DNA of 64,000 bases from positions 64,001-128,000 of the IMG/VR virus record IMGVR_UViG_3300032116_000013, one strand, 5' to 3'. Both the position numbers and the translations under genes were made by a program. The notes below the pieces were generated by a model, which did no database searches, was not told where the DNA came from, and saw only the letters and a list, made by a program, of their open reading frames with translations. The stretch is from a virus. Within the stretch, counting starts at the first letter, position 1; every line of letters starts with the position of its first letter. Positions 1-64,000 of the stretch are shown piece by piece.

Positions 1-2
1 TT

Positions 3-479
3 GGCAACACGACCAAAACAACTGGATGTGCTGCTGGAGTTGCTACATGCCTTGCTAATGAATTTGAAGTCCGCAATGCACTTGCTGAACTTTCAACAGT
101 TGTTGCTGATTATCCAGTAACAGTATTTGTTGATTGGGCAGAAAATGCAAAAGCAGCCAAACTCAACAAGGCACTTGCATACGGAGTCACCCTCGGAAAA
201 GCATCACTTCCAAATTCATGGGAAGTTGGTGTAGTTTCTCAGAAGGTAGAAAAGGATGCATTGTTTGGTCAATGGATTGACTCAGACTTCGCTGCTGGTA
301 ACACAGATGGCGACGGATACGCACTTCGCGGCGTTTATCAGGTTGCTAAGAATTGGAAGTTGAACGCCACTTACATGGTGAATAAGACTAACAATGATGT
401 GCCAGTTGTGATCAATGGAAAGAATGTTCTAGATCGCGATTATAAGCGACTACAACTTGATCTGAACTTTGCGTTCTAA
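3..479 (+). CDS. Outer-membrane putative porin, C-terminal part (5' end outside window)
   Basis: Frame is open from nt 3; FGQWIDSDFAAGNTDG...NWKLNATY...DYKRLQLDLNFAF with terminal Phe resembles the proteobacterial 'putative porin' family. Confidence 0.8.
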   Translation, partial: GNTTKTTGCAAGVATCLANEFEVRNALAELSTVVADYPVTVFVDWAENAKAAKLNKALAYGVTLGKASLPNSWEVGVVSQKVEKDALFGQWIDSDFAAGNTDGDGYALRGVYQVAKNWKLNATYMVNKTNNDVPVVINGKNVLDRDYKRLQLDLNFAF

Positions 480-500
480 TCTAGTCTGCTACTAGAGATT

Positions 501-528
501 GAAAAGAGGGACTTCGGTCCCTCTTTTC
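501..528 (+). terminator. Rho-independent terminator, UUCG loop
   Basis: gaaaagagggac-ttcg-gtccctcttttc. Confidence 0.9.
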
Positions 529-537
529 ATTTCTGAC

Positions 538-626
538 GTAAGTTATTGATTTTATTAGGGTTTTCGTAAGTTATTGATTTCATTAGAGTTTTTACTATTG
601 CCTTTTTAGGCGAAAAGGCGCATAAT
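538..626 (+). promoter_or_regulatory. Early promoter with two GTAAGTTATTGATT elements
   Basis: Motif at 538 and 566 (28-bp spacing); TTGCCT(598)-17-CATAAT(621). Confidence 0.8.
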
Positions 627-636
627 ATCTGATACT

Positions 637-840
637 ATGAAAATATATTACGAAGTTTACGAAAACGCGCGAGTCAACCACCCGATTACGGGGGAACGGG
701 TCAACGGGAATAAAAAAATCCTGACGACCAAGAACCGTAAGAAGGCGCTCGACCTATACCGCGAGAAGGAAAAGACTCGGTGGGTCGAGGAAATTACAGA
801 CTATGGGAGCGGCGGGAGCACCGATATCATAACTGAGTAA
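637..840 (+). CDS. Hypothetical early protein
   Basis: 67-aa ORF directly after promoter. Confidence 0.7.
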   Translation: MKIYYEVYENARVNHPITGERVNGNKKILTTKNRKKALDLYREKEKTRWVEEITDYGSGGSTDIITE

Positions 841-892
841 GGGTAAACCCTGCGCCTCCCCTCGGGCTTTTAATGCGGTTCTAGGGGATGGC

Positions 893-953
893 GTAAGTTA
901 TTGATTTCATTAGGGTTTTCACCCTTTACTTTTTCGGTAAAATCACGCATAAT
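893..953 (+). promoter_or_regulatory. Early promoter with GTAAGTTATTGATT element
   Basis: Motif at 893; TTTACT(925)-17-CATAAT(948). Confidence 0.8.
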
Positions 954-959
954 ACTTCT

Positions 960-1166
960 ATGATAAACGAAAACACCGACGCGCAGGTTAAAGCGCAAAT
1001 TATCCAACGCATTAACGCACTCAAGCCCGACGCGATAGCGCACGGATTCGACTACCCGACGCAGGCACCCGAGACCGCAACGGTCGCCGAACTTTTAGAT
1101 TTTCTGGTAGAGATTTCAGCGTATATCGGCGCAGCCGCCAGCCAGCCGCCGACTGTAAGTCATTAA
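960..1166 (+). CDS. Hypothetical early protein
   Basis: 68-aa ORF between two repeat-promoters; stop codon lies inside the next repeat. Confidence 0.65.
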   Translation: MINENTDAQVKAQIIQRINALKPDAIAHGFDYPTQAPETATVAELLDFLVEISAYIGAAASQPPTVSH

Positions 1167-1215
1167 TTTCATTAGGGTTTTTACTATTGCCTTTTTACAA
1201 GAAAAAGCGCATAAT
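1155..1215 (+). promoter_or_regulatory. Early promoter with variant element GTAAGTCATTAATT
   Basis: TTGCCT(1187)-17-CATAAT(1210). Confidence 0.8.
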
Positions 1216-1247
1216 AGTTGTATGATAAATGATAAGGTGAAAGTCTA

Positions 1248-2126
1248 ATGCCTCGTGGTGTACCTAAGAACGGTTTCCGTAACACTCGCAAGCGTCGTCT
1301 TGCTGGAATCAAGGTTTCTTCTTCTCCTGCCTTCGTTCAGCCTGTTCGGGTTGAGTCGGTGGTCGAGATCGAAGCCAAGTTGAAGGATCGATTCGAGGCT
1401 CTCGAAATTATGTCCGAAGCAACGGGCAAGGGCATCAACCGATCGCTGATCGTTTCTGGTCCCGCTGGTCTTGGTAAGTCCTTCACGGTCGAAGCCAAGA
1501 TGGCGGAACTCGAGTCCAAGGGTCATAACGTAGTATACATCAAGGGTTACGTTCGTCCTCTTGCGCTCTACAAGTTGCTGTACGAAACTCGGTTCTCGAA
1601 CAGCGTTCTTGTGTTCGATGACTCTGACTCCATCTTTCATGATGACGTCAGCATGAATCTTCTGAAGGGTGCTTGCGATTCTACGGATCGTCGCGTTCTT
1701 CACTGGTTGTCGCGTTCACTCGAGCGTGAGTCGGATGAAGATGGCGAAAATATTCCTGAGAAGTTTGAATTCGAGGGTTCGATCATCTTCATCACCAACT
1801 ACGACTTCGACTCGCTCATCGCTTCGGGTAACAAGTTGGCTCCGCACTTTGAGGCTCTTGTGTCTCGTTCGCACTATCTGGATCTTGCGATGAAGACCAA
1901 GATGGATTATCTTGTTCGCATCAAGCAAGTTGTGCGTGGCGGTATGCTGAAGTCGCGTGGTCTGAACACCATCGACGAAACGCTGATCATGCAGTTTATC
2001 GAAAACAACGTTGACCGTTTGCGTGAGTTGTCGCTGCGAATGGTTGTCAAGATCTCTGGTCTGTATAAGATGGACAAGAGCAACTGGCAAAAGTTGGCGA
2101 AGCAGACTTGCTTCCGCGCTGCTTAA
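1248..2126 (+). CDS. AAA+/P-loop ATPase
   Basis: Walker A GPAGLGKS; Walker B VLVFDD; IIFITN sensor; ALVSRS Arg finger. Confidence 0.85.
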   Translation: MPRGVPKNGFRNTRKRRLAGIKVSSSPAFVQPVRVESVVEIEAKLKDRFEALEIMSEATGKGINRSLIVSGPAGLGKSFTVEAKMAELESKGHNVVYIKGYVRPLALYKLLYETRFSNSVLVFDDSDSIFHDDVSMNLLKGACDSTDRRVLHWLSRSLERESDEDGENIPEKFEFEGSIIFITNYDFDSLIASGNKLAPHFEALVSRSHYLDLAMKTKMDYLVRIKQVVRGGMLKSRGLNTIDETLIMQFIENNVDRLRELSLRMVVKISGLYKMDKSNWQKLAKQTCFRAA

Positions 2127-2327
2127 TTGGAAAACAAAATGTTTAAATTGCGAAATTACAACGAATTCAAAAATCATATACGGTGGCACGACTACTTTGC
2201 CATCATGATCAATGAATTTGCTGTCGTTCAAGTCCGCCGTTACGAATGGTTTGACAAGGAACAGTATACCTTTGTCATTCAAGTATTTGGATTTACCGTG
2301 TTTCAGCGCACAGGAAATATGCGATGA
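2127..2327 (+). CDS. Hypothetical protein
   Basis: 66-aa ORF packed in operon; start uncertain. Confidence 0.55.
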   Translation: MENKMFKLRNYNEFKNHIRWHDYFAIMINEFAVVQVRRYEWFDKEQYTFVIQVFGFTVFQRTGNMR

Positions 2328-2671
2328 CTGACATAAATCTTGAAGGATTATCAGACAAGCAACTACGACTATTCGCCGTCCGTTGTGCAAGGCGAGTACA
2401 GCATCTGATGACTGATCCACGGTCTATTGCTGCATTGGATGTTGCCGAGCGTTACGCCCATGGCGAAGCGACGGACGAGGAGTTGCGCGCAGCACAGGTT
2501 GCGGCAGGGGCTGCGGCGGATGCGGCGTGGACTGCGGCGGATGCGGCGTGGGTTGCGGCACGGAATGTGGCGTGGGCTGCGAAGGATGCGGCGTGGGTTG
2601 CGAAGGATGCGGCGCTGGCTGCCGAACTCGCCGAGCAACAAAAGATTTTGGATGAGATTCGACAGCAATAA
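2324..2671 (+). CDS. Ala/Trp-repeat protein, Imm5-like (paralogue 1)
   Basis: [12 protein letters not shown]...[18 protein letters not shown] followed by AADAAW heptads. Confidence 0.7.
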   Translation: MTDINLEGLSDKQLRLFAVRCARRVQHLMTDPRSIAALDVAERYAHGEATDEELRAAQVAAGAAADAAWTAADAAWVAARNVAWAAKDAAWVAKDAALAAELAEQQKILDEIRQQ

Positions 2672-2679
2672 TTGTTGAG

Positions 2680-2708
2680 TTGACTTTTTAAAATTGTTAA
2701 GGTACAAT
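2680..2708 (+). promoter_or_regulatory. Sigma70-type promoter
   Basis: TTGACT-17-TACAAT. Confidence 0.75.
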
Positions 2709-2717
2709 ATATAAGTT

Positions 2718-3827
2718 ATGGCAAAATTTATTCCAAAGGTTGTTCCCGAGCCTACTTGGGATTCCAACGCAAAAAGTCCTTGCACACAGTTTGAATTGGT
2801 GCGAGCGTTTCAATGGTACAATCACAACAAGACTAACAAAGATGCAAGAAAGTATTTGTTAGAATATCTTGCAAAAGAACAGATGATCACTCCGCTGCAA
2901 ATACAAGCAGCGCAGTATCTCAACGACTCTTGGAATATTGTTGACGGTTGGCTTGCGCGATGTTTGGATCGCGGAGCACTTGTTCCTGATAATACTCTTA
3001 TCAATTTCGGCGATCGCATGAAAGAGTTTCTTGCGCGTCTTGATAAGATCGTACAAGAACGTGGTCTTGCAACTGTTGTTGTGGATACAAGCAACGTTGT
3101 TTCAATTCAAGAGCGTGTGACTGCCAAGACCGATTATTTCATCATGGAACTGGAAGCCAAGTTTGATGAGTTTTGGCATAAGAATTCTCCCGAGGACTTT
3201 GATCCATATACATGGATGATCGAGAACGAAGTCAAGCCAATGCATGCAGCGAAGATTGCTGAGTATTGTCGGCAGCGAGCCAAGGAATGGGTGAGTATTA
3301 TTGAAGGTCGCAAGACTGACGAATACATCAAGGAATCATATCCGCGTTCTCACAAGGAATATCTCCACGCTGCGAATCTCTTTTTGTTGTTTGCCACAGA
3401 TGCTGAGAAACTGGCATCTAACAAGAATGCTGCTCGTAAGCCGCGCAAGAAGAAGCCCATCTCCTTTGAGAAGAAGGTCAAGAATCTTAAATTTAAGAAG
3501 GAAGATACAGAGAACAAGTTGGTCTCAATCGACCCTGTTCGCATCATGGGTGCTGAAAAGTTATGGGTATATAACGTCAAGACTCGTAAACTTGGCGTCT
3601 ATGTAGCGGCTGATCAGGCTGGTCTTGGTGTCAAGGGTTCGGCGATCGAGAACTATAAATATGGTGAGTCCATCGGCAAAACTCTACGGAAGCCAAAAGA
3701 CGTTCTTCCGCGAGTTTTGGACGGAGGCAAGATTGTATTGCGTAAGGTCATGGGCGAGATTAATTCTAAGTCCAGCGAGTTGAATGGTCGAATCAACAAG
3801 GACACAATACTTCTAAGAGTGGAGTAG
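2718..3827 (+). CDS. Conserved T4-like-phage protein of unknown function
   Basis: 369 aa; C-terminal KLWVYNVKTRKLGVY...KTLRKP...NGRINKDTILL typical of environmental T4-like phages. Confidence 0.8.
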   Translation: MAKFIPKVVPEPTWDSNAKSPCTQFELVRAFQWYNHNKTNKDARKYLLEYLAKEQMITPLQIQAAQYLNDSWNIVDGWLARCLDRGALVPDNTLINFGDRMKEFLARLDKIVQERGLATVVVDTSNVVSIQERVTAKTDYFIMELEAKFDEFWHKNSPEDFDPYTWMIENEVKPMHAAKIAEYCRQRAKEWVSIIEGRKTDEYIKESYPRSHKEYLHAANLFLLFATDAEKLASNKNAARKPRKKKPISFEKKVKNLKFKKEDTENKLVSIDPVRIMGAEKLWVYNVKTRKLGVYVAADQAGLGVKGSAIENYKYGESIGKTLRKPKDVLPRVLDGGKIVLRKVMGEINSKSSELNGRINKDTILLRVE

Positions 3828-3836
3828 AGTAATCAA

Positions 3837-4370
3837 ATGATCACAGTCACTAGCAATTATTTGAACGCTAAAGATCTTGCTATGGTGCGCAAATATTCTA
3901 GGTTTGTAATGGATCGCTTGGTGCGTCGTGGAGTGCAAAACAAGTCTCGTGTTTCGATCAAGATTCTTGGCGAGCAAGAAATCAAAGATGCTGCTGATCT
4001 TCTTGATCTGAAGAAATACAAAGCCTGGTGCACTTATGATGGAACTGATGCCGAAGGCAGAAAACTCTTCACTGTTGTTCTAGATCACAAACGTCTGAAT
4101 AAGAATGGTAAGAAGCCGATCACAAGACTCAAGAATGTGATGATTGATCTTGGTCACGAATTGGTTCACGTCAAGCAATATTTGTGCAATGAGATTTTTG
4201 ATTATAAGAATGGTGATGTAAGATATAAGGGTTTGATCTTTGATGCTTCGCATTACATGGATGAAGAAAAGTATTTCGACAGTCCTTGGGAAGTTGAAGC
4301 ATATGGCAGAGAGTACGGAATGTACAAGATCTTTTGTAATAAACTTAAAGAGGAGCGTTTGAGTAAATAA
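3837..4370 (+). CDS. Putative zinc metallopeptidase
   Basis: GHELVHVKQY (HExxH) and PWEVEAY. Confidence 0.75.
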   Translation: MITVTSNYLNAKDLAMVRKYSRFVMDRLVRRGVQNKSRVSIKILGEQEIKDAADLLDLKKYKAWCTYDGTDAEGRKLFTVVLDHKRLNKNGKKPITRLKNVMIDLGHELVHVKQYLCNEIFDYKNGDVRYKGLIFDASHYMDEEKYFDSPWEVEAYGREYGMYKIFCNKLKEERLSK

Positions 4371-4372
4371 TT

Positions 4373-4558
4373 ATGTCTAGCAAGAAGAAGAATGAGTTCC
4401 GCGAAAAAGATTACAGTCGGAACAGCGAAGGATTGAAGCAGCGTCGTTTGAAGAATGAGTCGCGCTGGAAGTTTAATCCAAACTCAGATTACGTTGAAGA
4501 TGATTCGTTAACAGACGAAGAAGATTGGTTCCAAGACCCAGAGTACGATCAACGGTAA
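4373..4558 (+). CDS. Hypothetical protein
   Basis: 61-aa ORF in operon. Confidence 0.6.
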   Translation: MSSKKKNEFREKDYSRNSEGLKQRRLKNESRWKFNPNSDYVEDDSLTDEEDWFQDPEYDQR

Positions 4559-4561
4559 TAT

Positions 4562-5215
4562 ATGAATTGTTTTGACATAGTAGAAAATTATGCAAAACAG
4601 TTTTCTGAAATTTTAGCGAAAGATTCAGAGCCTGTACAGTTTCCAGAATTCCCTTGGAAAAATCAGATCTGGCGATCAAATAAATTTCGAAGAGCACACG
4701 TTGAAGAATTTGTAAGTCCAGCGATATCCGTTCTTCACGTTACAGTATTCCCACACTTAGATGATCCATCGCCGATCTATGGATTTGATGTTGTAACGGG
4801 TGCCAAGAAACCAGCAGGTGGATATATTGATATGTCACCTTCAGTTGAAACTTGGAATAGGTGGAGAAGTTGGATTCCTTTTGATGTTCCACCGAATAAA
4901 GCAATTCCAGAATGGGGAACTTGTTTCTCTGATGAATTCGTAGCAATTCCATTACGTGACTCAGCGCATCTAGAAGAATTGCTGAAGTATGGAGTTTCCA
5001 TGCTGTCTGAATATTTAAATCGAATACAACAAAATAAAGTAGCGCAAGAACAAGTTGTAGAACGCCAACTCTACTATTGCCAACAACAGCGTAACAACCA
5101 GAAGACCATGCAGATATTAGAACGCATGATCGGCTTGGAGCGGGCAAATCTATTCATGAATGAAGTCCTTTTCCCAGACCCCATTGCAGCCCCATCCACC
5201 CTCAGGGTAGGGTAA
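4562..5215 (+). CDS. Ferredoxin-dependent bilin reductase (PcyA/PcyX-like)
   Basis: FRRAHVE, VLHVTVFP, PIYGFDVV, YCQQQRNNQKT...FMNEVLFP match the FDBR pattern. Confidence 0.8.
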   Translation: MNCFDIVENYAKQFSEILAKDSEPVQFPEFPWKNQIWRSNKFRRAHVEEFVSPAISVLHVTVFPHLDDPSPIYGFDVVTGAKKPAGGYIDMSPSVETWNRWRSWIPFDVPPNKAIPEWGTCFSDEFVAIPLRDSAHLEELLKYGVSMLSEYLNRIQQNKVAQEQVVERQLYYCQQQRNNQKTMQILERMIGLERANLFMNEVLFPDPIAAPSTLRVG

Positions 5216-5219
5216 GGTA

Positions 5220-5333
5220 TACCCCAAAACCGACCCGCTGCAATGGGTTTATAGGACGTTCTGGGGGCACTCGTAAGTCATTGATTCTATTAAGGTTTTT
5301 ATCGTTTACTTTTTCGACGAAAAAGCGCATAAT
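5220..5333 (+). promoter_or_regulatory. Composite element: 28-bp repeat + GTAAGTCATTGATT + promoter
   Basis: taccccaaaaccgacccgctgcaatggg 5220-5247; motif 5273; TTTACT(5305)-17-CATAAT(5328). Confidence 0.8.
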
Positions 5334-5339
5334 ATATCT

Positions 5340-5711
5340 ATGAAATACGAAACTTACACCTTCGACGAAAACATCCTTTCCGACCTTCACAAGGACGCCT
5401 ACGGGTTCCGTCCCAGCGGAGATTTCTTCCGCGAGTGGGATTTGCTTGACAACGATGGCAAGCAAGATCTCTGGGAACAACTTATTGATGCCGTTCGCGA
5501 TTCGATTCTCGAGGAAGCACGTTACCACAATATGGCGATTGCTGAGTTTGAGGGTTGGGTGAAACAGACGATGAAGATCGTCGTTGATTCAACTCGCGAA
5601 GATTGCATTCGCATGATGCATGACGCGCACGAAACTCGTGGTGATGTCGAGTATCTCGAGCATTGCCTCGGTGTCCCGTATGGTTATCTCAGTGGCAAAA
5701 ATTGGGGTTGA
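5340..5711 (+). CDS. Hypothetical early protein
   Basis: 123 aa; SDLHKDAYGFRP motif common in large phages. Confidence 0.75.
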   Translation: MKYETYTFDENILSDLHKDAYGFRPSGDFFREWDLLDNDGKQDLWEQLIDAVRDSILEEARYHNMAIAEFEGWVKQTMKIVVDSTREDCIRMMHDAHETRGDVEYLEHCLGVPYGYLSGKNWG

Positions 5712-5712
5712 T

Positions 5713-6027
5713 ATGTTATTTGAAAATTATGATTTTGACATGGCTCTTTACAAGTACGCGGATCATCTCGCAGCGAATTACAATTCCACTGGCTCTACTG
5801 GCGGATACTCTATCAGTTATGTGAAGGGTCGCAAGTTTCTAAAGGTTGTCAAAACTTCTTGGAATTCTCCTTCGGTGCATTCTTTTATCTGCATCAAGGA
5901 ACATGACCAGTGGAAGTATGGTGACATTCTGAAGGCTGCTTCTTGGGCGCAGCCCGCGAAGAATTTTGCTCGCGGGAATGTTCTGGATACTAATTCTTAC
6001 AAAAATATATCATGGACGGGTGCTTAA
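5713..6027 (+). CDS. Conserved phage hypothetical protein
   Basis: GRKFLKVV...GDILKAASWAQPAKNFARGNV; start placed at ATG 5713. Confidence 0.75.
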   Translation: MLFENYDFDMALYKYADHLAANYNSTGSTGGYSISYVKGRKFLKVVKTSWNSPSVHSFICIKEHDQWKYGDILKAASWAQPAKNFARGNVLDTNSYKNISWTGA

Positions 6028-6239
6028 TGAATAATTGGAATCTCGAAGGTTTGCATGTGACTGGCATGTACATGGGTGAATTCCCTGTTTCTGGTCGCGT
6101 TGAATCGAGTCGTGTAAAGTATGGTGGTGGCGTTCAGCATACTGTCGTTCTTGATCAGTCAATTGAAATTTATAGTCAAGTGCGTGATCGTTTGCTTTTG
6201 AATCATGAAAATGTTACTCGTGTTCGGAGTGCTGCATAA
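6027..6239 (+). CDS. Hypothetical protein
   Basis: TAATG coupling; GRVESSRVKYGG motif. Confidence 0.7.
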   Translation: MNNWNLEGLHVTGMYMGEFPVSGRVESSRVKYGGGVQHTVVLDQSIEIYSQVRDRLLLNHENVTRVRSAA

Positions 6240-6418
6240 TGGTAAATCTTCACGTGGAACTCATCAAGACGTTGGACGTTCGTGTCAAGAATCTTGAAGA
6301 TGTATTGATGCGCCTTGTTGTTGCTGTTGAGCAAGGCAAGCACATCGACTATAGCGAAGACTTGCAAGAATTGGTTGATGAAGCAAAGTCTGTAATCGAA
6401 GGGGAGTTTGAGGAATAA
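6239..6418 (+). CDS. Hypothetical protein
   Basis: 59-aa ORF, TAATG-coupled at both ends (not in supplied track). Confidence 0.65.
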   Translation: MVNLHVELIKTLDVRVKNLEDVLMRLVVAVEQGKHIDYSEDLQELVDEAKSVIEGEFEE

Positions 6419-6564
6419 TGAGTAAGCAAGATGTTGCTGGTTTCGCTGCTTTGACGTTTATCGTTCTGGTTGTTGTAGGAACGATTTGGTTGAACGTTGA
6501 AGTTTGGGGTGAATGCCGTCAAACGAATTCTTTTTGGTATTGCGTAAAATTGGTGAGCAAATAA
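6418..6564 (+). CDS. Small membrane protein
   Basis: 48 aa, hydrophobic N-half, TAATG-coupled. Confidence 0.6.
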   Translation: MSKQDVAGFAALTFIVLVVVGTIWLNVEVWGECRQTNSFWYCVKLVSK

Positions 6565-6565
6565 T

Positions 6566-6970
6566 ATGGCAGTTGCAGTTCCCAAAGTTGGTTCGCGTGT
6601 TCGAGTGACTACGATGTACCCGAACACGTATGCGTATCGCAATGAGTATGACAATTATGTCACATACACTCGCGAGGGTGTTGTCGTTGAGTCAATCTTC
6701 CGCGATCCGTTCATGTTCGCTGTCAAGACTGGTGATCCTGATCATCCTGTCAGCGAGTACAACGCAAAATCTTTGCACGTTGTAAAGATCGAGTATGTTA
6801 CTGGATCAGCAACGCAAGTTGCGACTGACAAGAAAGCCTGGAAGGTCAAGAGCGGCAAGGGTGATGGGTTCTACATTGTTGAACGTGTCAATGGAAAGTT
6901 CTCTTGCACGTGTAAGGGTTTTGAGTTCCGCAAAGACTGTAAGCATGTGGGTGCTGTGAGTAAAAAGTAA
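6566..6970 (+). CDS. SWIM zinc-finger protein
   Basis: FSCTCKGFEFRKDCKHV. Confidence 0.8.
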   Translation: MAVAVPKVGSRVRVTTMYPNTYAYRNEYDNYVTYTREGVVVESIFRDPFMFAVKTGDPDHPVSEYNAKSLHVVKIEYVTGSATQVATDKKAWKVKSGKGDGFYIVERVNGKFSCTCKGFEFRKDCKHVGAVSKK

Positions 6971-7341
6971 TGAGTGTGAATGATTATCAACAATCATTAG
7001 TTGCTGCTGGTGCGCGAGTGATCGCGTTCCAGGAGTTTGGTGATTGGCAAGGATCATGGGTTGCTTTGGTCGAGTACCAAGGGCAACGTGGCTGGGTGCA
7101 GGGATCATATGGTTCTTGCGACCACTGCGATGCGTTTCAATCAGAGTTTTCTTGGGATTCTGATTTTGCATGTGAAGATGTACAAGATCGTTTTGCTCAG
7201 TTCGGTCGCACATACTTGGATGATATTTTAACAACTGAGCAAGTGTTGAGTCGGTATAATGCTGATGCAGAATGGGATTCAGAGTCGGCAGACGCTGCTG
7301 CGTGGGTTTACCATGCTCAGCGGCAATATGGAGTTGAGTGA
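6970..7341 (+). CDS. Hypothetical protein
   Basis: 123 aa; GSYGSCDHCDAF. Confidence 0.7.
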   Translation: MSVNDYQQSLVAAGARVIAFQEFGDWQGSWVALVEYQGQRGWVQGSYGSCDHCDAFQSEFSWDSDFACEDVQDRFAQFGRTYLDDILTTEQVLSRYNADAEWDSESADAAAWVYHAQRQYGVE

Positions 7342-7365
7342 TGAACGAACAAACTAAACGCTGGA

Positions 7366-7689
7366 TTGATGAGGAATATTGAAATGTCTGAAATGACTAA
7401 AATCGTATACAGTGCTTGCTATGGTGGTTTCGGTTTGTCTGAGAAGGCAATCAGCCGATACTGGGAACTCAAGGGCGAACCTTGCCCCAAAAATTGGTAC
7501 GATAGAGGAATTGACCGTACTGACCCGATTCTTGTTCAGGTCGTCGAGGAACTTGGCGAAGATGCAAATGGTCCCTATGCGAAGTTAAGAATCAAAGAAC
7601 TACCAAAGGGTACAATCTATCGCATCGATGAGTATGATGGTTTTGAGAGTGTGAAAACTCAAGATGATTATGATTGGAGTGTTGCTTGA
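7366..7689 (+). CDS. Conserved phage hypothetical protein
   Basis: YGGFGLS...RTDPILVQVVEELG...IDEYDGFESV. Confidence 0.75.
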   Translation: MMRNIEMSEMTKIVYSACYGGFGLSEKAISRYWELKGEPCPKNWYDRGIDRTDPILVQVVEELGEDANGPYAKLRIKELPKGTIYRIDEYDGFESVKTQDDYDWSVA

Positions 7690-7865
7690 TGAACGAACGA
7701 ATTAAAGAACTTGCTGAACAATGCGTTGGCGACAGACCATACAACAATTCATTTGATTATGAAAAGTTCGCCGAGTTGATTGTGGAAGATATTATGCAGG
7801 AATTGTTTATCAATGGATATGAAGATGCCTTTGATCACCTGAACAAGTATTTCGGAGTTGAGTGA
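7689..7865 (+). CDS. Hypothetical protein
   Basis: MNERIKELAEQ...EKFAELIV. Confidence 0.65.
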   Translation: MNERIKELAEQCVGDRPYNNSFDYEKFAELIVEDIMQELFINGYEDAFDHLNKYFGVE

Positions 7866-8254
7866 TGGGCACTAATTATTATGTTGTTGAGAATGTTTGC
7901 GAATGCTGTAAGCGATACGATGAAAAGTATCACATTGGCAAGAAGTCCTATGGTTGGGCATTCTCATTCCAAGGTTACAAGTATGATGGTCTGACCACTT
8001 GGCAAAAGTGGAAAGAGTATCTTGTTGACAAAATTATCTACGATGAATATGGCGAACAGATTTCATTTGATAAGTTTGTTGAATTGATAGAAATTTATGG
8101 CAGACCAGGTTATGTGTTTGTGAATGAGTATCATCCACAAGGTCGCAAGGTGAAGGTTCACAACGAAGAAGGTCGTAAGGAAGGCTGGTTCAATCCAGAG
8201 TGGGATTGGGATGACCCAGAAGGTTATTCGTTCTGCTCAAGAGAGTTTAGTTAG
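7862..8254 (+). CDS. Conserved phage hypothetical protein
   Basis: MGTNYY...HIGKKSYGWAFSF...IYDEYG. Confidence 0.75.
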   Translation: MMGTNYYVVENVCECCKRYDEKYHIGKKSYGWAFSFQGYKYDGLTTWQKWKEYLVDKIIYDEYGEQISFDKFVELIEIYGRPGYVFVNEYHPQGRKVKVHNEEGRKEGWFNPEWDWDDPEGYSFCSREFS

Positions 8255-8264
8255 CAGGAGTTGA

Positions 8265-8687
8265 GTGATGAATGACCTAAATCTTGAAGGATTATCAGAC
8301 AAGCAACTGAGAATTTTTGCTGTGCGGTGTGCAAGACGAGTACAGCATCTGATGACTGACCCGAGGAGCGTTGCGGCACTTGATGTTGCCGAGCGTCACG
8401 CGAACGGACAGGCGACGGATGAGGAATTGAAAGTGGCATGGGATGCGGCGAATGCGGCGTGGGCTGCGGCGAATGCGGCGTGGGATGCGGCGCGGACTGC
8501 GGTGAGGGCTGCGGCGTTGGATGCGGCTGGGGCGGCGGCATCTTCAGCGCGGGATGCGGCGTGGTATGCGGCGTGGGCTACGGCTCGCCCAGCGGATGCG
8601 GCGCGGGCTGCGGGGGCTGCGGCGAGGGATGTTGAACGTGTTGAACAACAAAAGATTTTGGACGAGATTCGACAAGAGCAAATGTGA
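8265..8687 (+). CDS. Ala/Trp-repeat protein, Imm5-like (paralogue 2)
   Basis: Near-identical termini to 2324..2671, different repeat middle. Confidence 0.7.
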
Positions 8688-8941
8688 TGATCCGCGACGA
8701 CATTATCCGCATGGCGAGGGAGGCGGGCATCTGCACGGGAAACAGCATCCTGCTGCCTGCCCCTGACGGGCAAATCGAAGCACTTGAACGCTTCGCCGCC
8801 CTCGCTACGGCTGAGAAAAACAAAGAGATTGAGCGGCTACGGGAAGTGCTAAACAAACTTGAATACTTCTGCGATGGCACCATTAGGCGATATCCAGATG
8901 AACATGAAGTGGAAGTTGCACTGCGGAGAGAGGAGCAATGA
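8684..8941 (+). CDS. Hypothetical protein
   Basis: RDDIIRMAREAG...LERFAAL family. Confidence 0.65.
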   Translation: MMIRDDIIRMAREAGICTGNSILLPAPDGQIEALERFAALATAEKNKEIERLREVLNKLEYFCDGTIRRYPDEHEVEVALRREEQ

Positions 8942-9249
8942 CCCGCGACGACATTATCGGATGGATGCAAGAAGTTGGAGCGAAGAAAAGCGATCTGACC
9001 CCGCAAACCTATGATGGGTTTGTTGATATTTTTCAACGATTCGCTGCCCTTGCTGCCGAGCGAGAAAGAGAGGCTTGCGCTCAGTTGCTAGAGTCTCTAA
9101 CACTGGCATACCCTGATAGTGGTAAATTCACAATTGAACAATGTGTAAGAGCAATCAGATTGCGCAGCGTAAATCCAGAAAGTTTTGTGATGCTAAATGC
9201 ACCAACGCCCTATAAGAAAGGGTTTTGGGATCAACCAGAAATAAAGTAA
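8938..9249 (+). CDS. Hypothetical protein (related to preceding ORF)
   Basis: MTRDDII...FQRFAALAAEREREACA. Confidence 0.65.
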   Translation: MTRDDIIGWMQEVGAKKSDLTPQTYDGFVDIFQRFAALAAEREREACAQLLESLTLAYPDSGKFTIEQCVRAIRLRSVNPESFVMLNAPTPYKKGFWDQPEIK

Positions 9250-9261
9250 GAGGATCGAATT

Positions 9262-9462
9262 ATGTTATCAGATGATGAATTGGAGGCATACGAACATGAT
9301 CTTGTTATTCTTCTTAATGCTTTGCAGCGAATCAAGCATAACAATTTCGCTGAGCAATTTACAAACGATCTTTACGCAAATGATCGTGCGCTCTTCGAAG
9401 AGTTGAAAGTGTTGTTTAATAAGAGAGATTCATATATGAGGAAGAGCAATGCACCATTCTAA
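9262..9462 (+). CDS. Hypothetical protein
   Basis: 66-aa ORF with SD (gagga). Confidence 0.6.
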   Translation: MLSDDELEAYEHDLVILLNALQRIKHNNFAEQFTNDLYANDRALFEELKVLFNKRDSYMRKSNAPF

Positions 9463-9643
9463 GCCACAATGCTTCACTGACTTTCAGTGGAAGATCTATC
9501 AGCAAGAATTGCAAGAAGTCAAGAACAGCAAGACACTTGACATTTGCTTCGATTGTACGGTAGAATATCAGAGTAAGATGCGCAAGGAAGGCAAGTGTGC
9601 TTTCCCGATGAAGCGTCTTGATAGAATTGCGGAGTATGCATGA
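9449..9643 (+). CDS. Hypothetical Cys-containing protein
   Basis: CFT...ICFDCT...C. Confidence 0.6.
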   Translation: MHHSKPQCFTDFQWKIYQQELQEVKNSKTLDICFDCTVEYQSKMRKEGKCAFPMKRLDRIAEYA

Positions 9644-9792
9644 TCATTCTTCCATTGCTTGATCTTTTGTTTCTTGGCATTTCTATTTTTGGTGCCGTGT
9701 ACAATCGCGGAACAATTGTTGGTTGGATGTGCACGTTCTTGGTGTTCTGGCAAATTTGGATGTTGATAAAATTCTTCAGAGAACATCCTTGA
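9640..9792 (+). CDS. Small membrane protein
   Basis: 50 aa, two hydrophobic segments, ATGA coupling. Confidence 0.55.
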   Translation: MIILPLLDLLFLGISIFGAVYNRGTIVGWMCTFLVFWQIWMLIKFFREHP

Positions 9793-9946
9793 TTTTTTTG
9801 GAATTGTACTATATAATATTTACTGTAACAAATTTCCAAGCGTGATTCGCGACGCCCAAACATTCTTTTGGTAGGATGAAGCATCCCAAGGTGCCCTTAG
9901 TATTTTCCCTCCGCACCGAAAACAGCGACCTTTTTAGTGTAAGAAC

Positions 9947-10007
9947 GTAAGTTATTGATTCTATTAGGTTTTTTAGTCTTTACTTTTCGACGCTTGTAGG
10001 GCATAAT
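9947..10007 (+). promoter_or_regulatory. Early promoter with GTAAGTTATTGATT element, upstream of tRNA array
   Basis: TTTACT(9979)-17-CATAAT(10002). Confidence 0.8.
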
Positions 10008-10186
10008 AGTTCTATAGAGTTGAGTAAGGAAAGAAATATTGAGTAGTCGATAAAAGCGACTCACAGTGCTGATGCGGAACGAGACTGCGCGAGAGCACTA
10101 TAATATCTCGCAAATGGGCGGACAGGAAACATGAACGGGATGGCGAAAACTCCCATAGTAAGACTCCTGATGATATATGTAATTTT

Positions 10187-10261
10187 GCCTTCATAGCACA
10201 ACGGTAGTGCAACTGATTTGTAATCAGTAGGTTGGGAGTTCAAATCTCTCTGAAGGCACCA
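10187..10261 (+). tRNA. tRNA-Thr(UGU)
   Basis: actga-ttTGTaa-tcagt; encoded CCA. Confidence 0.95.
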
Positions 10262-10436
10262 TATTGAAGCGCATTAGTATCTGGCTTGGAGAATGCCTAG
10301 AATTAAAAGAGAGTGGCTCCTTATTAAGACTCTGGCTAGTGTGTTTCAATATGGTTATCCTGACTGCTACCAGAGGTTCGTAGTAGCGGAGACTGTCACC
10401 CCGAAGCATAGTGTGACGCTGGATTAGTAACCAGCA
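10261..10436 (+). ncRNA. Two structured RNAs of unknown function
   Basis: 18-bp closing stem 10261-10352; three-way junction ggtta/taacc, ctgctac/gtagtag, gtcac/gtgac. Confidence 0.5.
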
Positions 10437-10444
10437 TTTTTTGC

Positions 10445-10519
10445 GGACCCATCGTCTAACGGTTAGGACACATCCCTTTCACGGATGGAATAGGGATTCG
10501 AATTCCCTTGGGTTCACCA
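10445..10519 (+). tRNA. tRNA-Glu(UUC)
   Basis: catcc-ctTTCac-ggatg; CCA. Confidence 0.95.
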
Positions 10520-10525
10520 GATTTT

Positions 10526-10611
10526 GCGTAGTTGTGTGAGTGGTTAAAACAGACAGACTGTAAATCTGTTGCCTTCGGGCTACGGTGGTTCGAATCCATC
10601 ACTACGCACCA
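10526..10611 (+). tRNA. tRNA-Tyr(GUA)
   Basis: acaga-ctGTAaa-tctgt; long V-arm; CCA. Confidence 0.95.
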
Positions 10612-10628
10612 ATTTTTGTTATGATTTT

Positions 10629-10702
10629 GGGACTGAAACATTAAAGTGATGTAACGGACTTTTAATCCGTAAAAGAGGGAGCGTTACCCTCCAGTCCTAC
10701 CA
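10629..10702 (+). tRNA. tRNA-Lys(UUU), non-canonical T-loop
   Basis: acgga-ctTTTaa-tccgt; T-loop AGCGTTA. Confidence 0.9.
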
Positions 10703-10709
10703 TACGTTC

Positions 10710-10785
10710 GGGTCTATCGTATAACGGTGATTATATCTGGCTCTTAACCAGTTTGATGCAGGTTCGAATCCTGCTAGACCCACCA
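10710..10785 (+). tRNA. tRNA-Lys(CUU)
   Basis: ctgg-ctCTTaa-ccag; CCA. Confidence 0.95.
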
Positions 10786-10789
10786 ATTT

Positions 10790-10863
10790 ATCTCGATGGT
10801 GTAATGGTAGCATACGAGTCTCCAAAACTCTTGGTTGCGGTTCGAGTCCGTATCGGGATACCA
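10790..10863 (+). tRNA. tRNA-Trp(CCA)
   Basis: gagt-ctCCAaa-actc; CCA. Confidence 0.95.
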
Positions 10864-10865
10864 TT

Positions 10866-10914
10866 CTGTCTCTGATGAGTCCGTAGGGACGAAACGCTGT
10901 GAAGCGTCAGACAG
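10866..10914 (+). ncRNA. Hammerhead ribozyme (type I)
   Basis: ctgtct-CTGATGA-gtcc-gtag-ggac-GAAA-cgct-gtga-agcg-TC^-agacag: full core and stems I-III. Confidence 0.9.
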
Positions 10915-11165
10915 CAGCGCGACCTTGTGGTGTAGCGTGATGCAAAAAACACGTGGGGTAAAAAGTCCATCATTAAGTTGGGAAAATCCACCTCTGTTTA
11001 GGTGCTGAGATGTATCCGATAGAGCCTGTGCATGGGCTTGTGTAGGCATCCAAAGCAAAACCACACTTTTGAATTCAGATGCATAGGTTCCTCGCGACCT
11101 TAAAAGCGAGCGCGTAGCATGATAACGAACTCTCATGCAGGAGCGGTGGTTACTTACACCGCACG
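10915..11165 (+). ncRNA. Structured RNA(s) downstream of hammerhead, including H-type pseudoknot
   Basis: Stems gtggt/accac, cacct/aggtg, gcatga/tcatgc, gcggtg/caccgc; pseudoknot 11085-11110. Confidence 0.45.
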
Positions 11166-11286
11166 TATTTTAAAAAATTCGCGCACCCGAGAAAAAGTAA
11201 CCAATCTTCACTCGAGCCGATCGCAGGAATACTTGACCCATCCTTCACGCCAACCAATACTGCGTGTAAACAACGGTCTCTTTTTT

Positions 11287-11361
11287 TGGCGTGTAGATCA
11301 GCGGTAGATCAAGTGACTGTTAATCACTCTGTCGTAGGTTCGATCCCTACCACGCCAGCCA
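11287..11361 (+). tRNA. tRNA-Asn(GUU)
   Basis: gtga-ctGTTaa-tcac; CCA. Confidence 0.95.
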
Positions 11362-11545
11362 ACTTGGTGACATGCAAGAGCAGAATAATCTGCCTAGTAC
11401 CGTGTTCATCCGAATGTGTGATGGCTTGTCTGTTTGGGTAACACATTCGATATGAGGTGGAACAGAATAGATCATGCTGTGTGGGGGTATGATTGAGAAT
11501 AATTTAGTAGTGGGGATTCCCGCGAACGATAGCCCACACCATATT
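11362..11545 (+). ncRNA. Structured RNA(s) of unknown function
   Basis: cgaatgtgt/acacattcg and gtgtggg/cccacac stems, the latter ending in ACCA. Confidence 0.4.
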
Positions 11546-11547
11546 TT

Positions 11548-11621
11548 TGAGGGATAGATTAATGGCAGATCATCTGGCTTTGAACCAGAGAGTCGTGGTT
11601 CGAGTCCACGTCCCTCAGCCA
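11548..11621 (+). tRNA. tRNA-Gln(UUG)
   Basis: tctgg-ctTTGaa-ccaga; CCA. Confidence 0.95.
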
Positions 11622-11633
11622 AAAACTAAAAAT

Positions 11634-11717
11634 GCGAGAGTGGCGGAACGGTATACGCGCTAGTCTTAGGAACTAGTACCGAAAGGTTTAAGAGTTCGAG
11701 TCTCTTCTCTCGCACCA
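11634..11717 (+). tRNA. tRNA-Leu(UAG)
   Basis: ctagt-ctTAGga-actag; V-arm; CCA. Confidence 0.95.
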
Positions 11718-11734
11718 TTTTTGGAAATTATTTC

Positions 11735-11808
11735 GGGGATGTAGTTAAATGGGATAACTTCTGGTTTGCATCCAGAAATTGAGAGTTCGATTCTCTCCGT
11801 CTCCACCA
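11735..11808 (+). tRNA. tRNA-Ala(UGC)
   Basis: tctgg-ttTGCat-ccaga; G3-U70. Confidence 0.95.
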
Positions 11809-11811
11809 TTT

Positions 11812-12059
11812 TTGTTATTCGTAAGCCATGGGTGATCGCAAAGCCCGAGTAACTGCGCCAAAAGAAAACTTCAGTTCTAGACACCTGAAGGTGAGACGCA
11901 GCAGATAGTGCGAATGACAATCTTTTTTGTTCACGTGTGTATGGTAACCCATATGTGATTAGCAGAAAAACCAAGCATATGCTAATGTACCTGATGTCCA
12001 TAGCAGACTTATGTCGAATAAGTCCAGCGCACAACTTGGAAATTGTGTGACGGTGAACA
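11812..12059 (+). ncRNA. Two multi-stem structured RNAs
   Basis: 11812-11920 closed by 11-bp stem; 11928-12059 tgttcac/gtgaaca enclosing four hairpins. Confidence 0.55.
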
Positions 12060-12066
12060 GCCTAAT

Positions 12067-12165
12067 TTGCGTCTAGTGTAATGGTAGCACAGGAAGTCCG
12101 AGACATCGCAAGATGGAGTAGGCATCAAAATGCCCAGACGTGGTTCGATTCCACGACGCAATCTA
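12067..12165 (+). ncRNA. tRNA-like RNA with D- and T-arms but no anticodon arm
   Basis: gtgt-aatggta-gcac, cgtgg-ttcgatt-ccacg, ttgcgt/acgcaa; two short hairpins in the middle; no CCA. Confidence 0.6.
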
Positions 12166-12169
12166 ATAT

Positions 12170-12410
12170 GCCCGAAGCCTCTGCAGCAATGTCGATCCAC
12201 TCTGTGTGGATCGCTGTACGCTTCGGCTATCTGACGTTCCGACTCATAATCGGATAGTGTGCGTCCGCACGATGAGAAGCGAGATCATGACTCGCAGGAC
12301 CTTACTCTTGGGTAGAGAAGAGCGTTGGCAATACGAAAATCTCCCTGTGGTGTGAAGCGGGTGGAAGGTGTAGAATTACACTACAATTACCGCCAGCAGG
12401 GGGAAGCAAC
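12170..12410 (+). ncRNA. Structured RNA(s) of unknown function
   Basis: ccgaagc/gcttcgg, cgatccac/gtggatcg, tccga-ctcataa-tcgga, gcgag/ctcgc stems. Confidence 0.4.
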
Positions 12411-12418
12411 TAATTTTT

Positions 12419-12507
12419 GGAAGTGTGGGTGAGTGGTTGTAAACCAACAGTCTTGAAAACTGTCTGTCCGCAAGGGCACGTAGGTTCGAATCCTACCACT
12501 TCCGCCA
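12419..12507 (+). tRNA. tRNA-Ser(UGA)
   Basis: acagt-ctTGAaa-actgt; V-arm. Confidence 0.95.
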
Positions 12508-12512
12508 AATTT

Positions 12513-12587
12513 GCGCGATTAACTCAGCGGTAGAGTAGCGCCTTTACACGGCGAATGTCGGGAGTTCAATCCTCTCATCGCGCACCA
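12513..12587 (+). tRNA. tRNA-Val(UAC)
   Basis: cgcc-ttTACac-ggcg. Confidence 0.95.
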
Positions 12588-12591
12588 TCTT

Positions 12592-12665
12592 GCCCCTTTA
12601 GTTCAATAGTAGAACACTAAACTGATAATTTAGAAACGGTGGAGCGTAACCACCAAGGGGCACCA
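12592..12665 (+). tRNA. tRNA-Ile(GAU), non-canonical T-loop
   Basis: ctaaa-ctGATaa-tttag; T-loop AGCGTAA. Confidence 0.9.
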
Positions 12666-12670
12666 ATTAC

Positions 12671-12746
12671 GGTGGCTGTCGTCAAGTGGTTAAGACCATG
12701 GGTTGTGATCCCATTATCGTGGGTTCGATCCCCACCAGTCACCCCA
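12671..12746 (+). tRNA. tRNA-His(GUG)
   Basis: atggg-ttGTGat-cccat; encoded G-1:C73. Confidence 0.95.
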
Positions 12747-12750
12747 TCTT

Positions 12751-12826
12751 GCGCTCGTAGTCTAGAGGATGAGGCATCTGCCTTCTAAGCAGATTAACGC
12801 AGGTTCGAGTCCTGCCGAGCGCGCCA
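12751..12826 (+). tRNA. tRNA-Arg(UCU)
   Basis: tctgc-ctTCTaa-gcaga. Confidence 0.95.
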
Positions 12827-12827
12827 A

Positions 12828-12901
12828 GCCTCTTTAGTTCAATAGCAGAACACATTCTTGGTAAGGATGAAACGATGGAGCGTAACCATCATGAGGCACC
12901 A
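12828..12901 (+). tRNA. tRNA-Thr(GGU), non-canonical T-loop
   Basis: cattc-ttGGTaa-ggatg; T-loop AGCGTAA. Confidence 0.9.
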
Positions 12902-12906
12902 ATTTC

Positions 12907-12986
12907 GGCTCTTGGGACTGCATGGTGTGGTCGCTCGCCTGTCACGCGAGATATTCAGATGGGATCGTTACCCATAAGAGTCGCCA
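12907..12986 (+). tRNA. tRNA-Asp(GUC), non-canonical T-loop
   Basis: ctcgc-ctGTCac-gcgag; T-loop ATCGTTA. Confidence 0.9.
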
Positions 12987-12991
12987 TATTT

Positions 12992-13079
12992 GGAAGGTTG
13001 GCAGAGCGGTGATTGCAAGAGTTTGCTAAACTCTCGTCCAGCAATGGGCGCATAGGTTCGAATCCTATACCTTCCGCCA
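12992..13079 (+). tRNA. tRNA-Ser(GCU)
   Basis: agagt-ttGCTaa-actct; V-arm. Confidence 0.95.
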
Positions 13080-13084
13080 TTTTT

Positions 13085-13160
13085 GGCAGTGTAGCATAGC
13101 GGCTAATGCGGCACCTTCATACGGTGAAGATCGTGTGTTCGAATCACACCACTGCTACCA
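13085..13160 (+). tRNA. tRNA-Met(CAU), probably elongator
   Basis: cacc-ttCATac-ggtg; paired 1:72. Confidence 0.9.
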
Positions 13161-13164
13161 ATTT

Positions 13165-13239
13165 GCTGCTTTAACTGAGATAGATTAGTGCGAGTCTGAA
13201 GAACTCGATAGGTTGGTGCGATACCAACAGGCAGCACCA
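13165..13239 (+). tRNA. tRNA-Phe(GAA)
   Basis: cgagt-ctGAAga-actcg; T-loop TGCGATA. Confidence 0.9.
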
Positions 13240-13323
13240 ATCGCGACGACCCACTATCGTTAACAGTGGCGCTGCACCCAGAAGCGAGAGAAGAACCATG
13301 GTGGATCGACTGGGATTTGTTTT

Positions 13324-13398
13324 GCCCCTATAGTGAAATGGAGATCACGCGATGCTACGAACGTCGTATTCCAGGTTCGAGTCCTGGTAGGGGTGCCA
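13324..13398 (+). tRNA. tRNA-Arg(ACG)
   Basis: cgatg-ctACGaa-cgtcg. Confidence 0.95.
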
Positions 13399-13411
13399 AC
13401 TAAATATATGC

Positions 13412-13723
13412 ATGAACATGAATTTACAAAAAACACTACAAACATTTGCTGCGATTGCTGGAGCAATTTCCATCATCATCGTCGCATATGAATGGGTTGC
13501 CAGTAAACAATATGTTCAGCAAGCGACTGATCCAATTTCAAAAGATGTCAAACAAATTCTAGCGATTGGCATTGCGGATCAGATCAGCACACTTCACCGT
13601 TATAATTGCAACAATCCAGATGATGATCAGTTTGTGAGTCTAATGCGTGAAAAGAAATTGAAATTTGCAGAACTTACAGGGCGCGAATATATGGAAGTGC
13701 CTTGTGATAAGTTATCGAATTAA
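13412..13723 (+). CDS. Membrane-anchored hypothetical protein
   Basis: N-terminal hydrophobic helix IAGAISIIIVAY; inside tRNA array. Confidence 0.7.
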   Translation: MNMNLQKTLQTFAAIAGAISIIIVAYEWVASKQYVQQATDPISKDVKQILAIGIADQISTLHRYNCNNPDDDQFVSLMREKKLKFAELTGREYMEVPCDKLSN

Positions 13724-13725
13724 TT

Positions 13726-13800
13726 GTTGCGGTGGCTGAGAAGTGAGGCGACAGTCTGCAAAACTGTTCTATGCAGGTGCGAGTCCTGTCCGCAACTCCA
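13726..13800 (+). tRNA. tRNA-Cys(GCA)
   Basis: acagt-ctGCAaa-actgt; U73. Confidence 0.95.
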
Positions 13801-13813
13801 TTTAGAGATCGTT

Positions 13814-14041
13814 ATGAAAAAATACATTCATGTGAATCAACATGTGATTCGATCAAACAAAAAGAACAACGAAAACAATCCTGTCTTGACTATCAAGGAA
13901 GGCAGGAAGAATACCTATTGTCATCGAGTCAAGATTCATGGACCCAGTGAGGTAGTTTATTCTGGCAATGAAAAATTATTGCTGCCTTGTGGCGCGAGAG
14001 TTGCCGTAGTCACTGAAAGTGAGATAGAAATTATAGAATGA
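13814..14041 (+). CDS. Conserved phage hypothetical protein
   Basis: IHVNQHVIRSN...PCGARVAVVT. Confidence 0.75.
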   Translation: MKKYIHVNQHVIRSNKKNNENNPVLTIKEGRKNTYCHRVKIHGPSEVVYSGNEKLLLPCGARVAVVTESEIEIIE

Positions 14042-14042
14042 C

Positions 14043-14133
14043 GCTCCTGTAGTGTAATGTAGCACGACGGGACTTATAATCCCGAACTCCAGATTAGAGG
14101 TTAGTCTTGGTTCAAGTCCAAGCAGGAGCACCA
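14043..14133 (+). tRNA. tRNA(UAU) with long variable arm (nominal Ile)
   Basis: cggga-ctTATaa-tcccg; 21-nt extra arm; A73; CCA. Confidence 0.85.
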
Positions 14134-14139
14134 AGTTTT

Positions 14140-14216
14140 GCGCCTATAGCATAATTGGTTAATGCAGCAAACTCATAATTTGTTGATTCTAGGTTCAAGT
14201 CCTAGTGGGCGCACCA
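14140..14216 (+). tRNA. tRNA(CAU), probably Ile2 (lysidine type)
   Basis: gcaaa-ctCATaa-tttgt; identity inferred. Confidence 0.85.
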
Positions 14217-14254
14217 GTTGACTTTTGAGACTAGATATAGTAAGATATAACAAT

Positions 14255-14331
14255 CGGACAGTAGCACAGCCTGGTAGTGCATCTGCTTTGGGAGCAGAGG
14301 GTCGGAGGTTCGAATCCTCTCTGTCCGACCA
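14255..14331 (+). tRNA. tRNA-Pro(UGG)
   Basis: tctgc-ttTGGga-gcaga. Confidence 0.95.
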
Positions 14332-14336
14332 TTTTT

Positions 14337-14420
14337 GCGATTGTGGTGGAATCGGTATACACAACAGACTTAAAATCTGTCGGCAATGCCATGTCGGTTC
14401 GAGTCCGACCAGTCGCACCA
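14337..14420 (+). tRNA. tRNA-Leu(UAA)
   Basis: acaga-ctTAAaa-tctgt. Confidence 0.95.
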
Positions 14421-14424
14421 GAAT

Positions 14425-14498
14425 GCGGGATTAGTTTAATGGTAAAACTAAAGTTTTCCAAACTTTCGTCATCAGTTCGATTCTGATATCCCGCTCCA
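14425..14498 (+). tRNA. tRNA-Gly(UCC)
   Basis: aaagt-ttTCCaa-acttt; U73. Confidence 0.95.
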
Positions 14499-14513
14499 CT
14501 TTAGAGTAAAGTT

Positions 14514-14999
14514 ATGTATGTATTTGACGGAGTCCTAGATCCAGATTTATTGCAAAAATTCAAAATAAAAATTGAAGACCATTTTATGCAAATGGTTTCT
14601 AAAAATTACAATAAATCAGATTTTTATCCTACAAGAAACATAATGATGAATTCTGATGATTTGGTTGTAAAATTAACTAAAGATTTTTTAGAATCAAAAT
14701 TAAAAATTAAATTAAACTGTTATCAATTTGAACTTCAGACTTGGCCAGTAGAAATTTTTTCATCACTGCATAAACATGATACTGGAATAAGATCGCGTGG
14801 AGATTATAATAGCATACTCTATCTAAATGATAATTTTGATGGTGGCGAATTTTATACTGAAAATGGAATTACTATAAAACCGAAAACTAATAGATTAATT
14901 TTATTTGATGGTAAAAATATAAACCATGGCGTTAAAACAGTAAGAAAAAATCACAGATACACAATGATTTTTTGGTGGGAAAACACACAATTCTATTAA
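14514..14999 (+). CDS. 2OG-Fe(II) oxygenase (prolyl-4-hydroxylase-like)
   Basis: HKHD...ILYLNDNFDGGEF...HGVKTV...RYT. Confidence 0.9.
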   Translation: MYVFDGVLDPDLLQKFKIKIEDHFMQMVSKNYNKSDFYPTRNIMMNSDDLVVKLTKDFLESKLKIKLNCYQFELQTWPVEIFSSLHKHDTGIRSRGDYNSILYLNDNFDGGEFYTENGITIKPKTNRLILFDGKNINHGVKTVRKNHRYTMIFWWENTQFY

Positions 15000-15011
15000 A
15001 GGAATATCCAT

Positions 15012-15719
15012 ATGCATCCAAGTGCACTTTTAACAGGTGAAGATTTCTTTCTGACATATGCTGCAGAACTAAATGAACCAACTGTAGTTGAAATTGGTTC
15101 TCAAAATATCAACGGTTCACTTAGAGATGTTGCTACAAATAATGTCAAGAAGTATGTTGGTCTTGATTTTGCTGAAGGCGTCGGAGTCGATATAGTCTTG
15201 ACTGATGCATACAAATATCCTCTAGAAGATAATTCATTTGATATTCTTGTAACTTCCTCTTGCCTAGAACATTCTGAAATGTTTTGGCTGTCTTTTCTAG
15301 AAGGAATGAGAATTTTAAAGGACGACGGCATCATGTACATCAATGCTCCATCAGCATGGATGATGTATCATAGGTTTCCAGTTGACTGTTGGCGATTTTG
15401 GCCAGATGCTGGAAAGGCACTAGAAACTTGGGCTAGATATAATAAAATGAATTCAATGGTTCTAGAGTCTTATGTTTGCCCCCCAGGACCTGGAGAATAT
15501 GTAGCAGATTTTGTTTGTGTTATGCTGAAAAACGCAGATTATGTGAACAAATATCCAAATAGAATGATAGACTCTTTGGTTGAATCTCATCAATTTTTTA
15601 ATGGATTCAGATTCCCTAAGAATGAAAAATTCCCGCATGGATGGGATAAACCTACTGCAGAGCGTAAGCAGGATATTCTTTTGACTAATAATAATGGAAT
15701 AGGATTCAATATCAGATAA
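15012..15719 (+). CDS. Class I SAM-dependent methyltransferase
   Basis: VVEIGS...YVGLD...DNSFDILVTSSCLEH...ILKDDGIMYINAP. Confidence 0.9.
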   Translation: MHPSALLTGEDFFLTYAAELNEPTVVEIGSQNINGSLRDVATNNVKKYVGLDFAEGVGVDIVLTDAYKYPLEDNSFDILVTSSCLEHSEMFWLSFLEGMRILKDDGIMYINAPSAWMMYHRFPVDCWRFWPDAGKALETWARYNKMNSMVLESYVCPPGPGEYVADFVCVMLKNADYVNKYPNRMIDSLVESHQFFNGFRFPKNEKFPHGWDKPTAERKQDILLTNNNGIGFNIR

Positions 15720-15726
15720 AATTTTC

Positions 15727-15801
15727 GCGGAAGTAGCACAGGGGTAGTGCTTTTGCTTGCCAAGCAAAAGGTCGTGGGTTCAAATCCCATCTTCCGCTCC
15801 A
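15727..15801 (+). tRNA. tRNA-Gly(GCC)
   Basis: tttgc-ttGCCaa-gcaaa. Confidence 0.95.
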
Positions 15802-15808
15802 ACCCATG

Positions 15809-15835
15809 AAACCAGCCTTCGGGCTGGTTTTTTTT
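15809..15835 (+). terminator. Rho-independent terminator ending tRNA array
   Basis: accagcc-ttcg-ggctggt followed by T-run. Confidence 0.9.
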
Positions 15836-15861
15836 CACCTGCAATCCCAGCCATTAATTCT

Positions 15862-15869
15862 TATAAATA
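15862..15869 (+). promoter_or_regulatory. T4-type late promoter
   Basis: TATAAATA upstream of virion genes. Confidence 0.75.
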
Positions 15870-15902
15870 CCTTGATACAGGACCTACTCAGGGATATCCT
15901 AA

Positions 15903-16286
15903 ATGCTTCAAAACAAATATAATATTTCAATCTGGCAAGGTTCCACGTTTAATTTGTCCATTACTGTGCAAGATAATGATGGCTCAAATTTAGACTTGAA
16001 CACCTTTTCTGCTAGAATGCAAATTCGACCAAGTTACGATTCAGGTTCAATAGCAGAATCGCTAACAAGCGCAAATGGTGAAATAACAATAACTGGTAAT
16101 CTAGGTAAACTTGATCTAGAACTTCCTGCAGAAAGAACTTCAAATATCTATGTTGATCTTTCATCTACAACAAAACCACCTAAAAATACATACGTCTATG
16201 ATCTAGAGTTAGTAGACAATTCAACAAATACAGTCACTAAACTTATGTTTGGCGATGCAGTCGTTTATGGTGAAGTCACGCGATGA
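15903..16286 (+). CDS. Virion structural/adaptor protein
   Basis: QGSTFN...ARMQIR...YVYDLEL...GEVTR family that precedes fibre genes. Confidence 0.7.
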   Translation: MLQNKYNISIWQGSTFNLSITVQDNDGSNLDLNTFSARMQIRPSYDSGSIAESLTSANGEITITGNLGKLDLELPAERTSNIYVDLSSTTKPPKNTYVYDLELVDNSTNTVTKLMFGDAVVYGEVTR

Positions 16287-18529
16287 CAATTCAAGTATCT
16301 TCTATAGTTGAAACTGGCAATACCATAACAGTTGTTGCTTCAACAACTGGTACCACAGTTACTGTCCAAGATTCAGGATATCGTGGACCTAAAGGCGCAC
16401 AAGGTACACAGGGTGTTCAAGGTACACAGGGTGAAACTGGTTCGCAAGGTACAGGTGGATCAGGTTTTACATGGAGAGGTCCATGGAACTCTTCAACAGT
16501 ATATTTAATTAATGATGCTGTAGAATATCAAAATTCGTCATATGTTGCTATTACAAATCACAGTAACGACGCGCCTCCTGGAACTAATTGGAATCTGATT
16601 GCCAAGGTTGGATCGCAAGGCACTCAGGGCGTATTTGGTGCACAAGGAACTCAAGGTCTAGATGGTCTCTTTGCTGGTCAAGGTGCTACTGGTACTCAAG
16701 GTGTACAAGGTAGAACTGGGGCGCAAGGTACTATTGGCGCCCAAGGAACAACTGGAACTCAAGGCTCAGTTGGAACTCAAGGCACATTCGGAACACAAGG
16801 AACAACTGGTTCGCAAGGCATTCAAGGAGTCCAAGGCACTACTGGAACACAAGGAACATTTGGTGTTCAAGGAACGCAAGGAACGCAAGGAACGCAAGGG
16901 TTTGATGGCATTCAAGGCGCACAAGGGTTTCAAGGAGAGCGTGGTGACTTCGGCGGCGCATCTTTCTATTATAAATTTTTAACCAAAACTGATTCCAATG
17001 ATCCTGGTCCAGGAAAGTTAAATCTAAATGCTATAAATTTTTCATCTGCCACAAATCTATCAATTGATGATATAGATAGAAACAGCACTGATATTTCTAA
17101 CTTCCTACAAACTGTTGACGATTCAACGAGTTCGATAAAAGGAACAATCAAACTTACAGAAGAAGCGAATACATTAAATTTCGTAATACTTCACATCGTT
17201 GGAACTCACACAGAGGATCAACATCACTTTGACATTCCCGTTGCATATGTCAATGGTACAACAACACCATATGCAAACAACTCTGATATTATTATATCTT
17301 TCGCCGTTACAGGCAACAAAGGTGATACTGGCGTTCAAGGAACTATAGGATCTCAAGGTCTTTCAGGAACGCAAGGATTTTTTGGAACTCAAGGATCTGT
17401 TGGCTCGCAGGGAACGCAAGGAGTCCAAGGAGAAATAGGTTCTCAAGGATTTACTGGTACTCAGGGCACTCAAGGATTGTTAGGTATTCAAGGAGTCCAA
17501 GGAGAAATAGGCTCTCAGGGTTTCACAGGAAGCCAAGGGTTTACTGGGTCTCAAGGTTTACTTGGCTCGCAGGGAACTCAGGGAACAACTGGATCTCAAG
17601 GAACAACAGGCTCTCAGGGTTTCACAGGAAGCCAAGGGTTTACTGGATCTCAAGGTCAGACTGGTTCGCAAGGAACTCAGGGTCTACTTGGTTCGCAGGG
17701 TTTAACTGGCTCACAGGGTTTAACTGGTTCAGGTTCTCAAGGTATTCAAGGTCCTTCTGGTACTGGTGGCGGATCAGCCATCACAGTGAAAGACGAAGGA
17801 ACAACGATCACGACTTCTTTGGCAAGTTTAGATTTTGTTGGGGTTGGAGTTCAAGCGACAAATGTTGGAAATGATGTTACTGTAACGATAACTGGTGGAT
17901 CAGGCTCTCAAGGCACAACAGGATCTCAAGGTGTTCAAGGTACAACAGGATCTCAAGGCTTTACTGGAAGCCAAGGGTTTACTGGGTCTCAAGGATTCAC
18001 TGGATCGCAAGGTCTAAATGGTTCTCAAGGTTTAACTGGATCACAAGGTTTAACTGGATCAGGCTCTCAAGGATTACAGGGTATTCAGGGACCATCTGGT
18101 GGTGGAGGTGGTGGAGGCGGTCTATCCACTTTCCCAGTGAGTGCAAACTCAGGATCAACTATAACTGCGAATGGTCTAAACTTCATAAATACTTCATCTA
18201 TTCTAGTTTCAGTAGGATCAGGTGAAACTGGAAATGCTAATGTATCATTTGTAGTATACAATAGCAACGTCAGTAGTAATGTTGAAAACTCATTTGAAAC
18301 AGTTAGTAAGAATCTAAGAGCATATGATGCAACACTAACTTATACTTCTGGATCATTAACCAGCATCGCATATACAGTTCCAGCCGTTGGAACAATAACA
18401 AAAACATTAAATTATACTAATGGTGTTCTGACGTCGATAGTTCTATCTGGAAGCACACCAGGTGGAATTGAATTGACTAAGACTTTGACTTATACTAATG
18501 GAATATTAACAGGGTTCAGTTACTCATAA
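16283..18529 (+). CDS. Collagen-like fibre protein
   Basis: Long Gly-X-Y runs (GSQ/GTQ/GFT) interrupted by globular segments. Confidence 0.85.
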   Translation: MTIQVSSIVETGNTITVVASTTGTTVTVQDSGYRGPKGAQGTQGVQGTQGETGSQGTGGSGFTWRGPWNSSTVYLINDAVEYQNSSYVAITNHSNDAPPGTNWNLIAKVGSQGTQGVFGAQGTQGLDGLFAGQGATGTQGVQGRTGAQGTIGAQGTTGTQGSVGTQGTFGTQGTTGSQGIQGVQGTTGTQGTFGVQGTQGTQGTQGFDGIQGAQGFQGERGDFGGASFYYKFLTKTDSNDPGPGKLNLNAINFSSATNLSIDDIDRNSTDISNFLQTVDDSTSSIKGTIKLTEEANTLNFVILHIVGTHTEDQHHFDIPVAYVNGTTTPYANNSDIIISFAVTGNKGDTGVQGTIGSQGLSGTQGFFGTQGSVGSQGTQGVQGEIGSQGFTGTQGTQGLLGIQGVQGEIGSQGFTGSQGFTGSQGLLGSQGTQGTTGSQGTTGSQGFTGSQGFTGSQGQTGSQGTQGLLGSQGLTGSQGLTGSGSQGIQGPSGTGGGSAITVKDEGTTITTSLASLDFVGVGVQATNVGNDVTVTITGGSGSQGTTGSQGVQGTTGSQGFTGSQGFTGSQGFTGSQGLNGSQGLTGSQGLTGSGSQGLQGIQGPSGGGGGGGGLSTFPVSANSGSTITANGLNFINTSSILVSVGSGETGNANVSFVVYNSNVSSNVENSFETVSKNLRAYDATLTYTSGSLTSIAYTVPAVGTITKTLNYTNGVLTSIVLSGSTPGGIELTKTLTYTNGILTGFSYS

Positions 18530-18546
18530 TTAAAACTGTGATAACA

Positions 18547-18554
18547 TATAAATA
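18547..18554 (+). promoter_or_regulatory. T4-type late promoter
   Basis: TATAAATA. Confidence 0.75.
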
Positions 18555-18586
18555 ATCTAAAGAATTATTGATAGGAGTCTTCTAAC

Positions 18587-19027
18587 ATGTCAATGACAAA
18601 TGCTGCAGAACAGGCTTTCCTTGATCTGCTATTCTTAAACATCGATTGGGCAAACATTGGTGATGCCAGCGGGTTGCAAAACTCAGCCGCTGCTGGTTCA
18701 TTCTATATTTCTCTACACACTGCTGATCCTGGCGAGTCTGGCGATCAAACAACCAATGAAACAGCATATACATCATATGCTCGTGTGGCAGTAGCAAGAA
18801 CCGCTGGTGGTTGGACAAGAACAGCATCAACAATCAGCAATGCTGCCAAAATTACTTTCCCACAGTGCACTGGTGGTACATCTACCATTACTCACTTCGG
18901 AATTGGTACTGATTCGACATCAACAGGAAATCTTTTGATGAAAGGTACATTGACTGCAAGTTTGGCAGTATCGAATGGTATTCAGCCAGAGTTCGTTATC
19001 GGTGCTCTAACAGCGGCTGTTGACTAA
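18587..19027 (+). CDS. Phage virion/fibre-associated protein
   Basis: YISLHTADPGE...YARVAV...ITFP...THFGI. Confidence 0.75.
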   Translation: MSMTNAAEQAFLDLLFLNIDWANIGDASGLQNSAAAGSFYISLHTADPGESGDQTTNETAYTSYARVAVARTAGGWTRTASTISNAAKITFPQCTGGTSTITHFGIGTDSTSTGNLLMKGTLTASLAVSNGIQPEFVIGALTAAVD

Positions 19028-19028
19028 T

Positions 19029-19169
19029 ATGATTGTTTATATTTGCATGCACTGCCGCAAAGAACTTTACAAAGAAGGTGAAGAAGAAGTTCTTTGCGAA
19101 GATCACCCTTGGGCTCCAGCAGCCTATGTAAATGTTGAAAATGATTCGTCAGAAGAGGCTCCACAATAA
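19029..19169 (+). CDS. Small CxxC...CxxH protein
   Basis: MIVYICMHCRK...LCEDHP; TAATG-coupled to next gene. Confidence 0.55.
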   Translation: MIVYICMHCRKELYKEGEEEVLCEDHPWAPAAYVNVENDSSEEAPQ

Positions 19170-20056
19170 TGCCATTTAATAATGTTGCAGACTATGCTGA
19201 CTATAGAAGCGAAGGCGCATGGCAGCAGTCGCACTATTTCAAAACTGGTAATCCAGCAACAGGTGTTGTTGGTCGCTGGCTAGACTTGAGTATGGGCGCA
19301 GGTCACCCTGTTATTAATTTCTATGCTGCTGCGCCTCTATCTGCAACACCACTAACTAATGTCAATGGCAACAAAGGTGTTTATACAGGACCGAATCCAG
19401 GCACTGGTAAAACAAAACACTTGCACACATTGACAATTGACACAACTGCTGTCTCTGTACCATCATCGTATATTCTTGCAGATTATCTGATGTACTATCC
19501 ATTCATTGACACGGACTCTTCAGATCTCCAAATAATGGATAACACGGCAACTCTTCCAAGATACACAACAGGAGAGGGTGTTCAGTGTTTTGTTGTTAGC
19601 CAAGGTGGTATGTTGGGAGCAAACTTCAACAGTGTGTGTACAATGGAATATACAAACTCTGATGGAGTTACGGGAAGAACAACGACATTTGCACTAATAG
19701 GCACGCCAGTGACAGGAGTGTTGGTTTGCGCAGGTAGCAATGCAACTGCAGCGACAACAACTCAATGCAGCCCATTTGTTCCATTAGCGACTGGTGATAA
19801 AGGAATCAGATCAATTCAAAACGTAACTGTCACAACTCCAATTGGTGGCGTTTGTGCATTTGTGTTGTGCTACTCTTTGGCATCTATTCCGCAATTCACT
19901 AACGTCACTCAAGTAGAAAAAACATTCTTTAGCAGAACTGGCAGAGCACCAATGATATACGATGGAGCATTCCTTCACTTCTTGATGACTAATAGTGGAA
20001 CGGGCGGGGCTGCTCCTGGCGTGCTTAGATCATCACTGACATTTGTTTGGGGTTAA
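19169..20056 (+). CDS. Putative virion protein, paralogue A
   Basis: 295 aa; divergent member; ends LTFVWG. Confidence 0.75.
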   Translation: MPFNNVADYADYRSEGAWQQSHYFKTGNPATGVVGRWLDLSMGAGHPVINFYAAAPLSATPLTNVNGNKGVYTGPNPGTGKTKHLHTLTIDTTAVSVPSSYILADYLMYYPFIDTDSSDLQIMDNTATLPRYTTGEGVQCFVVSQGGMLGANFNSVCTMEYTNSDGVTGRTTTFALIGTPVTGVLVCAGSNATAATTTQCSPFVPLATGDKGIRSIQNVTVTTPIGGVCAFVLCYSLASIPQFTNVTQVEKTFFSRTGRAPMIYDGAFLHFLMTNSGTGGAAPGVLRSSLTFVWG

Positions 20057-20960
20057 TATGGCATTCACAGGCGTAGATGATTTAGTTTCTGAAATTTCTA
20101 ATGAAAAAATCTTTAGAGCGGATTGGCAGTACCACAATCAATTTGCACCCACTACAGTTAGTATCTCTGTCGGTTTAGATCTGGGATCGTCTCCTGGTCA
20201 GTACGGCGCACCAAATGCATTCCCAGGAACTGCGCTAAACTGGGTTACGTGTAATGAGTCTGCTGGCAATGGTACGCAAATATTTGGCATTCCACATGGC
20301 GGCAACGTTTCCCCCGATAAAAAACATTTAATTAGTGCAATTACTGTCCACCCTGCAGGACCTCCAGTCGTTGGTGGTAATCTCGTTCTAGTGGATTTAC
20401 AGGGTTATTGGCCAGGCATTTCTCACACAACTACAACAACACAAACACTTGTTGGCACACCATCATTGCGTTATGCAAATGGTGATGGATGTAGATTGTA
20501 CATGGTTACGACAACTGGACTTGGTGCAACTGCGCATAATATTCGTATAAATTATTACGATCAAGGCAATAACCTAGCAAATACAGGTCTTGTTGCTGCA
20601 AGAGTTTCTTCTGTTGTTGGTCAAATTAATAGTTGTTTACCAGGCGCTGCTCCATCTCTATATTTTCCACTAGTAGATGGTGATACTGGAGTTCAAAATG
20701 CTGCCAACGTGACTATGTCTGCAGCATCTACTGCTGGAGTTTCAGCCTTGTGTTTAGCAAGACCACTTATTCACATTCCATTAGTTACAGCGGCGCATGT
20801 TGCGAACGAAAAAGAATTCGTATACCAAACACCAAGCATGCCAGAAATTAAAGATGGAGCATGTTTGACATGGCTTTACTTTAGTGGTACTGGTGGTACT
20901 AGTTCGACGGTCGCGGCAGGTACAAACTTTTATGGTGAAATACAGGTTGCCTGGGGCTAG
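20043..20960 (+). CDS. Putative virion protein, paralogue B1
   Basis: VDLQGYWPGI, GTPSLRY, GDTGVQN, DGACLTW, ...AWG. Confidence 0.8.
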   Translation: MFGVNMAFTGVDDLVSEISNEKIFRADWQYHNQFAPTTVSISVGLDLGSSPGQYGAPNAFPGTALNWVTCNESAGNGTQIFGIPHGGNVSPDKKHLISAITVHPAGPPVVGGNLVLVDLQGYWPGISHTTTTTQTLVGTPSLRYANGDGCRLYMVTTTGLGATAHNIRINYYDQGNNLANTGLVAARVSSVVGQINSCLPGAAPSLYFPLVDGDTGVQNAANVTMSAASTAGVSALCLARPLIHIPLVTAAHVANEKEFVYQTPSMPEIKDGACLTWLYFSGTGGTSSTVAAGTNFYGEIQVAWG

Positions 20961-21000
20961 TGATAAATAATTCAAATAAACAGTTTTTGGAGAACATAAC

Positions 21001-21882
21001 ATGAGTTTTTCCTCAATGGATGATCTAATTTCCGAGATGGCTAACGGAAAGACAAACAGATACGAATGGAACAAAGTTACTGGTGCTGCTGCATATACTG
21101 CAGGTCGTTGGTATGACTTTAGTTCTGTTGGTGGTTCACCAATCGCTAACGCATGGGCTGGCACAGCATTGAACTGGAAAACGTGCGATGAAAGCACTGG
21201 TAACGGTACTCAGATTTTTGGCATCCCGCATTTTGGCAACGTAAGCACAGATACAAAACACATTATCAACGTTATGGCAACCACTGCAGTTGCAACTGGT
21301 GTTCCTGGACAGTTGATGCTTGTCGATCTTCAAGGGTACTGGCCAGGTATTTCAACGAACTCTGCTTCGGCTCAAACTCTAGTGGGAACTCCATCATTAC
21401 GTTATGCTAACGGTGCTGGTTGTAGATTGTTTTTTGTAGCGACGGTTGCTTCTGGCGCCACTGCTCATAATATGTCGATATCATATACCAATCAAGCAGG
21501 AACAGGTTCAAGAGCATTTCCCTCAACAGTTGGTATGACCGCTTCAGCGATCGCTGGACACATTTCTCATTCAGGAACTGCAGCATTGAATTATGGTCCT
21601 TTCTTGCCTCTTGCTAATGGTGACACTGGCGTTCAAAACGTAGCGACCGTTACATTCTCAGCAGCATCGGGTGCTGGTACTGGCGCATTATGTTTGGCTC
21701 GTCCTCTGTTGACCATTCCATTGGTCACTGCTGCTGTTGCAAACGAAAGAGACCTACTGAATCAGTTGCCATCACTACCAAGAGTTCTCGATGGCGCATG
21801 TTTAGTTTGGTTGTACTATGCTGGTGCAGCAACTGCTGCAGCCACAAACTTCTATGGTTCTCTTGAATACGTGTGGGGCTAA
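21001..21882 (+). CDS. Putative virion protein, paralogue B2
   Basis: Same motifs; own SD and GATAAATA upstream. Confidence 0.8.
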   Translation: MSFSSMDDLISEMANGKTNRYEWNKVTGAAAYTAGRWYDFSSVGGSPIANAWAGTALNWKTCDESTGNGTQIFGIPHFGNVSTDTKHIINVMATTAVATGVPGQLMLVDLQGYWPGISTNSASAQTLVGTPSLRYANGAGCRLFFVATVASGATAHNMSISYTNQAGTGSRAFPSTVGMTASAIAGHISHSGTAALNYGPFLPLANGDTGVQNVATVTFSAASGAGTGALCLARPLLTIPLVTAAVANERDLLNQLPSLPRVLDGACLVWLYYAGAATAAATNFYGSLEYVWG

Positions 21883-21885
21883 TCA

Positions 21886-22740
21886 ATGCCAATTAATTCA
21901 CTAGACCATTTGATGAGAAAAACCACTGACGGCTCTTTGTTCAGTGCTGACTGGATGTTAACAACTAACATTGCTTTTGCTGCTGGTCGTTGGCAAGATA
22001 TGTCTAGAAATGGGATTTACCCATCACCAAATCTTTATCCTGGAACATCACTGACATGGGTAGATTGTAATTCTTCCACTGCATTCGCAATTCCAACAGG
22101 TCCTGATACCATCGCTGGATCTGGGATGACTAAACACTGCATTTTTGCAAGTGCTTTAACTGCTGCCCCAGCAGGTGTTCCAGGTATGTTTGTATTGGTT
22201 GATCTACAAGGTTATTGGCCAGGTATCAATACTGCCACTACGTTGCTACAAACATTATCTGGCACACCATCATTACGTTATACTAATGGCGAAGGGTTGA
22301 AATTATACCCCGTTGTGACAGCCACAACAAGCACTGGTACACCAAACATATCACTATCTTATACAAACCAAGCGGGAACTTCGGGGCGCGCATTGGGTCA
22401 AACTGTCACTTGCGTTGCATCTTCTCCAATCGGATCACTTTATGCTAATTTGTGGGCTCCATTTTTACCACTTGCTGGCGGTGATACTGGAGTTCAAAAC
22501 GTAGCAACGGTCCAGATGTCTGCAGCAACTACAGGAGCGATTGCTTTGTGTTTGGCGAAACCAATTTTAACTGTACCAGTTGCAACTGTCAGTAATATGG
22601 TTGAAAGAGATTTCGTAAATCAATTTACCAGTTTACCTAGAATTATGAACAACGCATGTTTAACTTGGTTGTTTTATCCTGGTGCTGCTACTGTTATTAA
22701 TAGTAATTTCTATGGCTCACTCGAATTTGTTTGGGGATAA
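21886..22740 (+). CDS. Putative virion protein, paralogue B3
   Basis: Same motifs. Confidence 0.8.
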   Translation: MPINSLDHLMRKTTDGSLFSADWMLTTNIAFAAGRWQDMSRNGIYPSPNLYPGTSLTWVDCNSSTAFAIPTGPDTIAGSGMTKHCIFASALTAAPAGVPGMFVLVDLQGYWPGINTATTLLQTLSGTPSLRYTNGEGLKLYPVVTATTSTGTPNISLSYTNQAGTSGRALGQTVTCVASSPIGSLYANLWAPFLPLAGGDTGVQNVATVQMSAATTGAIALCLAKPILTVPVATVSNMVERDFVNQFTSLPRIMNNACLTWLFYPGAATVINSNFYGSLEFVWG

Positions 22741-22743
22741 GTA

Positions 22744-23619
22744 ATGGCATTTCAAGCACTTGATCATATGATTCAAAAAGTTTCTGGCGGTAACTTTTAT
22801 CGCTGGGATTGGTCTGCTGTTATCCCTGCTACACTTACCGCATCTAGATGGTACGATCTAAGTTCTACAATGCGTAGCCAACCAGCCAATGCTTGGGCGG
22901 GTACTTCCTTGGCATGGCGCACGTGCGATGAGTCTACTGGAAATGGAACTCAGATTTTTGGAATGCCTCATGGTGGCAACGTAAGCACTGCAACAAAGCA
23001 TGTGATAACTGCTACAGGGGGGAGTGGCACCTCGACGGCATTGGGTGTGCTGCAACTAATAGACATGCAAGGTTATTGGCCAGGCATTTCAACTGCTTCT
23101 GCATCAGCACAAACATTAACAGGCACACCATCATTACGTTACACAAATGGCGCTGGTTGCAGATTGTATTGGGTGCAAACTGTTGCTGCTGGTGCCACTC
23201 CACACAACATTGCTTTGTCGTATACAAATACTGCAGGAACTCCAGGACAAGCACTCGGTAGAACAGTGTCGATGACTGCATCTGCAATCGTCAATCACAT
23301 CTCACATTCAGGAACTGCAGCAGGTAATATTGGTCCATTTCTTCCGCTGGCTGCTGGCGACACTGGTGTTCAAAATGTTGCATCAGTTACATTCTCAGCC
23401 TCTTCTGGTGCTGGTTCTGGTGCGCTAGTGTTAGCAAAACCGTTATTGACAATACCTCTCACAACAGGATTTTTGTTGACTGAGAGAGACTGTATCAGCA
23501 TGCTACCAAGTTTACCAGAAATCAAAGATGGTGCATGTTTGACGTGGATGTTTTATACACATGCAGCAACTGCTGCTAGTTCTAATATGCACGGCAATTT
23601 AGATCTCGGATGGGCATAA
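22744..23619 (+). CDS. Putative virion protein, paralogue B4
   Basis: Same motifs. Confidence 0.8.
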   Translation: MAFQALDHMIQKVSGGNFYRWDWSAVIPATLTASRWYDLSSTMRSQPANAWAGTSLAWRTCDESTGNGTQIFGMPHGGNVSTATKHVITATGGSGTSTALGVLQLIDMQGYWPGISTASASAQTLTGTPSLRYTNGAGCRLYWVQTVAAGATPHNIALSYTNTAGTPGQALGRTVSMTASAIVNHISHSGTAAGNIGPFLPLAAGDTGVQNVASVTFSASSGAGSGALVLAKPLLTIPLTTGFLLTERDCISMLPSLPEIKDGACLTWMFYTHAATAASSNMHGNLDLGWA

Positions 23620-23620
23620 A

Positions 23621-24106
23621 ATGTTAAGATATAATTTCAACAATGCCACTGGTCTTTGTGCAAGACAGTTTGGAACTACTTACGGACTGCAAAGATATTT
23701 TTACAGCAGAACCGAACTCCGTAACATGTATGCGGGAGACGGATTAGAAAACAATAAGGCAGGTATCCCAAACGGTCATACTGAACCCAGTTCTTGGGTT
23801 ATCCCTCAATCGACTGGTTCTATTTCTGCTTACGAAGAAACCAGAACAGTAATGAGTTTGTCATTGGCTGTTGGCTCTCCTCTAGCAGGAAATGGAAATA
23901 CCACATTTGCAGTTACAACTTCTGGTACACTCGCAGGTATTGGTAATATAATTGGCGCCGTTACACCGTTCACTGAATTGAGTCCAAAGAATCTTGCTGA
24001 TGCTGTTTGGACTGCTGAGTCAAACCAATACACAACAGCAGGAACGATGGGCAAGAACGCAAATGATGTCAAGACTAATAGCGGTTTGATTCCTGCACTA
24101 GTTTAA
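23621..24106 (+). CDS. Putative virion protein closing fibre module
   Basis: 161 aa; IPNGHTEPSSW...LADAVW...GTMGK. Confidence 0.65.
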   Translation: MLRYNFNNATGLCARQFGTTYGLQRYFYSRTELRNMYAGDGLENNKAGIPNGHTEPSSWVIPQSTGSISAYEETRTVMSLSLAVGSPLAGNGNTTFAVTTSGTLAGIGNIIGAVTPFTELSPKNLADAVWTAESNQYTTAGTMGKNANDVKTNSGLIPALV

Positions 24107-24121
24107 GGTATAATTTTCGTT

Positions 24122-24448
24122 ATGAAGAAATTTACATTTGATGATCTACAGCCACACGTGGATATGCTCTGCGATGCATTAGAAAATCGCGGAGCATCTT
24201 CCTCTGGCATTCCCAACGAAGCAGTCTATCCGCAAGCGAAAGCGTATCGCAATCTTTTGTCTAAGGTAAGATCAAAGTCCATTACAGGATATGATCTTGA
24301 GATGATGCTTCATACTCTTGCGAACGAAACCCTTGATCTTGCTAAAAACAATCAATCGCATAGAATTGGTAAGATTGTATCAGCCCTTGACTTTTATGTC
24401 CGAAAAGAGTACAATAGTATCTGTTCGACAAATTATAGCAATAGGTGA
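24122..24448 (+). CDS. Hypothetical protein
   Basis: 108-aa ORF. Confidence 0.65.
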   Translation: MKKFTFDDLQPHVDMLCDALENRGASSSGIPNEAVYPQAKAYRNLLSKVRSKSITGYDLEMMLHTLANETLDLAKNNQSHRIGKIVSALDFYVRKEYNSICSTNYSNR

Positions 24449-24453
24449 ATAAA

Positions 24454-24567
24454 ATGGAATTTATCGCAGCAAATTTAATCGGTGCATTCGCAATTACAAT
24501 TGCGGTTCTTAGTTGCATCGTTCCGCAACTTTGGGATCGTATTCGGGGAAATGATTCTAATGATTGA
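24454..24567 (+). CDS. Small membrane protein
   Basis: 37 aa, hydrophobic, SD aggtg. Confidence 0.5.
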   Translation: MEFIAANLIGAFAITIAVLSCIVPQLWDRIRGNDSND

Positions 24568-24568
24568 T

Positions 24569-24790
24569 ATGCATTTTACAAATGTTCTGAATCTTGTTGA
24601 TTCGATTGATAATGTTCATCTTTCTGATGCATATGTGTCTATCGAAAAAGAAAGAGTAGACGAGTTAGTTCAATTTCTTAAAGAGCATGATATTCAATCA
24701 GCAGTTGTGAATTGGAATCATCCAGAAAGTTTGTATGTTGGTGAGGATAAAACTAAAAAAGATCTAGTGGTTCTTGCAATACATTGGTGA
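24569..24790 (+). CDS. Hypothetical protein
   Basis: Start uncertain (24560 or 24569). Confidence 0.55.
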   Translation: MHFTNVLNLVDSIDNVHLSDAYVSIEKERVDELVQFLKEHDIQSAVVNWNHPESLYVGEDKTKKDLVVLAIHW

Positions 24791-24834
24791 TTCTCTAATA
24801 AATATTTTATTATGCGTAGAGTGATGAGGAAGAT

Positions 24835-25407
24835 ATGTCTCTCGTACTGATTGTTGATAAGGGTGGTACACCTAAAGATTGGGCAAATCATGAAATCGCA
24901 GCATGTTACTATGCTCGCGAGAAAGTGCTATGGGAACTTGGAACAAAGATCAAGACCATGCTCGGCGGACACAATCAATACGGCGAGCAATCAAGAATTG
25001 AAATTTCATCAATCATCGGCGTATCAGGTCCGATCCTTGGTGACAAATTCTACAACACTCAAACAGTATTTGCGGATCGCATGACGCTGTACGCTCGCGA
25101 TCAACATATTTGCGCTTACTGTGGCGATGAGTTTTCAACCAGTTCTTTGACGATCGATCACGTGCACCCAAAGTCGCGTGGTGGCACAAACCACTGGACA
25201 AATTGCGTAACTGCGTGTCGTCCTTGCAATCATCGTAAGGGTTGGAAAACTCCAGAAGAAGCAAAGATGCATTTGCTATACGTTCCTTATGCGCCAACAG
25301 TGCACGAAAGAATTCTATTGAAGAATCGTAAGGTATTAGCGGATCAAATGGAGTTCTTGAAGGCAAGCATTCCAAAACATTCTAGAGTGTGGAGAAAATT
25401 ATCATGA
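24835..25407 (+). CDS. HNH endonuclease
   Basis: CAYCG...TIDHVHPKSRGG...NCVTACRPCNHRK. Confidence 0.9.
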   Translation: MSLVLIVDKGGTPKDWANHEIAACYYAREKVLWELGTKIKTMLGGHNQYGEQSRIEISSIIGVSGPILGDKFYNTQTVFADRMTLYARDQHICAYCGDEFSTSSLTIDHVHPKSRGGTNHWTNCVTACRPCNHRKGWKTPEEAKMHLLYVPYAPTVHERILLKNRKVLADQMEFLKASIPKHSRVWRKLS

Positions 25408-25592
25408 GCGAATATCTAGTTGATAAGGTTCGCAATATCGGATTTGATATGCGAGACAATTATATGGATGGTTACACTCAGTTTCACGCAAAGAAAAAGT
25501 TGTACAAACTTTTGTGGGAAATTGAAAAGCAACTCAAGGATGCGCCAACTTTCGTCGGCGAAGAAGAGTGGCTAAAGGAATATGGTAAGTAA
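25404..25592 (+). CDS. Hypothetical protein
   Basis: ATGA-coupled 62 aa. Confidence 0.65.
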   Translation: MSEYLVDKVRNIGFDMRDNYMDGYTQFHAKKKLYKLLWEIEKQLKDAPTFVGEEEWLKEYGK

Positions 25593-25594
25593 TA

Positions 25595-25699
25595 ATGGCA
25601 GGGAAAGGAAGCAAGCCTAGACCACTGAGTGTTCCGCGAAAACAGTTTGATGATAACTGGGAACGCATTTTTGGAAAAAAGAAACAACCTAAAAAGTGA
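25595..25699 (+). CDS. Small conserved phage protein
   Basis: MAGKGSKPRPLSV...FDDNWERIF. Confidence 0.7.
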   Translation: MAGKGSKPRPLSVPRKQFDDNWERIFGKKKQPKK

Positions 25700-25705
25700 G
25701 AGTAT

Positions 25706-26020
25706 ATGAAATATTTTGAGTTTAGTGGAAAGGTACAGCGATCAGAGTTCTGGGCTACTAGCATTATTCTTTTCGTTCTGTTTTTTATCTGCATTGTGTC
25801 AGCAACAGCCATAACAGCATTTAATATGTTTATTGGAATCATTGCTGTCCTTGCTACGATCGTTGCTTCTGCTTGGGCGCAGATGGCAGTGATTGCGAAG
25901 CGTTGCCGTGATGCAGGAATCAATCCTTGGTGGACTGCAGCGTGTTACATTCCCTATCTTGGATTTATCATTTGGATCGTTATCGGATGTCTTTCAACAG
26001 ACAAGGAAGTGCAAGCATGA
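25706..26020 (+). CDS. DUF805 inner-membrane protein
   Basis: FSGKVQRSEFW...AKRCRDAGINPWW... Confidence 0.85.
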   Translation: MKYFEFSGKVQRSEFWATSIILFVLFFICIVSATAITAFNMFIGIIAVLATIVASAWAQMAVIAKRCRDAGINPWWTAACYIPYLGFIIWIVIGCLSTDKEVQA

Positions 26021-26256
26021 AGAAGTTAGCAGTATTGTTTATTGGTTTGTTCTCAGTTTCAGTCAACGCACAGGATCGCGTTGCCAAGTTTGATACTGAT
26101 GGCGACGCAAAGGTTTCTTTCGAAGAACTCATCGCTCAGTGTCCAAACACAATGAAGGCATTGTTCAGTTTGGCTGATAAGGACAACGATGGCTTTTTGA
26201 CGAATGTCGAAATGCGAACAGCGAAAGAGTATTTGTTCAAGAAGTGTAAGAATTAA
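26017..26256 (+). CDS. Secreted EF-hand protein
   Basis: Signal peptide; DTDGDAKVSFEE and DKDNDGFLTNVE. Confidence 0.8.
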   Translation: MKKLAVLFIGLFSVSVNAQDRVAKFDTDGDAKVSFEELIAQCPNTMKALFSLADKDNDGFLTNVEMRTAKEYLFKKCKN

Positions 26257-26268
26257 TATATAAGATAT

Positions 26269-26343
26269 TGCGGGTTAGTTCAGTAGCAGAACGGTGGACT
26301 CATAATCCACAGGTCGGGCGTGCAATTCGCCCACCCGCTACCA
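26269..26343 (+). tRNA. tRNA(CAU), probably initiator fMet
   Basis: gtgga-ctCATaa-tccac; U1:U72 mismatch. Confidence 0.85.
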
Positions 26344-26359
26344 TCTTGAAGGAAACATT

Positions 26360-26593
26360 ATGAAAGCAATTGTTTGGTCTAAAGTCAACTGTCCTTATTG
26401 CGTGAGTGCTGGTGTACTTCTGCGCGGAAAGGGTTACGAAGTTGAAGAGCGCAAAATCGGCAACGGTTGGACGAAAGAGCAACTTCTTGAGTCAGTGCCA
26501 ATGGCAAGAACTGTTCCACAGATTTTTGTCGATGGTGAGTACATTGGCAACTATGATGATCTTGTTCGACATTTCAATTCTAACAACGATTGA
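26360..26593 (+). CDS. Glutaredoxin
   Basis: CPYC; TVPQIFVDGEYIG. Confidence 0.95.
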   Translation: MKAIVWSKVNCPYCVSAGVLLRGKGYEVEERKIGNGWTKEQLLESVPMARTVPQIFVDGEYIGNYDDLVRHFNSNND

Positions 26594-26600
26594 GAAATTT

Positions 26601-26813
26601 ATGAAGCAACTAGATTTATTCGCTGAGGCTGGAATCTGTCGCGCTGCTCCTGATGGTGTACACATCGTTGTTGATTCTCCGAAAATCTACGAAAGTCCAG
26701 ATAAAGGCAAAACGGTCTACCAGCGCGAGTTTGGTGAGTCAGAAAGAACGCTGGTTAAGACCGCCGTTCAGCAGCAATGGAACATCACCTTCGGATCTCC
26801 GAACGGAGCGTGA
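26601..26813 (+). CDS. Hypothetical protein
   Basis: MKQLDLF...IYESPDKGKTVY. Confidence 0.6.
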   Translation: MKQLDLFAEAGICRAAPDGVHIVVDSPKIYESPDKGKTVYQREFGESERTLVKTAVQQQWNITFGSPNGA

Positions 26814-26850
26814 GTTTCAGCCGTTTTTGGCTCTATCCCTACCCTATCCC

Positions 26851-27039
26851 TACCCCAAAACCGACCCGCTGCAATGGGCTTGCAGGAGGTTTTGCAGACC
26901 TTGTGCAAGTCATTGATTCTATTAGGGATTCCCCATCTGGGTAAATTCTTGTAAGTTATTGATTTTACAAGGGTTTTCGTAAGTTATTGATTCTATTAGG
27001 TTTTTTACTATTGCCATTTTGACCCATTTTAGGCATAAT
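26851..27039 (+). promoter_or_regulatory. Composite element: 28-bp repeat + three G(T/C)AAGT(T/C)ATTGATT + promoter
   Basis: 28-mer 26851-26878; motifs 26905, 26951, 26979; TTGCCA(27011)-17-CATAAT(27034). Confidence 0.8.
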
Positions 27040-27094
27040 ATGTCTATAGGGTTGGGAAACGGGTTCCCCCCAGATAGTAGGAAGGAATAGAATT

Positions 27095-27370
27095 ATGGGT
27101 TTCACTTTAAAGCAGCGTCGCGAAATGATTCAGGTCGAGCGTGACGTTATCAAGGGTCTCCGCGAGGATCTTTTTCGGATTCGTCGTGCGCTGAACCAGT
27201 CGCGTCTGAATATCAAAATGCACCAGGAAGTCCTCGCGGAAGAGCGCAAGTTGAAGCGCATCGTGATGGAAGATAATCGCGCCCTGCGCGCTCAGAAGCG
27301 AGCCGAAAAGCGAGCCGCTCAGATCGCGAAGATGGAAGCGAAGATCGCCGCTCTGAAGGCGGCTGCGTAA
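27095..27370 (+). CDS. Basic coiled-coil early protein
   Basis: Arg/Lys/Ala-rich heptads; SD aggaagga. Confidence 0.75.
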   Translation: MGFTLKQRREMIQVERDVIKGLREDLFRIRRALNQSRLNIKMHQEVLAEERKLKRIVMEDNRALRAQKRAEKRAAQIAKMEAKIAALKAAA

Positions 27371-27378
27371 GGGACTGC

Positions 27379-27439
27379 GTAAGTTATTGATTCTTAACGG
27401 TTTTTTACTATTGCCTTTTTTCTCCTAATATAGGATAAT
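27379..27439 (+). promoter_or_regulatory. Early promoter with GTAAGTTATTGATT element
   Basis: TTGCCT(27411)-17-GATAAT(27434). Confidence 0.8.
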
Positions 27440-27446
27440 AGATAAT

Positions 27447-27779
27447 ATGAAGTCGATGACACAAACCCAAGTCGCGCTGGTTAATGCGCGTCAGGAACTC
27501 AAGAATACTCTTGAGCGTGCGAAGGAACTCCGCGCCATGGTCAAGGTGCTGAGTGTTGACGCTGCGGCTGAGCGTGCGTATCAGAAGTCTACGCGCCAGA
27601 TGCTACGGGCGCAGAAGCGTCTTGAGCGTATCGCGAAGATCGAGGCTCGGCTTGAGGCGATGCGTCTGAAGGCTTCGGCTCCGAAGCAGATTCGTAAGAA
27701 TTATCGGAAGCCGAGCGATGTGACGGTTTACTCGCCTGAGCAGATTGCTGCTCTTAACGCTGCGAACGGTGTTGCCTAA
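27447..27779 (+). CDS. Basic coiled-coil early protein
   Basis: RAQKRLERIAKIEARL resembles preceding ORF. Confidence 0.75.
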   Translation: MKSMTQTQVALVNARQELKNTLERAKELRAMVKVLSVDAAAERAYQKSTRQMLRAQKRLERIAKIEARLEAMRLKASAPKQIRKNYRKPSDVTVYSPEQIAALNAANGVA

Positions 27780-27970
27780 TGAAGATCGGTGCGATGATTA
27801 AGATTCTCGAGAAGATTCGCGAGAAACATGGAAATATCGATTTGCTGGTTTGCGACGACGACGGTCGAATCACTTCTCCGAGGTCGACGCAAGTTGTTGT
27901 TTCAGAGGGCGAGTACCCTGATCACTGGGATATGCCCGAAGGTTTCAAGTTTGTACAGGTAAACGCATAA
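27779..27970 (+). CDS. Hypothetical protein
   Basis: TAATG-coupled. Confidence 0.65.
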   Translation: MKIGAMIKILEKIREKHGNIDLLVCDDDGRITSPRSTQVVVSEGEYPDHWDMPEGFKFVQVNA

Positions 27971-28173
27971 TGACTACTGCTAATCCCCTTGCGCTGGCGA
28001 GCGTCAGCGATATCAAGACTCTGGTTTCTACTGGCGTGGCGACTCATGCTGATGCGCTCGTCCGTGTGGATGCGGTTCTGGCTCGCAAGAGTCTGACCGA
28101 TGGCAAGAAGGCTCGATGGACTCGGCTGCGTGAGTGGCTGGTTCGAGAGCAGGCTCAGGCTCAGGTTGTCTAA
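27970..28173 (+). CDS. Hypothetical protein
   Basis: TAATG-coupled. Confidence 0.65.
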   Translation: MTTANPLALASVSDIKTLVSTGVATHADALVRVDAVLARKSLTDGKKARWTRLREWLVREQAQAQVV

Positions 28174-28213
28174 TTCTTGCTGGTTGACTTTTGCTTTTGG
28201 TTATAGTAGAATT
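28171..28213 (+). repeat. 43-bp direct repeat (left) containing promoter
   Basis: 39/43 identical to 29002-29044; TTGACT-17-TAGAAT. Confidence 0.85.
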
Positions 28214-28242
28214 TTTATTGTTAATTTTCTGGAAGTAATCAT

Positions 28243-29004
28243 ATGTTGAAGTTGCACCATTTCAGTACATTCGGAAATCTACAATCACACAATCAAGAAA
28301 TGATTGAAGAAATTGTATATGAAGGAGTGTATGAGAAGTTCTTCAATGTACAAGAAGGCGACGTAGTTGTTGACATCGGTGCTAATGTCGGTTTCTTTCC
28401 TTTCACTCTACAAGGTAGAGGGATCAAAAAAATTTATTGTATAGAACCTTCGTTGGCTATTTGTCATGCATTAGATTATAATCTACAAAGGATGGATTTC
28501 GATTATTCGCTTTTAGCATGTGGTGTTGCTGACAAGAATGGAATGATCCCAACTAATAACAGCGAAAGCGAACATCGAGTTTATGGTTATGGTCTAGACT
28601 GCATTTTTGGAATGACTTGGCAAACTATTCTGAGAGGTTGGCAAATTCCTTACATAAATTTTATGAAAATTGACTGTGAAGGTGGGGAATATGATGTTTT
28701 CACTGATGACAATTATGAGTTCTTGACTAAGAAAGTAAAATACATTGTTGGTGAATGGCATATTCATAAAGCCGATGATCCCCTAGCCAAGTGGAGGAAA
28801 TTCTATAGGAAATATTTGTTAAATCATCCTAACCATAGAGTATTTGAACCTATGGGCGGCTATGCAAATTGGAAAGATGTCACTCTAGAATTGCTAGAGA
28901 ATAATGACTCTGATAAAAGGTACACTGATTGGTATTATTCGCATAACAACTTCTATCCAAATTATTATGTGTATATGAATAATGAGCATACTTTTGAACC
29001 CTAA
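28243..29004 (+). CDS. FkbM-family methyltransferase
   Basis: VVDIGANVG...CIEPS...MKIDCEGGEY. Confidence 0.9.
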   Translation: MLKLHHFSTFGNLQSHNQEMIEEIVYEGVYEKFFNVQEGDVVVDIGANVGFFPFTLQGRGIKKIYCIEPSLAICHALDYNLQRMDFDYSLLACGVADKNGMIPTNNSESEHRVYGYGLDCIFGMTWQTILRGWQIPYINFMKIDCEGGEYDVFTDDNYEFLTKKVKYIVGEWHIHKADDPLAKWRKFYRKYLLNHPNHRVFEPMGGYANWKDVTLELLENNDSDKRYTDWYYSHNNFYPNYYVYMNNEHTFEP

Positions 29005-29044
29005 TTCTTGGTAGTTGACTTTTGCTTTTGGTTGTAGTACAATT
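29002..29044 (+). repeat. 43-bp direct repeat (right) containing promoter
   Basis: TTGACT-17-TACAAT. Confidence 0.85.
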
Positions 29045-29082
29045 GTTTTTGTCCGTTGTTAATTTAATTGAGGTAATTTGTT

Positions 29083-29490
29083 ATGAAGAAAGTTGAAGTG
29101 TTGTTTACGTTGATGCAGAATGGTAAGCCTGTGCAGGTCGAGAGTATGCTAAAGACTCTCCAGGTCAAGCAGGGTTCTATCATGTGTTTGATCTCGGCTC
29201 TCCGAAATGATTTCGGTGCAGAGATTGAGACTGTGCGCGATGGTCGTAAGGTTCTTTCCTATCAGTTGATGAACGCTGATAAGGTTAAGATTCCGACCAA
29301 GGCTGCGAAGGTCGCAAAGCCGAAGGCAGCGAAGGTGAGTGTTTCTAAGACCAAGACCACTATTGCTCGCAAGAGCAAGCCTGTCGTTGCTGACGAAACT
29401 CCCACTCTTGTGGTTGAGGAGATTGACAGCGATGCAGAACTTGCTTCGTTGAAGGCTGAGTTGGGTCTTTCGGGTTCTTATTCGGAGTAA
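29083..29490 (+). CDS. Putative DNA-binding protein (wHTH-like N-terminus, basic linker)
   Basis: LISALRNDFGAEI...SYQL; Lys/Ala-rich tail; function inferred. Confidence 0.6.
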   Translation: MKKVEVLFTLMQNGKPVQVESMLKTLQVKQGSIMCLISALRNDFGAEIETVRDGRKVLSYQLMNADKVKIPTKAAKVAKPKAAKVSVSKTKTTIARKSKPVVADETPTLVVEEIDSDAELASLKAELGLSGSYSE

Positions 29491-29502
29491 GATCCCTGCT
29501 GT

Positions 29503-29530
29503 AGAGGGGAGGTAACACTCCCCTCTTTTA
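29503..29530 (+). terminator. Rho-independent terminator
   Basis: agaggggag-gtaaca-ctcccctct-tttt. Confidence 0.85.
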
Positions 29531-29587
29531 CTTGTCTCCATTGTGAGACGCAAATATGTGTCACCATTGTGTGACCGAGGAGAAAAT

Positions 29588-30928
29588 ATGAAAGTTGTAT
29601 ATACGCAGAAGTCTGCTTTTGAGATTATTCAGTTGGCTATCACAGGAAAGTTAAATCCTGATCCGATCGGTCAACGTCCGCCAACTTCGCAGGGTCATGC
29701 GAAGTACGAAGAAATCGTCAAGTCTTTGCTCTCTGGTGTTGGTATCGGCATGATCACATTGCGCGATATCTCTCAAGATGAAGAAATGCAAAAGATTTAT
29801 CCTGGCGTGCACTATCTTGTCATTGACGGTGGTCACCGTATTCGTGCGCTAGTGAAGTTCTATCAGAACAAGTTTGCTGTAAACAAGAAGAAGTTGAAGG
29901 ATCTAGATATTGATCTGAATGACTTTCAGATTGCTCTAGACATTACAACTTGCACTTCACAAGAAGCAATTGAGAAGTTTCGTAATCTGAATCAAACCAC
30001 GCCAGTAAATCCGATGGAGATGCTGATGTGCGATGACCAGTCAGAGATCTGTCGTGCTGTTCGTTCGCTCACTCGCTACTATGCTGAGTACAAGAACGAT
30101 TCGCATGAGTTGTTCGAGACTGCGTTTGATAAACATGGTGTTGAGAAGTCCAAGTTCTTTGACATGGCACCGAACCATCGTCGTAAGTGGGACGAATATG
30201 TTTTCCTTGCGTTGATCAAGTCTCATGGCAACGGCAACGTCGATGCTGGTATTCCAATTTTCTACGATGCTGTTGATCAAGAGTACAAGGGAAACAACAT
30301 TGCCACGAAAACAGTTCTAAAGAACGTTGAGCGTTTCCTCGACGACGTTCTTGGCTTTGCTTATGAGCGTAAGCCATACAAGTTGAACACCGATGTGTTC
30401 GCTGCTCTTCAGTTAGTTTGGTTTGCTCTGTATGAGAAGAACAAGAACTTCAAGATCGATGACTATCAGAAGTTCTATGAGTCATTCTTGGCTGGTTATT
30501 CTATCTTGACAGGAACTGCCGATACGAGTTATAATAACAAAACAATCAAGTATGATGGAGAAGTTTATTTGATCAAGGAATTCGTTCGCAAAAATATTAC
30601 TAACTTCTCGAACGGACCAGTACAAAAGAAGTGCGCAGAACTAATTCTTGAAGAAATGGGAGATGACATTGGTGTGATCTTCCGTGATGCCAAGAGAAGC
30701 CTGACGACTTCTGAGCGCGATCAGAAACTTGCGCTTCAGGGCTTCAAGTGTGCTATCGACGGTGAGCCGCTGCGTCTTGAGGACTCTGTATGGGGTCACG
30801 ATACTGCTTGGGCTCACGGTGGTGAGTTGATGGATGGTGCTGTGATACGCAAGACTCACAACCGCGATATGGGTACGACAACTCTTGACGAGTATCGTAT
30901 GATTCTGAATCTGAGGAAGAACAAATGA
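29588..30928 (+). CDS. DUF262/ParB-like + C-terminal HNH protein (GmrSD-like)
   Basis: VIDGGHRIRAL, FRNLNQ, CAIDG...GHDTAWAHGG...HN; start at ATG 29588. Confidence 0.75.
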   Translation: MKVVYTQKSAFEIIQLAITGKLNPDPIGQRPPTSQGHAKYEEIVKSLLSGVGIGMITLRDISQDEEMQKIYPGVHYLVIDGGHRIRALVKFYQNKFAVNKKKLKDLDIDLNDFQIALDITTCTSQEAIEKFRNLNQTTPVNPMEMLMCDDQSEICRAVRSLTRYYAEYKNDSHELFETAFDKHGVEKSKFFDMAPNHRRKWDEYVFLALIKSHGNGNVDAGIPIFYDAVDQEYKGNNIATKTVLKNVERFLDDVLGFAYERKPYKLNTDVFAALQLVWFALYEKNKNFKIDDYQKFYESFLAGYSILTGTADTSYNNKTIKYDGEVYLIKEFVRKNITNFSNGPVQKKCAELILEEMGDDIGVIFRDAKRSLTTSERDQKLALQGFKCAIDGEPLRLEDSVWGHDTAWAHGGELMDGAVIRKTHNRDMGTTTLDEYRMILNLRKNK

Positions 30929-31158
30929 ATGACGATGTAAAGGAATTGCCGATTTCTGATATCTACAAGTTCTCAACAGAGATGGTAGAAAAAGGATATT
31001 CGCCGTATGCTATTGCCGCTATGTTCACTCTGGTGGCTTTGCAAATCTATAAGACTTCAATGTCAACAGAAGAATACAATCTCATGGTTGATATGATTTC
31101 TAACAATCGAGATCGTGTTCAGACTCTTCCTGCTGACGCTGTTGGGTCATTGCACTGA
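30925..31158 (+). CDS. Hypothetical protein
   Basis: ATGA-coupled. Confidence 0.65.
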   Translation: MNDDVKELPISDIYKFSTEMVEKGYSPYAIAAMFTLVALQIYKTSMSTEEYNLMVDMISNNRDRVQTLPADAVGSLH

Positions 31159-31421
31159 TGACACGTGAATGGCGAGATATTGATAAAGGCACACAATACT
31201 ACTATCAAGTACACAATGGTTTGATCATAGGGCAAGTGTATAGCATGGCTTACACTTCTATCTGGGGCGCAAAGATTCCAGTGTCATCTACCGAAGAACT
31301 AATCCTTGGTCAGTATATCTCGCTGGAGTTTGCTAAAGCAGCAGTTGTTGAATACTGGGACGAAAAGGATAGAACATTCGACGTACACCATGAACATCTT
31401 TTATCTGCACCAAGATCCTAA
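31158..31421 (+). CDS. Hypothetical protein
   Basis: TGATG-coupled. Confidence 0.65.
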   Translation: MTREWRDIDKGTQYYYQVHNGLIIGQVYSMAYTSIWGAKIPVSSTEELILGQYISLEFAKAAVVEYWDEKDRTFDVHHEHLLSAPRS

Positions 31422-31938
31422 AATTGCCGCTGAGTATCATGTCGACAAACACGTCGTCAAGATGATCATCGAGTATGCTCAGTTGATGTCAACTGCGCAT
31501 CGGTTGTTAGATGGGAATATGTATTTCGATTTGACTGCGAATGGTCATAAAATTAAGCGATGGAAGTTAGATGACTATCGCGAACCCATTCTATACAAAG
31601 CCAGTCATATCAATCACCCATCGGCGATCTGGGTTCGGCAAGATCTTTCTCACTATCAGTGGCTTTGGAATCTTGCCTCTGAACTTTGTCAAGAGTATCG
31701 GCATCGGTACGGTGGTGCAACAGATAAGCAACACAAGACTTCTATTGTGATTCAGAATCTCAGTTTCGCTCCGAACAATATCCCGCGAAATGGAATATTC
31801 CAGGAGCCACCCCAAGCCATGCCCGATACCGTAAAGGTTCCTGGGGATAGTATTCAAGCCTATCGCAACTACTATAAAGTCCATAAGGCAGCGTTTGCTA
31901 ACTGGAAGAATCGGAGTGCACCTGACTGGTATAAATAA
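31390..31938 (+). CDS. denV: Pyrimidine-dimer DNA glycosylase (DenV-like)
   Basis: MNIFYL...DKHVVKMIIEYAQLMSTAH...HINHPSAIW...PPQAMP. Confidence 0.85.
   Translation: MNIFYLHQDPKIAAEYHVDKHVVKMIIEYAQLMSTAHRLLDGNMYFDLTANGHKIKRWKLDDYREPILYKASHINHPSAIWVRQDLSHYQWLWNLASELCQEYRHRYGGATDKQHKTSIVIQNLSFAPNNIPRNGIFQEPPQAMPDTVKVPGDSIQAYRNYYKVHKAAFANWKNRSAPDWYK
31930..31937 (+). promoter_or_regulatory. T4-type late promoter
   Basis: TATAAATA. Confidence 0.65.
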
Positions 31939-31942
31939 AGGA

Positions 31943-32542
31943 ATGAAGAAGTTCCTAGACTTTATAACAGAATCAGCCTCTCAGCATCTGCACTTTTTCG
32001 ATGTAGATGATACTCTGTTTCACACAACAGCCAGAGTCAGGGTGATGAAAGGGAAGAAGGAAGTCGCCTCTCTTTCCAACTCAGAATACAATACACATAC
32101 TCTGCCTCCTGGTCACCACTATGACTTCTCAGAGTTCAGAGACGCTGAGAAGTTTGCAAGTGAATCAAAACCAATTCAGAGAATCATGACGAAGATGAAA
32201 AGCCTCCACGGTAAAGGTGGCAACGTCATGATCAATACTGCAAGAGCAGACTTCGATAACAAAGAGCGTTTTCTAAATGCCTTCAGAAATCATGGCGTGG
32301 ATATTGATAACATTCACGTCCATAGAGCAGGAAACATAGAAGGACCAGAGAGCGTTGCTGAAAAGAAAGCGTCAATCATACGCAACCAACTAAATAAAGG
32401 TGCATACAGAAACGTATCTTTGTATGACGATAGCGAACAGAATTTGAATCATTTTCTACAGTTGAAGAAAGAATTCCCGCATATTAATTTTAATGCACAT
32501 CATGTGAAGCCAGACGGAAAGGCAAAACGATATAGAGGATAA
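31943..32542 (+). CDS. HAD-superfamily phosphatase
   Basis: FFDVDDTLF, INTAR, LYDDS. Confidence 0.85.
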   Translation: MKKFLDFITESASQHLHFFDVDDTLFHTTARVRVMKGKKEVASLSNSEYNTHTLPPGHHYDFSEFRDAEKFASESKPIQRIMTKMKSLHGKGGNVMINTARADFDNKERFLNAFRNHGVDIDNIHVHRAGNIEGPESVAEKKASIIRNQLNKGAYRNVSLYDDSEQNLNHFLQLKKEFPHINFNAHHVKPDGKAKRYRG

Positions 32543-32546
32543 ACTT

Positions 32547-32864
32547 GTGCCAACATATGAATTTGTGAATACGAAAACTAAGAAGATCGAAGAACATGTT
32601 ATGTCTATCAATGCCTATGATCAATTCAAGGCAGACAATCCTCACCTAGAAAGATATTACAGCGACGCGCCAGCACTCAGTTATTCAGGAACTGGAGACT
32701 TCAGTGGTAAGAAAACCGATGGCGGCTGGAAAGAAATGATGCATAAGATCGCTGAGCAAAATCCAAGAAGCCCACTTGCAGATAAAGTCTTGAGAAAAGA
32801 TACAAAGCGTGTCAAGACTGATCAAGTTTTAGAAAAACACATCAAGAAGAAAGCCGCCAAATAG
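32547..32864 (+). CDS. FmdB-like protein
   Basis: MPTYEF...GWKEMMHKI; usual phoH neighbour. Confidence 0.7.
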   Translation: MPTYEFVNTKTKKIEEHVMSINAYDQFKADNPHLERYYSDAPALSYSGTGDFSGKKTDGGWKEMMHKIAEQNPRSPLADKVLRKDTKRVKTDQVLEKHIKKKAAK

Positions 32865-32881
32865 GTGGAAGAGAGGCACTT

Positions 32882-33634
32882 TTGAGCAAGAAAAAAGGTT
32901 CTAACACTGTAATAGAATTTACAGAAACTACAGAAAAGAAACCTGCTCGAATCAAGGCAGCAGAACTAAAGAAGTTTGATCCTCTAACAGAGAATCAATC
33001 TAAATTTTTCGAAGCCTACAAACGTGGTGACTATTTCGTAATGCTTTGCGGTTCAGCGGGAACTGGTAAGTCATTCATTGCAACATACAAAGCACTAGAA
33101 GAAGTTCTAGATAAATCATCATCCTTTCACAGAGTTGTCATTGTACGCTCCGCAGTGCAGTCAAGAGATCTTGGCTTCACACCTGGATCGGTTGAAGAAA
33201 AGATGAGTCTCTATGAACAACCATACATGCAAATTTGTCACACGCTATTCGGTCGTCGTGACGCCTATGAAGCACTGAAAGAATGCGGTCGTATTGAATT
33301 CATTTCTACAAGTTTCATTCGCGGTATGAGTTTCGACGATGCCGTTATTATTGTAGACGAATGTCAAAACATGACGTTCGAAGAATTGTCTACAATTATG
33401 ACAAGAGTTGGCTATCGTTCCAAGATTATTTTCTGTGGTGATTACAAGCAAACGGATCTATACAGAAATAACAAGGATAAGAGTGGACTCAAAAAGTTCC
33501 ATGAAATTGCTAAAATGATGCAGTCGTTCACCAATATTGAGTTTACAACGGATGATATTGTGCGCTCAAGTATTGTAAAAGACTTCTTGATTGCGGTTGA
33601 GAGATACGAAAAATTGTCAGAAAATAATACTTGA
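32882..33634 (+). CDS. phoH: PhoH-family ATPase
   Basis: GSAGTGKS, FIRGMSF, IVDECQN, FCGDYKQTD, DIVRS. Confidence 0.95.
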   Translation: MSKKKGSNTVIEFTETTEKKPARIKAAELKKFDPLTENQSKFFEAYKRGDYFVMLCGSAGTGKSFIATYKALEEVLDKSSSFHRVVIVRSAVQSRDLGFTPGSVEEKMSLYEQPYMQICHTLFGRRDAYEALKECGRIEFISTSFIRGMSFDDAVIIVDECQNMTFEELSTIMTRVGYRSKIIFCGDYKQTDLYRNNKDKSGLKKFHEIAKMMQSFTNIEFTTDDIVRSSIVKDFLIAVERYEKLSENNT

Positions 33635-33676
33635 CTTTTGCTTGACAATACGTTATAATAACTATGTGCCTTTGTA

Positions 33677-34369
33677 ATGAGTAATTCTATGTTTAATCAT
33701 ATACACCATGACTTCCCGAAACTGATTCAAGAAAACTTGGATGGTACTCGAGTTTATGTTACACCGACTGGAGAAAAGTATCCGTCAGTGACTACTGTTC
33801 TTGCTGAACATGGCAAGGAAGCAATTCTTGAATGGCGCAAGAGAGTTGGTGAAGAGAATGCCAATAAGATTTCTCGTCAGGCTACCACTCGCGGCACTGG
33901 TGTTCACAAAGCCATTGAGACTTATCTAAAGAACGAAGATATCTCTCAACTTGAAATGATGCCCAATGTCAAGTCTCTATTCTATCGTATGAAGAAAGAA
34001 CTTGATGGTAGAGTTAACAATATTCACTGCTTGGAAGAGAAATTGTTTTCTCACAATCTAAAACTTGCTGGAACGGTTGACTGTGTGGCTGAACATGACG
34101 GCGTTCTTTCAGTCATTGACTTCAAGACTTCCATTCGTCTCAAGAAGAAAGAGAACATCGGTGGATACTTTATGCAGGGTGTTGCTTACGCAAAGATGTT
34201 TAGTGAAATGACAGATCTAGAGATCAATAAAATTGTCATTCTCATCGGCGTTGATATGGCAGACTTTTGCCAAACGCTGGTGATCAAGAAAGAAGACTTT
34301 GGGCATCACGAAGAATTGCTACAGAGTTACATTGATAAATATCACAAGAATAACTTGTCTTTGGTTTGA
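33677..34369 (+). CDS. PD-(D/E)XK exonuclease
   Basis: YPSVTTVL, AGTVDC, VIDFKTS, YFMQ..AY. Confidence 0.9.
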   Translation: MSNSMFNHIHHDFPKLIQENLDGTRVYVTPTGEKYPSVTTVLAEHGKEAILEWRKRVGEENANKISRQATTRGTGVHKAIETYLKNEDISQLEMMPNVKSLFYRMKKELDGRVNNIHCLEEKLFSHNLKLAGTVDCVAEHDGVLSVIDFKTSIRLKKKENIGGYFMQGVAYAKMFSEMTDLEINKIVILIGVDMADFCQTLVIKKEDFGHHEELLQSYIDKYHKNNLSLV

Positions 34370-34383
34370 TAGGAGAGTATAAT

Positions 34384-34551
34384 ATGGATCTGCCAATTAA
34401 TGTTGATGAACTTCGTGAAGTGGTTGTCGCTCTAGAGGTCAAGGGTGATAATCTTGAACTTGCTGATCGTTTGAAACTTGTGTGTCGCTTGGCTGAAGAA
34501 GGAAAGCCATACAAGAGAATCCTTCGTGAAGAATATGGGATTGTAGCCTAA
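34384..34551 (+). CDS. Hypothetical protein
   Basis: SD ggag; 55 aa. Confidence 0.65.
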   Translation: MDLPINVDELREVVVALEVKGDNLELADRLKLVCRLAEEGKPYKRILREEYGIVA

Positions 34552-35105
34552 TGAAAGGGACTCTAATTTTTATTGGTGTATGCATTATTGCATTCTTTCT
34601 AGGAATCTATAATGTATATGTGAACAACAAGGAACGTTATGGCTCTTATTCTGCAGCAGTTGAAGAAACATTTTCAACTAGCAAAAAGATAGCAACAGAT
34701 GAAATCAATCCCATTGATGACTTTAAGGAAGCCAATCAAAAGTATAACAGCGAAGTTGGCGATATGCAGGAAACTCACTGCAACGACAATAAAGTTGTGA
34801 GTATTATCGTTGATCCATTGACTGAGGACTTTAAGGCTGAAGTTGCTCCTCTCGGTTTTATGGAATATGATAGAACAATGACACAATTAGGACGTGTTTT
34901 GAGTAAGCACTCGAACACTAAAGGCGCAGATAACATCACAAAATGTCGAATGGAAGTTTCTTTTGTATTTGTAGACAGCAGAGATTTCAGTAATTATGCA
35001 TATCGTGTGACCATTGAATATGATGTTCATAACTATTGGGAAACTGTATACCCAGAGAAAACTACGCTGACTGGATTTAACATTAATTCTATAGATACCT
35101 TTTAA
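34551..35105 (+). CDS. Membrane-anchored hypothetical protein
   Basis: N-terminal TM helix. Confidence 0.65.
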   Translation: MKGTLIFIGVCIIAFFLGIYNVYVNNKERYGSYSAAVEETFSTSKKIATDEINPIDDFKEANQKYNSEVGDMQETHCNDNKVVSIIVDPLTEDFKAEVAPLGFMEYDRTMTQLGRVLSKHSNTKGADNITKCRMEVSFVFVDSRDFSNYAYRVTIEYDVHNYWETVYPEKTTLTGFNINSIDTF

Positions 35106-35115
35106 GGAGAACAAA

Positions 35116-35274
35116 ATGTCACAAACAAATCAAGCACAATGTCGCTGCGGTCGCAGTCCAACAGGCACCTGTAATGGAATGCACTCAATGACGAATGAAC
35201 AATATCAGAAGTATCTTCAAGAACAAATGAAGAGTTTGAATGAGCAAACAAAGCCACAGTTTTTGGTTGATTGA
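35116..35274 (+). CDS. CDGSH-like Fe-S mini-protein
   Basis: CRCGRSPTGTCNGMH; SD aaggag. Confidence 0.7.
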   Translation: MSQTNQAQCRCGRSPTGTCNGMHSMTNEQYQKYLQEQMKSLNEQTKPQFLVD

Positions 35275-35291
35275 TAAAGGAGTTTTATTAT

Positions 35292-35861
35292 ATGGATTAT
35301 TTTGATATGGATGATGTAGCGTTACCGACAGTTCTCCCAGCAGTTGTGTTCAAGACACGAGTGCGCGATGAGTCTGTTGGCGGACCGAACCCATACCGAT
35401 GGCAGGATGTATCATCGTATGACTATTTCGGTGGCAAGCGTGTTGTAATTTTTTCACTTCCTGGTGCATTCACACCGACTTGTTCGACAATGCAACTTCC
35501 TGGCTTTGAAGAAAAGTATGACGTGTTTCGTATGTTTGGAATTGATGAAATCTACTGCGTGTCAGTGAACGATGCATTTGTGATGAATGCTTGGGCGAAG
35601 GCTCAGAACATTCAGAACGTAAAGGTCATTCCTGACGGTAGTGAGAAATTCACACGTGCGATGCGCATGCTTGTTGATAAGGACAACCTTGGGTTTGGAT
35701 TCCGTTCATGGCGTTATGCGGTTGTTGCCAACAACGGCACCATTGAGAAGTGGTTCGTTGAGCCAGGCAAGGAGCATAACTGTGCGACTGATCCGTATGG
35801 TGAGACTTCGCCTGAGAATATTTTGACTTATTTGAGGTCAGAACATTTGAAGACACTTTGA
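35292..35861 (+). CDS. Peroxiredoxin (Prx5-like)
   Basis: FSLPGAFTPTCS; CVSVNDAFVM; RSWRYA. Confidence 0.95.
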   Translation: MDYFDMDDVALPTVLPAVVFKTRVRDESVGGPNPYRWQDVSSYDYFGGKRVVIFSLPGAFTPTCSTMQLPGFEEKYDVFRMFGIDEIYCVSVNDAFVMNAWAKAQNIQNVKVIPDGSEKFTRAMRMLVDKDNLGFGFRSWRYAVVANNGTIEKWFVEPGKEHNCATDPYGETSPENILTYLRSEHLKTL

Positions 35862-35871
35862 ATAAATAAGA

Positions 35872-36193
35872 ACTAATGGTTGTAAACTGACGACTAAAGG
35901 TGTTTCGGACGTGGGTTCGACTCCCACCTTCTCCACCAAAAGCATACTCGCCATCCCTCTACGATGGTCTCGCAAAGTCTTCCTAGGAGATGAGATAGTT
36001 GCAAGTAGTATGCTCCTGATGGGGAAGAAATGGCTTCGACGGGGCAAGTAATAAACCGACAGCAACCAGTGAGGCGACTGACTTAATCAGCGCAAAACTA
36101 GTAAACGCAAACGATGATGTTTACGACATGGCTCTTGCTGCTTAATAGCAGTATAAGAATACCAGAGTTGACCACTTGGTAACAGAAAGGTCA
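35872..36193 (+). ncRNA. ssrA: Circularly permuted (two-piece) tmRNA, tag ANDDVYDMALAA
   Basis: T-arm+CCA (ends 35938) precedes 5' ggggaag (36021); G3-U70; tag 36107-36145; 5' boundary approximate. Confidence 0.9.
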
Positions 36194-36196
36194 GGA

Positions 36197-36223
36197 GGGT
36201 GGGGTAACACCCACCCTTTTTTT
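36197..36223 (+). terminator. Rho-independent terminator
   Basis: gggtggg-gtaaca-cccaccc-T7. Confidence 0.9.
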
Positions 36224-36236
36224 GGAGAATAAATTT

Positions 36237-36929
36237 ATGAAGATTAATTTTGCTATAGCGACAAATAAAAAATTTGAGAATTTAACCGTCCCAGTGATTT
36301 TGACTTCACTTATTAATAATGGCATTGAATCAGATTTAATCCATGTATTTTCTGCTGGCTATGAGCAGTATGAATACATTAGCACAAAATATTGTCATTA
36401 TCACAAACTAGATCATAACTCTTTCGAGTACAGTCCACTTATTACAATTGTTGAAAGACAATTAGAATCAGAATATTGGTTTCTTATACATGATACTTGC
36501 CAAGTAGGTCCTAGATTTAAATCTATTGTATATTCAATACCAGAAAGTAAACCTGAAAAACTTGCTCTAACTGTAACTCCATCTATGTCTATAGGATCGT
36601 ATAGATATGATTATTTGATGACTGATGAAGTTAAAAACAAACTTTTGGCTATAAAGAATACAGACTATTCTGAAAAATCTATGACTGACTGGAAATTCTG
36701 GGGAGTTGATGCAGAGGATTACATTCTGCATAAAACTGCCCCGCCAGCGCAGTACTATAGTCCAGAACTATTGCGACCGCATGGTCAAGACTTCGTAGTT
36801 GTAGACTATAATAATTGGTATGGAACTAACGTCACCAGAAGAACTGAATATTTCAGATCTATGGATCTTTATAAAAATAAATCTAACTGGGTCCTTAAAA
36901 AACCAGAAGAGTATATTCGCGATCTTTAA
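36237..36929 (+). CDS. Putative glycosyltransferase-like protein
   Basis: YWFLIHDTC GT-A-like strand; weak call. Confidence 0.5.
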   Translation: MKINFAIATNKKFENLTVPVILTSLINNGIESDLIHVFSAGYEQYEYISTKYCHYHKLDHNSFEYSPLITIVERQLESEYWFLIHDTCQVGPRFKSIVYSIPESKPEKLALTVTPSMSIGSYRYDYLMTDEVKNKLLAIKNTDYSEKSMTDWKFWGVDAEDYILHKTAPPAQYYSPELLRPHGQDFVVVDYNNWYGTNVTRRTEYFRSMDLYKNKSNWVLKKPEEYIRDL

Positions 36930-36931
36930 AA

Positions 36932-37891
36932 ATGAAAATTGCAATTATAGGCGGAGGTTGGATTGGTTGTCACCTAGCATCTAAATTGATGTCCAATCAC
37001 AGCGTAAAAATTTTTGAGCAAAAAGATAAACTGTTTACTCAGACTTCATATAACAATCAAAATAGATTACATCTAGGTTATCACTATCCTAGAAATTTTA
37101 AAACTAGACAGTTGTGTAAAGAAACATATGATAAGTTTCTGAGGGACTATGGGCAATTTACCAATCACATTGATAGAAATTATTATTGTGTTCCAGAAAA
37201 TTCTAACATAGACTTTGAGACGTATCTGCAAATTTTTGATCATGATGTTTACATTGTCAATAGTGGTTTGTTAAATATTGAAGGCGCCATAAACACAAAA
37301 GAAAGGCATATTGATTTTTATGCAATTCACCAGCATTTCAATAAAACCTTAAAAGACATATTCGTCCAAGAAAACATAGACAATTCTAGCGATTTGTCTA
37401 ACAGTTTTGATTTAGTTTTGAATTGTACCAATAATTTTTTGAGTCCATCTAAAAATAGTTATTATGAGTTGACTCTCACTTTGATATACGATAGAATAAA
37501 GTCGTCAACTTTTGATTCTATAACTTTAGTTGATGGAGACTTTTTCTCAATCTACCCTTATCAAAAAAACAAATATACCTTAACTGATGTAGAACATACA
37601 CCCTTAAAAGTTTTCAGTTCAATTGAAGAATTGCATTCGTTTGAATTTACAACAGAAATGTTAGACGAAAAGAAAAATCTAATGGAATCCAAGGTAAAAT
37701 ATTATTATCCAGAATTTAATAGTCATTTTAGATACCATGGATTTTTTCTATCAACTAAGTCTAAAACTGTTAATAGTTCAGCTAACAGATATCCTGTGAT
37801 TCAACAAAACGAAAATGTTATTTCGTGTTTTACTGGAAAAATACAAGGAATCTATCCTATAGAAAATTTTATAACTAGAATTATATCATGA
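36932..37891 (+). CDS. FAD-dependent oxidoreductase
   Basis: KIAIIGGGWIG, NQNRLHLGYHYPR, TLVDGDF, FTGKI. Confidence 0.85.
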   Translation: MKIAIIGGGWIGCHLASKLMSNHSVKIFEQKDKLFTQTSYNNQNRLHLGYHYPRNFKTRQLCKETYDKFLRDYGQFTNHIDRNYYCVPENSNIDFETYLQIFDHDVYIVNSGLLNIEGAINTKERHIDFYAIHQHFNKTLKDIFVQENIDNSSDLSNSFDLVLNCTNNFLSPSKNSYYELTLTLIYDRIKSSTFDSITLVDGDFFSIYPYQKNKYTLTDVEHTPLKVFSSIEELHSFEFTTEMLDEKKNLMESKVKYYYPEFNSHFRYHGFFLSTKSKTVNSSANRYPVIQQNENVISCFTGKIQGIYPIENFITRIIS

Positions 37892-38940
37892 ACGAAGAAA
37901 CCTTAAAAAAAATATTTTTACAATATTTACGCAGAGAACCAGAAGAGAACGAATACGTTTATCATTTGAATAGAAATATTCGGGTGGAAGATTTTATTGA
38001 GGAAATAAAAAATTGTTCCGAGAGAACACTTCTTTTGGATAAACATAAACATGGAGACGGTCGTCCGTTTTCTATTGCTATTCTTTTATCTGGTCATGTC
38101 AGAAATTTAAATATAGTAAATGGTATTCTGCGCAAAATAGTAGAGGCGCATGACGTTGATATTTTTGTGTTTGCTTGGGATCAGATTGGGATGAAAGGAA
38201 CAGAAAAAGATGTCAGTAAGAATACTCAAAGAAAACTAATAGAACTTAAATTGCAAGAAATACCTAATTTGACTGCATACAAAATAGAGAACAATGCAGA
38301 TTTTGTTGAGAATAATTACAGCGAAAAAATTACATATTTTAATCATTCTTCCCCAGAAGTATTCATTAAATCTCAGTTGTATGCTATTCAACAGTCATAT
38401 AAACTGATGGAAGAACATGCTAAAAAAGAAAATAAACAATATGACCTAGTCATTAAGGCTAGAATGGATTTAAAGTTTTCTTCTTTTATAGTTGATTTAG
38501 AATTATTAGAAGATATAAAAAAGAAAATAATTTTTGTCCCAAACTCAGACATTTCGCACACTCACCCAGATCATGGAACTAGTTGCTGGGCTTGTGATAA
38601 AATGTATTACAAACATAAATTTAAATATCCGCACGTTTTTGACCACACTAATGTTGTATGTGATCTATTTGCTTATGGTAGCATGAGTTCTATGAAAGAA
38701 TATTGTTCTATGTTCGAGCACTACGATAGAATTAATCAAGAATATTCTGAAAAAAATCTAAAGATTTTAAAAGAAAACGATGATCTAAAAACTGTATTCA
38801 GAAATAATGTTTACATGGTGACCGATCACGTACAAGCATTATACTATGTAAACTGTTCATTCCCAGAAAGAATATTAACAACTTTACTCAAAGATTACAT
38901 GCTACCAGAATCTAGAAAAGTTCAAATGTACATGGAATAA
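37888..38940 (+). CDS. Glycan-related hypothetical protein (possible glycosyltransferase)
   Basis: IAILLSGHVR...YDLVIKARMD...DLFAYG. Confidence 0.6.
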   Translation: MNEETLKKIFLQYLRREPEENEYVYHLNRNIRVEDFIEEIKNCSERTLLLDKHKHGDGRPFSIAILLSGHVRNLNIVNGILRKIVEAHDVDIFVFAWDQIGMKGTEKDVSKNTQRKLIELKLQEIPNLTAYKIENNADFVENNYSEKITYFNHSSPEVFIKSQLYAIQQSYKLMEEHAKKENKQYDLVIKARMDLKFSSFIVDLELLEDIKKKIIFVPNSDISHTHPDHGTSCWACDKMYYKHKFKYPHVFDHTNVVCDLFAYGSMSSMKEYCSMFEHYDRINQEYSEKNLKILKENDDLKTVFRNNVYMVTDHVQALYYVNCSFPERILTTLLKDYMLPESRKVQMYME

Positions 38941-38941
38941 T

Positions 38942-39697
38942 ATGAAAATTTTAGTAGGAAACACTGGATTAATTGGAAAAACATTAGTCAATTCTATAGA
39001 CTTCGACTTATGTTTTAATAGTTCTAATATCCATGAGTTCGAATCAAAAGTTCAGAATAATTCAGAGATTTATCTATCCTGTTTACCTGCAACTAAATGG
39101 CTTATCAATCAAAATCTTCGAAAAGATATCGAGAATATTAATAAAATTATTCAAATAATCGCTACTAAAAACTATTCTAAGGTCACATTGTTTTCAACCA
39201 TAGACGTATACAATAGTTCTCCTCTTAGAGTAAATGAGGAATATAGCCCTAACATAAAAAAATTAAGTTATGGCGAAAATAGATACTTTTTTGAATTGTT
39301 AATTACTGAATTTATAAAAACCGACAGATTATGCATTTTTAGATTACCCGCATTATTTAATAGATTCATCAAAAAAAATATACTGTTCGATCTATTAAAT
39401 AATAACAATGTTGAACAAATAAATATCAACTCTGCATATCAATGGTACAACCTAAATAATCTACACAAAGATATTGACTTTTTTAGCAATGGGTATAATT
39501 ATCGTACTGTGTTCAATCTATTCCCAGAACCAGTCGAGACTGCAGAAATAATTAAATTATTTCCAGAGTATAGTAAATTTACTAACTCTAAAAGAGTTGA
39601 ATACGATTATACCACTGTGTTTAACACGTATCTTCATTCTAAAGAAGAATCATTAAATCAAATTAAGGATTTTATAAGTGAATCTCGCAGTAAGTAG
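38942..39697 (+). CDS. NAD(P)-dependent epimerase/dehydratase-like
   Basis: LVGNTGLIG, STIDVY, YGENR, RLPALF. Confidence 0.8.
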   Translation: MKILVGNTGLIGKTLVNSIDFDLCFNSSNIHEFESKVQNNSEIYLSCLPATKWLINQNLRKDIENINKIIQIIATKNYSKVTLFSTIDVYNSSPLRVNEEYSPNIKKLSYGENRYFFELLITEFIKTDRLCIFRLPALFNRFIKKNILFDLLNNNNVEQININSAYQWYNLNNLHKDIDFFSNGYNYRTVFNLFPEPVETAEIIKLFPEYSKFTNSKRVEYDYTTVFNTYLHSKEESLNQIKDFISESRSK

Positions 39698-40466
39698 TCT
39701 GGCGTGGGATCAATCTAACGAAAGGCAAATGTTTGATTTCTTTGAAAAATCAAATATATCCCAAGTAGAGATAGTATTTAATAAAATAAAACCATGGGAT
39801 AGTTTAACTGAAGAAGACGTTTTGAGGTATAGACAAAAATTAGACTATCATGGATTAAAGGCTATATCAGCGCAATCTATATTTTTTGGAACTAATATAG
39901 AATTAACTGATAAAGAACAAATAAAAAACCACTTTGACAAACTGATAAATTATTCTAAAATTATCGGATTAGATTATTTGGTTTTCGGTTCACCTAAAAT
40001 GAGAAAAGGCGCGTCAGAGGATGTCAGAGAAACTCTTAATGCAATAGATTCATTGTTGGATGGAACAAGAATAAAGTTACTCTTAGAACCTAATGCCAGA
40101 AATTATGGTGGCAATTATTGGTTCAATGTTAAAGAAATTGTACAATTTTTAGGCGACAAGTATTGCAATATTAGCACAATGCTTGACTTACACAATGTTT
40201 TATTAGAGAATAGAAACGAGCACGAAGATTTTATCGAATACATGGACAAAATTGATCATATCCATGTATCTGAAGTTAATTTAGGTTTACTAACCAATTT
40301 TGATAGACACGAGAAGTTTGCAGAGACTCTTAGAAAATTTCATTATCAAAAAACTATATCATATGAAGTTTTAAAGGCTGATGGAATGATTGAAAGTATC
40401 AATAATTTTTCAAGGATATATAAAAATGAGCAACCTAAATCTAGTAAACACTCTAAATCGCATTGA
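39678..40466 (+). CDS. Sugar-phosphate isomerase/epimerase (TIM barrel)
   Basis: LVFGSPKMR, LLEPN..YG, LDLHN, HIHVSE. Confidence 0.85.
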   Translation: MNLAVSSLAWDQSNERQMFDFFEKSNISQVEIVFNKIKPWDSLTEEDVLRYRQKLDYHGLKAISAQSIFFGTNIELTDKEQIKNHFDKLINYSKIIGLDYLVFGSPKMRKGASEDVRETLNAIDSLLDGTRIKLLLEPNARNYGGNYWFNVKEIVQFLGDKYCNISTMLDLHNVLLENRNEHEDFIEYMDKIDHIHVSEVNLGLLTNFDRHEKFAETLRKFHYQKTISYEVLKADGMIESINNFSRIYKNEQPKSSKHSKSH

Positions 40467-41061
40467 GAACTACTTTGATCGCAATCATAATTTGTTTTTG
40501 AAATTTGGTTTTTTATTTTCGGTATTCTTTTTTGGATTGTTTGTTCCACATCAAATGATCACAAAATTGTCTGCGGAGATTAGAGCACAGGAACAAGCAA
40601 ACAGTATTCTAACTTCGCAAGTCCGTGACATGAGTACACAGGTAGAGTTTCTCAATCTATCCTATGAAAAGCAAAAGCGAGTTCGCACTGAAGTCGAATG
40701 TCTAGCAAAGAACATTTACTTCGAGGCAGGATCAGAACCACGCGCAGGTAAAATTGCTGTTGCTGAAGTGACGATGAATCGCGTTCGCAGTAAGCAATTC
40801 CCGAAGACTGTTTGCGGTGTAGTGTATCAGCGTCATGGTAAGACTTGCCAGTTCTCTTGGGTCTGTCAGAATAAAATGGCAATTCGATCCAATCACACTT
40901 GGAATGAATCATACAAGATTGCTGAAAATATTTTGATTTTGAAGAAGCGATACGGTATAATTGGATCTGCTAAGTATTTCCACGCAGACTACGTTGAACC
41001 GACTTGGGCTGCTGAAAAGCAAATCGTGATGCAAATTGGTCAGCATATCTTTTATCATTGA
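40426..41061 (+). CDS. Cell-wall hydrolase (SleB/Hydrolase_2)
   Basis: CLAKNIYFEA...AVAEVTMNRV...CQFSW...IGQHIFY; N-terminal TM. Confidence 0.9.
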   Translation: MSNLNLVNTLNRIENYFDRNHNLFLKFGFLFSVFFFGLFVPHQMITKLSAEIRAQEQANSILTSQVRDMSTQVEFLNLSYEKQKRVRTEVECLAKNIYFEAGSEPRAGKIAVAEVTMNRVRSKQFPKTVCGVVYQRHGKTCQFSWVCQNKMAIRSNHTWNESYKIAENILILKKRYGIIGSAKYFHADYVEPTWAAEKQIVMQIGQHIFYH

Positions 41062-41067
41062 GGCTTT

Positions 41068-42111
41068 ATGCGAATAGAATATGACGTGAAGTTGGATTAC
41101 AAAGATGTTTTGATTGTTCCTAAACGGTCAACTCTTTCTTCTCGAAGCCAAGTAAAGTTAGATAGAGCATTTGTATTTCGTAGCAGTAACAGTTGGTCAG
41201 GCGTACCAATTATTGCTGCTAATATGGATGGAGTCGGAACTCTTGAGATGGATCAGCAGTTCAGTGAACATAATTGTTTAGTTGCTGTCACTAAGCATTA
41301 CGACAGCGAAGTGTTGGGCGAGCACTTCAAGAAAAAGATGTCTAGCAGCATTTATTCTTTGGGCATTTCTGATACTGATTTGCAAAAGTTTCAGTTCGTT
41401 TATAGCGTTGCGCAGAATCCATACATGAGAGTTTGCGTTGACGTTGCCAATGGATACACGCAAAGTTTTGTTGATTTTATCAAACGATTTCGCGACAAGT
41501 ATCCGAATATTGTATTGATGGCTGGTAATGTTGTCACGCCAGAAATGACAGAAGAACTTATTCTTGCTGGTGTTGATATTGTGAAAGTCGGTATTGGTCC
41601 TGGTTCAGTTTGCACTACACGCAAGATGACAGGCATCGGCTACCCGCAGTTGAGTGCAGTTATAGAATGCGCTGACGCTGCTCATGGTCTCAAGGGTCAT
41701 ATTATAGCGGATGGAGGGTGTTCCGTTCCTGGAGACGTCGTGAAAGCATTTGCTGCGGGTGCCGATTTTGTGATGATCGGAGGTATGCTTGCTGGGCATA
41801 AAGAAGGATTGCCATCTGAATATAAAGATACTACTGAGGGCAAGTCACTAGTTGATTTCTATGGTATGAGTTCAAAGTCAGCGATGGATCTTCACAGTGG
41901 CGGAGTTGCCAATTATCGCGCCAGCGAAGGCAAACATGTAAAGATTCCATATCGTGGTGAGGTGAGCAGAACACTACAAGATATTCTTGGTGGTCTGCGT
42001 TCGGCATGTACTTATGTTGGAGCAAGTGAGTTGAAGGAATTGAGTAAGCGTGCAACATTTGTTCGCGTCACTCAGCAACTGAATAATTCCTTGAGTAATT
42101 ATGAGATCTAA
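41068..42111 (+). CDS. guaC: GMP reductase
   Basis: [41 protein letters not shown]. Confidence 0.95.
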
Positions 42112-42112
42112 T

Positions 42113-42334
42113 ATGGCAACTCGCGAAGAAAAAAATAACTTCTCCATGATGATCATGAATATGGCAATTGAAGAAAAGATTGATCATATGGATGCAATCA
42201 CTTCATACTGCGAACGTAACAATCTTGAGATTGAGGTTGCAGCAAGTTTGATCAATGACTCGCTGAAGAGCATCATTGAAGGCGAAGCAATGGAGTTGCG
42301 TTATTTGCCAAGAGGAAGCAGACTTCCGATATGA
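42113..42334 (+). CDS. gp33: Late-transcription coactivator gp33
   Basis: DAITSYCERNNLEIE...LINDSLK; adjacent to gp59. Confidence 0.9.
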   Translation: MATREEKNNFSMMIMNMAIEEKIDHMDAITSYCERNNLEIEVAASLINDSLKSIIEGEAMELRYLPRGSRLPI

Positions 42335-42954
42335 ATGGTTACGATTTGTACGGTCTCTATCAAGCCATCAAATTACATTTCACTTCTGACAAATATAACT
42401 TCTTTCAATATGATGGCAAGACAAGAGTATCAATAGATGCATTCCAAAAAAGAAAAGACAAGTTTCTATTCCACCGTCTCGCGCGCAAGTACAGCGACGC
42501 TGACATGGTGCCATTTTTGGTTGCTAATTTTGTATACAGTGACAATCATTGGACCAAAAGTCTACTTGAAGAAGATGCTGATCAAGTATACAGGGATTGG
42601 AGAAGAACCACGGATTCGATGAGTAAGATCTATGAAGAAGATCTAACTCGCGTTTGCCCTGATTCAAAAGAATTCAATAAGTTATTTGAAGTTGAAGATG
42701 GACAGCATCCAAAACTGTTAGTTGCTTTTCTCCAAAAAGAAGTAACGATTGAGACTCTTGTGATTCTCAATAACATCTTCGACTTCATTCGTATCTGGGA
42801 CAAGAAGATTTCTGATGACATCGTTTATCCCAAGATTTCAAGAAAGGTTCGCAAATATGGTGCGTTTTTAAATGTAAACGTCGACAAGTACAAACTCTTG
42901 ACAAAAAAGATTTTACTTGGAGATGAGATTAATGTGTCGCAACATTCTAACTAA
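42331..42954 (+). CDS. gp59: Helicase loader gp59
   Basis: IKLHFTSDKYNFFQY...IETLVIL...KYGAFL. Confidence 0.9.
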   Translation: MNGYDLYGLYQAIKLHFTSDKYNFFQYDGKTRVSIDAFQKRKDKFLFHRLARKYSDADMVPFLVANFVYSDNHWTKSLLEEDADQVYRDWRRTTDSMSKIYEEDLTRVCPDSKEFNKLFEVEDGQHPKLLVAFLQKEVTIETLVILNNIFDFIRIWDKKISDDIVYPKISRKVRKYGAFLNVNVDKYKLLTKKILLGDEINVSQHSN

Positions 42955-42969
42955 ACCATAACAATTATT

Positions 42970-43566
42970 ATGCCATATTCTGCAAATACTTTTGATCATA
43001 TTCTACAAGAACATGTAATGCGTTTAAAGCCTATATCAATATTAGATGTTGGCGCTGGTGCAGGCAAAAACGGTAAACTTGTGCGTCAAACTGGTTATGA
43101 TTACCAACTAGATTGCTTAGAGCCAACTAACAATTATATATCTGAATACAATTTAACATCTATCTATAATACAGTCTATCCCTACAACATATCGCAATTT
43201 ATTGATAGCCTTTACAAATTTAATTATGATCTAGTTATATTTGGAGACGTGCTAGAACATTTATTTCGCAGTCAAGTGATTGATTATATCGACTATATTT
43301 TATACAAATGTAAGTGGGTAATAGTTATATGGCCAAATAATATGCCTCAAGATGACTATGGCAATAATCCTTATGAAATTCACAGGAGTAATTTTACTAT
43401 ACACGATCTTACTTCAAAATTTGATGTTCAATTTTACTTAAAAGATTTCGTGTATTATAATAATAACGATAGTAACTTATTAGAATCTTATATGAATTAT
43501 ACCTTGATCAAGGGTTACTTGACTCCGAAAAATGCATCAATATACAACTTTAGCACAGTAAGTTGA
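42970..43566 (+). CDS. Class I SAM-dependent methyltransferase
   Basis: ILDVGAGAG; YDLVIFGDVLEHL. Confidence 0.85.
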   Translation: MPYSANTFDHILQEHVMRLKPISILDVGAGAGKNGKLVRQTGYDYQLDCLEPTNNYISEYNLTSIYNTVYPYNISQFIDSLYKFNYDLVIFGDVLEHLFRSQVIDYIDYILYKCKWVIVIWPNNMPQDDYGNNPYEIHRSNFTIHDLTSKFDVQFYLKDFVYYNNNDSNLLESYMNYTLIKGYLTPKNASIYNFSTVS

Positions 43567-43602
43567 ATTGAATACAAAAAAATAAAATTGACATAAAAAT
43601 AC

Positions 43603-43631
43603 TTTACTTGGTGGCGAAAATACTATATAAT
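43603..43631 (+). promoter_or_regulatory. Sigma70-type promoter for gp32
   Basis: TTTACT-17-TATAAT. Confidence 0.7.
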
Positions 43632-43699
43632 AATATGGTAATGCAAAAAGTGGACAAGTCGTTTATACAATTTATACATCGCAATACGGAGATATACAT

Positions 43700-44599
43700 A
43701 TGAGTCTAGCAAGTCTAAAGAAGGGTTCATCCCTTGATAAGTTGAAGAAGGCAGTCGAGCAGTCTTCATCAGGTGGCAATAATAAGTCAAGCGCAGATGA
43801 TCGCTTTTGGTCCCCAGAAGTTGATGCGTCTGGCAATGGATACGCAGTTATCCGTTTCCTCGATACCCCAGCAGTTGATGGTGAAGATGGTCTTCCTTGG
43901 ATCCAGATTTGGAATCATGGTTTCCAGGGACCAGGCGGTTGGTACATCGAGAATTCTTTGACCACCATCGGTAAGAACGATCCAGTGTCTGAGTACAATT
44001 CAGTTCTTTGGAATAGTGGCATTGAAGCCAACAAGGAAATCGCTCGCAAGCAGAAACGTCGATTGTCCTACATCAGCAACATTCTTGTTGTCTCTGATCC
44101 GAAGCGTCCGCAAAACGAAGGTAAGGTTTTCCTCTTCAAGTTTGGAAAGAAGATCTTCGAGAAACTCAAGGCGCAACTCGAACCAGAGTTTCAGGATGAG
44201 ACACCGATGAATCCGTTCGATTTCTGGAAGGGTGCAAACTTCAAGTTGAAGATTCGCAACTACGAAGGTTATCGTAACTATGATAAGTCGGAGTTTGAGG
44301 CTCCTTCTGCTTTGTTCAACGGTGACGACGCTCAGATCGAAAAGGTCTGGAAGTCTGCCTTTTCACTCAAGGAATTTTTGAAGCCTGAGAACTTCAAGTC
44401 TTATGATGAACTCAAGGCGAAGTTGGATAAGGTTCTTGGTGCTGGCGGAAGTGCCGCTGCAAGCGCAAAGCGAATTGACGATGAACAGGTTGCTGCTCCT
44501 GTCGTTCGTTCTGCTCCTGCCAAGAAGGTCACTGCTGAAGAAGTCAGCGTCTCTGATGATGACGATATGGCTTTCTTTGAGAAGTTGGCTGCAGAGTAA
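43700..44599 (+). CDS. gp32: ssDNA-binding protein gp32
   Basis: DDRFW...GNGYAVIRFL...GANFKLKI...acidic tail. Confidence 0.95.
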   Translation: MSLASLKKGSSLDKLKKAVEQSSSGGNNKSSADDRFWSPEVDASGNGYAVIRFLDTPAVDGEDGLPWIQIWNHGFQGPGGWYIENSLTTIGKNDPVSEYNSVLWNSGIEANKEIARKQKRRLSYISNILVVSDPKRPQNEGKVFLFKFGKKIFEKLKAQLEPEFQDETPMNPFDFWKGANFKLKIRNYEGYRNYDKSEFEAPSALFNGDDAQIEKVWKSAFSLKEFLKPENFKSYDELKAKLDKVLGAGGSAAASAKRIDDEQVAAPVVRSAPAKKVTAEEVSVSDDDDMAFFEKLAAE

Positions 44600-44626
44600 T
44601 TCGATTCAGAAAACTAAATTGTTTTC

Positions 44627-44651
44627 GGGGGGACTTCGGTCCCCCTTTTTT
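44627..44651 (+). terminator. Rho-independent terminator, UUCG loop
   Basis: ggggggac-ttcg-gtccccc-tttttt. Confidence 0.9.
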
Positions 44652-47401
44652 CATCCATATGCTAAAGTTGGATCTGACGCAGAAGGTTTTTCTATTTGAT
44701 TAATTTGATTTTCTCTTAACTCTATAACTTGTCTAGTTAAAAAGTTAACTCTTTTATCAATATTTTGACCAACCATCAAAGCAGCCAATGCTGTTTTTTG
44801 AGCATTATCAACATTTAATTGAGAAACGCTGTCTTCACCTAGTGCAATAGATTCTTCTTGTTTAGACATTACTGTAGATTCTCTAGGTAAAGTTGACATA
44901 ACTCCTAAAGCCTTTTCAATATATGATCTATTAAAATCTGCTGTTTGACCGAATGCATCAGCAAACATAGAAGGTTGCACTTTTACATCATTTGCTCTTG
45001 CTGCTAGTTCATCTACTGTTATGTTTCCATCCCCATCTAAATCTAATTTATCATTTAATTCATAAGCCTTAGTTCCTGAGGATATTAGAACATTGGAACC
45101 TTTTTGAGCAGCCGCAGGCTGTAAAACATATGCGTAGATAGTTCCTAAATCTGATCCCACTGGAAGACCCCATTTATCAAAATACTTTTCAACCCATTTC
45201 ATTTGCTCTGCTGCAGATAAACTGCCTAAAACTCCAGTTGAACCGCCTTTATCTTTTGGTTTTCCTATTGCTCCAGGAACACCTAAATCTGCTGCAGTAA
45301 TTGGCATAAACTGAATCAATCCAGTAGCACCAGTGACATTATTTTCTGCTTTAGGATCAATTGCGCTTTCTTTGTACATAACCTTTAATAAATCAGCAGG
45401 ATCAATCATGAATTTCTCAGAAACTCGCATAACTTCACTAGCAAAAGCAGAATCTTCACCTAGAACCTTGTTCACCCTTTCTTTATCGGTTGTTCTAGCA
45501 CTAATAGTGGCTATTTGCTCTTTTGTTAGATTATAATTTGTTGCAAATGGGTCAAATTCTTTCGACAATTCTTCTTGGGTTGGTTCTGGTGGTAATACAA
45601 TCCCACTCATCCATCCGAATATTTTTTCAGATACAGCCATGGATTCATCGTTTAAAAATAAACTTGCTATAGTACCGCCGCCAAGTCCAGCAAAAAATCC
45701 AGCAGGACCACCAAACACACCACCTACGGCTGCAGCCAACCCACTAACTCCTATTGTTTGAACGAAAGTGTTTATTCCACTTATCATTGTTTCTTTGTAT
45801 TGAGTAGGGCTAATTACACCATTTTTGTATTGTTCGATTGCAGTGCTCATGCTGATTATGGCAGGAACTAAAAGCAATCCGCCAACTGCAGCCGTTTTAG
45901 TATATCCCATAAATCGATTTCTTTTTACAAATAGTTCTAATTGTATTAATGCCTTAGTAACTTTCAAAGGCACAACTCTTTGAGTGAATTTGTAAGTAGA
46001 ACCAGTTGTTGTTGCTTTAGGCGCAGCGCCAATAGGGGTTTGCCCTTTGGGCGACTTTACAAACTTTCCGCTTATCGGATCTTTGAATCTTTGGGAAATA
46101 GGATCAAAAACTGGAGTTATCCACATTTTTCTTTTAGCGTCCCAAACTCTACCGCCGATTATAGTACCACTTAAAGTAGCATTATTAGCAATACCAGTCA
46201 TTGATGCACCAGGCGCTGCAGCGGCTGGTACTGCCTCTGGGCGAACTGCAGTTGCTGCTAAAGGTGGAAGTCTTACTTGAGATGCAAGAGCACCACCACC
46301 AGGAATAGAACCCAATACTTTAGGTAACAATTTTCTGAGATATCTATTTCTCCCAGCAAAAACGGCAAATTTTCCAGCACTAGAAATAGCAGTGTATGCT
46401 ACCAATCCTGCCAATACTTCATCTATTTCTTTGAGTGGAGTTTCAATCAGATAATTTACTGACTTTTTAAATTCTATTTGCTGCTGTCTTAAATAGTATT
46501 CCTGCGTGCCAACGATTTCTTTATTTTTATATTGATCTTTGTCTTCTAATTCAAATCCTACCCCGCCCTCCATTCTTCTACCAATTCTTCCAGCCAACGA
46601 TTTTGCAGGTTCTATTAATAGACCTACGGTAAACGCTTTTCCTAGAATAGGAATTGCAGACTTTATAACTTTTCTAGTTACTTCAGCAGAAATCGCGCCA
46701 GCGGCAGTTGCTGCTGCACCACCAGCAGCTAACAGTTTGTTTCCGCCCATCACTCCTGCGCCTACGGCAGTCAAACCTGCTCCAGCTAACGAAACTGCAA
46801 CTATGGATTTAACCATTTTTTTGAGTTTTTCGTTTTCTTTTTCTCTTCTTTCTTTGGCTTCTTTTATTCTTGGGTCAACATAATATGGATCTGCAGGAGC
46901 CTTCATAGATTTGAGCATTTCAATTTCTTTGTTTATTGCTTCAATTCTACCTTTGACTGATCTTGATGATAGAGGTGCTCTAGGGGCTGTTATTTTTCCG
47001 CTTTGAGTTAATACATTGAACTTTCTTTGCCCTTTGAAATATCCAAGATCGCTCATAATTGTATTAATCAGGGCTGTATTTTTTTCTGAAACAGCAGTTA
47101 AAATTGTTACTTGATTAGACAATGTTTTAATAGAGCCAGTGACGTAACTTTTGAATTTCTCATTTTGAGCCTCAATAGCCATGTCACTTTTCATCTGTCT
47201 TTCTTGATCAACTTTATTTGCATATCTCATCAAGGCTATTTGCTTTAGCGTCTGAGATCGAGTTAAAGTTGCAGCCATGCCCAAAACAGAAAATCTTGCC
47301 ATGACATTCTGTTTGACTGATTCTCTCATCAATCTGGTGATTGATGCACCGCGCATAGACTGCATCATCATCAAATTAACTGCTACGTCTCTTAAAGCCA
47401 T
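44651..47401 (-). CDS. Tape-measure/hub-type protein with lytic transglycosylase domain
   Basis: Long Ala/Gly helical body; KVMYKES...GATGLIQFMP SLT motif; position after gp26/gp51-like pair. Confidence 0.75.
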   Translation of the reverse strand: MALRDVAVNLMMMQSMRGASITRLMRESVKQNVMARFSVLGMAATLTRSQTLKQIALMRYANKVDQERQMKSDMAIEAQNEKFKSYVTGSIKTLSNQVTILTAVSEKNTALINTIMSDLGYFKGQRKFNVLTQSGKITAPRAPLSSRSVKGRIEAINKEIEMLKSMKAPADPYYVDPRIKEAKERREKENEKLKKMVKSIVAVSLAGAGLTAVGAGVMGGNKLLAAGGAAATAAGAISAEVTRKVIKSAIPILGKAFTVGLLIEPAKSLAGRIGRRMEGGVGFELEDKDQYKNKEIVGTQEYYLRQQQIEFKKSVNYLIETPLKEIDEVLAGLVAYTAISSAGKFAVFAGRNRYLRKLLPKVLGSIPGGGALASQVRLPPLAATAVRPEAVPAAAAPGASMTGIANNATLSGTIIGGRVWDAKRKMWITPVFDPISQRFKDPISGKFVKSPKGQTPIGAAPKATTTGSTYKFTQRVVPLKVTKALIQLELFVKRNRFMGYTKTAAVGGLLLVPAIISMSTAIEQYKNGVISPTQYKETMISGINTFVQTIGVSGLAAAVGGVFGGPAGFFAGLGGGTIASLFLNDESMAVSEKIFGWMSGIVLPPEPTQEELSKEFDPFATNYNLTKEQIATISARTTDKERVNKVLGEDSAFASEVMRVSEKFMIDPADLLKVMYKESAIDPKAENNVTGATGLIQFMPITAADLGVPGAIGKPKDKGGSTGVLGSLSAAEQMKWVEKYFDKWGLPVGSDLGTIYAYVLQPAAAQKGSNVLISSGTKAYELNDKLDLDGDGNITVDELAARANDVKVQPSMFADAFGQTADFNRSYIEKALGVMSTLPRESTVMSKQEESIALGEDSVSQLNVDNAQKTALAALMVGQNIDKRVNFLTRQVIELRENQINQIEKPSASDPTLAYG

Positions 47402-47643
47402 TTATCTTTTTCTTTTAGTTTTGGTTTTAGAAATTAGGGCATTCATTTTAGATTCTTGTTCCATTCGCTTCTGTTTAACTTTCTCAGACTCTTCTTTAAC
47501 CCAACTGTTCACCATTCCAATGTACGTATCTCGTTCCCATGGAATCATATTTTCTAATTCAGTCAATGTGTATTTGTACTGATGAACTAGAGTAAACATG
47601 TTTCCGTAATAATTCTTTAAAGAACCATCACGGAAGGTTAGGT
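47402..47643 (-). CDS. gp51-like ORF, probably the -1 frameshift extension of the gp26-like gene
   Basis: NYY..MFTL...KYTLTELENMIPWER; frame open through slippery T7. Confidence 0.8.
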
Positions 47644-48393
47644 AAAAAAATCGTTGAGTCCCTCCAGATGCAATTGATGTTTAAATCCGCATTTCTGACA
47701 ATCATGTTCTTTGTCATATGATATAGTTGGAAGGCTCTCAAAAAATTCTGTGATCTTTAAAAATTGTTCTTGAGTTAAACTTTCAAAGAACGTATAGAAT
47801 TCTTCAACAGGCGTTTCGTTTTTATAATACACTTCTTTAGCATCAAAAATATATTCAGTGCAATCATAAATGAGGTCAAAAACTTCCTTATTGCCGTCTG
47901 ATAAAATCATGCTTTCGATAGATTTATAATTGGATAGATTTGGGAATTTTAGTTGAATTCCTATGTCTTTAGTTAGATAAATTCTGGTTGGTAGATTTTC
48001 AATGGCTGGTTTGATTTCCAGAAGATTTACGCTGACTGGCATCATGTGCATACAGTAGTCATCTTCTTCAACGCCTTCCTCGTTAGTCTTTTTTCCAACT
48101 ACGTTTCTGCAAACAAAGTATGTTTCTACTTTTTCGCCTATAGATCTTGCTCTTATGTTTAAAAACAAATACTCAATATCGAAGATTGGAATCTTATCAA
48201 TATCCATCTCGTCGATAATACAATTATTGACTACTTGTTTGATTGTTTTTAAAATATCTTCTTCTTTACCAGACTGTAGTGCCATCAAAAGAAGTTTTTC
48301 TTCTTTGACGAGAAATGGTCTGAATTTAATAGGAGTTTCGTGGGAAACAAGTTTCAATTCAAATATAGGTAAATCAATTTTAGGTAATGGCAT
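47638..48393 (-). CDS. gp26: gp26-like baseplate hub/tail assembly chaperone
   Basis: MPLPKI...FRPFLVKEEKLLL...FDIEYLFLNIRARSIGE...LEGLNDFF. Confidence 0.9.
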   Translation of the reverse strand: MPLPKIDLPIFELKLVSHETPIKFRPFLVKEEKLLLMALQSGKEEDILKTIKQVVNNCIIDEMDIDKIPIFDIEYLFLNIRARSIGEKVETYFVCRNVVGKKTNEEGVEEDDYCMHMMPVSVNLLEIKPAIENLPTRIYLTKDIGIQLKFPNLSNYKSIESMILSDGNKEVFDLIYDCTEYIFDAKEVYYKNETPVEEFYTFFESLTQEQFLKITEFFESLPTISYDKEHDCQKCGFKHQLHLEGLNDFFT

Positions 48394-48407
48394 ATAATAA
48401 CCTCAAG

Positions 48408-49196
48408 TTATCCCAATCCAGCAGTGTTATTCCAAATCATATCTATTATCGACTCAGTAGATTCATCAACTGCAGATCTAGAAGGAGCAGTAGTATATCT
48501 ACCATCATTAATTTTAAAATGTTCATAAGCCCAAACAACTGTAACTCTATGGAATCCATCATCACTCCAGTTTGATTGCATAGAAGTAACATTTACTGGA
48601 TATGCATTTTCTAGTTTTACCGAATAGTAAACATTTCGTTTTTCATTTGTATTGGCTAAAGAATTAACTCTGTTGACAAAAGTTTGTCCTAAGTCTACTG
48701 CTTTGAATACTTTAGAAGATTCAAACAGTTTAGCATTAATTTTGTCAACACTATTTAAAAATGCAGATAGTCCGCCGAAAATTTTATTTCTTCCGTATGG
48801 AATATCTGAAAATTGTAGCAATTCTATATCAGCAACAGTCTCGTCAAAGTACCAGTTTCTTGTAGTTGGAAGTCCTGCAGAACCTCCACCAAAACACGTT
48901 TCTACCCAAGAATTAAAAAAGTCATAGACTGGGATATTAGTATTATGGACAAATGTTGTGGTTATTTCATTATCTTCTCTGGAATAACCAACTCTGATTT
49001 TATTTCTGCCTGGTATTTTATAGTCTACCGTCTGTACTGTTTTTCCAGGAAACTCTACAGATTCGCATAGAGTCATAAACTCTCTCATATCAAAAGTTCC
49101 TTGCTCGATAAATGGAACGACTGGTATTCTCACTAAAAATTGCGAAGACTTCAAGAAGTCCTGCGACATAAACTTTTGCAGTGAAGGTGTTTCCAT
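48408..49196 (-). CDS. Tail-tube initiator gp54/gp19-like
   Basis: CESVEFPGK...AYPVNV..MQSNW. Confidence 0.7.
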   Translation of the reverse strand: METPSLQKFMSQDFLKSSQFLVRIPVVPFIEQGTFDMREFMTLCESVEFPGKTVQTVDYKIPGRNKIRVGYSREDNEITTTFVHNTNIPVYDFFNSWVETCFGGGSAGLPTTRNWYFDETVADIELLQFSDIPYGRNKIFGGLSAFLNSVDKINAKLFESSKVFKAVDLGQTFVNRVNSLANTNEKRNVYYSVKLENAYPVNVTSMQSNWSDDGFHRVTVVWAYEHFKINDGRYTTAPSRSAVDESTESIIDMIWNNTAGLG

Positions 49197-49235
49197 TTAA
49201 CTTGAATCTCCGAAGGCTAATCTATATTTATTGAG

Positions 49236-49781
49236 TTAATTATAGATAAACTTTTCTGTTGGAAGGAATATGGCTGACTCCCATTGGTCTGGTTCAACGT
49301 AGATAATTGAAGACCTGATGTGCTGGAATAAGTATCTTTTTGTACACTGTTCTATCATATTGTATCTTCTGGACTTCGACAAAAGGTCATAGGATAGATT
49401 AAACTTGGTTGTATCGTCGTATTTGGTATTGTTTATGAAGTCATGGAGCCTGTCCAGCAAAACCAATCTGGTGTATGGATCCAAATAATGGAGATTCAGA
49501 CCTAGAAATCCATTGTCATAGGTGTTGACTGGTATGACTAGCGGGAATTTATCCCAAACTGGTAGAGTTTCTTTGTATTTTGGGTCATAGTGGTAGAAAT
49601 ACATTCTACCGATAAACATCTTAGACGTAACTCTCTTGGCGTCATTTAGGACGTTCGATCTATTGGATGGCATTTTAAGACTATAGAGTTTCTCTCCTAG
49701 CCAATTTCTAGCGGCTTGGGTTCTTGGGCGAATCCCAGCGGCTGTCATTTCTTTACTCAATTTATCAAATAGAGATGGCAT
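49236..49781 (-). CDS. gp2: DNA end protector gp2
   Basis: GRMYFYHYDPKYK..LPVWDKFPLV...GLNLHYL. Confidence 0.9.
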   Translation of the reverse strand: MPSLFDKLSKEMTAAGIRPRTQAARNWLGEKLYSLKMPSNRSNVLNDAKRVTSKMFIGRMYFYHYDPKYKETLPVWDKFPLVIPVNTYDNGFLGLNLHYLDPYTRLVLLDRLHDFINNTKYDDTTKFNLSYDLLSKSRRYNMIEQCTKRYLFQHIRSSIIYVEPDQWESAIFLPTEKFIYN

Positions 49782-50218
49782 TAGATACCTAATTCCTTTT
49801 CAGTTACAAGTTTAAATGTCCAATTTCGGTCTTTACAGTACTCGTCAGCGGCTTTCCATTTAGCCTCATTTATACCATAAGTTGCGACTTCTTTGATATA
49901 TTGTCTGGTTACTCGTTTTTTAGTTTGAGGTGCAACTGTTTGTTTGGAGGGTTTAATCTCTATAATTATGGTTTCGACCACTCCAGCCCTGTTTTTAACC
50001 TTCACTAGAAAATCTGGGAAATAACGATGCCAACGATTGTCAACTGGGGATAAATATGGTATGATTATTTCTTCACTAGACCAATGTAACACGTTTTGGT
50101 CACAGTCCAGATGCACCATGACTCGACGCTCCCACAAACTTCTATACCATATGTTCGTAGGGTCGCCTAAATATTTATTAGGGTTTTTAGGACTAAATTT
50201 TCCGCTGTACGCCATCAA
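49781..50218 (-). CDS. gp4: Head completion nuclease gp4
   Basis: YSGKF.PKNP.KY.GDP..I.YRSLWE...YFPDF...IEIKP. Confidence 0.95.
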   Translation of the reverse strand: MMAYSGKFSPKNPNKYLGDPTNIWYRSLWERRVMVHLDCDQNVLHWSSEEIIIPYLSPVDNRWHRYFPDFLVKVKNRAGVVETIIIEIKPSKQTVAPQTKKRVTRQYIKEVATYGINEAKWKAADEYCKDRNWTFKLVTEKELGI

Positions 50219-50219
50219 C

Positions 50220-50227
50220 TATTTATA
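50220..50227 (-). promoter_or_regulatory. T4-type late promoter
   Basis: TATAAATA on minus strand just upstream of gp4. Confidence 0.65.
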
Positions 50228-50239
50228 GAGAAATCATAG

Positions 50240-51451
50240 ATGAAGATAACCTTAGATGAGAAGCCTGTATCCTATGAAGTTCTTCCAGAGTTTATTGAGG
50301 GCGGCGGTACTATAGGCGAAGACGGGGTCCCAGAAGTAGGCGTATCTTCTACTAAACAAACGCAAGAAAAATTAAGAGAGGCTATCAGATACAAAAAAAG
50401 TCAATTAAATGTTTTGACTTTTCCTCTAGATTTAAACCAAAAAGATATGCCTCATGTTCTGTTTAAGATTTTTCCAACAGTAACAGGAGAAGTTGAGTCT
50501 CAAAATCAAAATCCTACGCAAACCAGTATCGGGGCTGGGATAGGAGTAGTTGGGGAAAAATTCTCAGAAGTAGCAAATAAGGCTGCCGAGTTAGGTCGAC
50601 AGGGGTTAAATGCCGTTGAATCTAGCGGATCTTTAGGCGCTGCTGCAGTTAATGCTGCGACATATGGTGTAGATAAACTTAAAAGCGGCGTGACAGGTCT
50701 GGTGCAAAAAGGCGGAGAATCTATTATAGGCAGCGAAGATATAGTTGCAGACGTTAAGAAAAGTTTTAGCAACTTCTCTTTGAATAGAAATGCTGACCAA
50801 TTGGCTGCAGCCATTGCGCTTTTTATGCCAGATGGAATATCAACAAACTATAGCCATTCATATGATGAATTGAGTCTAACTTCAACCTTGGGTGGGGCAG
50901 GATTGTTCCTTCAGGCTTTAGGTTCTAAGACTGGTAGTGCAGCCACTAGAGACGCATTTATAGTTGAAGGGGCAGCATCTTTGGCAGGAAACGTCTTGCA
51001 AGTTTCGCCAGAACTGACCAATGCGTTAGTATTTGCTACAACTGGCAAGGCTATAAATCCTCAACTTGAGATGCTATACAAATCTCCTAACCTTAGAACT
51101 TTTACCTTCGACTTTAGACTCGTTCCTAGAAACCAATCAGAGGCTGCGACTATAGTTGGAATTATTAATCTGCTAAAACATCATTCTTCACCTGAGATTC
51201 CATCAGGAACGACTGGAAGATACTTTATTCCTCCATCTCGGTTTGAGATAGAATTCTATAATGATAAAACAGACTCCTCAAATCCATATTTGTTTAAAAC
51301 TAAGAAATGCGTTTTAACCGATATATCTGTCGACTATTCTCCAAATGGATATGCATCTTTTTATGATGGTGCTCCAGTTGAAACTAGATTGCAACTACAG
51401 TTTAAGGAAACAGTCATTCTGGATAAATTTGACGTATTAGCAGGATACTAA
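50240..51451 (+). CDS. gp48: Baseplate tail-tube cap gp48
   Basis: INPQLEMLYKSPNLRTFTFDFRL.PRN..EA; CVLTDISVDY. Confidence 0.9.
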   Translation: MKITLDEKPVSYEVLPEFIEGGGTIGEDGVPEVGVSSTKQTQEKLREAIRYKKSQLNVLTFPLDLNQKDMPHVLFKIFPTVTGEVESQNQNPTQTSIGAGIGVVGEKFSEVANKAAELGRQGLNAVESSGSLGAAAVNAATYGVDKLKSGVTGLVQKGGESIIGSEDIVADVKKSFSNFSLNRNADQLAAAIALFMPDGISTNYSHSYDELSLTSTLGGAGLFLQALGSKTGSAATRDAFIVEGAASLAGNVLQVSPELTNALVFATTGKAINPQLEMLYKSPNLRTFTFDFRLVPRNQSEAATIVGIINLLKHHSSPEIPSGTTGRYFIPPSRFEIEFYNDKTDSSNPYLFKTKKCVLTDISVDYSPNGYASFYDGAPVETRLQLQFKETVILDKFDVLAGY

Positions 51452-51452
51452 G

Positions 51453-52142
51453 ATGCAATTCTTTCGATCAATACCTAAAACACTGTACTCATTTGATTTT
51501 AAAAATCAAAGCCCTAAAGTCATAACAAACATTTTTTCAAGGTTTAAAGTTAAGAGTTCAGTCTTAACTAATGCTTTTGCATTTAACAAGTATCAAATAG
51601 AAGATGGCGATACTCCAGAGATAGTGGCTTACAAACATTATGGCGACCCAAAGTTACACTGGATAATTTGCTTGACTAATGATCTGATAGATCCACAGTT
51701 TGATTTTCCTCTATCAGCACAATCTTTAGAAAACTATATCCTAAAAAAATACAATTTAAATACTATAGAAGAATCGTTTTCTATAAATCCGCCGCACCAT
51801 CACGTTTTAAAAATTGAAAAGACTCTTTCTGAAGTAAACGGTATAACATCAACAACTACAGAAGAATGCATAGTGACACTAGAACAATACAATCATATTT
51901 CGAATTCACTAGTCAATAAAATAACAAATTCACCAACCACAGAAACAATTGTGTTTAGACAGAATAACTCAGACCCTAATTCACCTATATCCTCAACTCT
52001 ATCAATAAAATCAACATACATACCAGTTTCTATTTTTGATTATGAAACTGAAGTTAATGAGTCTAAAAGACAAATTAAAATATTGAAACCCGAATATGCG
52101 CAAGCAATGAGTATGGAACTGGAAAATATTTTAAATGGCTGA
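51453..52142 (+). CDS. gp53: Baseplate wedge gp53
   Basis: GDTPEIVAYKHYGDPKLHWIICLTN. Confidence 0.9.
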   Translation: MQFFRSIPKTLYSFDFKNQSPKVITNIFSRFKVKSSVLTNAFAFNKYQIEDGDTPEIVAYKHYGDPKLHWIICLTNDLIDPQFDFPLSAQSLENYILKKYNLNTIEESFSINPPHHHVLKIEKTLSEVNGITSTTTEECIVTLEQYNHISNSLVNKITNSPTTETIVFRQNNSDPNSPISSTLSIKSTYIPVSIFDYETEVNESKRQIKILKPEYAQAMSMELENILNG

Positions 52143-53517
52143 AGTTAATAGCGAAAAATCTGCTCTTACTTCGCAGAACAATACTTCGACTCGAGATGTT
52201 ATAGTTAATACTATCTCGATTATCACAGCACGCGGAGAAGTCATAGATATCTCCAGCCCACCGATTTATAACGTATTGAACATATATGAAGATATCTTTA
52301 AGAGTTGCATAACTGGAACAATACAAATATTTGACGGAATAAATTTAATCTCTAAGTTACAATTTAGAGGAAATGAGTTCATTAGAATCAGTTTTCAGCG
52401 CCCAAGAGAACCTGTAGATTCAATTAAATTTGATAAAATCTACAGAATCTACAAAGTTTCAAATCGACAACCTACTAAATCTCAAGATCAGACTTACGTT
52501 TTGCATTTTTGTTCTGAAGAGCAAATCTTCTCAAATCAAATAAACATATCAAAGGCATACACAGGAAAAACTGTAACTGATTATATCTTGAGTATTTGTA
52601 GAGAAAACTTAAAAATTCAAGAAAATAAACTTGGAGAATTTGAGCCATCCAGCGGAATTCAAAAAGTAATCGTTCCTAGAATATCTCCATTCGATGCAAT
52701 AAAATTGATGGAGAAAAAAGCATACAATGATACTGAATCGCCATATCTATTTTTTGAAAATAAAGACGGATATAATTTTGCCTCTCTGAGCAGATTATTT
52801 GCTAGAGGTGCTGTAACAAAACTAACTTATGATGGCGCTAAAATGGCAGTGGAGAAAAATTCTCCATATGTTAATTCAACAACCATATTAGATTTCAATA
52901 TTAAGAAGTCTATAGACCTTTGGGAAACAACTAAAAAATTAACATATTCTGGTAAATTGTCAACATTAGATTTAGTCAGACAAAAATATACAGAATATGA
53001 GTATACTGCTGCCAATTTAAATAAAAACAACTTTATAGACAAAGCAAATTTACCTGTTGGGAATTCTAAAAACAGAGATAATAAAAGTGTGTATGATGTT
53101 TATGACTCTAACTACTATTTTTCTTTGACAAACAAAGATCACTCACAAATAAACTATAGAAACACAGTCTATAGAGAAACAGATACAAACGTAGAAAGAG
53201 TATTGCTACAACGCGAAAGTCAGTTAAATCTATTAAATAACATTTTTATCGACTCTTGTACGGTGCCAGGTAACATGGCATTCTCAGTTGGGTATGTTGT
53301 CGAGTTAGATTTACCAGGATTTACAGTAAACTCTCAGTCAAATAGAGAACTTGACCCATATCTGTCAGGCAACTATCTAATAACAAACGTCAGACATGTA
53401 ATAGTTCCTTCTGGAGGACACCAAACAATTCTTTCTTTAGCCAAGAACTCGCTAAAAACTTCTGTCGGGTTCAGCGATTCTTCTTCTGAAAATTTCATAA
53501 AGGCTAGAAGTCTATGA
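52135..53517 (+). CDS. Baseplate hub protein (gp27-like)
   Basis: IYEDIF...GNEFI; VPGN...GYVVEL...SGNYLITNVRH; position before gp5. Confidence 0.65.
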   Translation: MAEVNSEKSALTSQNNTSTRDVIVNTISIITARGEVIDISSPPIYNVLNIYEDIFKSCITGTIQIFDGINLISKLQFRGNEFIRISFQRPREPVDSIKFDKIYRIYKVSNRQPTKSQDQTYVLHFCSEEQIFSNQINISKAYTGKTVTDYILSICRENLKIQENKLGEFEPSSGIQKVIVPRISPFDAIKLMEKKAYNDTESPYLFFENKDGYNFASLSRLFARGAVTKLTYDGAKMAVEKNSPYVNSTTILDFNIKKSIDLWETTKKLTYSGKLSTLDLVRQKYTEYEYTAANLNKNNFIDKANLPVGNSKNRDNKSVYDVYDSNYYFSLTNKDHSQINYRNTVYRETDTNVERVLLQRESQLNLLNNIFIDSCTVPGNMAFSVGYVVELDLPGFTVNSQSNRELDPYLSGNYLITNVRHVIVPSGGHQTILSLAKNSLKTSVGFSDSSSENFIKARSL

Positions 53518-54887
53518 GTGATATTGAAAATTCTTACATGGGTATGGGTAGTTTCGTTTGGTGGTTCGGTGTAGTCGAAAGCCGAGATGATCCATTGCAT
53601 TTGGGCAGATGTAAGATTCGTTTCTTCGGCGCACACTCAGCAAATAAAAATGAGATTGCTACGGAAGATTTAGAATGGGCTCACCCAGTTGTTCCATTTG
53701 GATCTAACACAGTAAAGCCACCAGCAGAAGGCGAACACGTTTTTGGTTTCATGGCTGATGGTAAAAATGGCAAGTTTCCCATACTTCTAGGAACTGTTCC
53801 AGGAATACCTGAAGAATTTGAAGAATCAAATACTGGATTCTCCGATCCATACACTGAAGAACAAAAAGCCGAAGCAGGATTCCCTCGCGCTGTTGCTAAT
53901 TCTAGAATTACAACCAATGCATCTGGACCTAATGTAACAACTAAAACTCCAGCCAGATACCCGACTAAACACTTAAATGAGCCAACCACTCACAGACTTG
54001 CCAGACCGAGCCGAGCAGATGAAGGCGAGAATTATTTGGGTATTAGAGCAAGTTCTATTGAAGAAACTCCGATTAGTTTTCAGAGAAAAAACAGAGTCTC
54101 TGGTATTAAAACCTCAAATGGAACTTTCTGGAATGAGCCATTCCCTAGTTACAATGCAAAGTATCCATACAATTATGTGATCTATGGAGAATCTGGTCAT
54201 ACCATAGAAATAGACGATACTGCTGGATTCGAAAGAGTGCAAATTTCCCATAGAACTGGCTCAACGCTAGAATTTCTTCCAACAGGTTCAGTCAAGCAGA
54301 AAACATTTAATCACAAATATGACGTAACCATGGGTAACAGTAAAGAATACGTCAATGGTGATAAAAGTGAAACTGTGCAAGGCGATTCTTACATACGAGT
54401 CAATGGTAAACTAGTAATCGAAGCAGATTCCATTGAATTTATTTCTACTTCAGATTTAAAGTTGAAGGGCAAGAATATAAATGCAACCTCGCTACAGGAT
54501 ATAAATCTGCATGCTGATAACAATATCAGAGGAACTGCAATTAAACAAATGGACTTGAGAGGTGAAACTAAATTTGGCGCATTTGGCGGTTTGGGTGGCG
54601 CTGCTCTTTCAAGTTCTACCAGAGCAGTTGTACAGGCAACAGAAAGTGTTAAAATTTCAGCAGCAACAGTATTTACTGTAGGCTTGACTAGTATGATTGA
54701 TACTGTAATCACCAATGTTCTTCCTCCTGTGGTTGTATTGCCAAATTCACCTGAGGCTGCGCAACCAGCATCACGCTATAATAGAGCAGTGGCTAATAAT
54801 CTTGTAAAAACAACCTCATCTAATCGTAAAGAGTTTACTGATGTTTTCGCTAATGCTAATACGTCAGTTGCTCTTACCTCGGGCTAA
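53514..54887 (+). CDS. gp5: Baseplate hub spike gp5 (no lysozyme domain)
   Basis: WWFGVVESRDDPLHLGRCKIR OB-fold; YPYN...SGHTIEIDDT...HRTGS. Confidence 0.9.
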   Translation: MSDIENSYMGMGSFVWWFGVVESRDDPLHLGRCKIRFFGAHSANKNEIATEDLEWAHPVVPFGSNTVKPPAEGEHVFGFMADGKNGKFPILLGTVPGIPEEFEESNTGFSDPYTEEQKAEAGFPRAVANSRITTNASGPNVTTKTPARYPTKHLNEPTTHRLARPSRADEGENYLGIRASSIEETPISFQRKNRVSGIKTSNGTFWNEPFPSYNAKYPYNYVIYGESGHTIEIDDTAGFERVQISHRTGSTLEFLPTGSVKQKTFNHKYDVTMGNSKEYVNGDKSETVQGDSYIRVNGKLVIEADSIEFISTSDLKLKGKNINATSLQDINLHADNNIRGTAIKQMDLRGETKFGAFGGLGGAALSSSTRAVVQATESVKISAATVFTVGLTSMIDTVITNVLPPVVVLPNSPEAAQPASRYNRAVANNLVKTTSSNRKEFTDVFANANTSVALTSG

Positions 54888-54894
54888 TAAATAA

Positions 54895-55053
54895 ATGTGT
54901 TGTTCAGCGCAAGATGTAAATAAGTTTCGTCCAATTTTTGAAAAAATTGTCAAAAATATCCCAATTACCAAAGAAGAATATGATTTTTGTCTCTCTTTGG
55001 ATTATCCTGTAGAAAAATTAAAGGTTAAGACCGAGGAGAACGTGCTTTCTTAA
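54895..55053 (+). CDS. Small hypothetical protein
   Basis: 52 aa MCCSAQ...VLS; after TAAATA. Confidence 0.5.
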   Translation: MCCSAQDVNKFRPIFEKIVKNIPITKEEYDFCLSLDYPVEKLKVKTEENVLS

Positions 55054-57008
55054 GTTTAAGTAAAGTCATAAAATGGATTTTATGTCTGATTGGCGGAATT
55101 CCGCTTCTGCAGACGCTTTCCATCACCTTCACGGGATCGCCTATCCCATTCGGAAAGACTAATTTTCCTCCAAAGGGCTTACAGGATCTAATAAAAACTA
55201 TTAAAGAAAATATTAAGGCTGGTAAAAGTTGGGTAAATGCTCAAAAAGACCATTTCAAAAACCCTATAACTCCTGCGCTAGATGATTTAAGTGCTAGTTT
55301 GCGTAAATGGACTGATAATGGGTTTGAAGGATTTAAAAATTCTCTGCCAGCCCTCTTCACAAATAATAGTTCTATAGTTTCTCAGGCTAGAACTAAATTG
55401 ATGGAAAAAATTGGTAATGCTCAAGGCGCAGCAAACCAAAAATTCCTAGGTTTTTCAATGTCTGAACTGAGTGTTCTAGGCGACACGCTATATGACTCAG
55501 TTCAATCGTTTAAAAATCACACCGATCAACTATCTGGTGTTGCTCCAGAAGATAAAACATTCGTAACAGTTCCAATTTATGGCAATGTTGCGATTTCAGG
55601 GGCTACTGTAAATGTTTCCAGCAGACTCATATTACCGAATACATCCAAAGAAGTGTATCCGTCTGTAGGTGTTGGCGATGTTTTGGTTGTTGGATGGAAA
55701 GAAGCAACTGTTATAGGCAAATTATACAATACTATTTCCACCGGAACGGTCAGCGTAGACGTCTCAGCCAACTCTGTAAAGGTCTTGAGCGACTCAGTTT
55801 CTACTCTAAACCTATCCAATCTATCCATTTATCCTGGTATGCACATTAGAGTTAATGGCGAGCCAAAAAGAGTATCTGAAATTGACCCTGCTGGACAGTT
55901 TTTAGTAGTCGAGACGCCATTCAGATCTTCTGCTCAGTCAGTTGAATTGGGTAAAGAGTATGCCATCTTAACTAATACTCAGTTCCCATCAACGCTTGAG
56001 GCTCAAAAAGATTTAACTGTAAACGTCAAATCAGAATTTATTGCAAGTAGTCTCTGTTTGGATACCTTTATATCTGGAATCGGCGTAGATTTTACGGGTG
56101 TGCTGGCTGTTAATGATAAGGTTTTGTATGACGAGAAAGAATTTTACGTTGTTTCAGTCCAACAAGATAAAATTGAAGTTGATGCGCCGTTAACATTACT
56201 CAATAACAAACCAATTAAAAAGATTATGTCTGAGTCATCCTTCATTAGACTTAACGAAGGAATGAACGTTGATGACATTTTAAGTACATTTGATGCCCTA
56301 GACCAACTTACAGGGAATATGGGTGGAAATTTAACTGAGGATTTGAGTACAAGATATCTTGCTCCAACTGGAGAGGTCAGAGTTGTACAAGCCAGAAACC
56401 CATCAGACGTTACTAAATCGTTGACACAGAGCAAACTTATCAGTAATGTGAATAAACTTGTTAAAGATCTAGTGGAAGATCTACAAGACGACGCAATTAG
56501 ATCATTTACGGATAGTCAACTCGCTGTATATCTAGACGAAAAGACCACTTTGGTTGATGATACTATAAAACAGGTAAACACGATCATAGAAGATGACCTC
56601 AAAGCATTTAATGCCGTTAAGGGTCTATTGAATGGTCTATTGAAAATGTTCAATATCTCTTGCTCTAAGAAGAAATCCTCGACTGGAAATACAACCTCAG
56701 ACGACTATCTAGACCTCATATTGGCTCCAGATCCAAAAACACACCCAGATGGTTGCGCCGCCACAAAGAGCAATTTAATCCAGACTTTTGACCAGATAGA
56801 TGCCGATTTTAAGACTCCAGATATTCCAGATCGCGAGTTTGAGCCATTCGTAGACGATGGCGGTGGAAGAACAGTCGAAAATGACGATCCATACCCAGAC
56901 TTTGAAGAAGAACAAGAAAGATCAACTGGAAATGATGGCGATATTATTATCGGTCCAGAGCCAACTGATCCTCCTGAAGTCGTTGATCCTTGCGCGAAAC
57001 CTTGCTAA
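55029..57008 (+). CDS. Large virion-associated protein; true start unclear
   Basis: Frame open from 55029, first canonical start TTG 55299. Confidence 0.65.
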   Translation, partial: DRGERAFLSLSKVIKWILCLIGGIPLLQTLSITFTGSPIPFGKTNFPPKGLQDLIKTIKENIKAGKSWVNAQKDHFKNPITPALDDLSASLRKWTDNGFEGFKNSLPALFTNNSSIVSQARTKLMEKIGNAQGAANQKFLGFSMSELSVLGDTLYDSVQSFKNHTDQLSGVAPEDKTFVTVPIYGNVAISGATVNVSSRLILPNTSKEVYPSVGVGDVLVVGWKEATVIGKLYNTISTGTVSVDVSANSVKVLSDSVSTLNLSNLSIYPGMHIRVNGEPKRVSEIDPAGQFLVVETPFRSSAQSVELGKEYAILTNTQFPSTLEAQKDLTVNVKSEFIASSLCLDTFISGIGVDFTGVLAVNDKVLYDEKEFYVVSVQQDKIEVDAPLTLLNNKPIKKIMSESSFIRLNEGMNVDDILSTFDALDQLTGNMGGNLTEDLSTRYLAPTGEVRVVQARNPSDVTKSLTQSKLISNVNKLVKDLVEDLQDDAIRSFTDSQLAVYLDEKTTLVDDTIKQVNTIIEDDLKAFNAVKGLLNGLLKMFNISCSKKKSSTGNTTSDDYLDLILAPDPKTHPDGCAATKSNLIQTFDQIDADFKTPDIPDREFEPFVDDGGGRTVENDDPYPDFEEEQERSTGNDGDIIIGPEPTDPPEVVDPCAKPC

Positions 57009-57032
57009 ATACTACGAAAATGGGAATATTAA

Positions 57033-57425
57033 ATGTCGTTAGAAGTTAGAGAGTATAAAGACCTAAATTTGAACTTCCAGGCTCACCCAGTCACAAAAGA
57101 TTTGGTGAAAAGAACTGGCAATTCAGCCATTATAGGTGCAATTAGAAACCTTCTACTCACTAATAGATTTGAAAAACCGTTCCAGCCTAACTATGGGTCA
57201 AGGGTTAGAAGTTTATTATTCGAAGATGTTTCATTTATTATTGCAAATGTACTTAGAACCGAAATAGAAAATACAATAACTAATTATGAACCTCGTGTTA
57301 CCATACAGTCATTAAAAGTTGAGGCTCAGCCTGAAGAAAACAGATATGTTGTTTCTTTGAGTTTCTACACTAATAATTTAGAAGCACCCGTAACTATTAA
57401 TCTATTCCTAGAAAAGGTCCGCTGA
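57033..57425 (+). CDS. gp25: Baseplate wedge gp25
   Basis: YKDLNLNF..HP...IRNLLLT...E.PF.P.YGS...YEPRV. Confidence 0.95.
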   Translation: MSLEVREYKDLNLNFQAHPVTKDLVKRTGNSAIIGAIRNLLLTNRFEKPFQPNYGSRVRSLLFEDVSFIIANVLRTEIENTITNYEPRVTIQSLKVEAQPEENRYVVSLSFYTNNLEAPVTINLFLEKVR

Positions 57426-59494
57426 TGGCAAATACAGACCAAAAACTGGTTATAACAGAGTTAGACTTCTCTGATATTAAGAATAATCTCAAGAACTTTT
57501 TGCGCGATCAGTCAGAATTTACTGACTTTGACTTCGAGGCTGCTGGCATAAATGTGCTATTGGATATTCTAGCATATAATACTCACTACATGTCATATTA
57601 CAACAATATGATTGCTAATGAAATGTTTTTGGATACAGCGGTTCTAAGAGATTCAGTTGTTTCTCACGCTAAACTATTAGGCTATACGCCAGTCTCTAGC
57701 ACAGCAGCCAGAGCAAAAATTGATCTACAGATCACCAGACCAATTAATAATTCAGAAATCTCGCTAACTCTGCCTAAATTCACCAAATTCCAATCTTCTC
57801 CTATTGACTCAATTTCATATACTTTTGTCAATACAGAAGCAACTGTAGGTAAATATGATCCTGCCTGTGGAAGATTTTGTTTCGATGATCTCTACATCAA
57901 ACAAGGTCAGCCACTATCTTATACGTTTGCATTTAATGCAACTAATAATCCTGCTCAAACATTTGAACTTCCTGATACTGGAATAGATACTAGCACTCTA
58001 GAAGTTGTAGTTCAAGAATCTGCAACAAGTTTAAAGTCAGAAAAGTTTACACTGTCAACTGATGCAACTACCGTCACAACTACTTCCCCTGTTTTTTACA
58101 TAGACGAAAGCAGAAATGGAAAGTACAAAATCTATTTCGGCGATAATGTGATAGGTAAAGGATTAACTAATGGAAATTTAGTTACTGCAACTTATCTAAA
58201 GACCAATGGCGCTTCTGCAAACAAAGCCAATGCATTTACTTTGATTGAAAGCGTAAATGGTCTAAGTACGCACATCATTTATCCTTTGGAGGCAGCCAGT
58301 GGTGGTGCATCTCAAGAATCAGTCGATAGAGTTAGAACTATTGCACCAAAAGTTTTCGTATCAGGTAATCGTGGCGTAACTACTGGCGATATTATTTCTC
58401 TCATTAATGCAAAATATCCATATTTTGAATCAGTAAATGTTTGGGGTGGAGAACAAAATGATCCGCCAGTTTATGGTAAAGTATTTGTCGCTGCTAAACC
58501 AACTATTGGATATGAAATAACTGAATCAGAAAAATTAAATGTTATCAACAACATCATTAAACCTCTCTGTGTGGCAACTGTAATTCCAGAGTTTGCTGAT
58601 GTTGACTATAATTTCTTAAATGTTTTCGCAACAGTATACTACGATCCAACAAAAACAACAAGATCTGAAGATGCTATAAAAACTTTAGTTAGAAATGCAA
58701 TTATAACATACAGAAATAATGAATTGAATGATTTTAATAGTAAATTTAAAATCTCAAAGTTACTAAGAAATATTGATGACTGCGAAATTTCTATCGGATA
58801 TAGCGATGCACAATGCACCATTCAAAAGAGAATAGTTCCTCAATTAAATACAGAAAGAAACTACACCTTCAATTTCGGCGTTCCTATTTCAAGAGAAGAT
58901 CCAAAATATAGAATTTTCTCATCTCCAGGATACACTCAATATGATGCACAAGGTGTTCTAAGAACTTGTTTTATTGAAGAAACTCCTGGATCATCTTCTG
59001 GAATTGAAAAAATTTCAATTCTATCATCTACTAAAATTTATGAGTCTAGTCCTTCCATAGTAATATCTGGAGATGGCGTAGGAGCAAATGCTTATCCAGT
59101 ATTAGTAAACGGAAAACTTACATCAGTTGTTGTAGATAATCCTGGAATTAACTATAAATCAGCAACGGCATATTTGTACTATCAAGATGAATTACAAACT
59201 TCTGCAACGTTCTCTGTTTCAGTTCAAGGCAGATATGGTATTTTAAGAAGTTACTATTTTGATGAGAATAATATTAAAACCATATTTAATCCTAAAGTAG
59301 GAACAGTTGATTATTTTGATGGCAAGATAACTTTGTCGCAATTAAATCCAGTTGATGTTTTGGATACATCAAAGGCTTTAACAGTTACTGCTAAACCAGC
59401 AACTAATTATTTTAGTTCATCTAGAAATAGAATTCTAACAATAGATGATACAGATACAGTTTCTATTAACATCGAAGTTCAAGCAATCGAATAA
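57425..59494 (+). CDS. gp6: Baseplate wedge gp6
   Basis: ELDFSDIKNNLK...LLDILAYNTHY...WGGEQNDPPVYGKVF. Confidence 0.95.
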   Translation: MANTDQKLVITELDFSDIKNNLKNFLRDQSEFTDFDFEAAGINVLLDILAYNTHYMSYYNNMIANEMFLDTAVLRDSVVSHAKLLGYTPVSSTAARAKIDLQITRPINNSEISLTLPKFTKFQSSPIDSISYTFVNTEATVGKYDPACGRFCFDDLYIKQGQPLSYTFAFNATNNPAQTFELPDTGIDTSTLEVVVQESATSLKSEKFTLSTDATTVTTTSPVFYIDESRNGKYKIYFGDNVIGKGLTNGNLVTATYLKTNGASANKANAFTLIESVNGLSTHIIYPLEAASGGASQESVDRVRTIAPKVFVSGNRGVTTGDIISLINAKYPYFESVNVWGGEQNDPPVYGKVFVAAKPTIGYEITESEKLNVINNIIKPLCVATVIPEFADVDYNFLNVFATVYYDPTKTTRSEDAIKTLVRNAIITYRNNELNDFNSKFKISKLLRNIDDCEISIGYSDAQCTIQKRIVPQLNTERNYTFNFGVPISREDPKYRIFSSPGYTQYDAQGVLRTCFIEETPGSSSGIEKISILSSTKIYESSPSIVISGDGVGANAYPVLVNGKLTSVVVDNPGINYKSATAYLYYQDELQTSATFSVSVQGRYGILRSYYFDENNIKTIFNPKVGTVDYFDGKITLSQLNPVDVLDTSKALTVTAKPATNYFSSSRNRILTIDDTDTVSINIEVQAIE

Positions 59495-62400
59495 TGTTTG
59501 CAAATAATAATATTACAGCAATTGTTGAGGCTCAACTGCCTGATTTTATCAGAGCAGATCACCCTGAATTCGTGACATTTATAAAGAAATATTATGAGTA
59601 TCTAGAACAGGAAGATAAAGCAGTATATACAAATAGAAATTTGTATGATTATGCTGACTTAGATACTACTAGAGCAGATCTACTAACATATTTTAAACAA
59701 AAAATAATACCAGATTTTCCAGAAAAATCCGAATTATCTAAAGAAAAGATAATTAAATCAGCAAGAGAATTTTATGCTAAAAAAGGAACTGCTGATTCTT
59801 TTAAATTTCTCTTTAGAGTTTTGTATGGTGAGGATATTGATGTCTATTTTCCTAAAGAAGATATTTTAAGAGCCTCAGATGGTAAGTGGAAATTGCCACA
59901 GGCTCTTAGAATTGCACTAACTGATAAAATTACTCTAATCCCTTCTGCGAATGTAAACGTATTTGTATCAACAGCAAATACGGTAAGAGCAAATGGATTT
60001 AATTTAATTAGTTCTGGTGTGGTTGCCAATTCATATATTAGAATTGGCGGTCAAAAGAGAAAAGTTTTGACTGTAAACAGCCTTGGAGATTTCGCTAACA
60101 CTGAAGTCCCATTTATTAACGCTAACTCAGAACCAACTCAAATATTTAATTCTTTTAGTATCTATAAAGTAGAATTAAATGAATATGATTCTTTAGACTT
60201 TAATCTATTAGAAAGAAGATTAGGTGTAGGCGAAACCTCTAAAACCACATGCGTCATAGAAAATGCAGTTAAGACTGTAGATAAAGATACTGGTAGAGAA
60301 TTCGTAGAATTATATGTCTCGAATGTTAAGAAACCATTTACCACAAACGAAAATATTATTGTAAAGTATGTCGACAATGGGACTGAGAAAACATTTAAAT
60401 CTAAAATTGTTTCTCTAATTTCTAACTTGACTCTATCTAGAAATAGATTTGGTCAAGTTCAATCAGGAAAGAGTTATAATATTGGAGACCCAGTTGTTTT
60501 CTATAAGGGATTGAATGAAGATTCTCCTGATGCCGTTTCAGCAGTTGCTACTGTAAAAGAAGTGAGTATCGGTGATATTGAATATGTTACCTTAGTTAAG
60601 GGTGGTTATCTTTTCAGAGATTCTCCTAATTCAATTGTAAACGTAAGTTCAACAACAGGTATTGGCGCTAATGTTTTAATTGATGCTATTTGGGAAACTA
60701 CTGGCAATTCTGAGTTGTTTACATTTAATACTGATGCCTTGTTTTATAAACGCAATACTTTACTGAATGATTCCATTAGCGGATATTCATTCGAAAATGT
60801 TGCAACTGATATTAATTTTACAACTGGTTCTGGACATACTGTAAGTACAGTAAATCTATACAGCACAACATATAATCCAAGTTCTATAGATAATTACTAT
60901 CAGTCATTTGTACTAAAGGTTATTGGTGGTACAGGTGCTGCTGCATCTCCTAATTCTGCAGTAATTTCTAGTTATAATGGAACTACTAAAATAGCAACAT
61001 TAGAATCTCCATTGGGAGTAACACCATCAGGAACTAGTCAACTTAGATTATTTGCTAACGCCAACACTCAAATCGGTAGAGCATTATCATTCGAGACTAT
61101 GAGGCTTGGAACTATCCGTTTTATCACTCTTCCAGAAAGAGGATCATTTTTTAATTCTCCTCCTACATTTGATGCAATATCAGTATATGAGTCAGACTAT
61201 TCTATAGATTCTGGTTTCTTTACTATTCCTTCTGGACAATTTTTAGAATACAACAAAACAAATAAAACTATAAAGTTGAATCCTAATAATCCAAGTTACA
61301 GCACACAAAGCGGATATTATACTGGTGCAAGATTATTCGTTGACGTAGGTAAGACTGCACATTATGCTAATATTATTGATTATGTGGTTCAAGATCCAAA
61401 CTTACCAACTATGACTAAAACATTGTATTTGGACAGACTATTTGACAGTAACATAGACGCAGCGACAATTTTAAACATGACTCTGTTGATAGATTTTAGA
61501 CCAGATGTTAGAGGTACTGGTAAAATTGGCGCAGTTGAAGTTTTGAATCAAGGTTCTAACTATTCATCAACAGATAAAATTCAATTTATCGGAACTGGTT
61601 ATGGTGGAACTGCAACTCCAGTTATACAAAACGGAAAAATAACTGCGGTCAATATAACTAACCGAGGCGAAGGTTATTTTAAACCACCATCAATAACAAT
61701 CACTAATTCTACTGGCGGTCAATCTACTGGATCTGGAGCCACTTTTAATATTTACACGTTGAGCGACGGAGAACTATTTACAGCAACTGTAAACGATATT
61801 GGCGCAATCCAATCTTTCGATATTAAAAATAGAGGATTTGATTATGAATCTAACCCTCAAGTATCATTAAAGATTATTGATATAGCAGTCCAAGGACTAC
61901 TTCCTGACGCAACTATTATGAGCGGAGATAGCGTCTGGCAAGGTCCAGGTTCAACTAATGCTGATGCTATATTCAGTGGAGTAGTTGATGGCGCACACAG
62001 AGATGTATCTAACACTATTATTAGAGTGTTTGACTACAATGGCACTCTGCTGGCTCCAGGAACAATTAAAATCAATACTGCATCGCAAAATATTACAGCG
62101 ACTATTTCTACTGCAACTGAATCTATTTCTTACAAGGGAATAAATGAAGCCAAACCTAGAGCATATCCATACATTTATGGTAATGGTAAGGCTAAAGCCA
62201 ATGCAGAATTTTTAAGTGGATTGATCAAATACAATGGATTCTATTTGAATACTGATGGACATATAAGTTCAGATAAAAAAATACAAAACAAAGACTATTA
62301 TCACAATTACTCATATGAAATTCAGTCTGAAGTTCCTCTATCAGATTATAAAGAAACAATGTACAGAGTAGCACACCCCGCTGGTATGCAACTACTCTCA

Positions 62401-62940
62401 AAATACTTGATTAAAGGTGATTTGAATGAAACAATCAGAGTCGCAACCTCAAACGTCTTTACAGTTAACACCAATGCATCCACAAACGCTAACACAAGTT
62501 TTGCTAGCAATGTCGTATATGGTAATGGTTCCAACTGGCTCACCACAGTCAATGTTGGTGATATTCTAATCATAAATAGTGGTGCCCAATATGATGGATT
62601 AAAGTATTCTAGAGTCGTTTCGCAAATTATTAATAACGATGAACTTCGCCTAGAATCTCCTATTGGTGGAGTCGGTGATGGAAGAATTTCAACAAATACT
62701 GGTTCTGCGGTTGGTCAATTGATTAACAACACATATCCTATAAACACAATATTGAGTATAAATGACGCTATAAGATTTAACATTGGTGCAACGCAGTTTG
62801 ATAGAACTATCCTTGGAATCGCTCAAAATAATTTAACATTTAATTCAGCAGTTACACAAACTGGAAATGTTGTTTACGCTAAAATACCACAACTAAACGT
62901 AGTAGATTATGAGATTATCTCTTTTAGAGGGGCAGGTTGA
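59494..62940 (+). CDS. gp7: Baseplate wedge initiator gp7-like
   Basis: QLPDFIR...FY.KKGT..SFKFLFRVLY; DYYHNYSYEI...HPAGM. Confidence 0.85.
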   Translation: MFANNNITAIVEAQLPDFIRADHPEFVTFIKKYYEYLEQEDKAVYTNRNLYDYADLDTTRADLLTYFKQKIIPDFPEKSELSKEKIIKSAREFYAKKGTADSFKFLFRVLYGEDIDVYFPKEDILRASDGKWKLPQALRIALTDKITLIPSANVNVFVSTANTVRANGFNLISSGVVANSYIRIGGQKRKVLTVNSLGDFANTEVPFINANSEPTQIFNSFSIYKVELNEYDSLDFNLLERRLGVGETSKTTCVIENAVKTVDKDTGREFVELYVSNVKKPFTTNENIIVKYVDNGTEKTFKSKIVSLISNLTLSRNRFGQVQSGKSYNIGDPVVFYKGLNEDSPDAVSAVATVKEVSIGDIEYVTLVKGGYLFRDSPNSIVNVSSTTGIGANVLIDAIWETTGNSELFTFNTDALFYKRNTLLNDSISGYSFENVATDINFTTGSGHTVSTVNLYSTTYNPSSIDNYYQSFVLKVIGGTGAAASPNSAVISSYNGTTKIATLESPLGVTPSGTSQLRLFANANTQIGRALSFETMRLGTIRFITLPERGSFFNSPPTFDAISVYESDYSIDSGFFTIPSGQFLEYNKTNKTIKLNPNNPSYSTQSGYYTGARLFVDVGKTAHYANIIDYVVQDPNLPTMTKTLYLDRLFDSNIDAATILNMTLLIDFRPDVRGTGKIGAVEVLNQGSNYSSTDKIQFIGTGYGGTATPVIQNGKITAVNITNRGEGYFKPPSITITNSTGGQSTGSGATFNIYTLSDGELFTATVNDIGAIQSFDIKNRGFDYESNPQVSLKIIDIAVQGLLPDATIMSGDSVWQGPGSTNADAIFSGVVDGAHRDVSNTIIRVFDYNGTLLAPGTIKINTASQNITATISTATESISYKGINEAKPRAYPYIYGNGKAKANAEFLSGLIKYNGFYLNTDGHISSDKKIQNKDYYHNYSYEIQSEVPLSDYKETMYRVAHPAGMQLLSKYLIKGDLNETIRVATSNVFTVNTNASTNANTSFASNVVYGNGSNWLTTVNVGDILIINSGAQYDGLKYSRVVSQIINNDELRLESPIGGVGDGRISTNTGSAVGQLINNTYPINTILSINDAIRFNIGATQFDRTILGIAQNNLTFNSAVTQTGNVVYAKIPQLNVVDYEIISFRGAG

Positions 62941-62943
62941 CAA

Positions 62944-64000
62944 ATGGCAGCAATTATAACTAGAGATTTTAACATAAAGTGTGCAGAGAATTTCGAAGAT
63001 TCTGCCGATTCTTTGTATGTACTGTTAGGTAAGGCTAATTCTTGGCCAACAGTTGCTGGAGTCCCAGATTCTCCTGAGGCTCCATATGATACTACAGACT
63101 ACAAAAATACTATTTTTAGAAACGGCTTCATACTCAAAAAGGTATTATCGAGCGACATTCAGGCAGTTATTCCTAGAGTAGACTGGACTTCTGGGACTGT
63201 ATACACACAGTACACTGAAACAGCAAATCTGTATATTAAAGTTTCCGAGACTGCTGTTGCAGGAGGAAATGTTAATGTAAAGACTGGTCTAGCCAATACT
63301 GTAAATGCAAATGCAATTAACTTTTTGACGAGCAATCCAGTTATAAACTCTGGAGATTTTATCAAAATTAAGGGTGAACTGAAGGAAGTTGTGAGAGTTA
63401 ATACTGCAGGCGATTTCATTCAAGTAAATTCCAATTTTGCCATTGCTGCATCACAGGACGTATTGGCTCAAACGATCTATAAAATTGTAAATACTAGTCC
63501 GCAATATGCAAATAAATTCTATGTTAGAAATTCAGAAGATCAAGTCTTTAAGTGTTTATACAATAATAATTCTGCTGTTTCTACTGTAAAACCTGAAATT
63601 ACTATTGGCGGGCAGTTACCAGAAAATCCATTTATCGAAACTAGCGACGGATATAAGTGGAAATACATGTACACAATCCCAACTGGATTGAAAAATAGAT
63701 TCTTCAATTCTAAATATATGCCAGTTATTAATGATAATCTAGTTTTTGCTAATAGAAAGGCTGGTAGAATAGACATTATAGACATAATTTCAGGCGGAAC
63801 TGGATATTTTAATGGTTCTACTCAGAGCAATTACCCTATCGTAACTATTATAGGCGATGGCACAGGCGCAACTGCAACAGTAAATGTCGTTCAAGGTGTA
63901 ATCACTAAAGTTAACATTACAAATGGTGGTCAAGATTATACTTGGGCATCGGTTGTAATCAGCGACAGTATTCAAACGCAAACAGGGACTGCTGCTACTC
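62944..64000 (+). CDS. gp8: Baseplate wedge gp8 (3' end outside window)
   Basis: IPRVDWTSGTVYTQY, QVFKCLYNN, DGYKWKYMYTI. Confidence 0.9.
   Translation, partial: MAAIITRDFNIKCAENFEDSADSLYVLLGKANSWPTVAGVPDSPEAPYDTTDYKNTIFRNGFILKKVLSSDIQAVIPRVDWTSGTVYTQYTETANLYIKVSETAVAGGNVNVKTGLANTVNANAINFLTSNPVINSGDFIKIKGELKEVVRVNTAGDFIQVNSNFAIAASQDVLAQTIYKIVNTSPQYANKFYVRNSEDQVFKCLYNNNSAVSTVKPEITIGGQLPENPFIETSDGYKWKYMYTIPTGLKNRFFNSKYMPVINDNLVFANRKAGRIDIIDIISGGTGYFNGSTQSNYPIVTIIGDGTGATATVNVVQGVITKVNITNGGQDYTWASVVISDSIQTQTGTAAT

Follow-up and report, generated by a model that had tools for sequence, protein, structure and literature searches.

A self-cleaving ribozyme that stands inside a phage tRNA cluster raises the question of which of its two products the cut serves: the tRNA that lies upstream or the RNA that lies downstream. 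The case considered here is a hammerhead motif found in a stretch of 64,000 nucleotides (hereafter, the window), which comprises bases 64001–128000 of a complete-looking IMG/VR record of 197,424 bases. The record carries T4-like baseplate genes, including a gp6 homologue that is 35–38% identical to the versions of cyanophage, Pelagibacter phage HTVC008M and Methylophilales phage Melnitz, and contains 27–30 tRNA genes. Additional Rfam tRNA matches that ARAGORN does not call (10629–10699, 12828–12898 and 13165–13236 (+); 43.7–49.5 bits) could be unusual or degenerate tRNAs of the array. The window also harbors a permuted (two-piece) tmRNA of the betaproteobacterial type at 35833–36236 (+), with 145.9 bits for tmRNA_permuted and 129.9 bits for beta_tmRNA; its tag, as given by ARAGORN, is ANDDVYDMALAA. 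The tmRNA type hints at a betaproteobacterial host.

The hammerhead motif behind tRNA-Trp

The sequence-only reading had described an intact hammerhead 2 nt past tRNA-Trp. This description is borne out: the core, the three stems and the GUC triplet lie where they had been placed, and the predicted fold agrees. The features, all on the plus strand, are the following:

10790..10863 (+): tRNA-Trp with a CCA anticodon and an encoded 3' CCA (ARAGORN; Rfam tRNA, 55 bits), separated from the hammerhead by a 2-nt spacer
10866..10914 (+): type I hammerhead ribozyme (core, stems, Rfam match, fold, descriptor scan, covariation)
10866–10871 with 10909–10914 (+): stem I, CUGUCU with AGACAG, 6 bp, open
10872–10878 (+): catalytic core CUGAUGA
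10879–10890 (+): stem II and its loop, GUCC-GUAG-GGAC, 4 bp, closed by G10.1–C11.1
10891–10893 (+): core GAA
10894–10907 (+): stem III, ACGCU-GUGA-AGCGU, 5 bp, capped by a GNRA loop and starting with A15.1–U16.1 (A10894–U10907)
10908 (+): position H17 (C17), a C; predicted GUC/A cut between 10908 and 10909

Every invariant base of the core is present (C3, U4, G5, A6, N7, G8 and A9; G12, A13 and A14; the A15.1–U16.1 pair; and a non-G residue at H17), and the layout is that of a type I hammerhead, with three helices around the core, stem I open and stems II and III closed by loops. The minimum-free-energy fold of 10864–10916 is exactly this three-stem structure. The Rfam model Hammerhead_1 (RF00163, clan CL00010) matches over its full length with a score of 30.5 bits (E 1.7e-5 in 701 nt), which does not reach the Rfam gathering threshold of 34 bits; the shortfall against the consensus sits in the loops and in stem I, not in the core. 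Over the 197-kb genome, the match has an E value of 1.1e-6 and is the sole credible one. A hammerhead descriptor of our own also found 10866–10914 as a single site in the 197-kb genome, and the chance level, estimated from 30 dinucleotide shuffles of the genome with laxer stems (4/3/3), was 0.1 matches per genome.

Covariation was examined in 18 aligned type I hammerheads with a common stem II. In this alignment, 99.3% of cells are paired, compared with 29–40% after sliding of the partners; two-sided changes occur in nine pairs, and none of 500 shuffles (0/500) reached the observed values. Stems I and III covary in the formal count, while alternative stem II pairs were read from four sequences. 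Among members of the module in which this ribozyme is joined to the RNA described below, the GUCC/GGAC pairing of stem II is replaced by GCCUG/CAGGC, GCUUG/CAAGC or GUUC/GAAC, and N7 varies; stem III has 4–5 bp with differing GNRA-type loops and inserts of up to ~100 nt. Stem I (CUGUCU/AGACAG) is near-constant within the module, so that the evidence for its pairing there comes from the wider set of hammerheads. Conservation of the core in relatives, on which the earlier reading had staked its claim, is found together with compensatory changes in the stems. Because of such conservation and compensatory changes, a chance origin of the motif is excluded and, on comparative grounds, the motif at 10866–10914 is a genuine hammerhead.

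A tertiary contact is a feature of most natural hammerheads, albeit not a strictly defining one. We searched 10866–10914 for a contact between stem I and loop II or a pseudoknot, and none was recognised; loop II (GUAG) has no conserved complement in the flanks of the copies found in the window and in contigs L001, L030 and L017. As a stem I/loop II contact or a pseudoknot speeds natural hammerheads at low Mg2+ (Perreault 2011, PMC3088659), failure to find such a brace suggests that the rate of cleavage in vivo could be low.

The RNA that begins at the cut site

The stretch that follows the predicted cut contains a conserved RNA with a nested pseudoknot. The elements of this RNA, and those found farther downstream, are listed below:

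10909..11070 (+): pseudoknotted RNA, conserved and of an uncatalogued family, whose first base lies at the cut site (match to model R1; covariation)
10914–10920 with 10935–10943 (+): P1, irregular hairpin beginning 5 nt past the cut, with an invariant loop (GACCUUGUGGUGUA)
10926–10931 with 11060–11065 (+): pseudoknot, UGUGGU with ACCACA
~10944–11000 (+): variable insert
11004–11009 with 11051–11056 (+): P2
11016–11027 with 11034–11046 (+): P3
11071..11165 (+): lineage-specific 3' tail with three hairpins, common to the window and its close relative L151 only
11233..11261 (+): sigma-70-like promoter match, TTGACC-17-AATACT, ahead of tRNA-Asn (11287–11361); a consensus match only

Model R1, built from 12 relatives with the window left out, finds 10909–11070 with 47.8 bits (E 8e-9) as the only copy in the genome. 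The structure was drawn from alignments and RNAalifold. Because the alignment made with R1 misplaces the long insert (in the window and six other sequences), pairs were counted on MAFFT alignment A1 and on anchored segments. In a set of 11 sequences to which the window belongs, 92.6% of cells are paired, compared with 30–43% when the partners are slid. Compensatory changes were found in 15 pairs, two of them in the pseudoknot, and five out of five helices are supported. In the pseudoknot, UGUGGU/ACCACA is replaced by UAUGGU/ACCAUA or GGUGGU/ACCACC. A possible second pseudoknot, ACC 10922–10924 with GGU 11001–11003, is made of invariant bases only and thus has no covariation to score. The length of the conserved RNA is ~115–190 nt across contigs and ~160 nt in the window, where its 3' end (~11070) is made of ACCACA and a run of U.

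A search of 10909–11070 against Rfam 15, with E values up to 10 on short inputs, yielded chance-level matches only (COG2908, E 0.036; SNORD67, E 0.071). Folding of the 286-nt precursor formed by tRNA-Trp, the ribozyme and the RNA gave a z score of −0.26, and neither the cloverleaf nor stem I was recovered. Other interpretations of the region were considered and rejected. Coding readings (120 aa on the minus strand, 10774–11136; 57 and 62 aa on the plus strand) matched no PHROG family, and are contradicted by covariation and by insert lengths that are not multiples of three. An HDV-like or theta reading was likewise discarded, as the knotted RNA lacks a catalytic C and a P3, there is no match to an Rfam HDV family at E up to 10, and the cut lies 45 nt from the CCA.

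The boundaries of the RNA differ in part from those initially proposed. A structured RNA had been drawn at 10909–11165: its start stands, while its end must be moved, since the conserved part stops at ~11070 and the remainder (11071–11165) is lineage-specific. The last hairpin of the tail (11143–11162) is terminator-like and is followed by a run of T. Hence, the transcription unit may end there, and the released RNA may extend to ~11165, with 10909–11070 as its only family-wide part. The loop of the first tail hairpin, GACCUUAAAA, echoes the GACCUU motif of the P1 loop.

Distribution and neighborhood of the ribozyme–RNA cassette

An exact-pattern scan of IMG/VR with the core and stem II yielded at least 119 loci, a subset of which have identical stem I and post-cut sequence (AGACAGC..GACCUUGUGGUGUAG..). 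When the scan was performed with the 3' RNA motif, and was therefore blind to the ribozyme, 14 loci were found, and a hammerhead was located directly upstream in 14 out of 14. In IMG/VR and JGI metagenomes, ~38 distinct contigs, from T4-like phages that are distantly related, carry both the ribozyme and the RNA, and in each one the RNA starts at the cut site. As AGACAGC was a requirement of the metagenome scan, the constancy of stem I in the results of that scan is biased; about 12 of its matches were discarded as chance occurrences inside coding DNA, devoid of ribozyme and RNA body. The proteins of the carriers are 30–69% identical to those of the window phage, and the carriers can thus be considered diverged relatives. 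The tail-fibre gene is a poor marker for relatives because it contains collagen-like repeats.

So far, the cassette has been found in uncultured contigs only. A BLASTN search of 50,697 cultured-phage records with the ribozyme and RNA of the window and of L030 gave no match, and a scan of the genomes of 185,579 species gave five matches, all of them chance occurrences inside coding DNA, so that the cassette is absent from that set.

The sequence upstream of the ribozyme varies. Five different tRNAs sit 2–10 nt before it across contigs, including tRNA-Trp (window and L151), tRNA-Asp, tRNA-Asn and tRNA-Val. Other upstream tRNAs are tRNA-Cys at 45 nt and tRNA-Thr at 73–74 nt, and still others lie at greater distances; tRNA-Ala and tRNA-Glu are also among the upstream neighbors. 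In at least 14 contigs, the ribozyme lies 45–900 nt from any tRNA or behind a promoter-like site. Such a site is found in contigs of the L030 type, where a sigma-70-like sequence with an extended −10 (TTTACA-17-TGnTAGTAT) lies 16–23 nt before the ribozyme, and the ribozyme is kept. Downstream of the RNA lies either a small wHTH gene or the next tRNA, the latter right after ACCACA and the run of U, 119–205 nt away from the cut. In many relatives (e.g., L001:233–1112 (+)), the cassette heads a block made of genes for a wHTH protein (Pfam HTH_39), Hsp20 and a T4-type DNA polymerase. In the genome of the window phage, homologues of this block are located at ~4.8 kb and 21 kb and the cassette at 74.9 kb, ~50–70 kb away, indicating that the cassette has changed locus.

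Certain copies depart from the common form. A structured insert of 50–100 nt is found in stem III of L098:9786–9924 (−), L147:11193–11330 (−), L175 and L177, and H17 is A instead of C in the L147 cassette. In L178:3777–3931 (−), a G5U change gives the core the sequence CUUAUGA, which should be inactive, and the RNA has a 7-nt deletion; this copy is probably decaying, or else a sequencing error is involved. In L151:1144–1515 (+), two tandem copies of the RNA are found behind one hammerhead, the second copy has no ribozyme of its own, and an identical 44-nt tail (GAAUUCAGAUGCAUAGG..GCGAGCGCG) comes after each copy. tRNA-Trp and the UU spacer are shared by L151 and the window, the ribozyme is identical in both, and the second RNA copy of L151 is window-like. 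The window resembles the outcome of a deletion by which the ribozyme became joined to RNA copy 2. The second copy of L151, without hammerhead, and the altered core of L178 are exceptions to the pairing of ribozyme and RNA, and indicate that the ribozyme is not strictly indispensable.

A different arrangement was detected in L002, L013, L022, L032, L041, L075, L078, L086 and L110, which carry the same hammerhead (stems I and II) and no knotted RNA. In these nine loci, only a 15-nt hairpin (GACAG-CAAKA-CUGUC) comes between the hammerhead and the ribosome-binding site of a small ORF for a wHTH protein. This arrangement is the natural equivalent of RiboJ, a synthetic insulator. Its existence shows that the hammerhead is a portable 5'-end module.

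Role of the cut

When a type I hammerhead cuts, its catalytic body is retained by the 5' fragment, and the 3' fragment acquires a clean 5' end. This geometry suits the formation of a clean 5'-hydroxyl on the 3' fragment and is unsuited to finishing the 3' end of a tRNA. Furthermore, the upstream neighbor varies while the RNA is constant, an indication that the ribozyme belongs with the downstream RNA and not with tRNA-Trp. Hence, the cut most likely yields the first base of the knotted RNA instead of finishing tRNA-Trp at its 3' end. The explanation that we favor, and consider probable, is that an active hammerhead that cuts after C10908 serves as a dedicated 5'-end maker for the knotted RNA. 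The idea of a 5'-end-forming site within a mixed tRNA/ncRNA transcript had been advanced from the window alone, and gains support from the comparative data: a hammerhead upstream of each RNA copy in the ribozyme-blind scan, and a changing neighbor on the other side.

The proposed scenario is as follows. The hammerhead would be transcribed within a precursor of the phage tRNA cluster, would fold and would cut itself after C10908 (GUC/A). The upstream product would be tRNA-Trp with a trailer that comprises all but a small part of the ribozyme and is terminated by a 2',3'-cyclic phosphate. The length of this trailer agrees with the 45 nt initially estimated, as the encoded CCA ends at 10863 and the predicted cut lies after 10908 (10864–10908). 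The downstream product would carry a 5'-hydroxyl at A10909 and would consist of the ~160-nt conserved RNA, in which the loop of the irregular P1 hairpin is paired with ACCACA at the 3' end and a long arm is formed by P2 and P3. The 3' end of the RNA would probably be formed by a terminator, or by RNase P acting at the next tRNA followed by exonuclease trimming down to the pseudoknot, while the 3' end of tRNA-Trp would have to be generated by host nucleases. Ribozyme and RNA would travel as one cassette wherever they land in phage genomes. Cleavage in vivo, the chemistry of the ends, the formation of the 3' end of the RNA and the finishing of tRNA-Trp are steps that we infer.

RNA ligases that could rejoin or circularise the ribozyme products were also searched for. 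RtcB and Rnl2-type ligases are absent from the genome; a search for Rnl1 (PF09511) gave no match, and positive controls were likewise undetected. Circularisation of the products was discarded as a possibility because a single ribozyme is present.

Alternative explanations admit evidence on both sides. The location of the hammerhead just 2 nt past the encoded CCA might suggest that it trims or limits the trailer of tRNA-Trp in the manner of theta ribozymes, and the same ribozyme is found 2–10 nt behind a tRNA in five other distinct contigs. In addition, the cut and subsequent loss of the 6-nt stem I partner would leave ~15 nt beside the CCA single-stranded, and could expose an RNase E site. However, a cut 45 nt past the CCA would leave on tRNA-Trp a structured trailer blocked by a cyclic phosphate, unlike theta ribozymes, which cut at the tRNA 3' end itself (PMC10879173). 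The partner tRNA is not conserved either, with at least 14 contigs showing the ribozyme far from a tRNA (45–900 nt) or behind a promoter-like site, and none of the other tRNAs in the 27–30-gene array has a hammerhead. Processing of tRNA-Trp thus seems distinctly unlikely. A generic insulator or stabiliser, similar to RiboJ, would detach the upstream RNA and leave a 5'-hydroxyl that resists 5'-monophosphate-dependent RNases, with no specific tie to the knotted RNA. The nine loci where the hammerhead precedes a hairpin, a ribosome-binding site and an ORF (L002 to L110) fit this possibility, and so do many other phage hammerheads with this stem II that precede genes (our own scan; PMC3088659). 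Such a role overlaps with that of a dedicated 5'-end maker rather than excluding it, but it leaves unexplained why a ribozyme accompanies every independently found copy of the RNA and why AGACAGC is invariant at the RNA 5' end while stems II and III drift; we consider it rather unlikely as a full explanation.

It is also conceivable that the cassette is a selfish or hitch-hiking module that spreads among phages and is useless to the window phage. Its presence at different loci in related phages (L001 type versus the window genome), the tandem duplication in L151 and the apparent deletion in the window are compatible with mobility. Against this view, the structure is under strong purifying selection across carriers with proteins 30–69% identical, neither an endonuclease nor a transposase is linked to the cassette, and the only matches in the genomes of 185,579 species are due to chance. 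A selfish element is therefore very improbable. As for a chance or dead motif that does not cleave, the score under the Rfam cut-off and a minimal architecture with no identified tertiary brace could be invoked in its favor; in turn, conservation, compensatory changes and a chance expectation of at most 0.1 matches per genome at laxer settings make it hardly credible.

If the hammerhead is the 5'-end maker of the knotted RNA, a further step can be tentatively proposed: together they may constitute a previously undescribed class of phage small-RNA gene that needs a ribozyme-made 5' end (either the 5'-hydroxyl or an exact AGACA overhang) and acts on tRNA or the machinery of translation, or else serves as a decoy for host defences that target RNA. 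We view this proposal as possible, though short of probable. Retention of the ribozyme despite a promoter-like site ~20 nt upstream, a candidate dedicated promoter, suggests that the RNA needs the ribozyme-made end, and action on the translation machinery or as a decoy would explain the place of the cassette among phage tRNA genes. Thousands of hammerheads are found in phages and bacteria, and their biological roles are largely guesswork. A small-RNA gene class of this kind, if true, would give phage hammerheads a concrete biological job. The ribozyme described here has a specific substrate relationship, as it heads a conserved pseudoknotted RNA that lies outside RNA catalogues. The cassette may thus be viewed as a new component of phage tRNA clusters, beside theta ribozymes and the unexplained stable RNAs of T4, and as a natural counterpart of the ribozyme insulators of synthetic biology.

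Type I hammerheads of phages and prophages are well known, and have been described flanking protein genes (Perreault et al. 2011, PMC3088659). The catalytic core, the three-stem junction, the open stem I, the GUC cut and the phage origin are the same in the published examples and in ours. In contrast, the subfamily described here is fused to a conserved ncRNA, is usually found in or beside tRNA clusters, scores just below the Rfam cut-off and has no recognised stem I/loop II brace. Among the open-access papers searched, none was found to connect a hammerhead with a conserved ncRNA located in phage tRNA clusters. HDV-like theta ribozymes have been proposed to process the 3' ends of gut-phage tRNAs (Kienbeck et al. 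2024, PMC10879173), and hammerheads are not mentioned in that study. [quoted passage not shown]

The rnaC and rnaD genes of T4 (NC_000866) encode small stable RNAs that are interleaved with tRNAs, as is the RNA of the T4-like phage studied here. Unlike the cassette, they have no hammerhead, and no sequence resemblance is detected by eye; their tRNA-like ends (CCA, T-arm) suggest processing of the RNase P type. Nested-pseudoknot RNAs such as HDV-like ribozymes and flavivirus xrRNA are alike in that the 3' tail pairs with the loop of a hairpin and a long arm is inserted in between (a-b-a'-d-d'-b'). Unlike the HDV-like fold, the knotted RNA has no P3/L3, and the junction before ACCACA reads UAA, AAA, UGA, CAA or AGA, with no conserved C. 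In synthetic insulators (RiboJ; ribozyme–gRNA–ribozyme constructs), a 5' hammerhead provides an exact, promoter-independent 5' end. Those devices are engineered, whereas the hammerhead cassette described here is natural and conserved.

Follow-up and report, generated by a model that had tools for sequence, protein, structure and literature searches.

Alone among sense codons, AUA normally depends in bacteria on a dedicated and essential modification enzyme, TilS, and the tRNA concerned, tRNA-Ile2(CAU), needs lysidine both for its isoleucine identity and for decoding. Known exceptions to this dependence have needed a co-evolved isoleucyl-tRNA synthetase (IleRS). In Mycoplasma mobile and in lactic acid bacteria, AUA is read without lysidine by a tRNA-Ile(UAU) with A73, a canonical anticodon loop and A37 (Taniguchi et al. 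2013, PMC3575796; PMC9976931, citing Tomikawa 2018 and Uesugi 2022). These are four-arm tRNAs whose acceptance comes from a changed IleRS: tRNA-Ile(UAU) is a poor substrate for the E. coli enzyme, and for M. mobile to accept it an arginine (Arg865) was needed in its own enzyme (PMC3575796).

A combination of the UAU anticodon with a long extra arm has been described twice. The allo-tRNA(UAU) of Mukai et al. 2017, found in bacteria, phages and metagenomes, were reported as abundant and as having five-stem junctions; in that account allo-tRNAs have 8/4 or 9/3 acceptor/T stems, a long Sec-like D stem with a tetraloop, G73 or U73 and a presumed serine identity, and its main text mentions neither a GAU loop nor an isoleucine reading (PMC5389517). 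The nematode nev-tRNA-Ile(UAU) (Hamashima et al. 2012, 2015) is eukaryotic, nuclear and derived from tRNA-Leu, carries a Leu-type variable arm and is leucylated in vitro, with no GAU loop reported as far as these two sources describe it (PMC3333845, PMC4300185). Class II tRNAs (Leu, Ser, Tyr) likewise have five helices, with a hairpin between anticodon arm and T arm, but their variable arm sits near positions 45-48, only 1-3 nt away from the T stem, has a variable loop and is accompanied by a long D loop. Lastly, anticodon hairpins out of their usual context are recognised by synthetases in mRNAs such as the E. coli thrS operator and the yeast AspRS mRNA; synthetases bind these isolated anticodon-arm mimics, and exchanging one mimic for another transfers control from ThrRS to MetRS (PMC9976931).

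The window analysed here, meaning the whole stretch of 64,000 nucleotides, corresponds to bases 64001-128000 of a complete IMG/VR virus record of 197,424 bp. By its baseplate proteins gp6 and gp7 and its gp23 capsid protein, the phage groups with T4-like marine or freshwater myoviruses, its gp6 being 35-38% identical to that of cyanophages, pelagiphages and Methylophilales phages. ARAGORN identifies 26 tRNAs and a permuted tmRNA, and Rfam adds three further tRNAs, read as Lys-UUU, Thr-GGU and Phe-GAA, for an array of about 29. Within this co-oriented tRNA operon, with the next tRNA 6 nt away, ARAGORN places a 91-nt tRNA-Ile(tat) with the anticodon UAU at 14043-14133 (+), and the same interval matches RF00005 at 54.7 bits (E=3e-11; gathering score 29 bits), the match having 18 nt inserted in its variable region. 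The extra sequence, 21 nt at 14085-14105, separates the anticodon stem from the T stem and folds as AA / CTC-CAGATTA-GAG / GTTAGT once the four standard tRNA stems are imposed. The features of this tRNA and of its two isoleucine-related neighbours are, in window coordinates:

12592..12665, + strand: tRNA-Ile(GAU) of ordinary class I type, another member of this array (ARAGORN)
14043..14133, + strand: whole five-arm tRNA(UAU) gene, with encoded CCA (ARAGORN, RF00005, family covariation)
14043..14049, + strand: 5' strand of the acceptor stem, GCTCCTG, pairing with 14123-14129 and including C4-G69 and C5-G68 (read from the sequence)
14052..14065, + strand: D arm of class-I type, with a 4-bp stem GTGT/GCAC and a 6-nt loop AATGTA
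14068..14084, + strand: arm 1, the decoding anticodon arm, CGGGA/CTTATAA/TCCCG, with canonical C32, U33, A37 and A38
14075-14077, + strand: anticodon UAU (TAT), within the loop CTTATAA at 14073-14079
14085..14086, + strand: inter-arm linker AA (0-6 nt in the family, not conserved)
14087..14099, + strand: arm 2, the second anticodon-like hairpin, CTC/CAGATTA/GAG, with the equivalents of C31-G39 and C29-G41
14092-14094, + strand: GAU of arm 2, at loop positions 3-5
14100..14105, + strand: 3' linker GTTAGT, equivalent to the class-I variable loop 44-48, its last base standing as U48 facing A15
14106..14122, + strand: T arm, CTTGG/TTCAAGT/CCAAG (read from the sequence, RF00005, covariation)
14123..14133, + strand: 3' strand of the acceptor stem, CAGGAGC, followed by discriminator A73 (14130) and CCA (14131-14133) (read from the sequence)
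14140..14216, + strand: neighbouring CAU tRNA, probably a lysidine-type tRNA-Ile2 (C4-G69, C5-G68, G27.U43; antisense Plastid-ycf2 match)

That the UAU gene is a real five-arm tRNA is almost certain, and with its extra region it has two anticodon arms in tandem rather than a variable arm as found in Leu, Ser or Tyr tRNAs. Read from 5' to 3', the architecture is that of a D stem, N26, arm 1, a linker of 0-6 nt, arm 2, a class-I-like 44-48 loop and the T stem. We describe it in these terms because the loop of arm 2 displays GAU, exactly at the anticodon positions of the 7-nt loop CAGAUUA, because arm 2 is followed by a linker of 5-6 nt, because positions 15 and 48 covary, and because A73 is conserved. 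Compared with class II tRNAs, the window tRNA thus has a 6-nt 3' linker (5-6 nt in the family) in place of 1-3 nt, a fixed 7-nt GAU loop in place of a variable one, and a 6-nt D loop in place of a long one. The first-pass annotation had correctly recorded the UAU anticodon, the 21-nt extra region and A73, all of which ARAGORN, Rfam and direct reading of the sequence bear out, and it had rightly seen an unusual UAU tRNA standing alongside tRNA-Ile(GAU) and a probable tRNA-Ile2(CAU). Its description of the extra region as a class II long variable arm has to be abandoned in favour of a look-alike of the GAU anticodon arm followed by a 5-6 nt linker with 15:48 covariation, and is also contradicted by the class-I D arm and by the different appearance of the phage's own Leu, Ser and Tyr tRNAs. 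The 3-bp stem CTC/GAG with the 7-nt loop CAGATTA within the 21 nt had gone unnoticed in that annotation.

The five-arm cloverleaf of the window tRNA folds at -28.9 kcal/mol, against -30.4 kcal/mol for the unconstrained minimum free energy fold. In the latter, AGAUU of loop 2 pairs with an AAUCU that runs from the linker into the T stem, a pairing which is absent from most subfamilies and was set aside as chance; one relative (L110) shows an apparent compensatory case. The G18 position holds a U in the window tRNA and a G in a relative (L001).

The tRNA is real and conserved. A relative phage (G001) carries the same gene with a single difference in the D loop, and the tRNA block as a whole is 96.5% identical between the two phages, while the matched stretches that flank it are mostly 68-92% identical, typically 70-80%. 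The body of the UAU tRNA points in turn to its neighbourhood: its acceptor and T arms are identical at 27 of 34 positions to those of the adjacent CAU tRNA, the closest of the tRNAs compared, against 14-23 of 34 for the phage's own Leu, Ser and Tyr tRNAs. This neighbour has C4-G69, C5-G68 and G27.U43, the determinants of E. coli TilS. No other CAU tRNA matches the Rfam family Plastid-ycf2 strongly in antisense, as this one does (52.9 bits at 14140-14216); we take that family to represent the reverse strand of plastid trnI-CAU. Given these determinants and this match, the CAU tRNA is probably a lysidine-type tRNA-Ile2. Among the proteins of the phage there is neither a TilS-like protein nor a class Ia synthetase.

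Relatives of the window tRNA were sought with two scans resting on different halves of the molecule. The first, which required CTTATAA followed after 22-34 nt by a T-loop and left the extra arm free, returned at least 119 loci with at least 71 distinct long-arm UAU tRNAs; among the matches listed, about 62 of the 71 display GAU as the third to fifth bases of a 7-nt loop and about nine have no GAU loop. The second, which required CAGATTA and a T-loop and left loop 1 free, returned 108 tRNAs, 104 of them with UAU in a canonical loop, and UAU is also present in 8 of 12 sites missed by ARAGORN. Together, the scans yield more than 120 distinct relatives, of which 122 distinct members were used for statistics; the invariance of GAU in this set is partly built in, given that both the second pattern and the family parser require it. 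The window tRNA belongs to a widespread family of five-arm tRNA-Ile(UAU), for which no description as such was found in the literature searched; full-text searches likewise returned no description of a GAU-bearing extra arm.

Across the 122 members the two loops are of distinct types. Loop 1 reads Y32 U33 U34 A35 U36 A37 (98%) N38, and Y32 U33 U34 A35 U36 R37 in the second scan, which set no such condition. Loop 2 reads Y32, A33 (94%), G34 A35 U36 (a condition of the parser), U37 (86%) and A38 (88%); CAGAUUA is its commonest form (92/122), followed by others that include CUGAUAA, CUGAUUA, UAGAUAG, UAGAUCG and CCGAUUA, so that a few members, those with CUGAUAA or CUGAUUA, have fully canonical arm 2 loops. 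The stems differ as well, with C29-G41 in 87% of arm 2 versus 25% of arm 1, and C31-G39 in 82% of arm 2. The linker after arm 2 is 5 nt long in 85 members and 6 nt in 33, and its last base covaries with position 15 as in the 15:48 Levitt pair (A-U in 40, G-C in 10). A73 is present in 120 of 121 members, G1.U72, which is not Ile-specific, in 64% of the family, and some subfamilies have tetraloop D arms and a 7-bp arm 1.

In an alignment of the 59 members with a canonical D arm plus the window tRNA, all five helices are supported, with 96.3% of cells paired; shuffles reach 64%, and sliding the partners gives 36-48%. All seven pairs of the acceptor stem covary in the family, double compensatory changes are seen at each of the four pairs in the extra arm, and RNAalifold independently predicts the same five helices.

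The family is not restricted to phages. Applied to 596 Gb of cellular genomes, the CAGATTA and T-loop pattern gives mostly chance matches, but 25 lie inside tRNAs, and 17 of these are five-arm UAU tRNAs of Acidobacteriota, Rhodobacteraceae and others, often in dense tRNA arrays; in the other eight the motif occurs in a different context. TilS was present in all five of the cellular genomes checked among those with such a tRNA. Since the phage itself has a probable tRNA-Ile2(CAU) and 5/5 cellular carriers have TilS, the UAU tRNA would be accessory to the TilS pathway, and its use as a replacement for TilS was rejected on the same five genomes. The BLAST comparison with 50,697 phage records returned no close copy of the window tRNA; for other family members the only full-length match was in the Synechococcus phage S-SRM01, whose copy lies at about MW015081.1:32943-33032, together with partial matches to T5-like tRNA-Ile(GAU).

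Among published sequences, the closest are probably the allo-tRNA(UAU), and the acidobacterial members recovered in the cellular genomes probably overlap the set of Mukai et al. The window tRNA nonetheless falls outside the definition of an allo-tRNA, having a 7/5 fold, a 4-bp D stem, a 6-nt D loop and A73. An 8/4 reading through U8.G65 is conceivable, and is not needed. In the account of Mukai et al., six amber suppressors derived from allo-tRNA(UAU) by changing UAU to CUA inserted no serine, and two were lethal (PMC5389517); both outcomes fit a non-serine identity. In function, the nearest counterparts are the tRNA-Ile(UAU) of Mycoplasma and lactobacilli, which have four arms and do not depend on TilS; the window phage differs in that its tRNA has an added GAU hairpin and in bringing no synthetase. 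The nematode nev-tRNA(UAU) is an unrelated case: the tRNA studied here is a phage gene with a body nearest to an Ile2-type tRNA, an arm that mimics an Ile anticodon arm, and a genome in which ATA behaves as an isoleucine codon.

This last property can be read from the phage proteins, in which ATA makes up 20% of the isoleucine codons (12.3 per 1000 codons) and evolves as isoleucine. Aligned to the relative phage G001, 188 ATA codons fall opposite ATA in 59 cases, ATT in 36, ATC in 6 and leucine codons in 11. The share of leucine is therefore 6%, much like the 5-6% seen for ATT and ATC, while TTA, CTA and TTG align to leucine in 62-76%. Deep columns, with at least eight homologues per column from 80 loci around the capsid gene, give a similar picture, ATA falling in Ile-majority columns in 43 of 68 cases and in Leu-majority columns in 7 of 68. 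In a non-circular version of this test, in which homologue cells that are themselves ATA were left out, ATA columns hold 43% I, 16% V, 15.5% L and 12% M, whereas Leu-codon columns hold 75-79% L and 2.5-4.7% I. Conversely, ATA occurs in homologues at 3.8-5.2% of ATT/ATC columns versus 0.4-1.3% of Leu columns. We infer charging with isoleucine, and consider the UAU tRNA very probably an Ile-accepting decoder of AUA that does not need TilS. It would serve the same codon and the same isotype as tRNA-Ile2(CAU) and TilS while needing lysidine neither for identity nor for decoding. The first-pass annotation had proposed that LeuRS might charge this tRNA, so that AUA would be miscoded as leucine, and had suggested looking for ATA codons in leucine columns. 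That check gave the opposite outcome, with ATA exchanging with ATT and ATC and lying in Ile-majority columns; the proposal is unsupported, a low level of ambiguity being compatible with the sequence data. Bypass of TilS, which it had also raised, is a reasonable rationale for a UAU tRNA.

The isoleucine identity set established for bacteria in E. coli comprises A73, C4-G69, U12-A23, C29-G41, G or lysidine at 34, A35, U36, t6A37 and A38 (PMC9976931). The window tRNA has A73 and C4-G69 and lacks U12-A23, its D stem GTGT/GCAC having G12-C23 instead. The elements belonging to the anticodon arm are split over the two hairpins: arm 1 carries A35, U36, A37 and A38, but U34 and G29-C41, while arm 2 carries G34, A35, U36, A38 and C29-G41, but U37. 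As a control, C29-G41 was counted in genuine class I tRNA-Ile(GAU) of these loci, where it reaches 62% versus 8-22% in the four other isotypes checked; these tRNA-Ile(GAU) have A37 in 39/39 and C33 in 6/39. An A at position 33 and a U at position 37 would cripple the U-turn and the stacking of a purine at 37. Judged by its sequence, then, arm 2 has the Ile-specific stem pair and appears to be without the features needed for decoding. No arm bearing the tRNA's own anticodon was found for other isotypes among phage tRNAs with extra arms; those of Asn, Thr, Trp, Gly, Glu, Pro and others end in GNRA or UUCG-type tetraloops.

The best explanation we can offer, and one put forward tentatively, is that of a five-arm isoleucine tRNA in which arm 1 decodes AUA and the host IleRS makes use of arm 2. 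Arm 1, with UAU in a canonical loop, would read AUA on the ribosome, and by doing so without lysidine would make no draw on the host TilS. Arm 2, lying between arm 1 and a normal variable loop of 5-6 nt, copies G34, A35, U36, A38, C29-G41 and C31-G39 of the anticodon arm of tRNA-Ile(GAU), while its usual A33 and U37 would keep it from decoding; it is the prevalence of these two bases that leads us to expect no decoding by arm 2. Use of arm 2 by the host IleRS is proposed because ordinary IleRS charges UAU tRNAs poorly, and the partner should be a host factor, since the phage encodes neither TilS nor a class Ia synthetase and the loci share no consistent companion gene. All-against-all clustering of ORFs at the 122 loci revealed no ORF family in more than 15 of them, the top clusters being HNH and GIY-YIG homing endonucleases, an RNase H-like protein, a phosphoesterase and a sugar epimerase. 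More specifically, and more speculatively, the GAU arm may supply the IleRS identity that U34 lacks, the enzyme binding or reading arm 2 as its anticodon determinant. More speculative still is the idea of a complete division of labour between the two anticodon arms, with IleRS reading the GAU arm and the ribosome the UAU arm, possibly by way of an alternative L-shape. Since the canonical junction is the 5' one (N26) for arm 1 and the 3' one (44-48) for arm 2, the hairpins would be topologically symmetric, so that either may stack under the D stem; arm 2 could thus be contacted either while protruding or after replacing arm 1 in that stack. The mRNA mimics bound by synthetases offer a precedent; they are regulatory elements, whereas the mimic in the window sits inside a tRNA with a different working anticodon.

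Several observations speak against reading of arm 2 by IleRS. The enzyme has one anticodon-binding site, about 70 Å from the active site, which a protruding side arm should not reach without rearrangement. In addition, A37 is missing from arm 2 (U in 86%), and arm 2 of the window tRNA has only three Watson-Crick pairs. For bacterial-type IleRS, t6A37 is a strong determinant (PMC9976931). The probable tRNA-Ile2(CAU) of the phage and the TilS of all five cellular carriers checked count against the mechanism as well, as do the roughly nine of 71 long-arm UAU tRNAs that have no GAU and the role outside translation suggested by Mukai et al.

If the proposed use of arm 2 by IleRS is true, a portable tRNA carrying its own isoleucine label in a spare hairpin would constitute a third solution to AUA decoding, and a phage could supply AUA decoding to any host without lysidine or an adapted synthetase. 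An anticodon identity element would then have moved to an extra arm, to our knowledge the first such case in nature. The frequency of long-arm UAU tRNAs in phage and soil metagenomes, and the failure of earlier attempts to treat them as serine tRNAs, would be accounted for as well, and synthetic biology would gain a principle for designing orthogonal or anticodon-independent charging.

The alternative that survives best, although we regard it as rather unlikely, is that the tRNA is an Ile-accepting AUA decoder whose conserved GAU hairpin serves something other than recognition by IleRS. The hairpin might be a handle for an enzyme that modifies arm 1, tune flexibility against misreading of AUG, or stabilise folding, or it might be an ancestral anticodon arm retained after the fusion of two isoleucine tRNA genes. 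All the evidence for isoleucine and for decoding by arm 1 fits such roles equally well, the geometric difficulty of IleRS reaching a side arm disappears, and the A33 and U37 of arm 2, so unlike the loops of genuine tRNA-Ile(GAU) with A37 in 39/39, weaken the notion of a pure IleRS mimic. Moreover, tRNA-Ile(UAU) misreads AUG on E. coli ribosomes, a matter of fidelity that an altered tRNA body could address (PMC3575796). A purely structural arm, on the other hand, would not keep G-A-U fixed while its stem covaries; the extra arms of other phage tRNAs make do with tetraloops, no conserved partner gene lies nearby, and the enrichment of C29-G41 points specifically to IleRS. As for descent from a GAU tRNA, it fits one case in which arm 2, linker and T arm align without gaps to the anticodon arm, variable loop and T arm of a T5-like class I tRNA-Ile(GAU). 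With the anticodon masked, however, neither half is clearly enriched for relatives among GAU tRNAs, and descent of the halves was set aside, the 3' part (from arm 2 onward) and the 5' part (through arm 1) showing no convincing enrichment for class I GAU, CAU or UAU tRNAs. Kissing between loops 1 and 2 was likewise discarded, as was the mimicry of a codon by loop 2 (AUU, isoleucine, or GAU, aspartate), no conserved complement being seen by eye.

It is improbable that the tRNA works outside translation, as an IleRS-binding decoy or regulator or as a tRNA-like element of mobile DNA. Mukai et al. 2017 did propose, in the account cited above, that most allo-tRNA(UAU) may not serve translation (PMC5389517), cellular copies lie in the tRNA arrays of TilS-bearing genomes, and a GAU hairpin could titrate IleRS. 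Yet nothing is damaged in the acceptor stem, the T arm, A73, the CCA or the canonical anticodon loop, and they covary; the gene belongs to a co-oriented tRNA operon that two diverged phages share at 96.5% identity, and the phage uses ATA at 12.3 per 1000 codons. A slightly poorer case can be made for a two-headed tRNA, in which arm 2 (GAU) would decode AUY, or both AUY and AUA would be decoded by alternative stacking. The canonical 5-nt variable loop after arm 2 and the 15:48 pair do put this arm in the ancestral place of the anticodon arm on its 3' side, a few members have the canonical loops CUGAUAA or CUGAUUA, and C33 occurs in 6/39 presumably functional phage tRNA-Ile(GAU). Against this stand A33 and U37 (94% and 86% in arm 2), with their expected effects on the U-turn and on purine-37 stacking, the A37 of all 39 genuine tRNA-Ile(GAU), an arm 2 stem of only 3-5 bp, the separate tRNA-Ile(GAU) already present in the phage, and a loop 1 that keeps every feature of a decoder.

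Least probable of all, to the point of being barely credible, is charging by LeuRS (or SerRS) through A73 and the long arm, with AUA read partly as Leu or Ser: the bacterial leucine identity set does list A73, tertiary interactions and a large variable region (PMC9976931), both A73 and an extra arm are present here, and the nematode tRNA(UAU) with a V-arm is leucylated in vitro in the accounts cited (PMC3333845, PMC4300185), but leucine accounts for only 6% (G001) or 15.5% (deep columns) at ATA against 75-79% at Leu codons, the class-I D arm with its 6-nt loop AATGTA is unlike that of the phage's Leu tRNAs, the arm displays an Ile anticodon and is followed by a 6-nt 3' linker on a body closest to an Ile2-type tRNA, and, for SerRS, the discriminator is A73 and not G73, the arm 2 stem has 3 bp rather than the length of a V-arm stem, and the six related UAU-to-CUA constructs put in no serine (PMC5389517). 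Five-arm UAU genes should be annotated as tRNA-Ile(UAU), and not as Leu-like or pseudo-tRNAs; one such gene is present, unannotated, in the cultured cyanophage S-SRM01.

The five-arm tRNA(UAU), a tRNA with an additional hairpin whose loop carries GAU, has a counterpart in Synechococcus phage S-SRM01:

L410 (tRNA-bearing locus of S-SRM01) 298-387, corresponding to about 32943-33032 of MW015081.1: five-arm tRNA(UAU), extra arm bearing CAGATTA

The gene is left unannotated in record MW015081.1, and the fact that S-SRM01 is a cultured cyanophage makes it a tractable experimental system for this tRNA. The acceptor stem is topped by a G1.U72 wobble in 78 of the 121 five-arm tRNA(UAU) genes, as opposed to the G1-C72 pair of the window's copy, and among phage tRNAs G1.U72 is not specific to Ile.

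The tRNA array harboring the window's copy is larger than ARAGORN predictions indicate, since Rfam identifies three tRNAs that ARAGORN missed:

10629-10699, + strand: tRNA, anticodon loop of Lys-UUU
12828-12898, + strand: tRNA, anticodon loop of Thr-GGU
13165-13236, + strand: tRNA, anticodon loop of Phe-GAA

With these three included, the array counts about 29 tRNAs, and nearly every amino acid is represented. A further CAU tRNA lies isolated outside the main array:

26269-26343, + strand: tRNA, anticodon CAU

The top of its acceptor stem presents a U1/U72 mismatch, a mark by which it may be an initiator-type tRNA. Non-canonical T loops (e.g. AGCGTAA, TGCGATA and ATCGTTA, in place of TTCRANT) are found in this tRNA and in those starting at 10629, 12592, 12828, 12907, 13165 and 13726. 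The ordinary tRNA-Ile(GAU), starting at 12592, combines such a T loop with a D loop (AATAGTA) that lacks GG; the odd T loops and this GG-less D loop suggest a co-varied, unusual elbow.

U33 is near-universal in tRNA anticodon loops. In T5-like phages, among them Escherichia phage EscoHU1, the anticodon loop of class I tRNA-Ile(GAU) is CCGATAA, with C33 rather than U33:

L409 (tRNA-bearing locus of EscoHU1) 373-448: class I tRNA-Ile(GAU)

C33 occurs in 6 of the 39 distinct phage tRNA-Ile(GAU) genes in the pool gathered for this analysis. Separately, the collected loci L002-L198 contain many phage tRNAs whose isotype is ordinarily class I (Asn, Thr, Trp, Gly, Glu, Pro, Cys, Lys, Gln and Met) and whose variable region bears an extra hairpin, capped by a GNRA or UUCG-type tetraloop (e.g. 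L176, L062, L087, L112, L136 and L162).

Several protein genes lie within or near the tRNA island:

14514-14999 and 15012-15719, + strand: 2OG-Fe(II) oxygenase and methyltransferase, within the island
16283-18529, + strand: collagen-triple-helix repeat protein (748 aa) with a CBM5/12-like domain, adjoining the island
29543-30928, + strand: protein with a weak GmrSD_N match, downstream

The oxygenase and methyltransferase genes are flanked by tRNA-Gly(UCC) and tRNA-Gly(GCC). Large families of collagen-like repeats also occur elsewhere in the phage genome, at about 138-141 kb and 160-163 kb, and cross-match those of G001, the relative sharing the tRNA block. Finally, the window encodes a tmRNA:

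35833-36220, + strand: permuted (two-piece) tmRNA (Rfam tmRNA_permuted, 145.9 bits; beta_tmRNA, 129.9 bits)

Its tag peptide, as predicted by ARAGORN, is ANDDVYDMALAA, and this tmRNA may be a hint that the phage infects a betaproteobacterial host, e.g. one of the Methylophilales.
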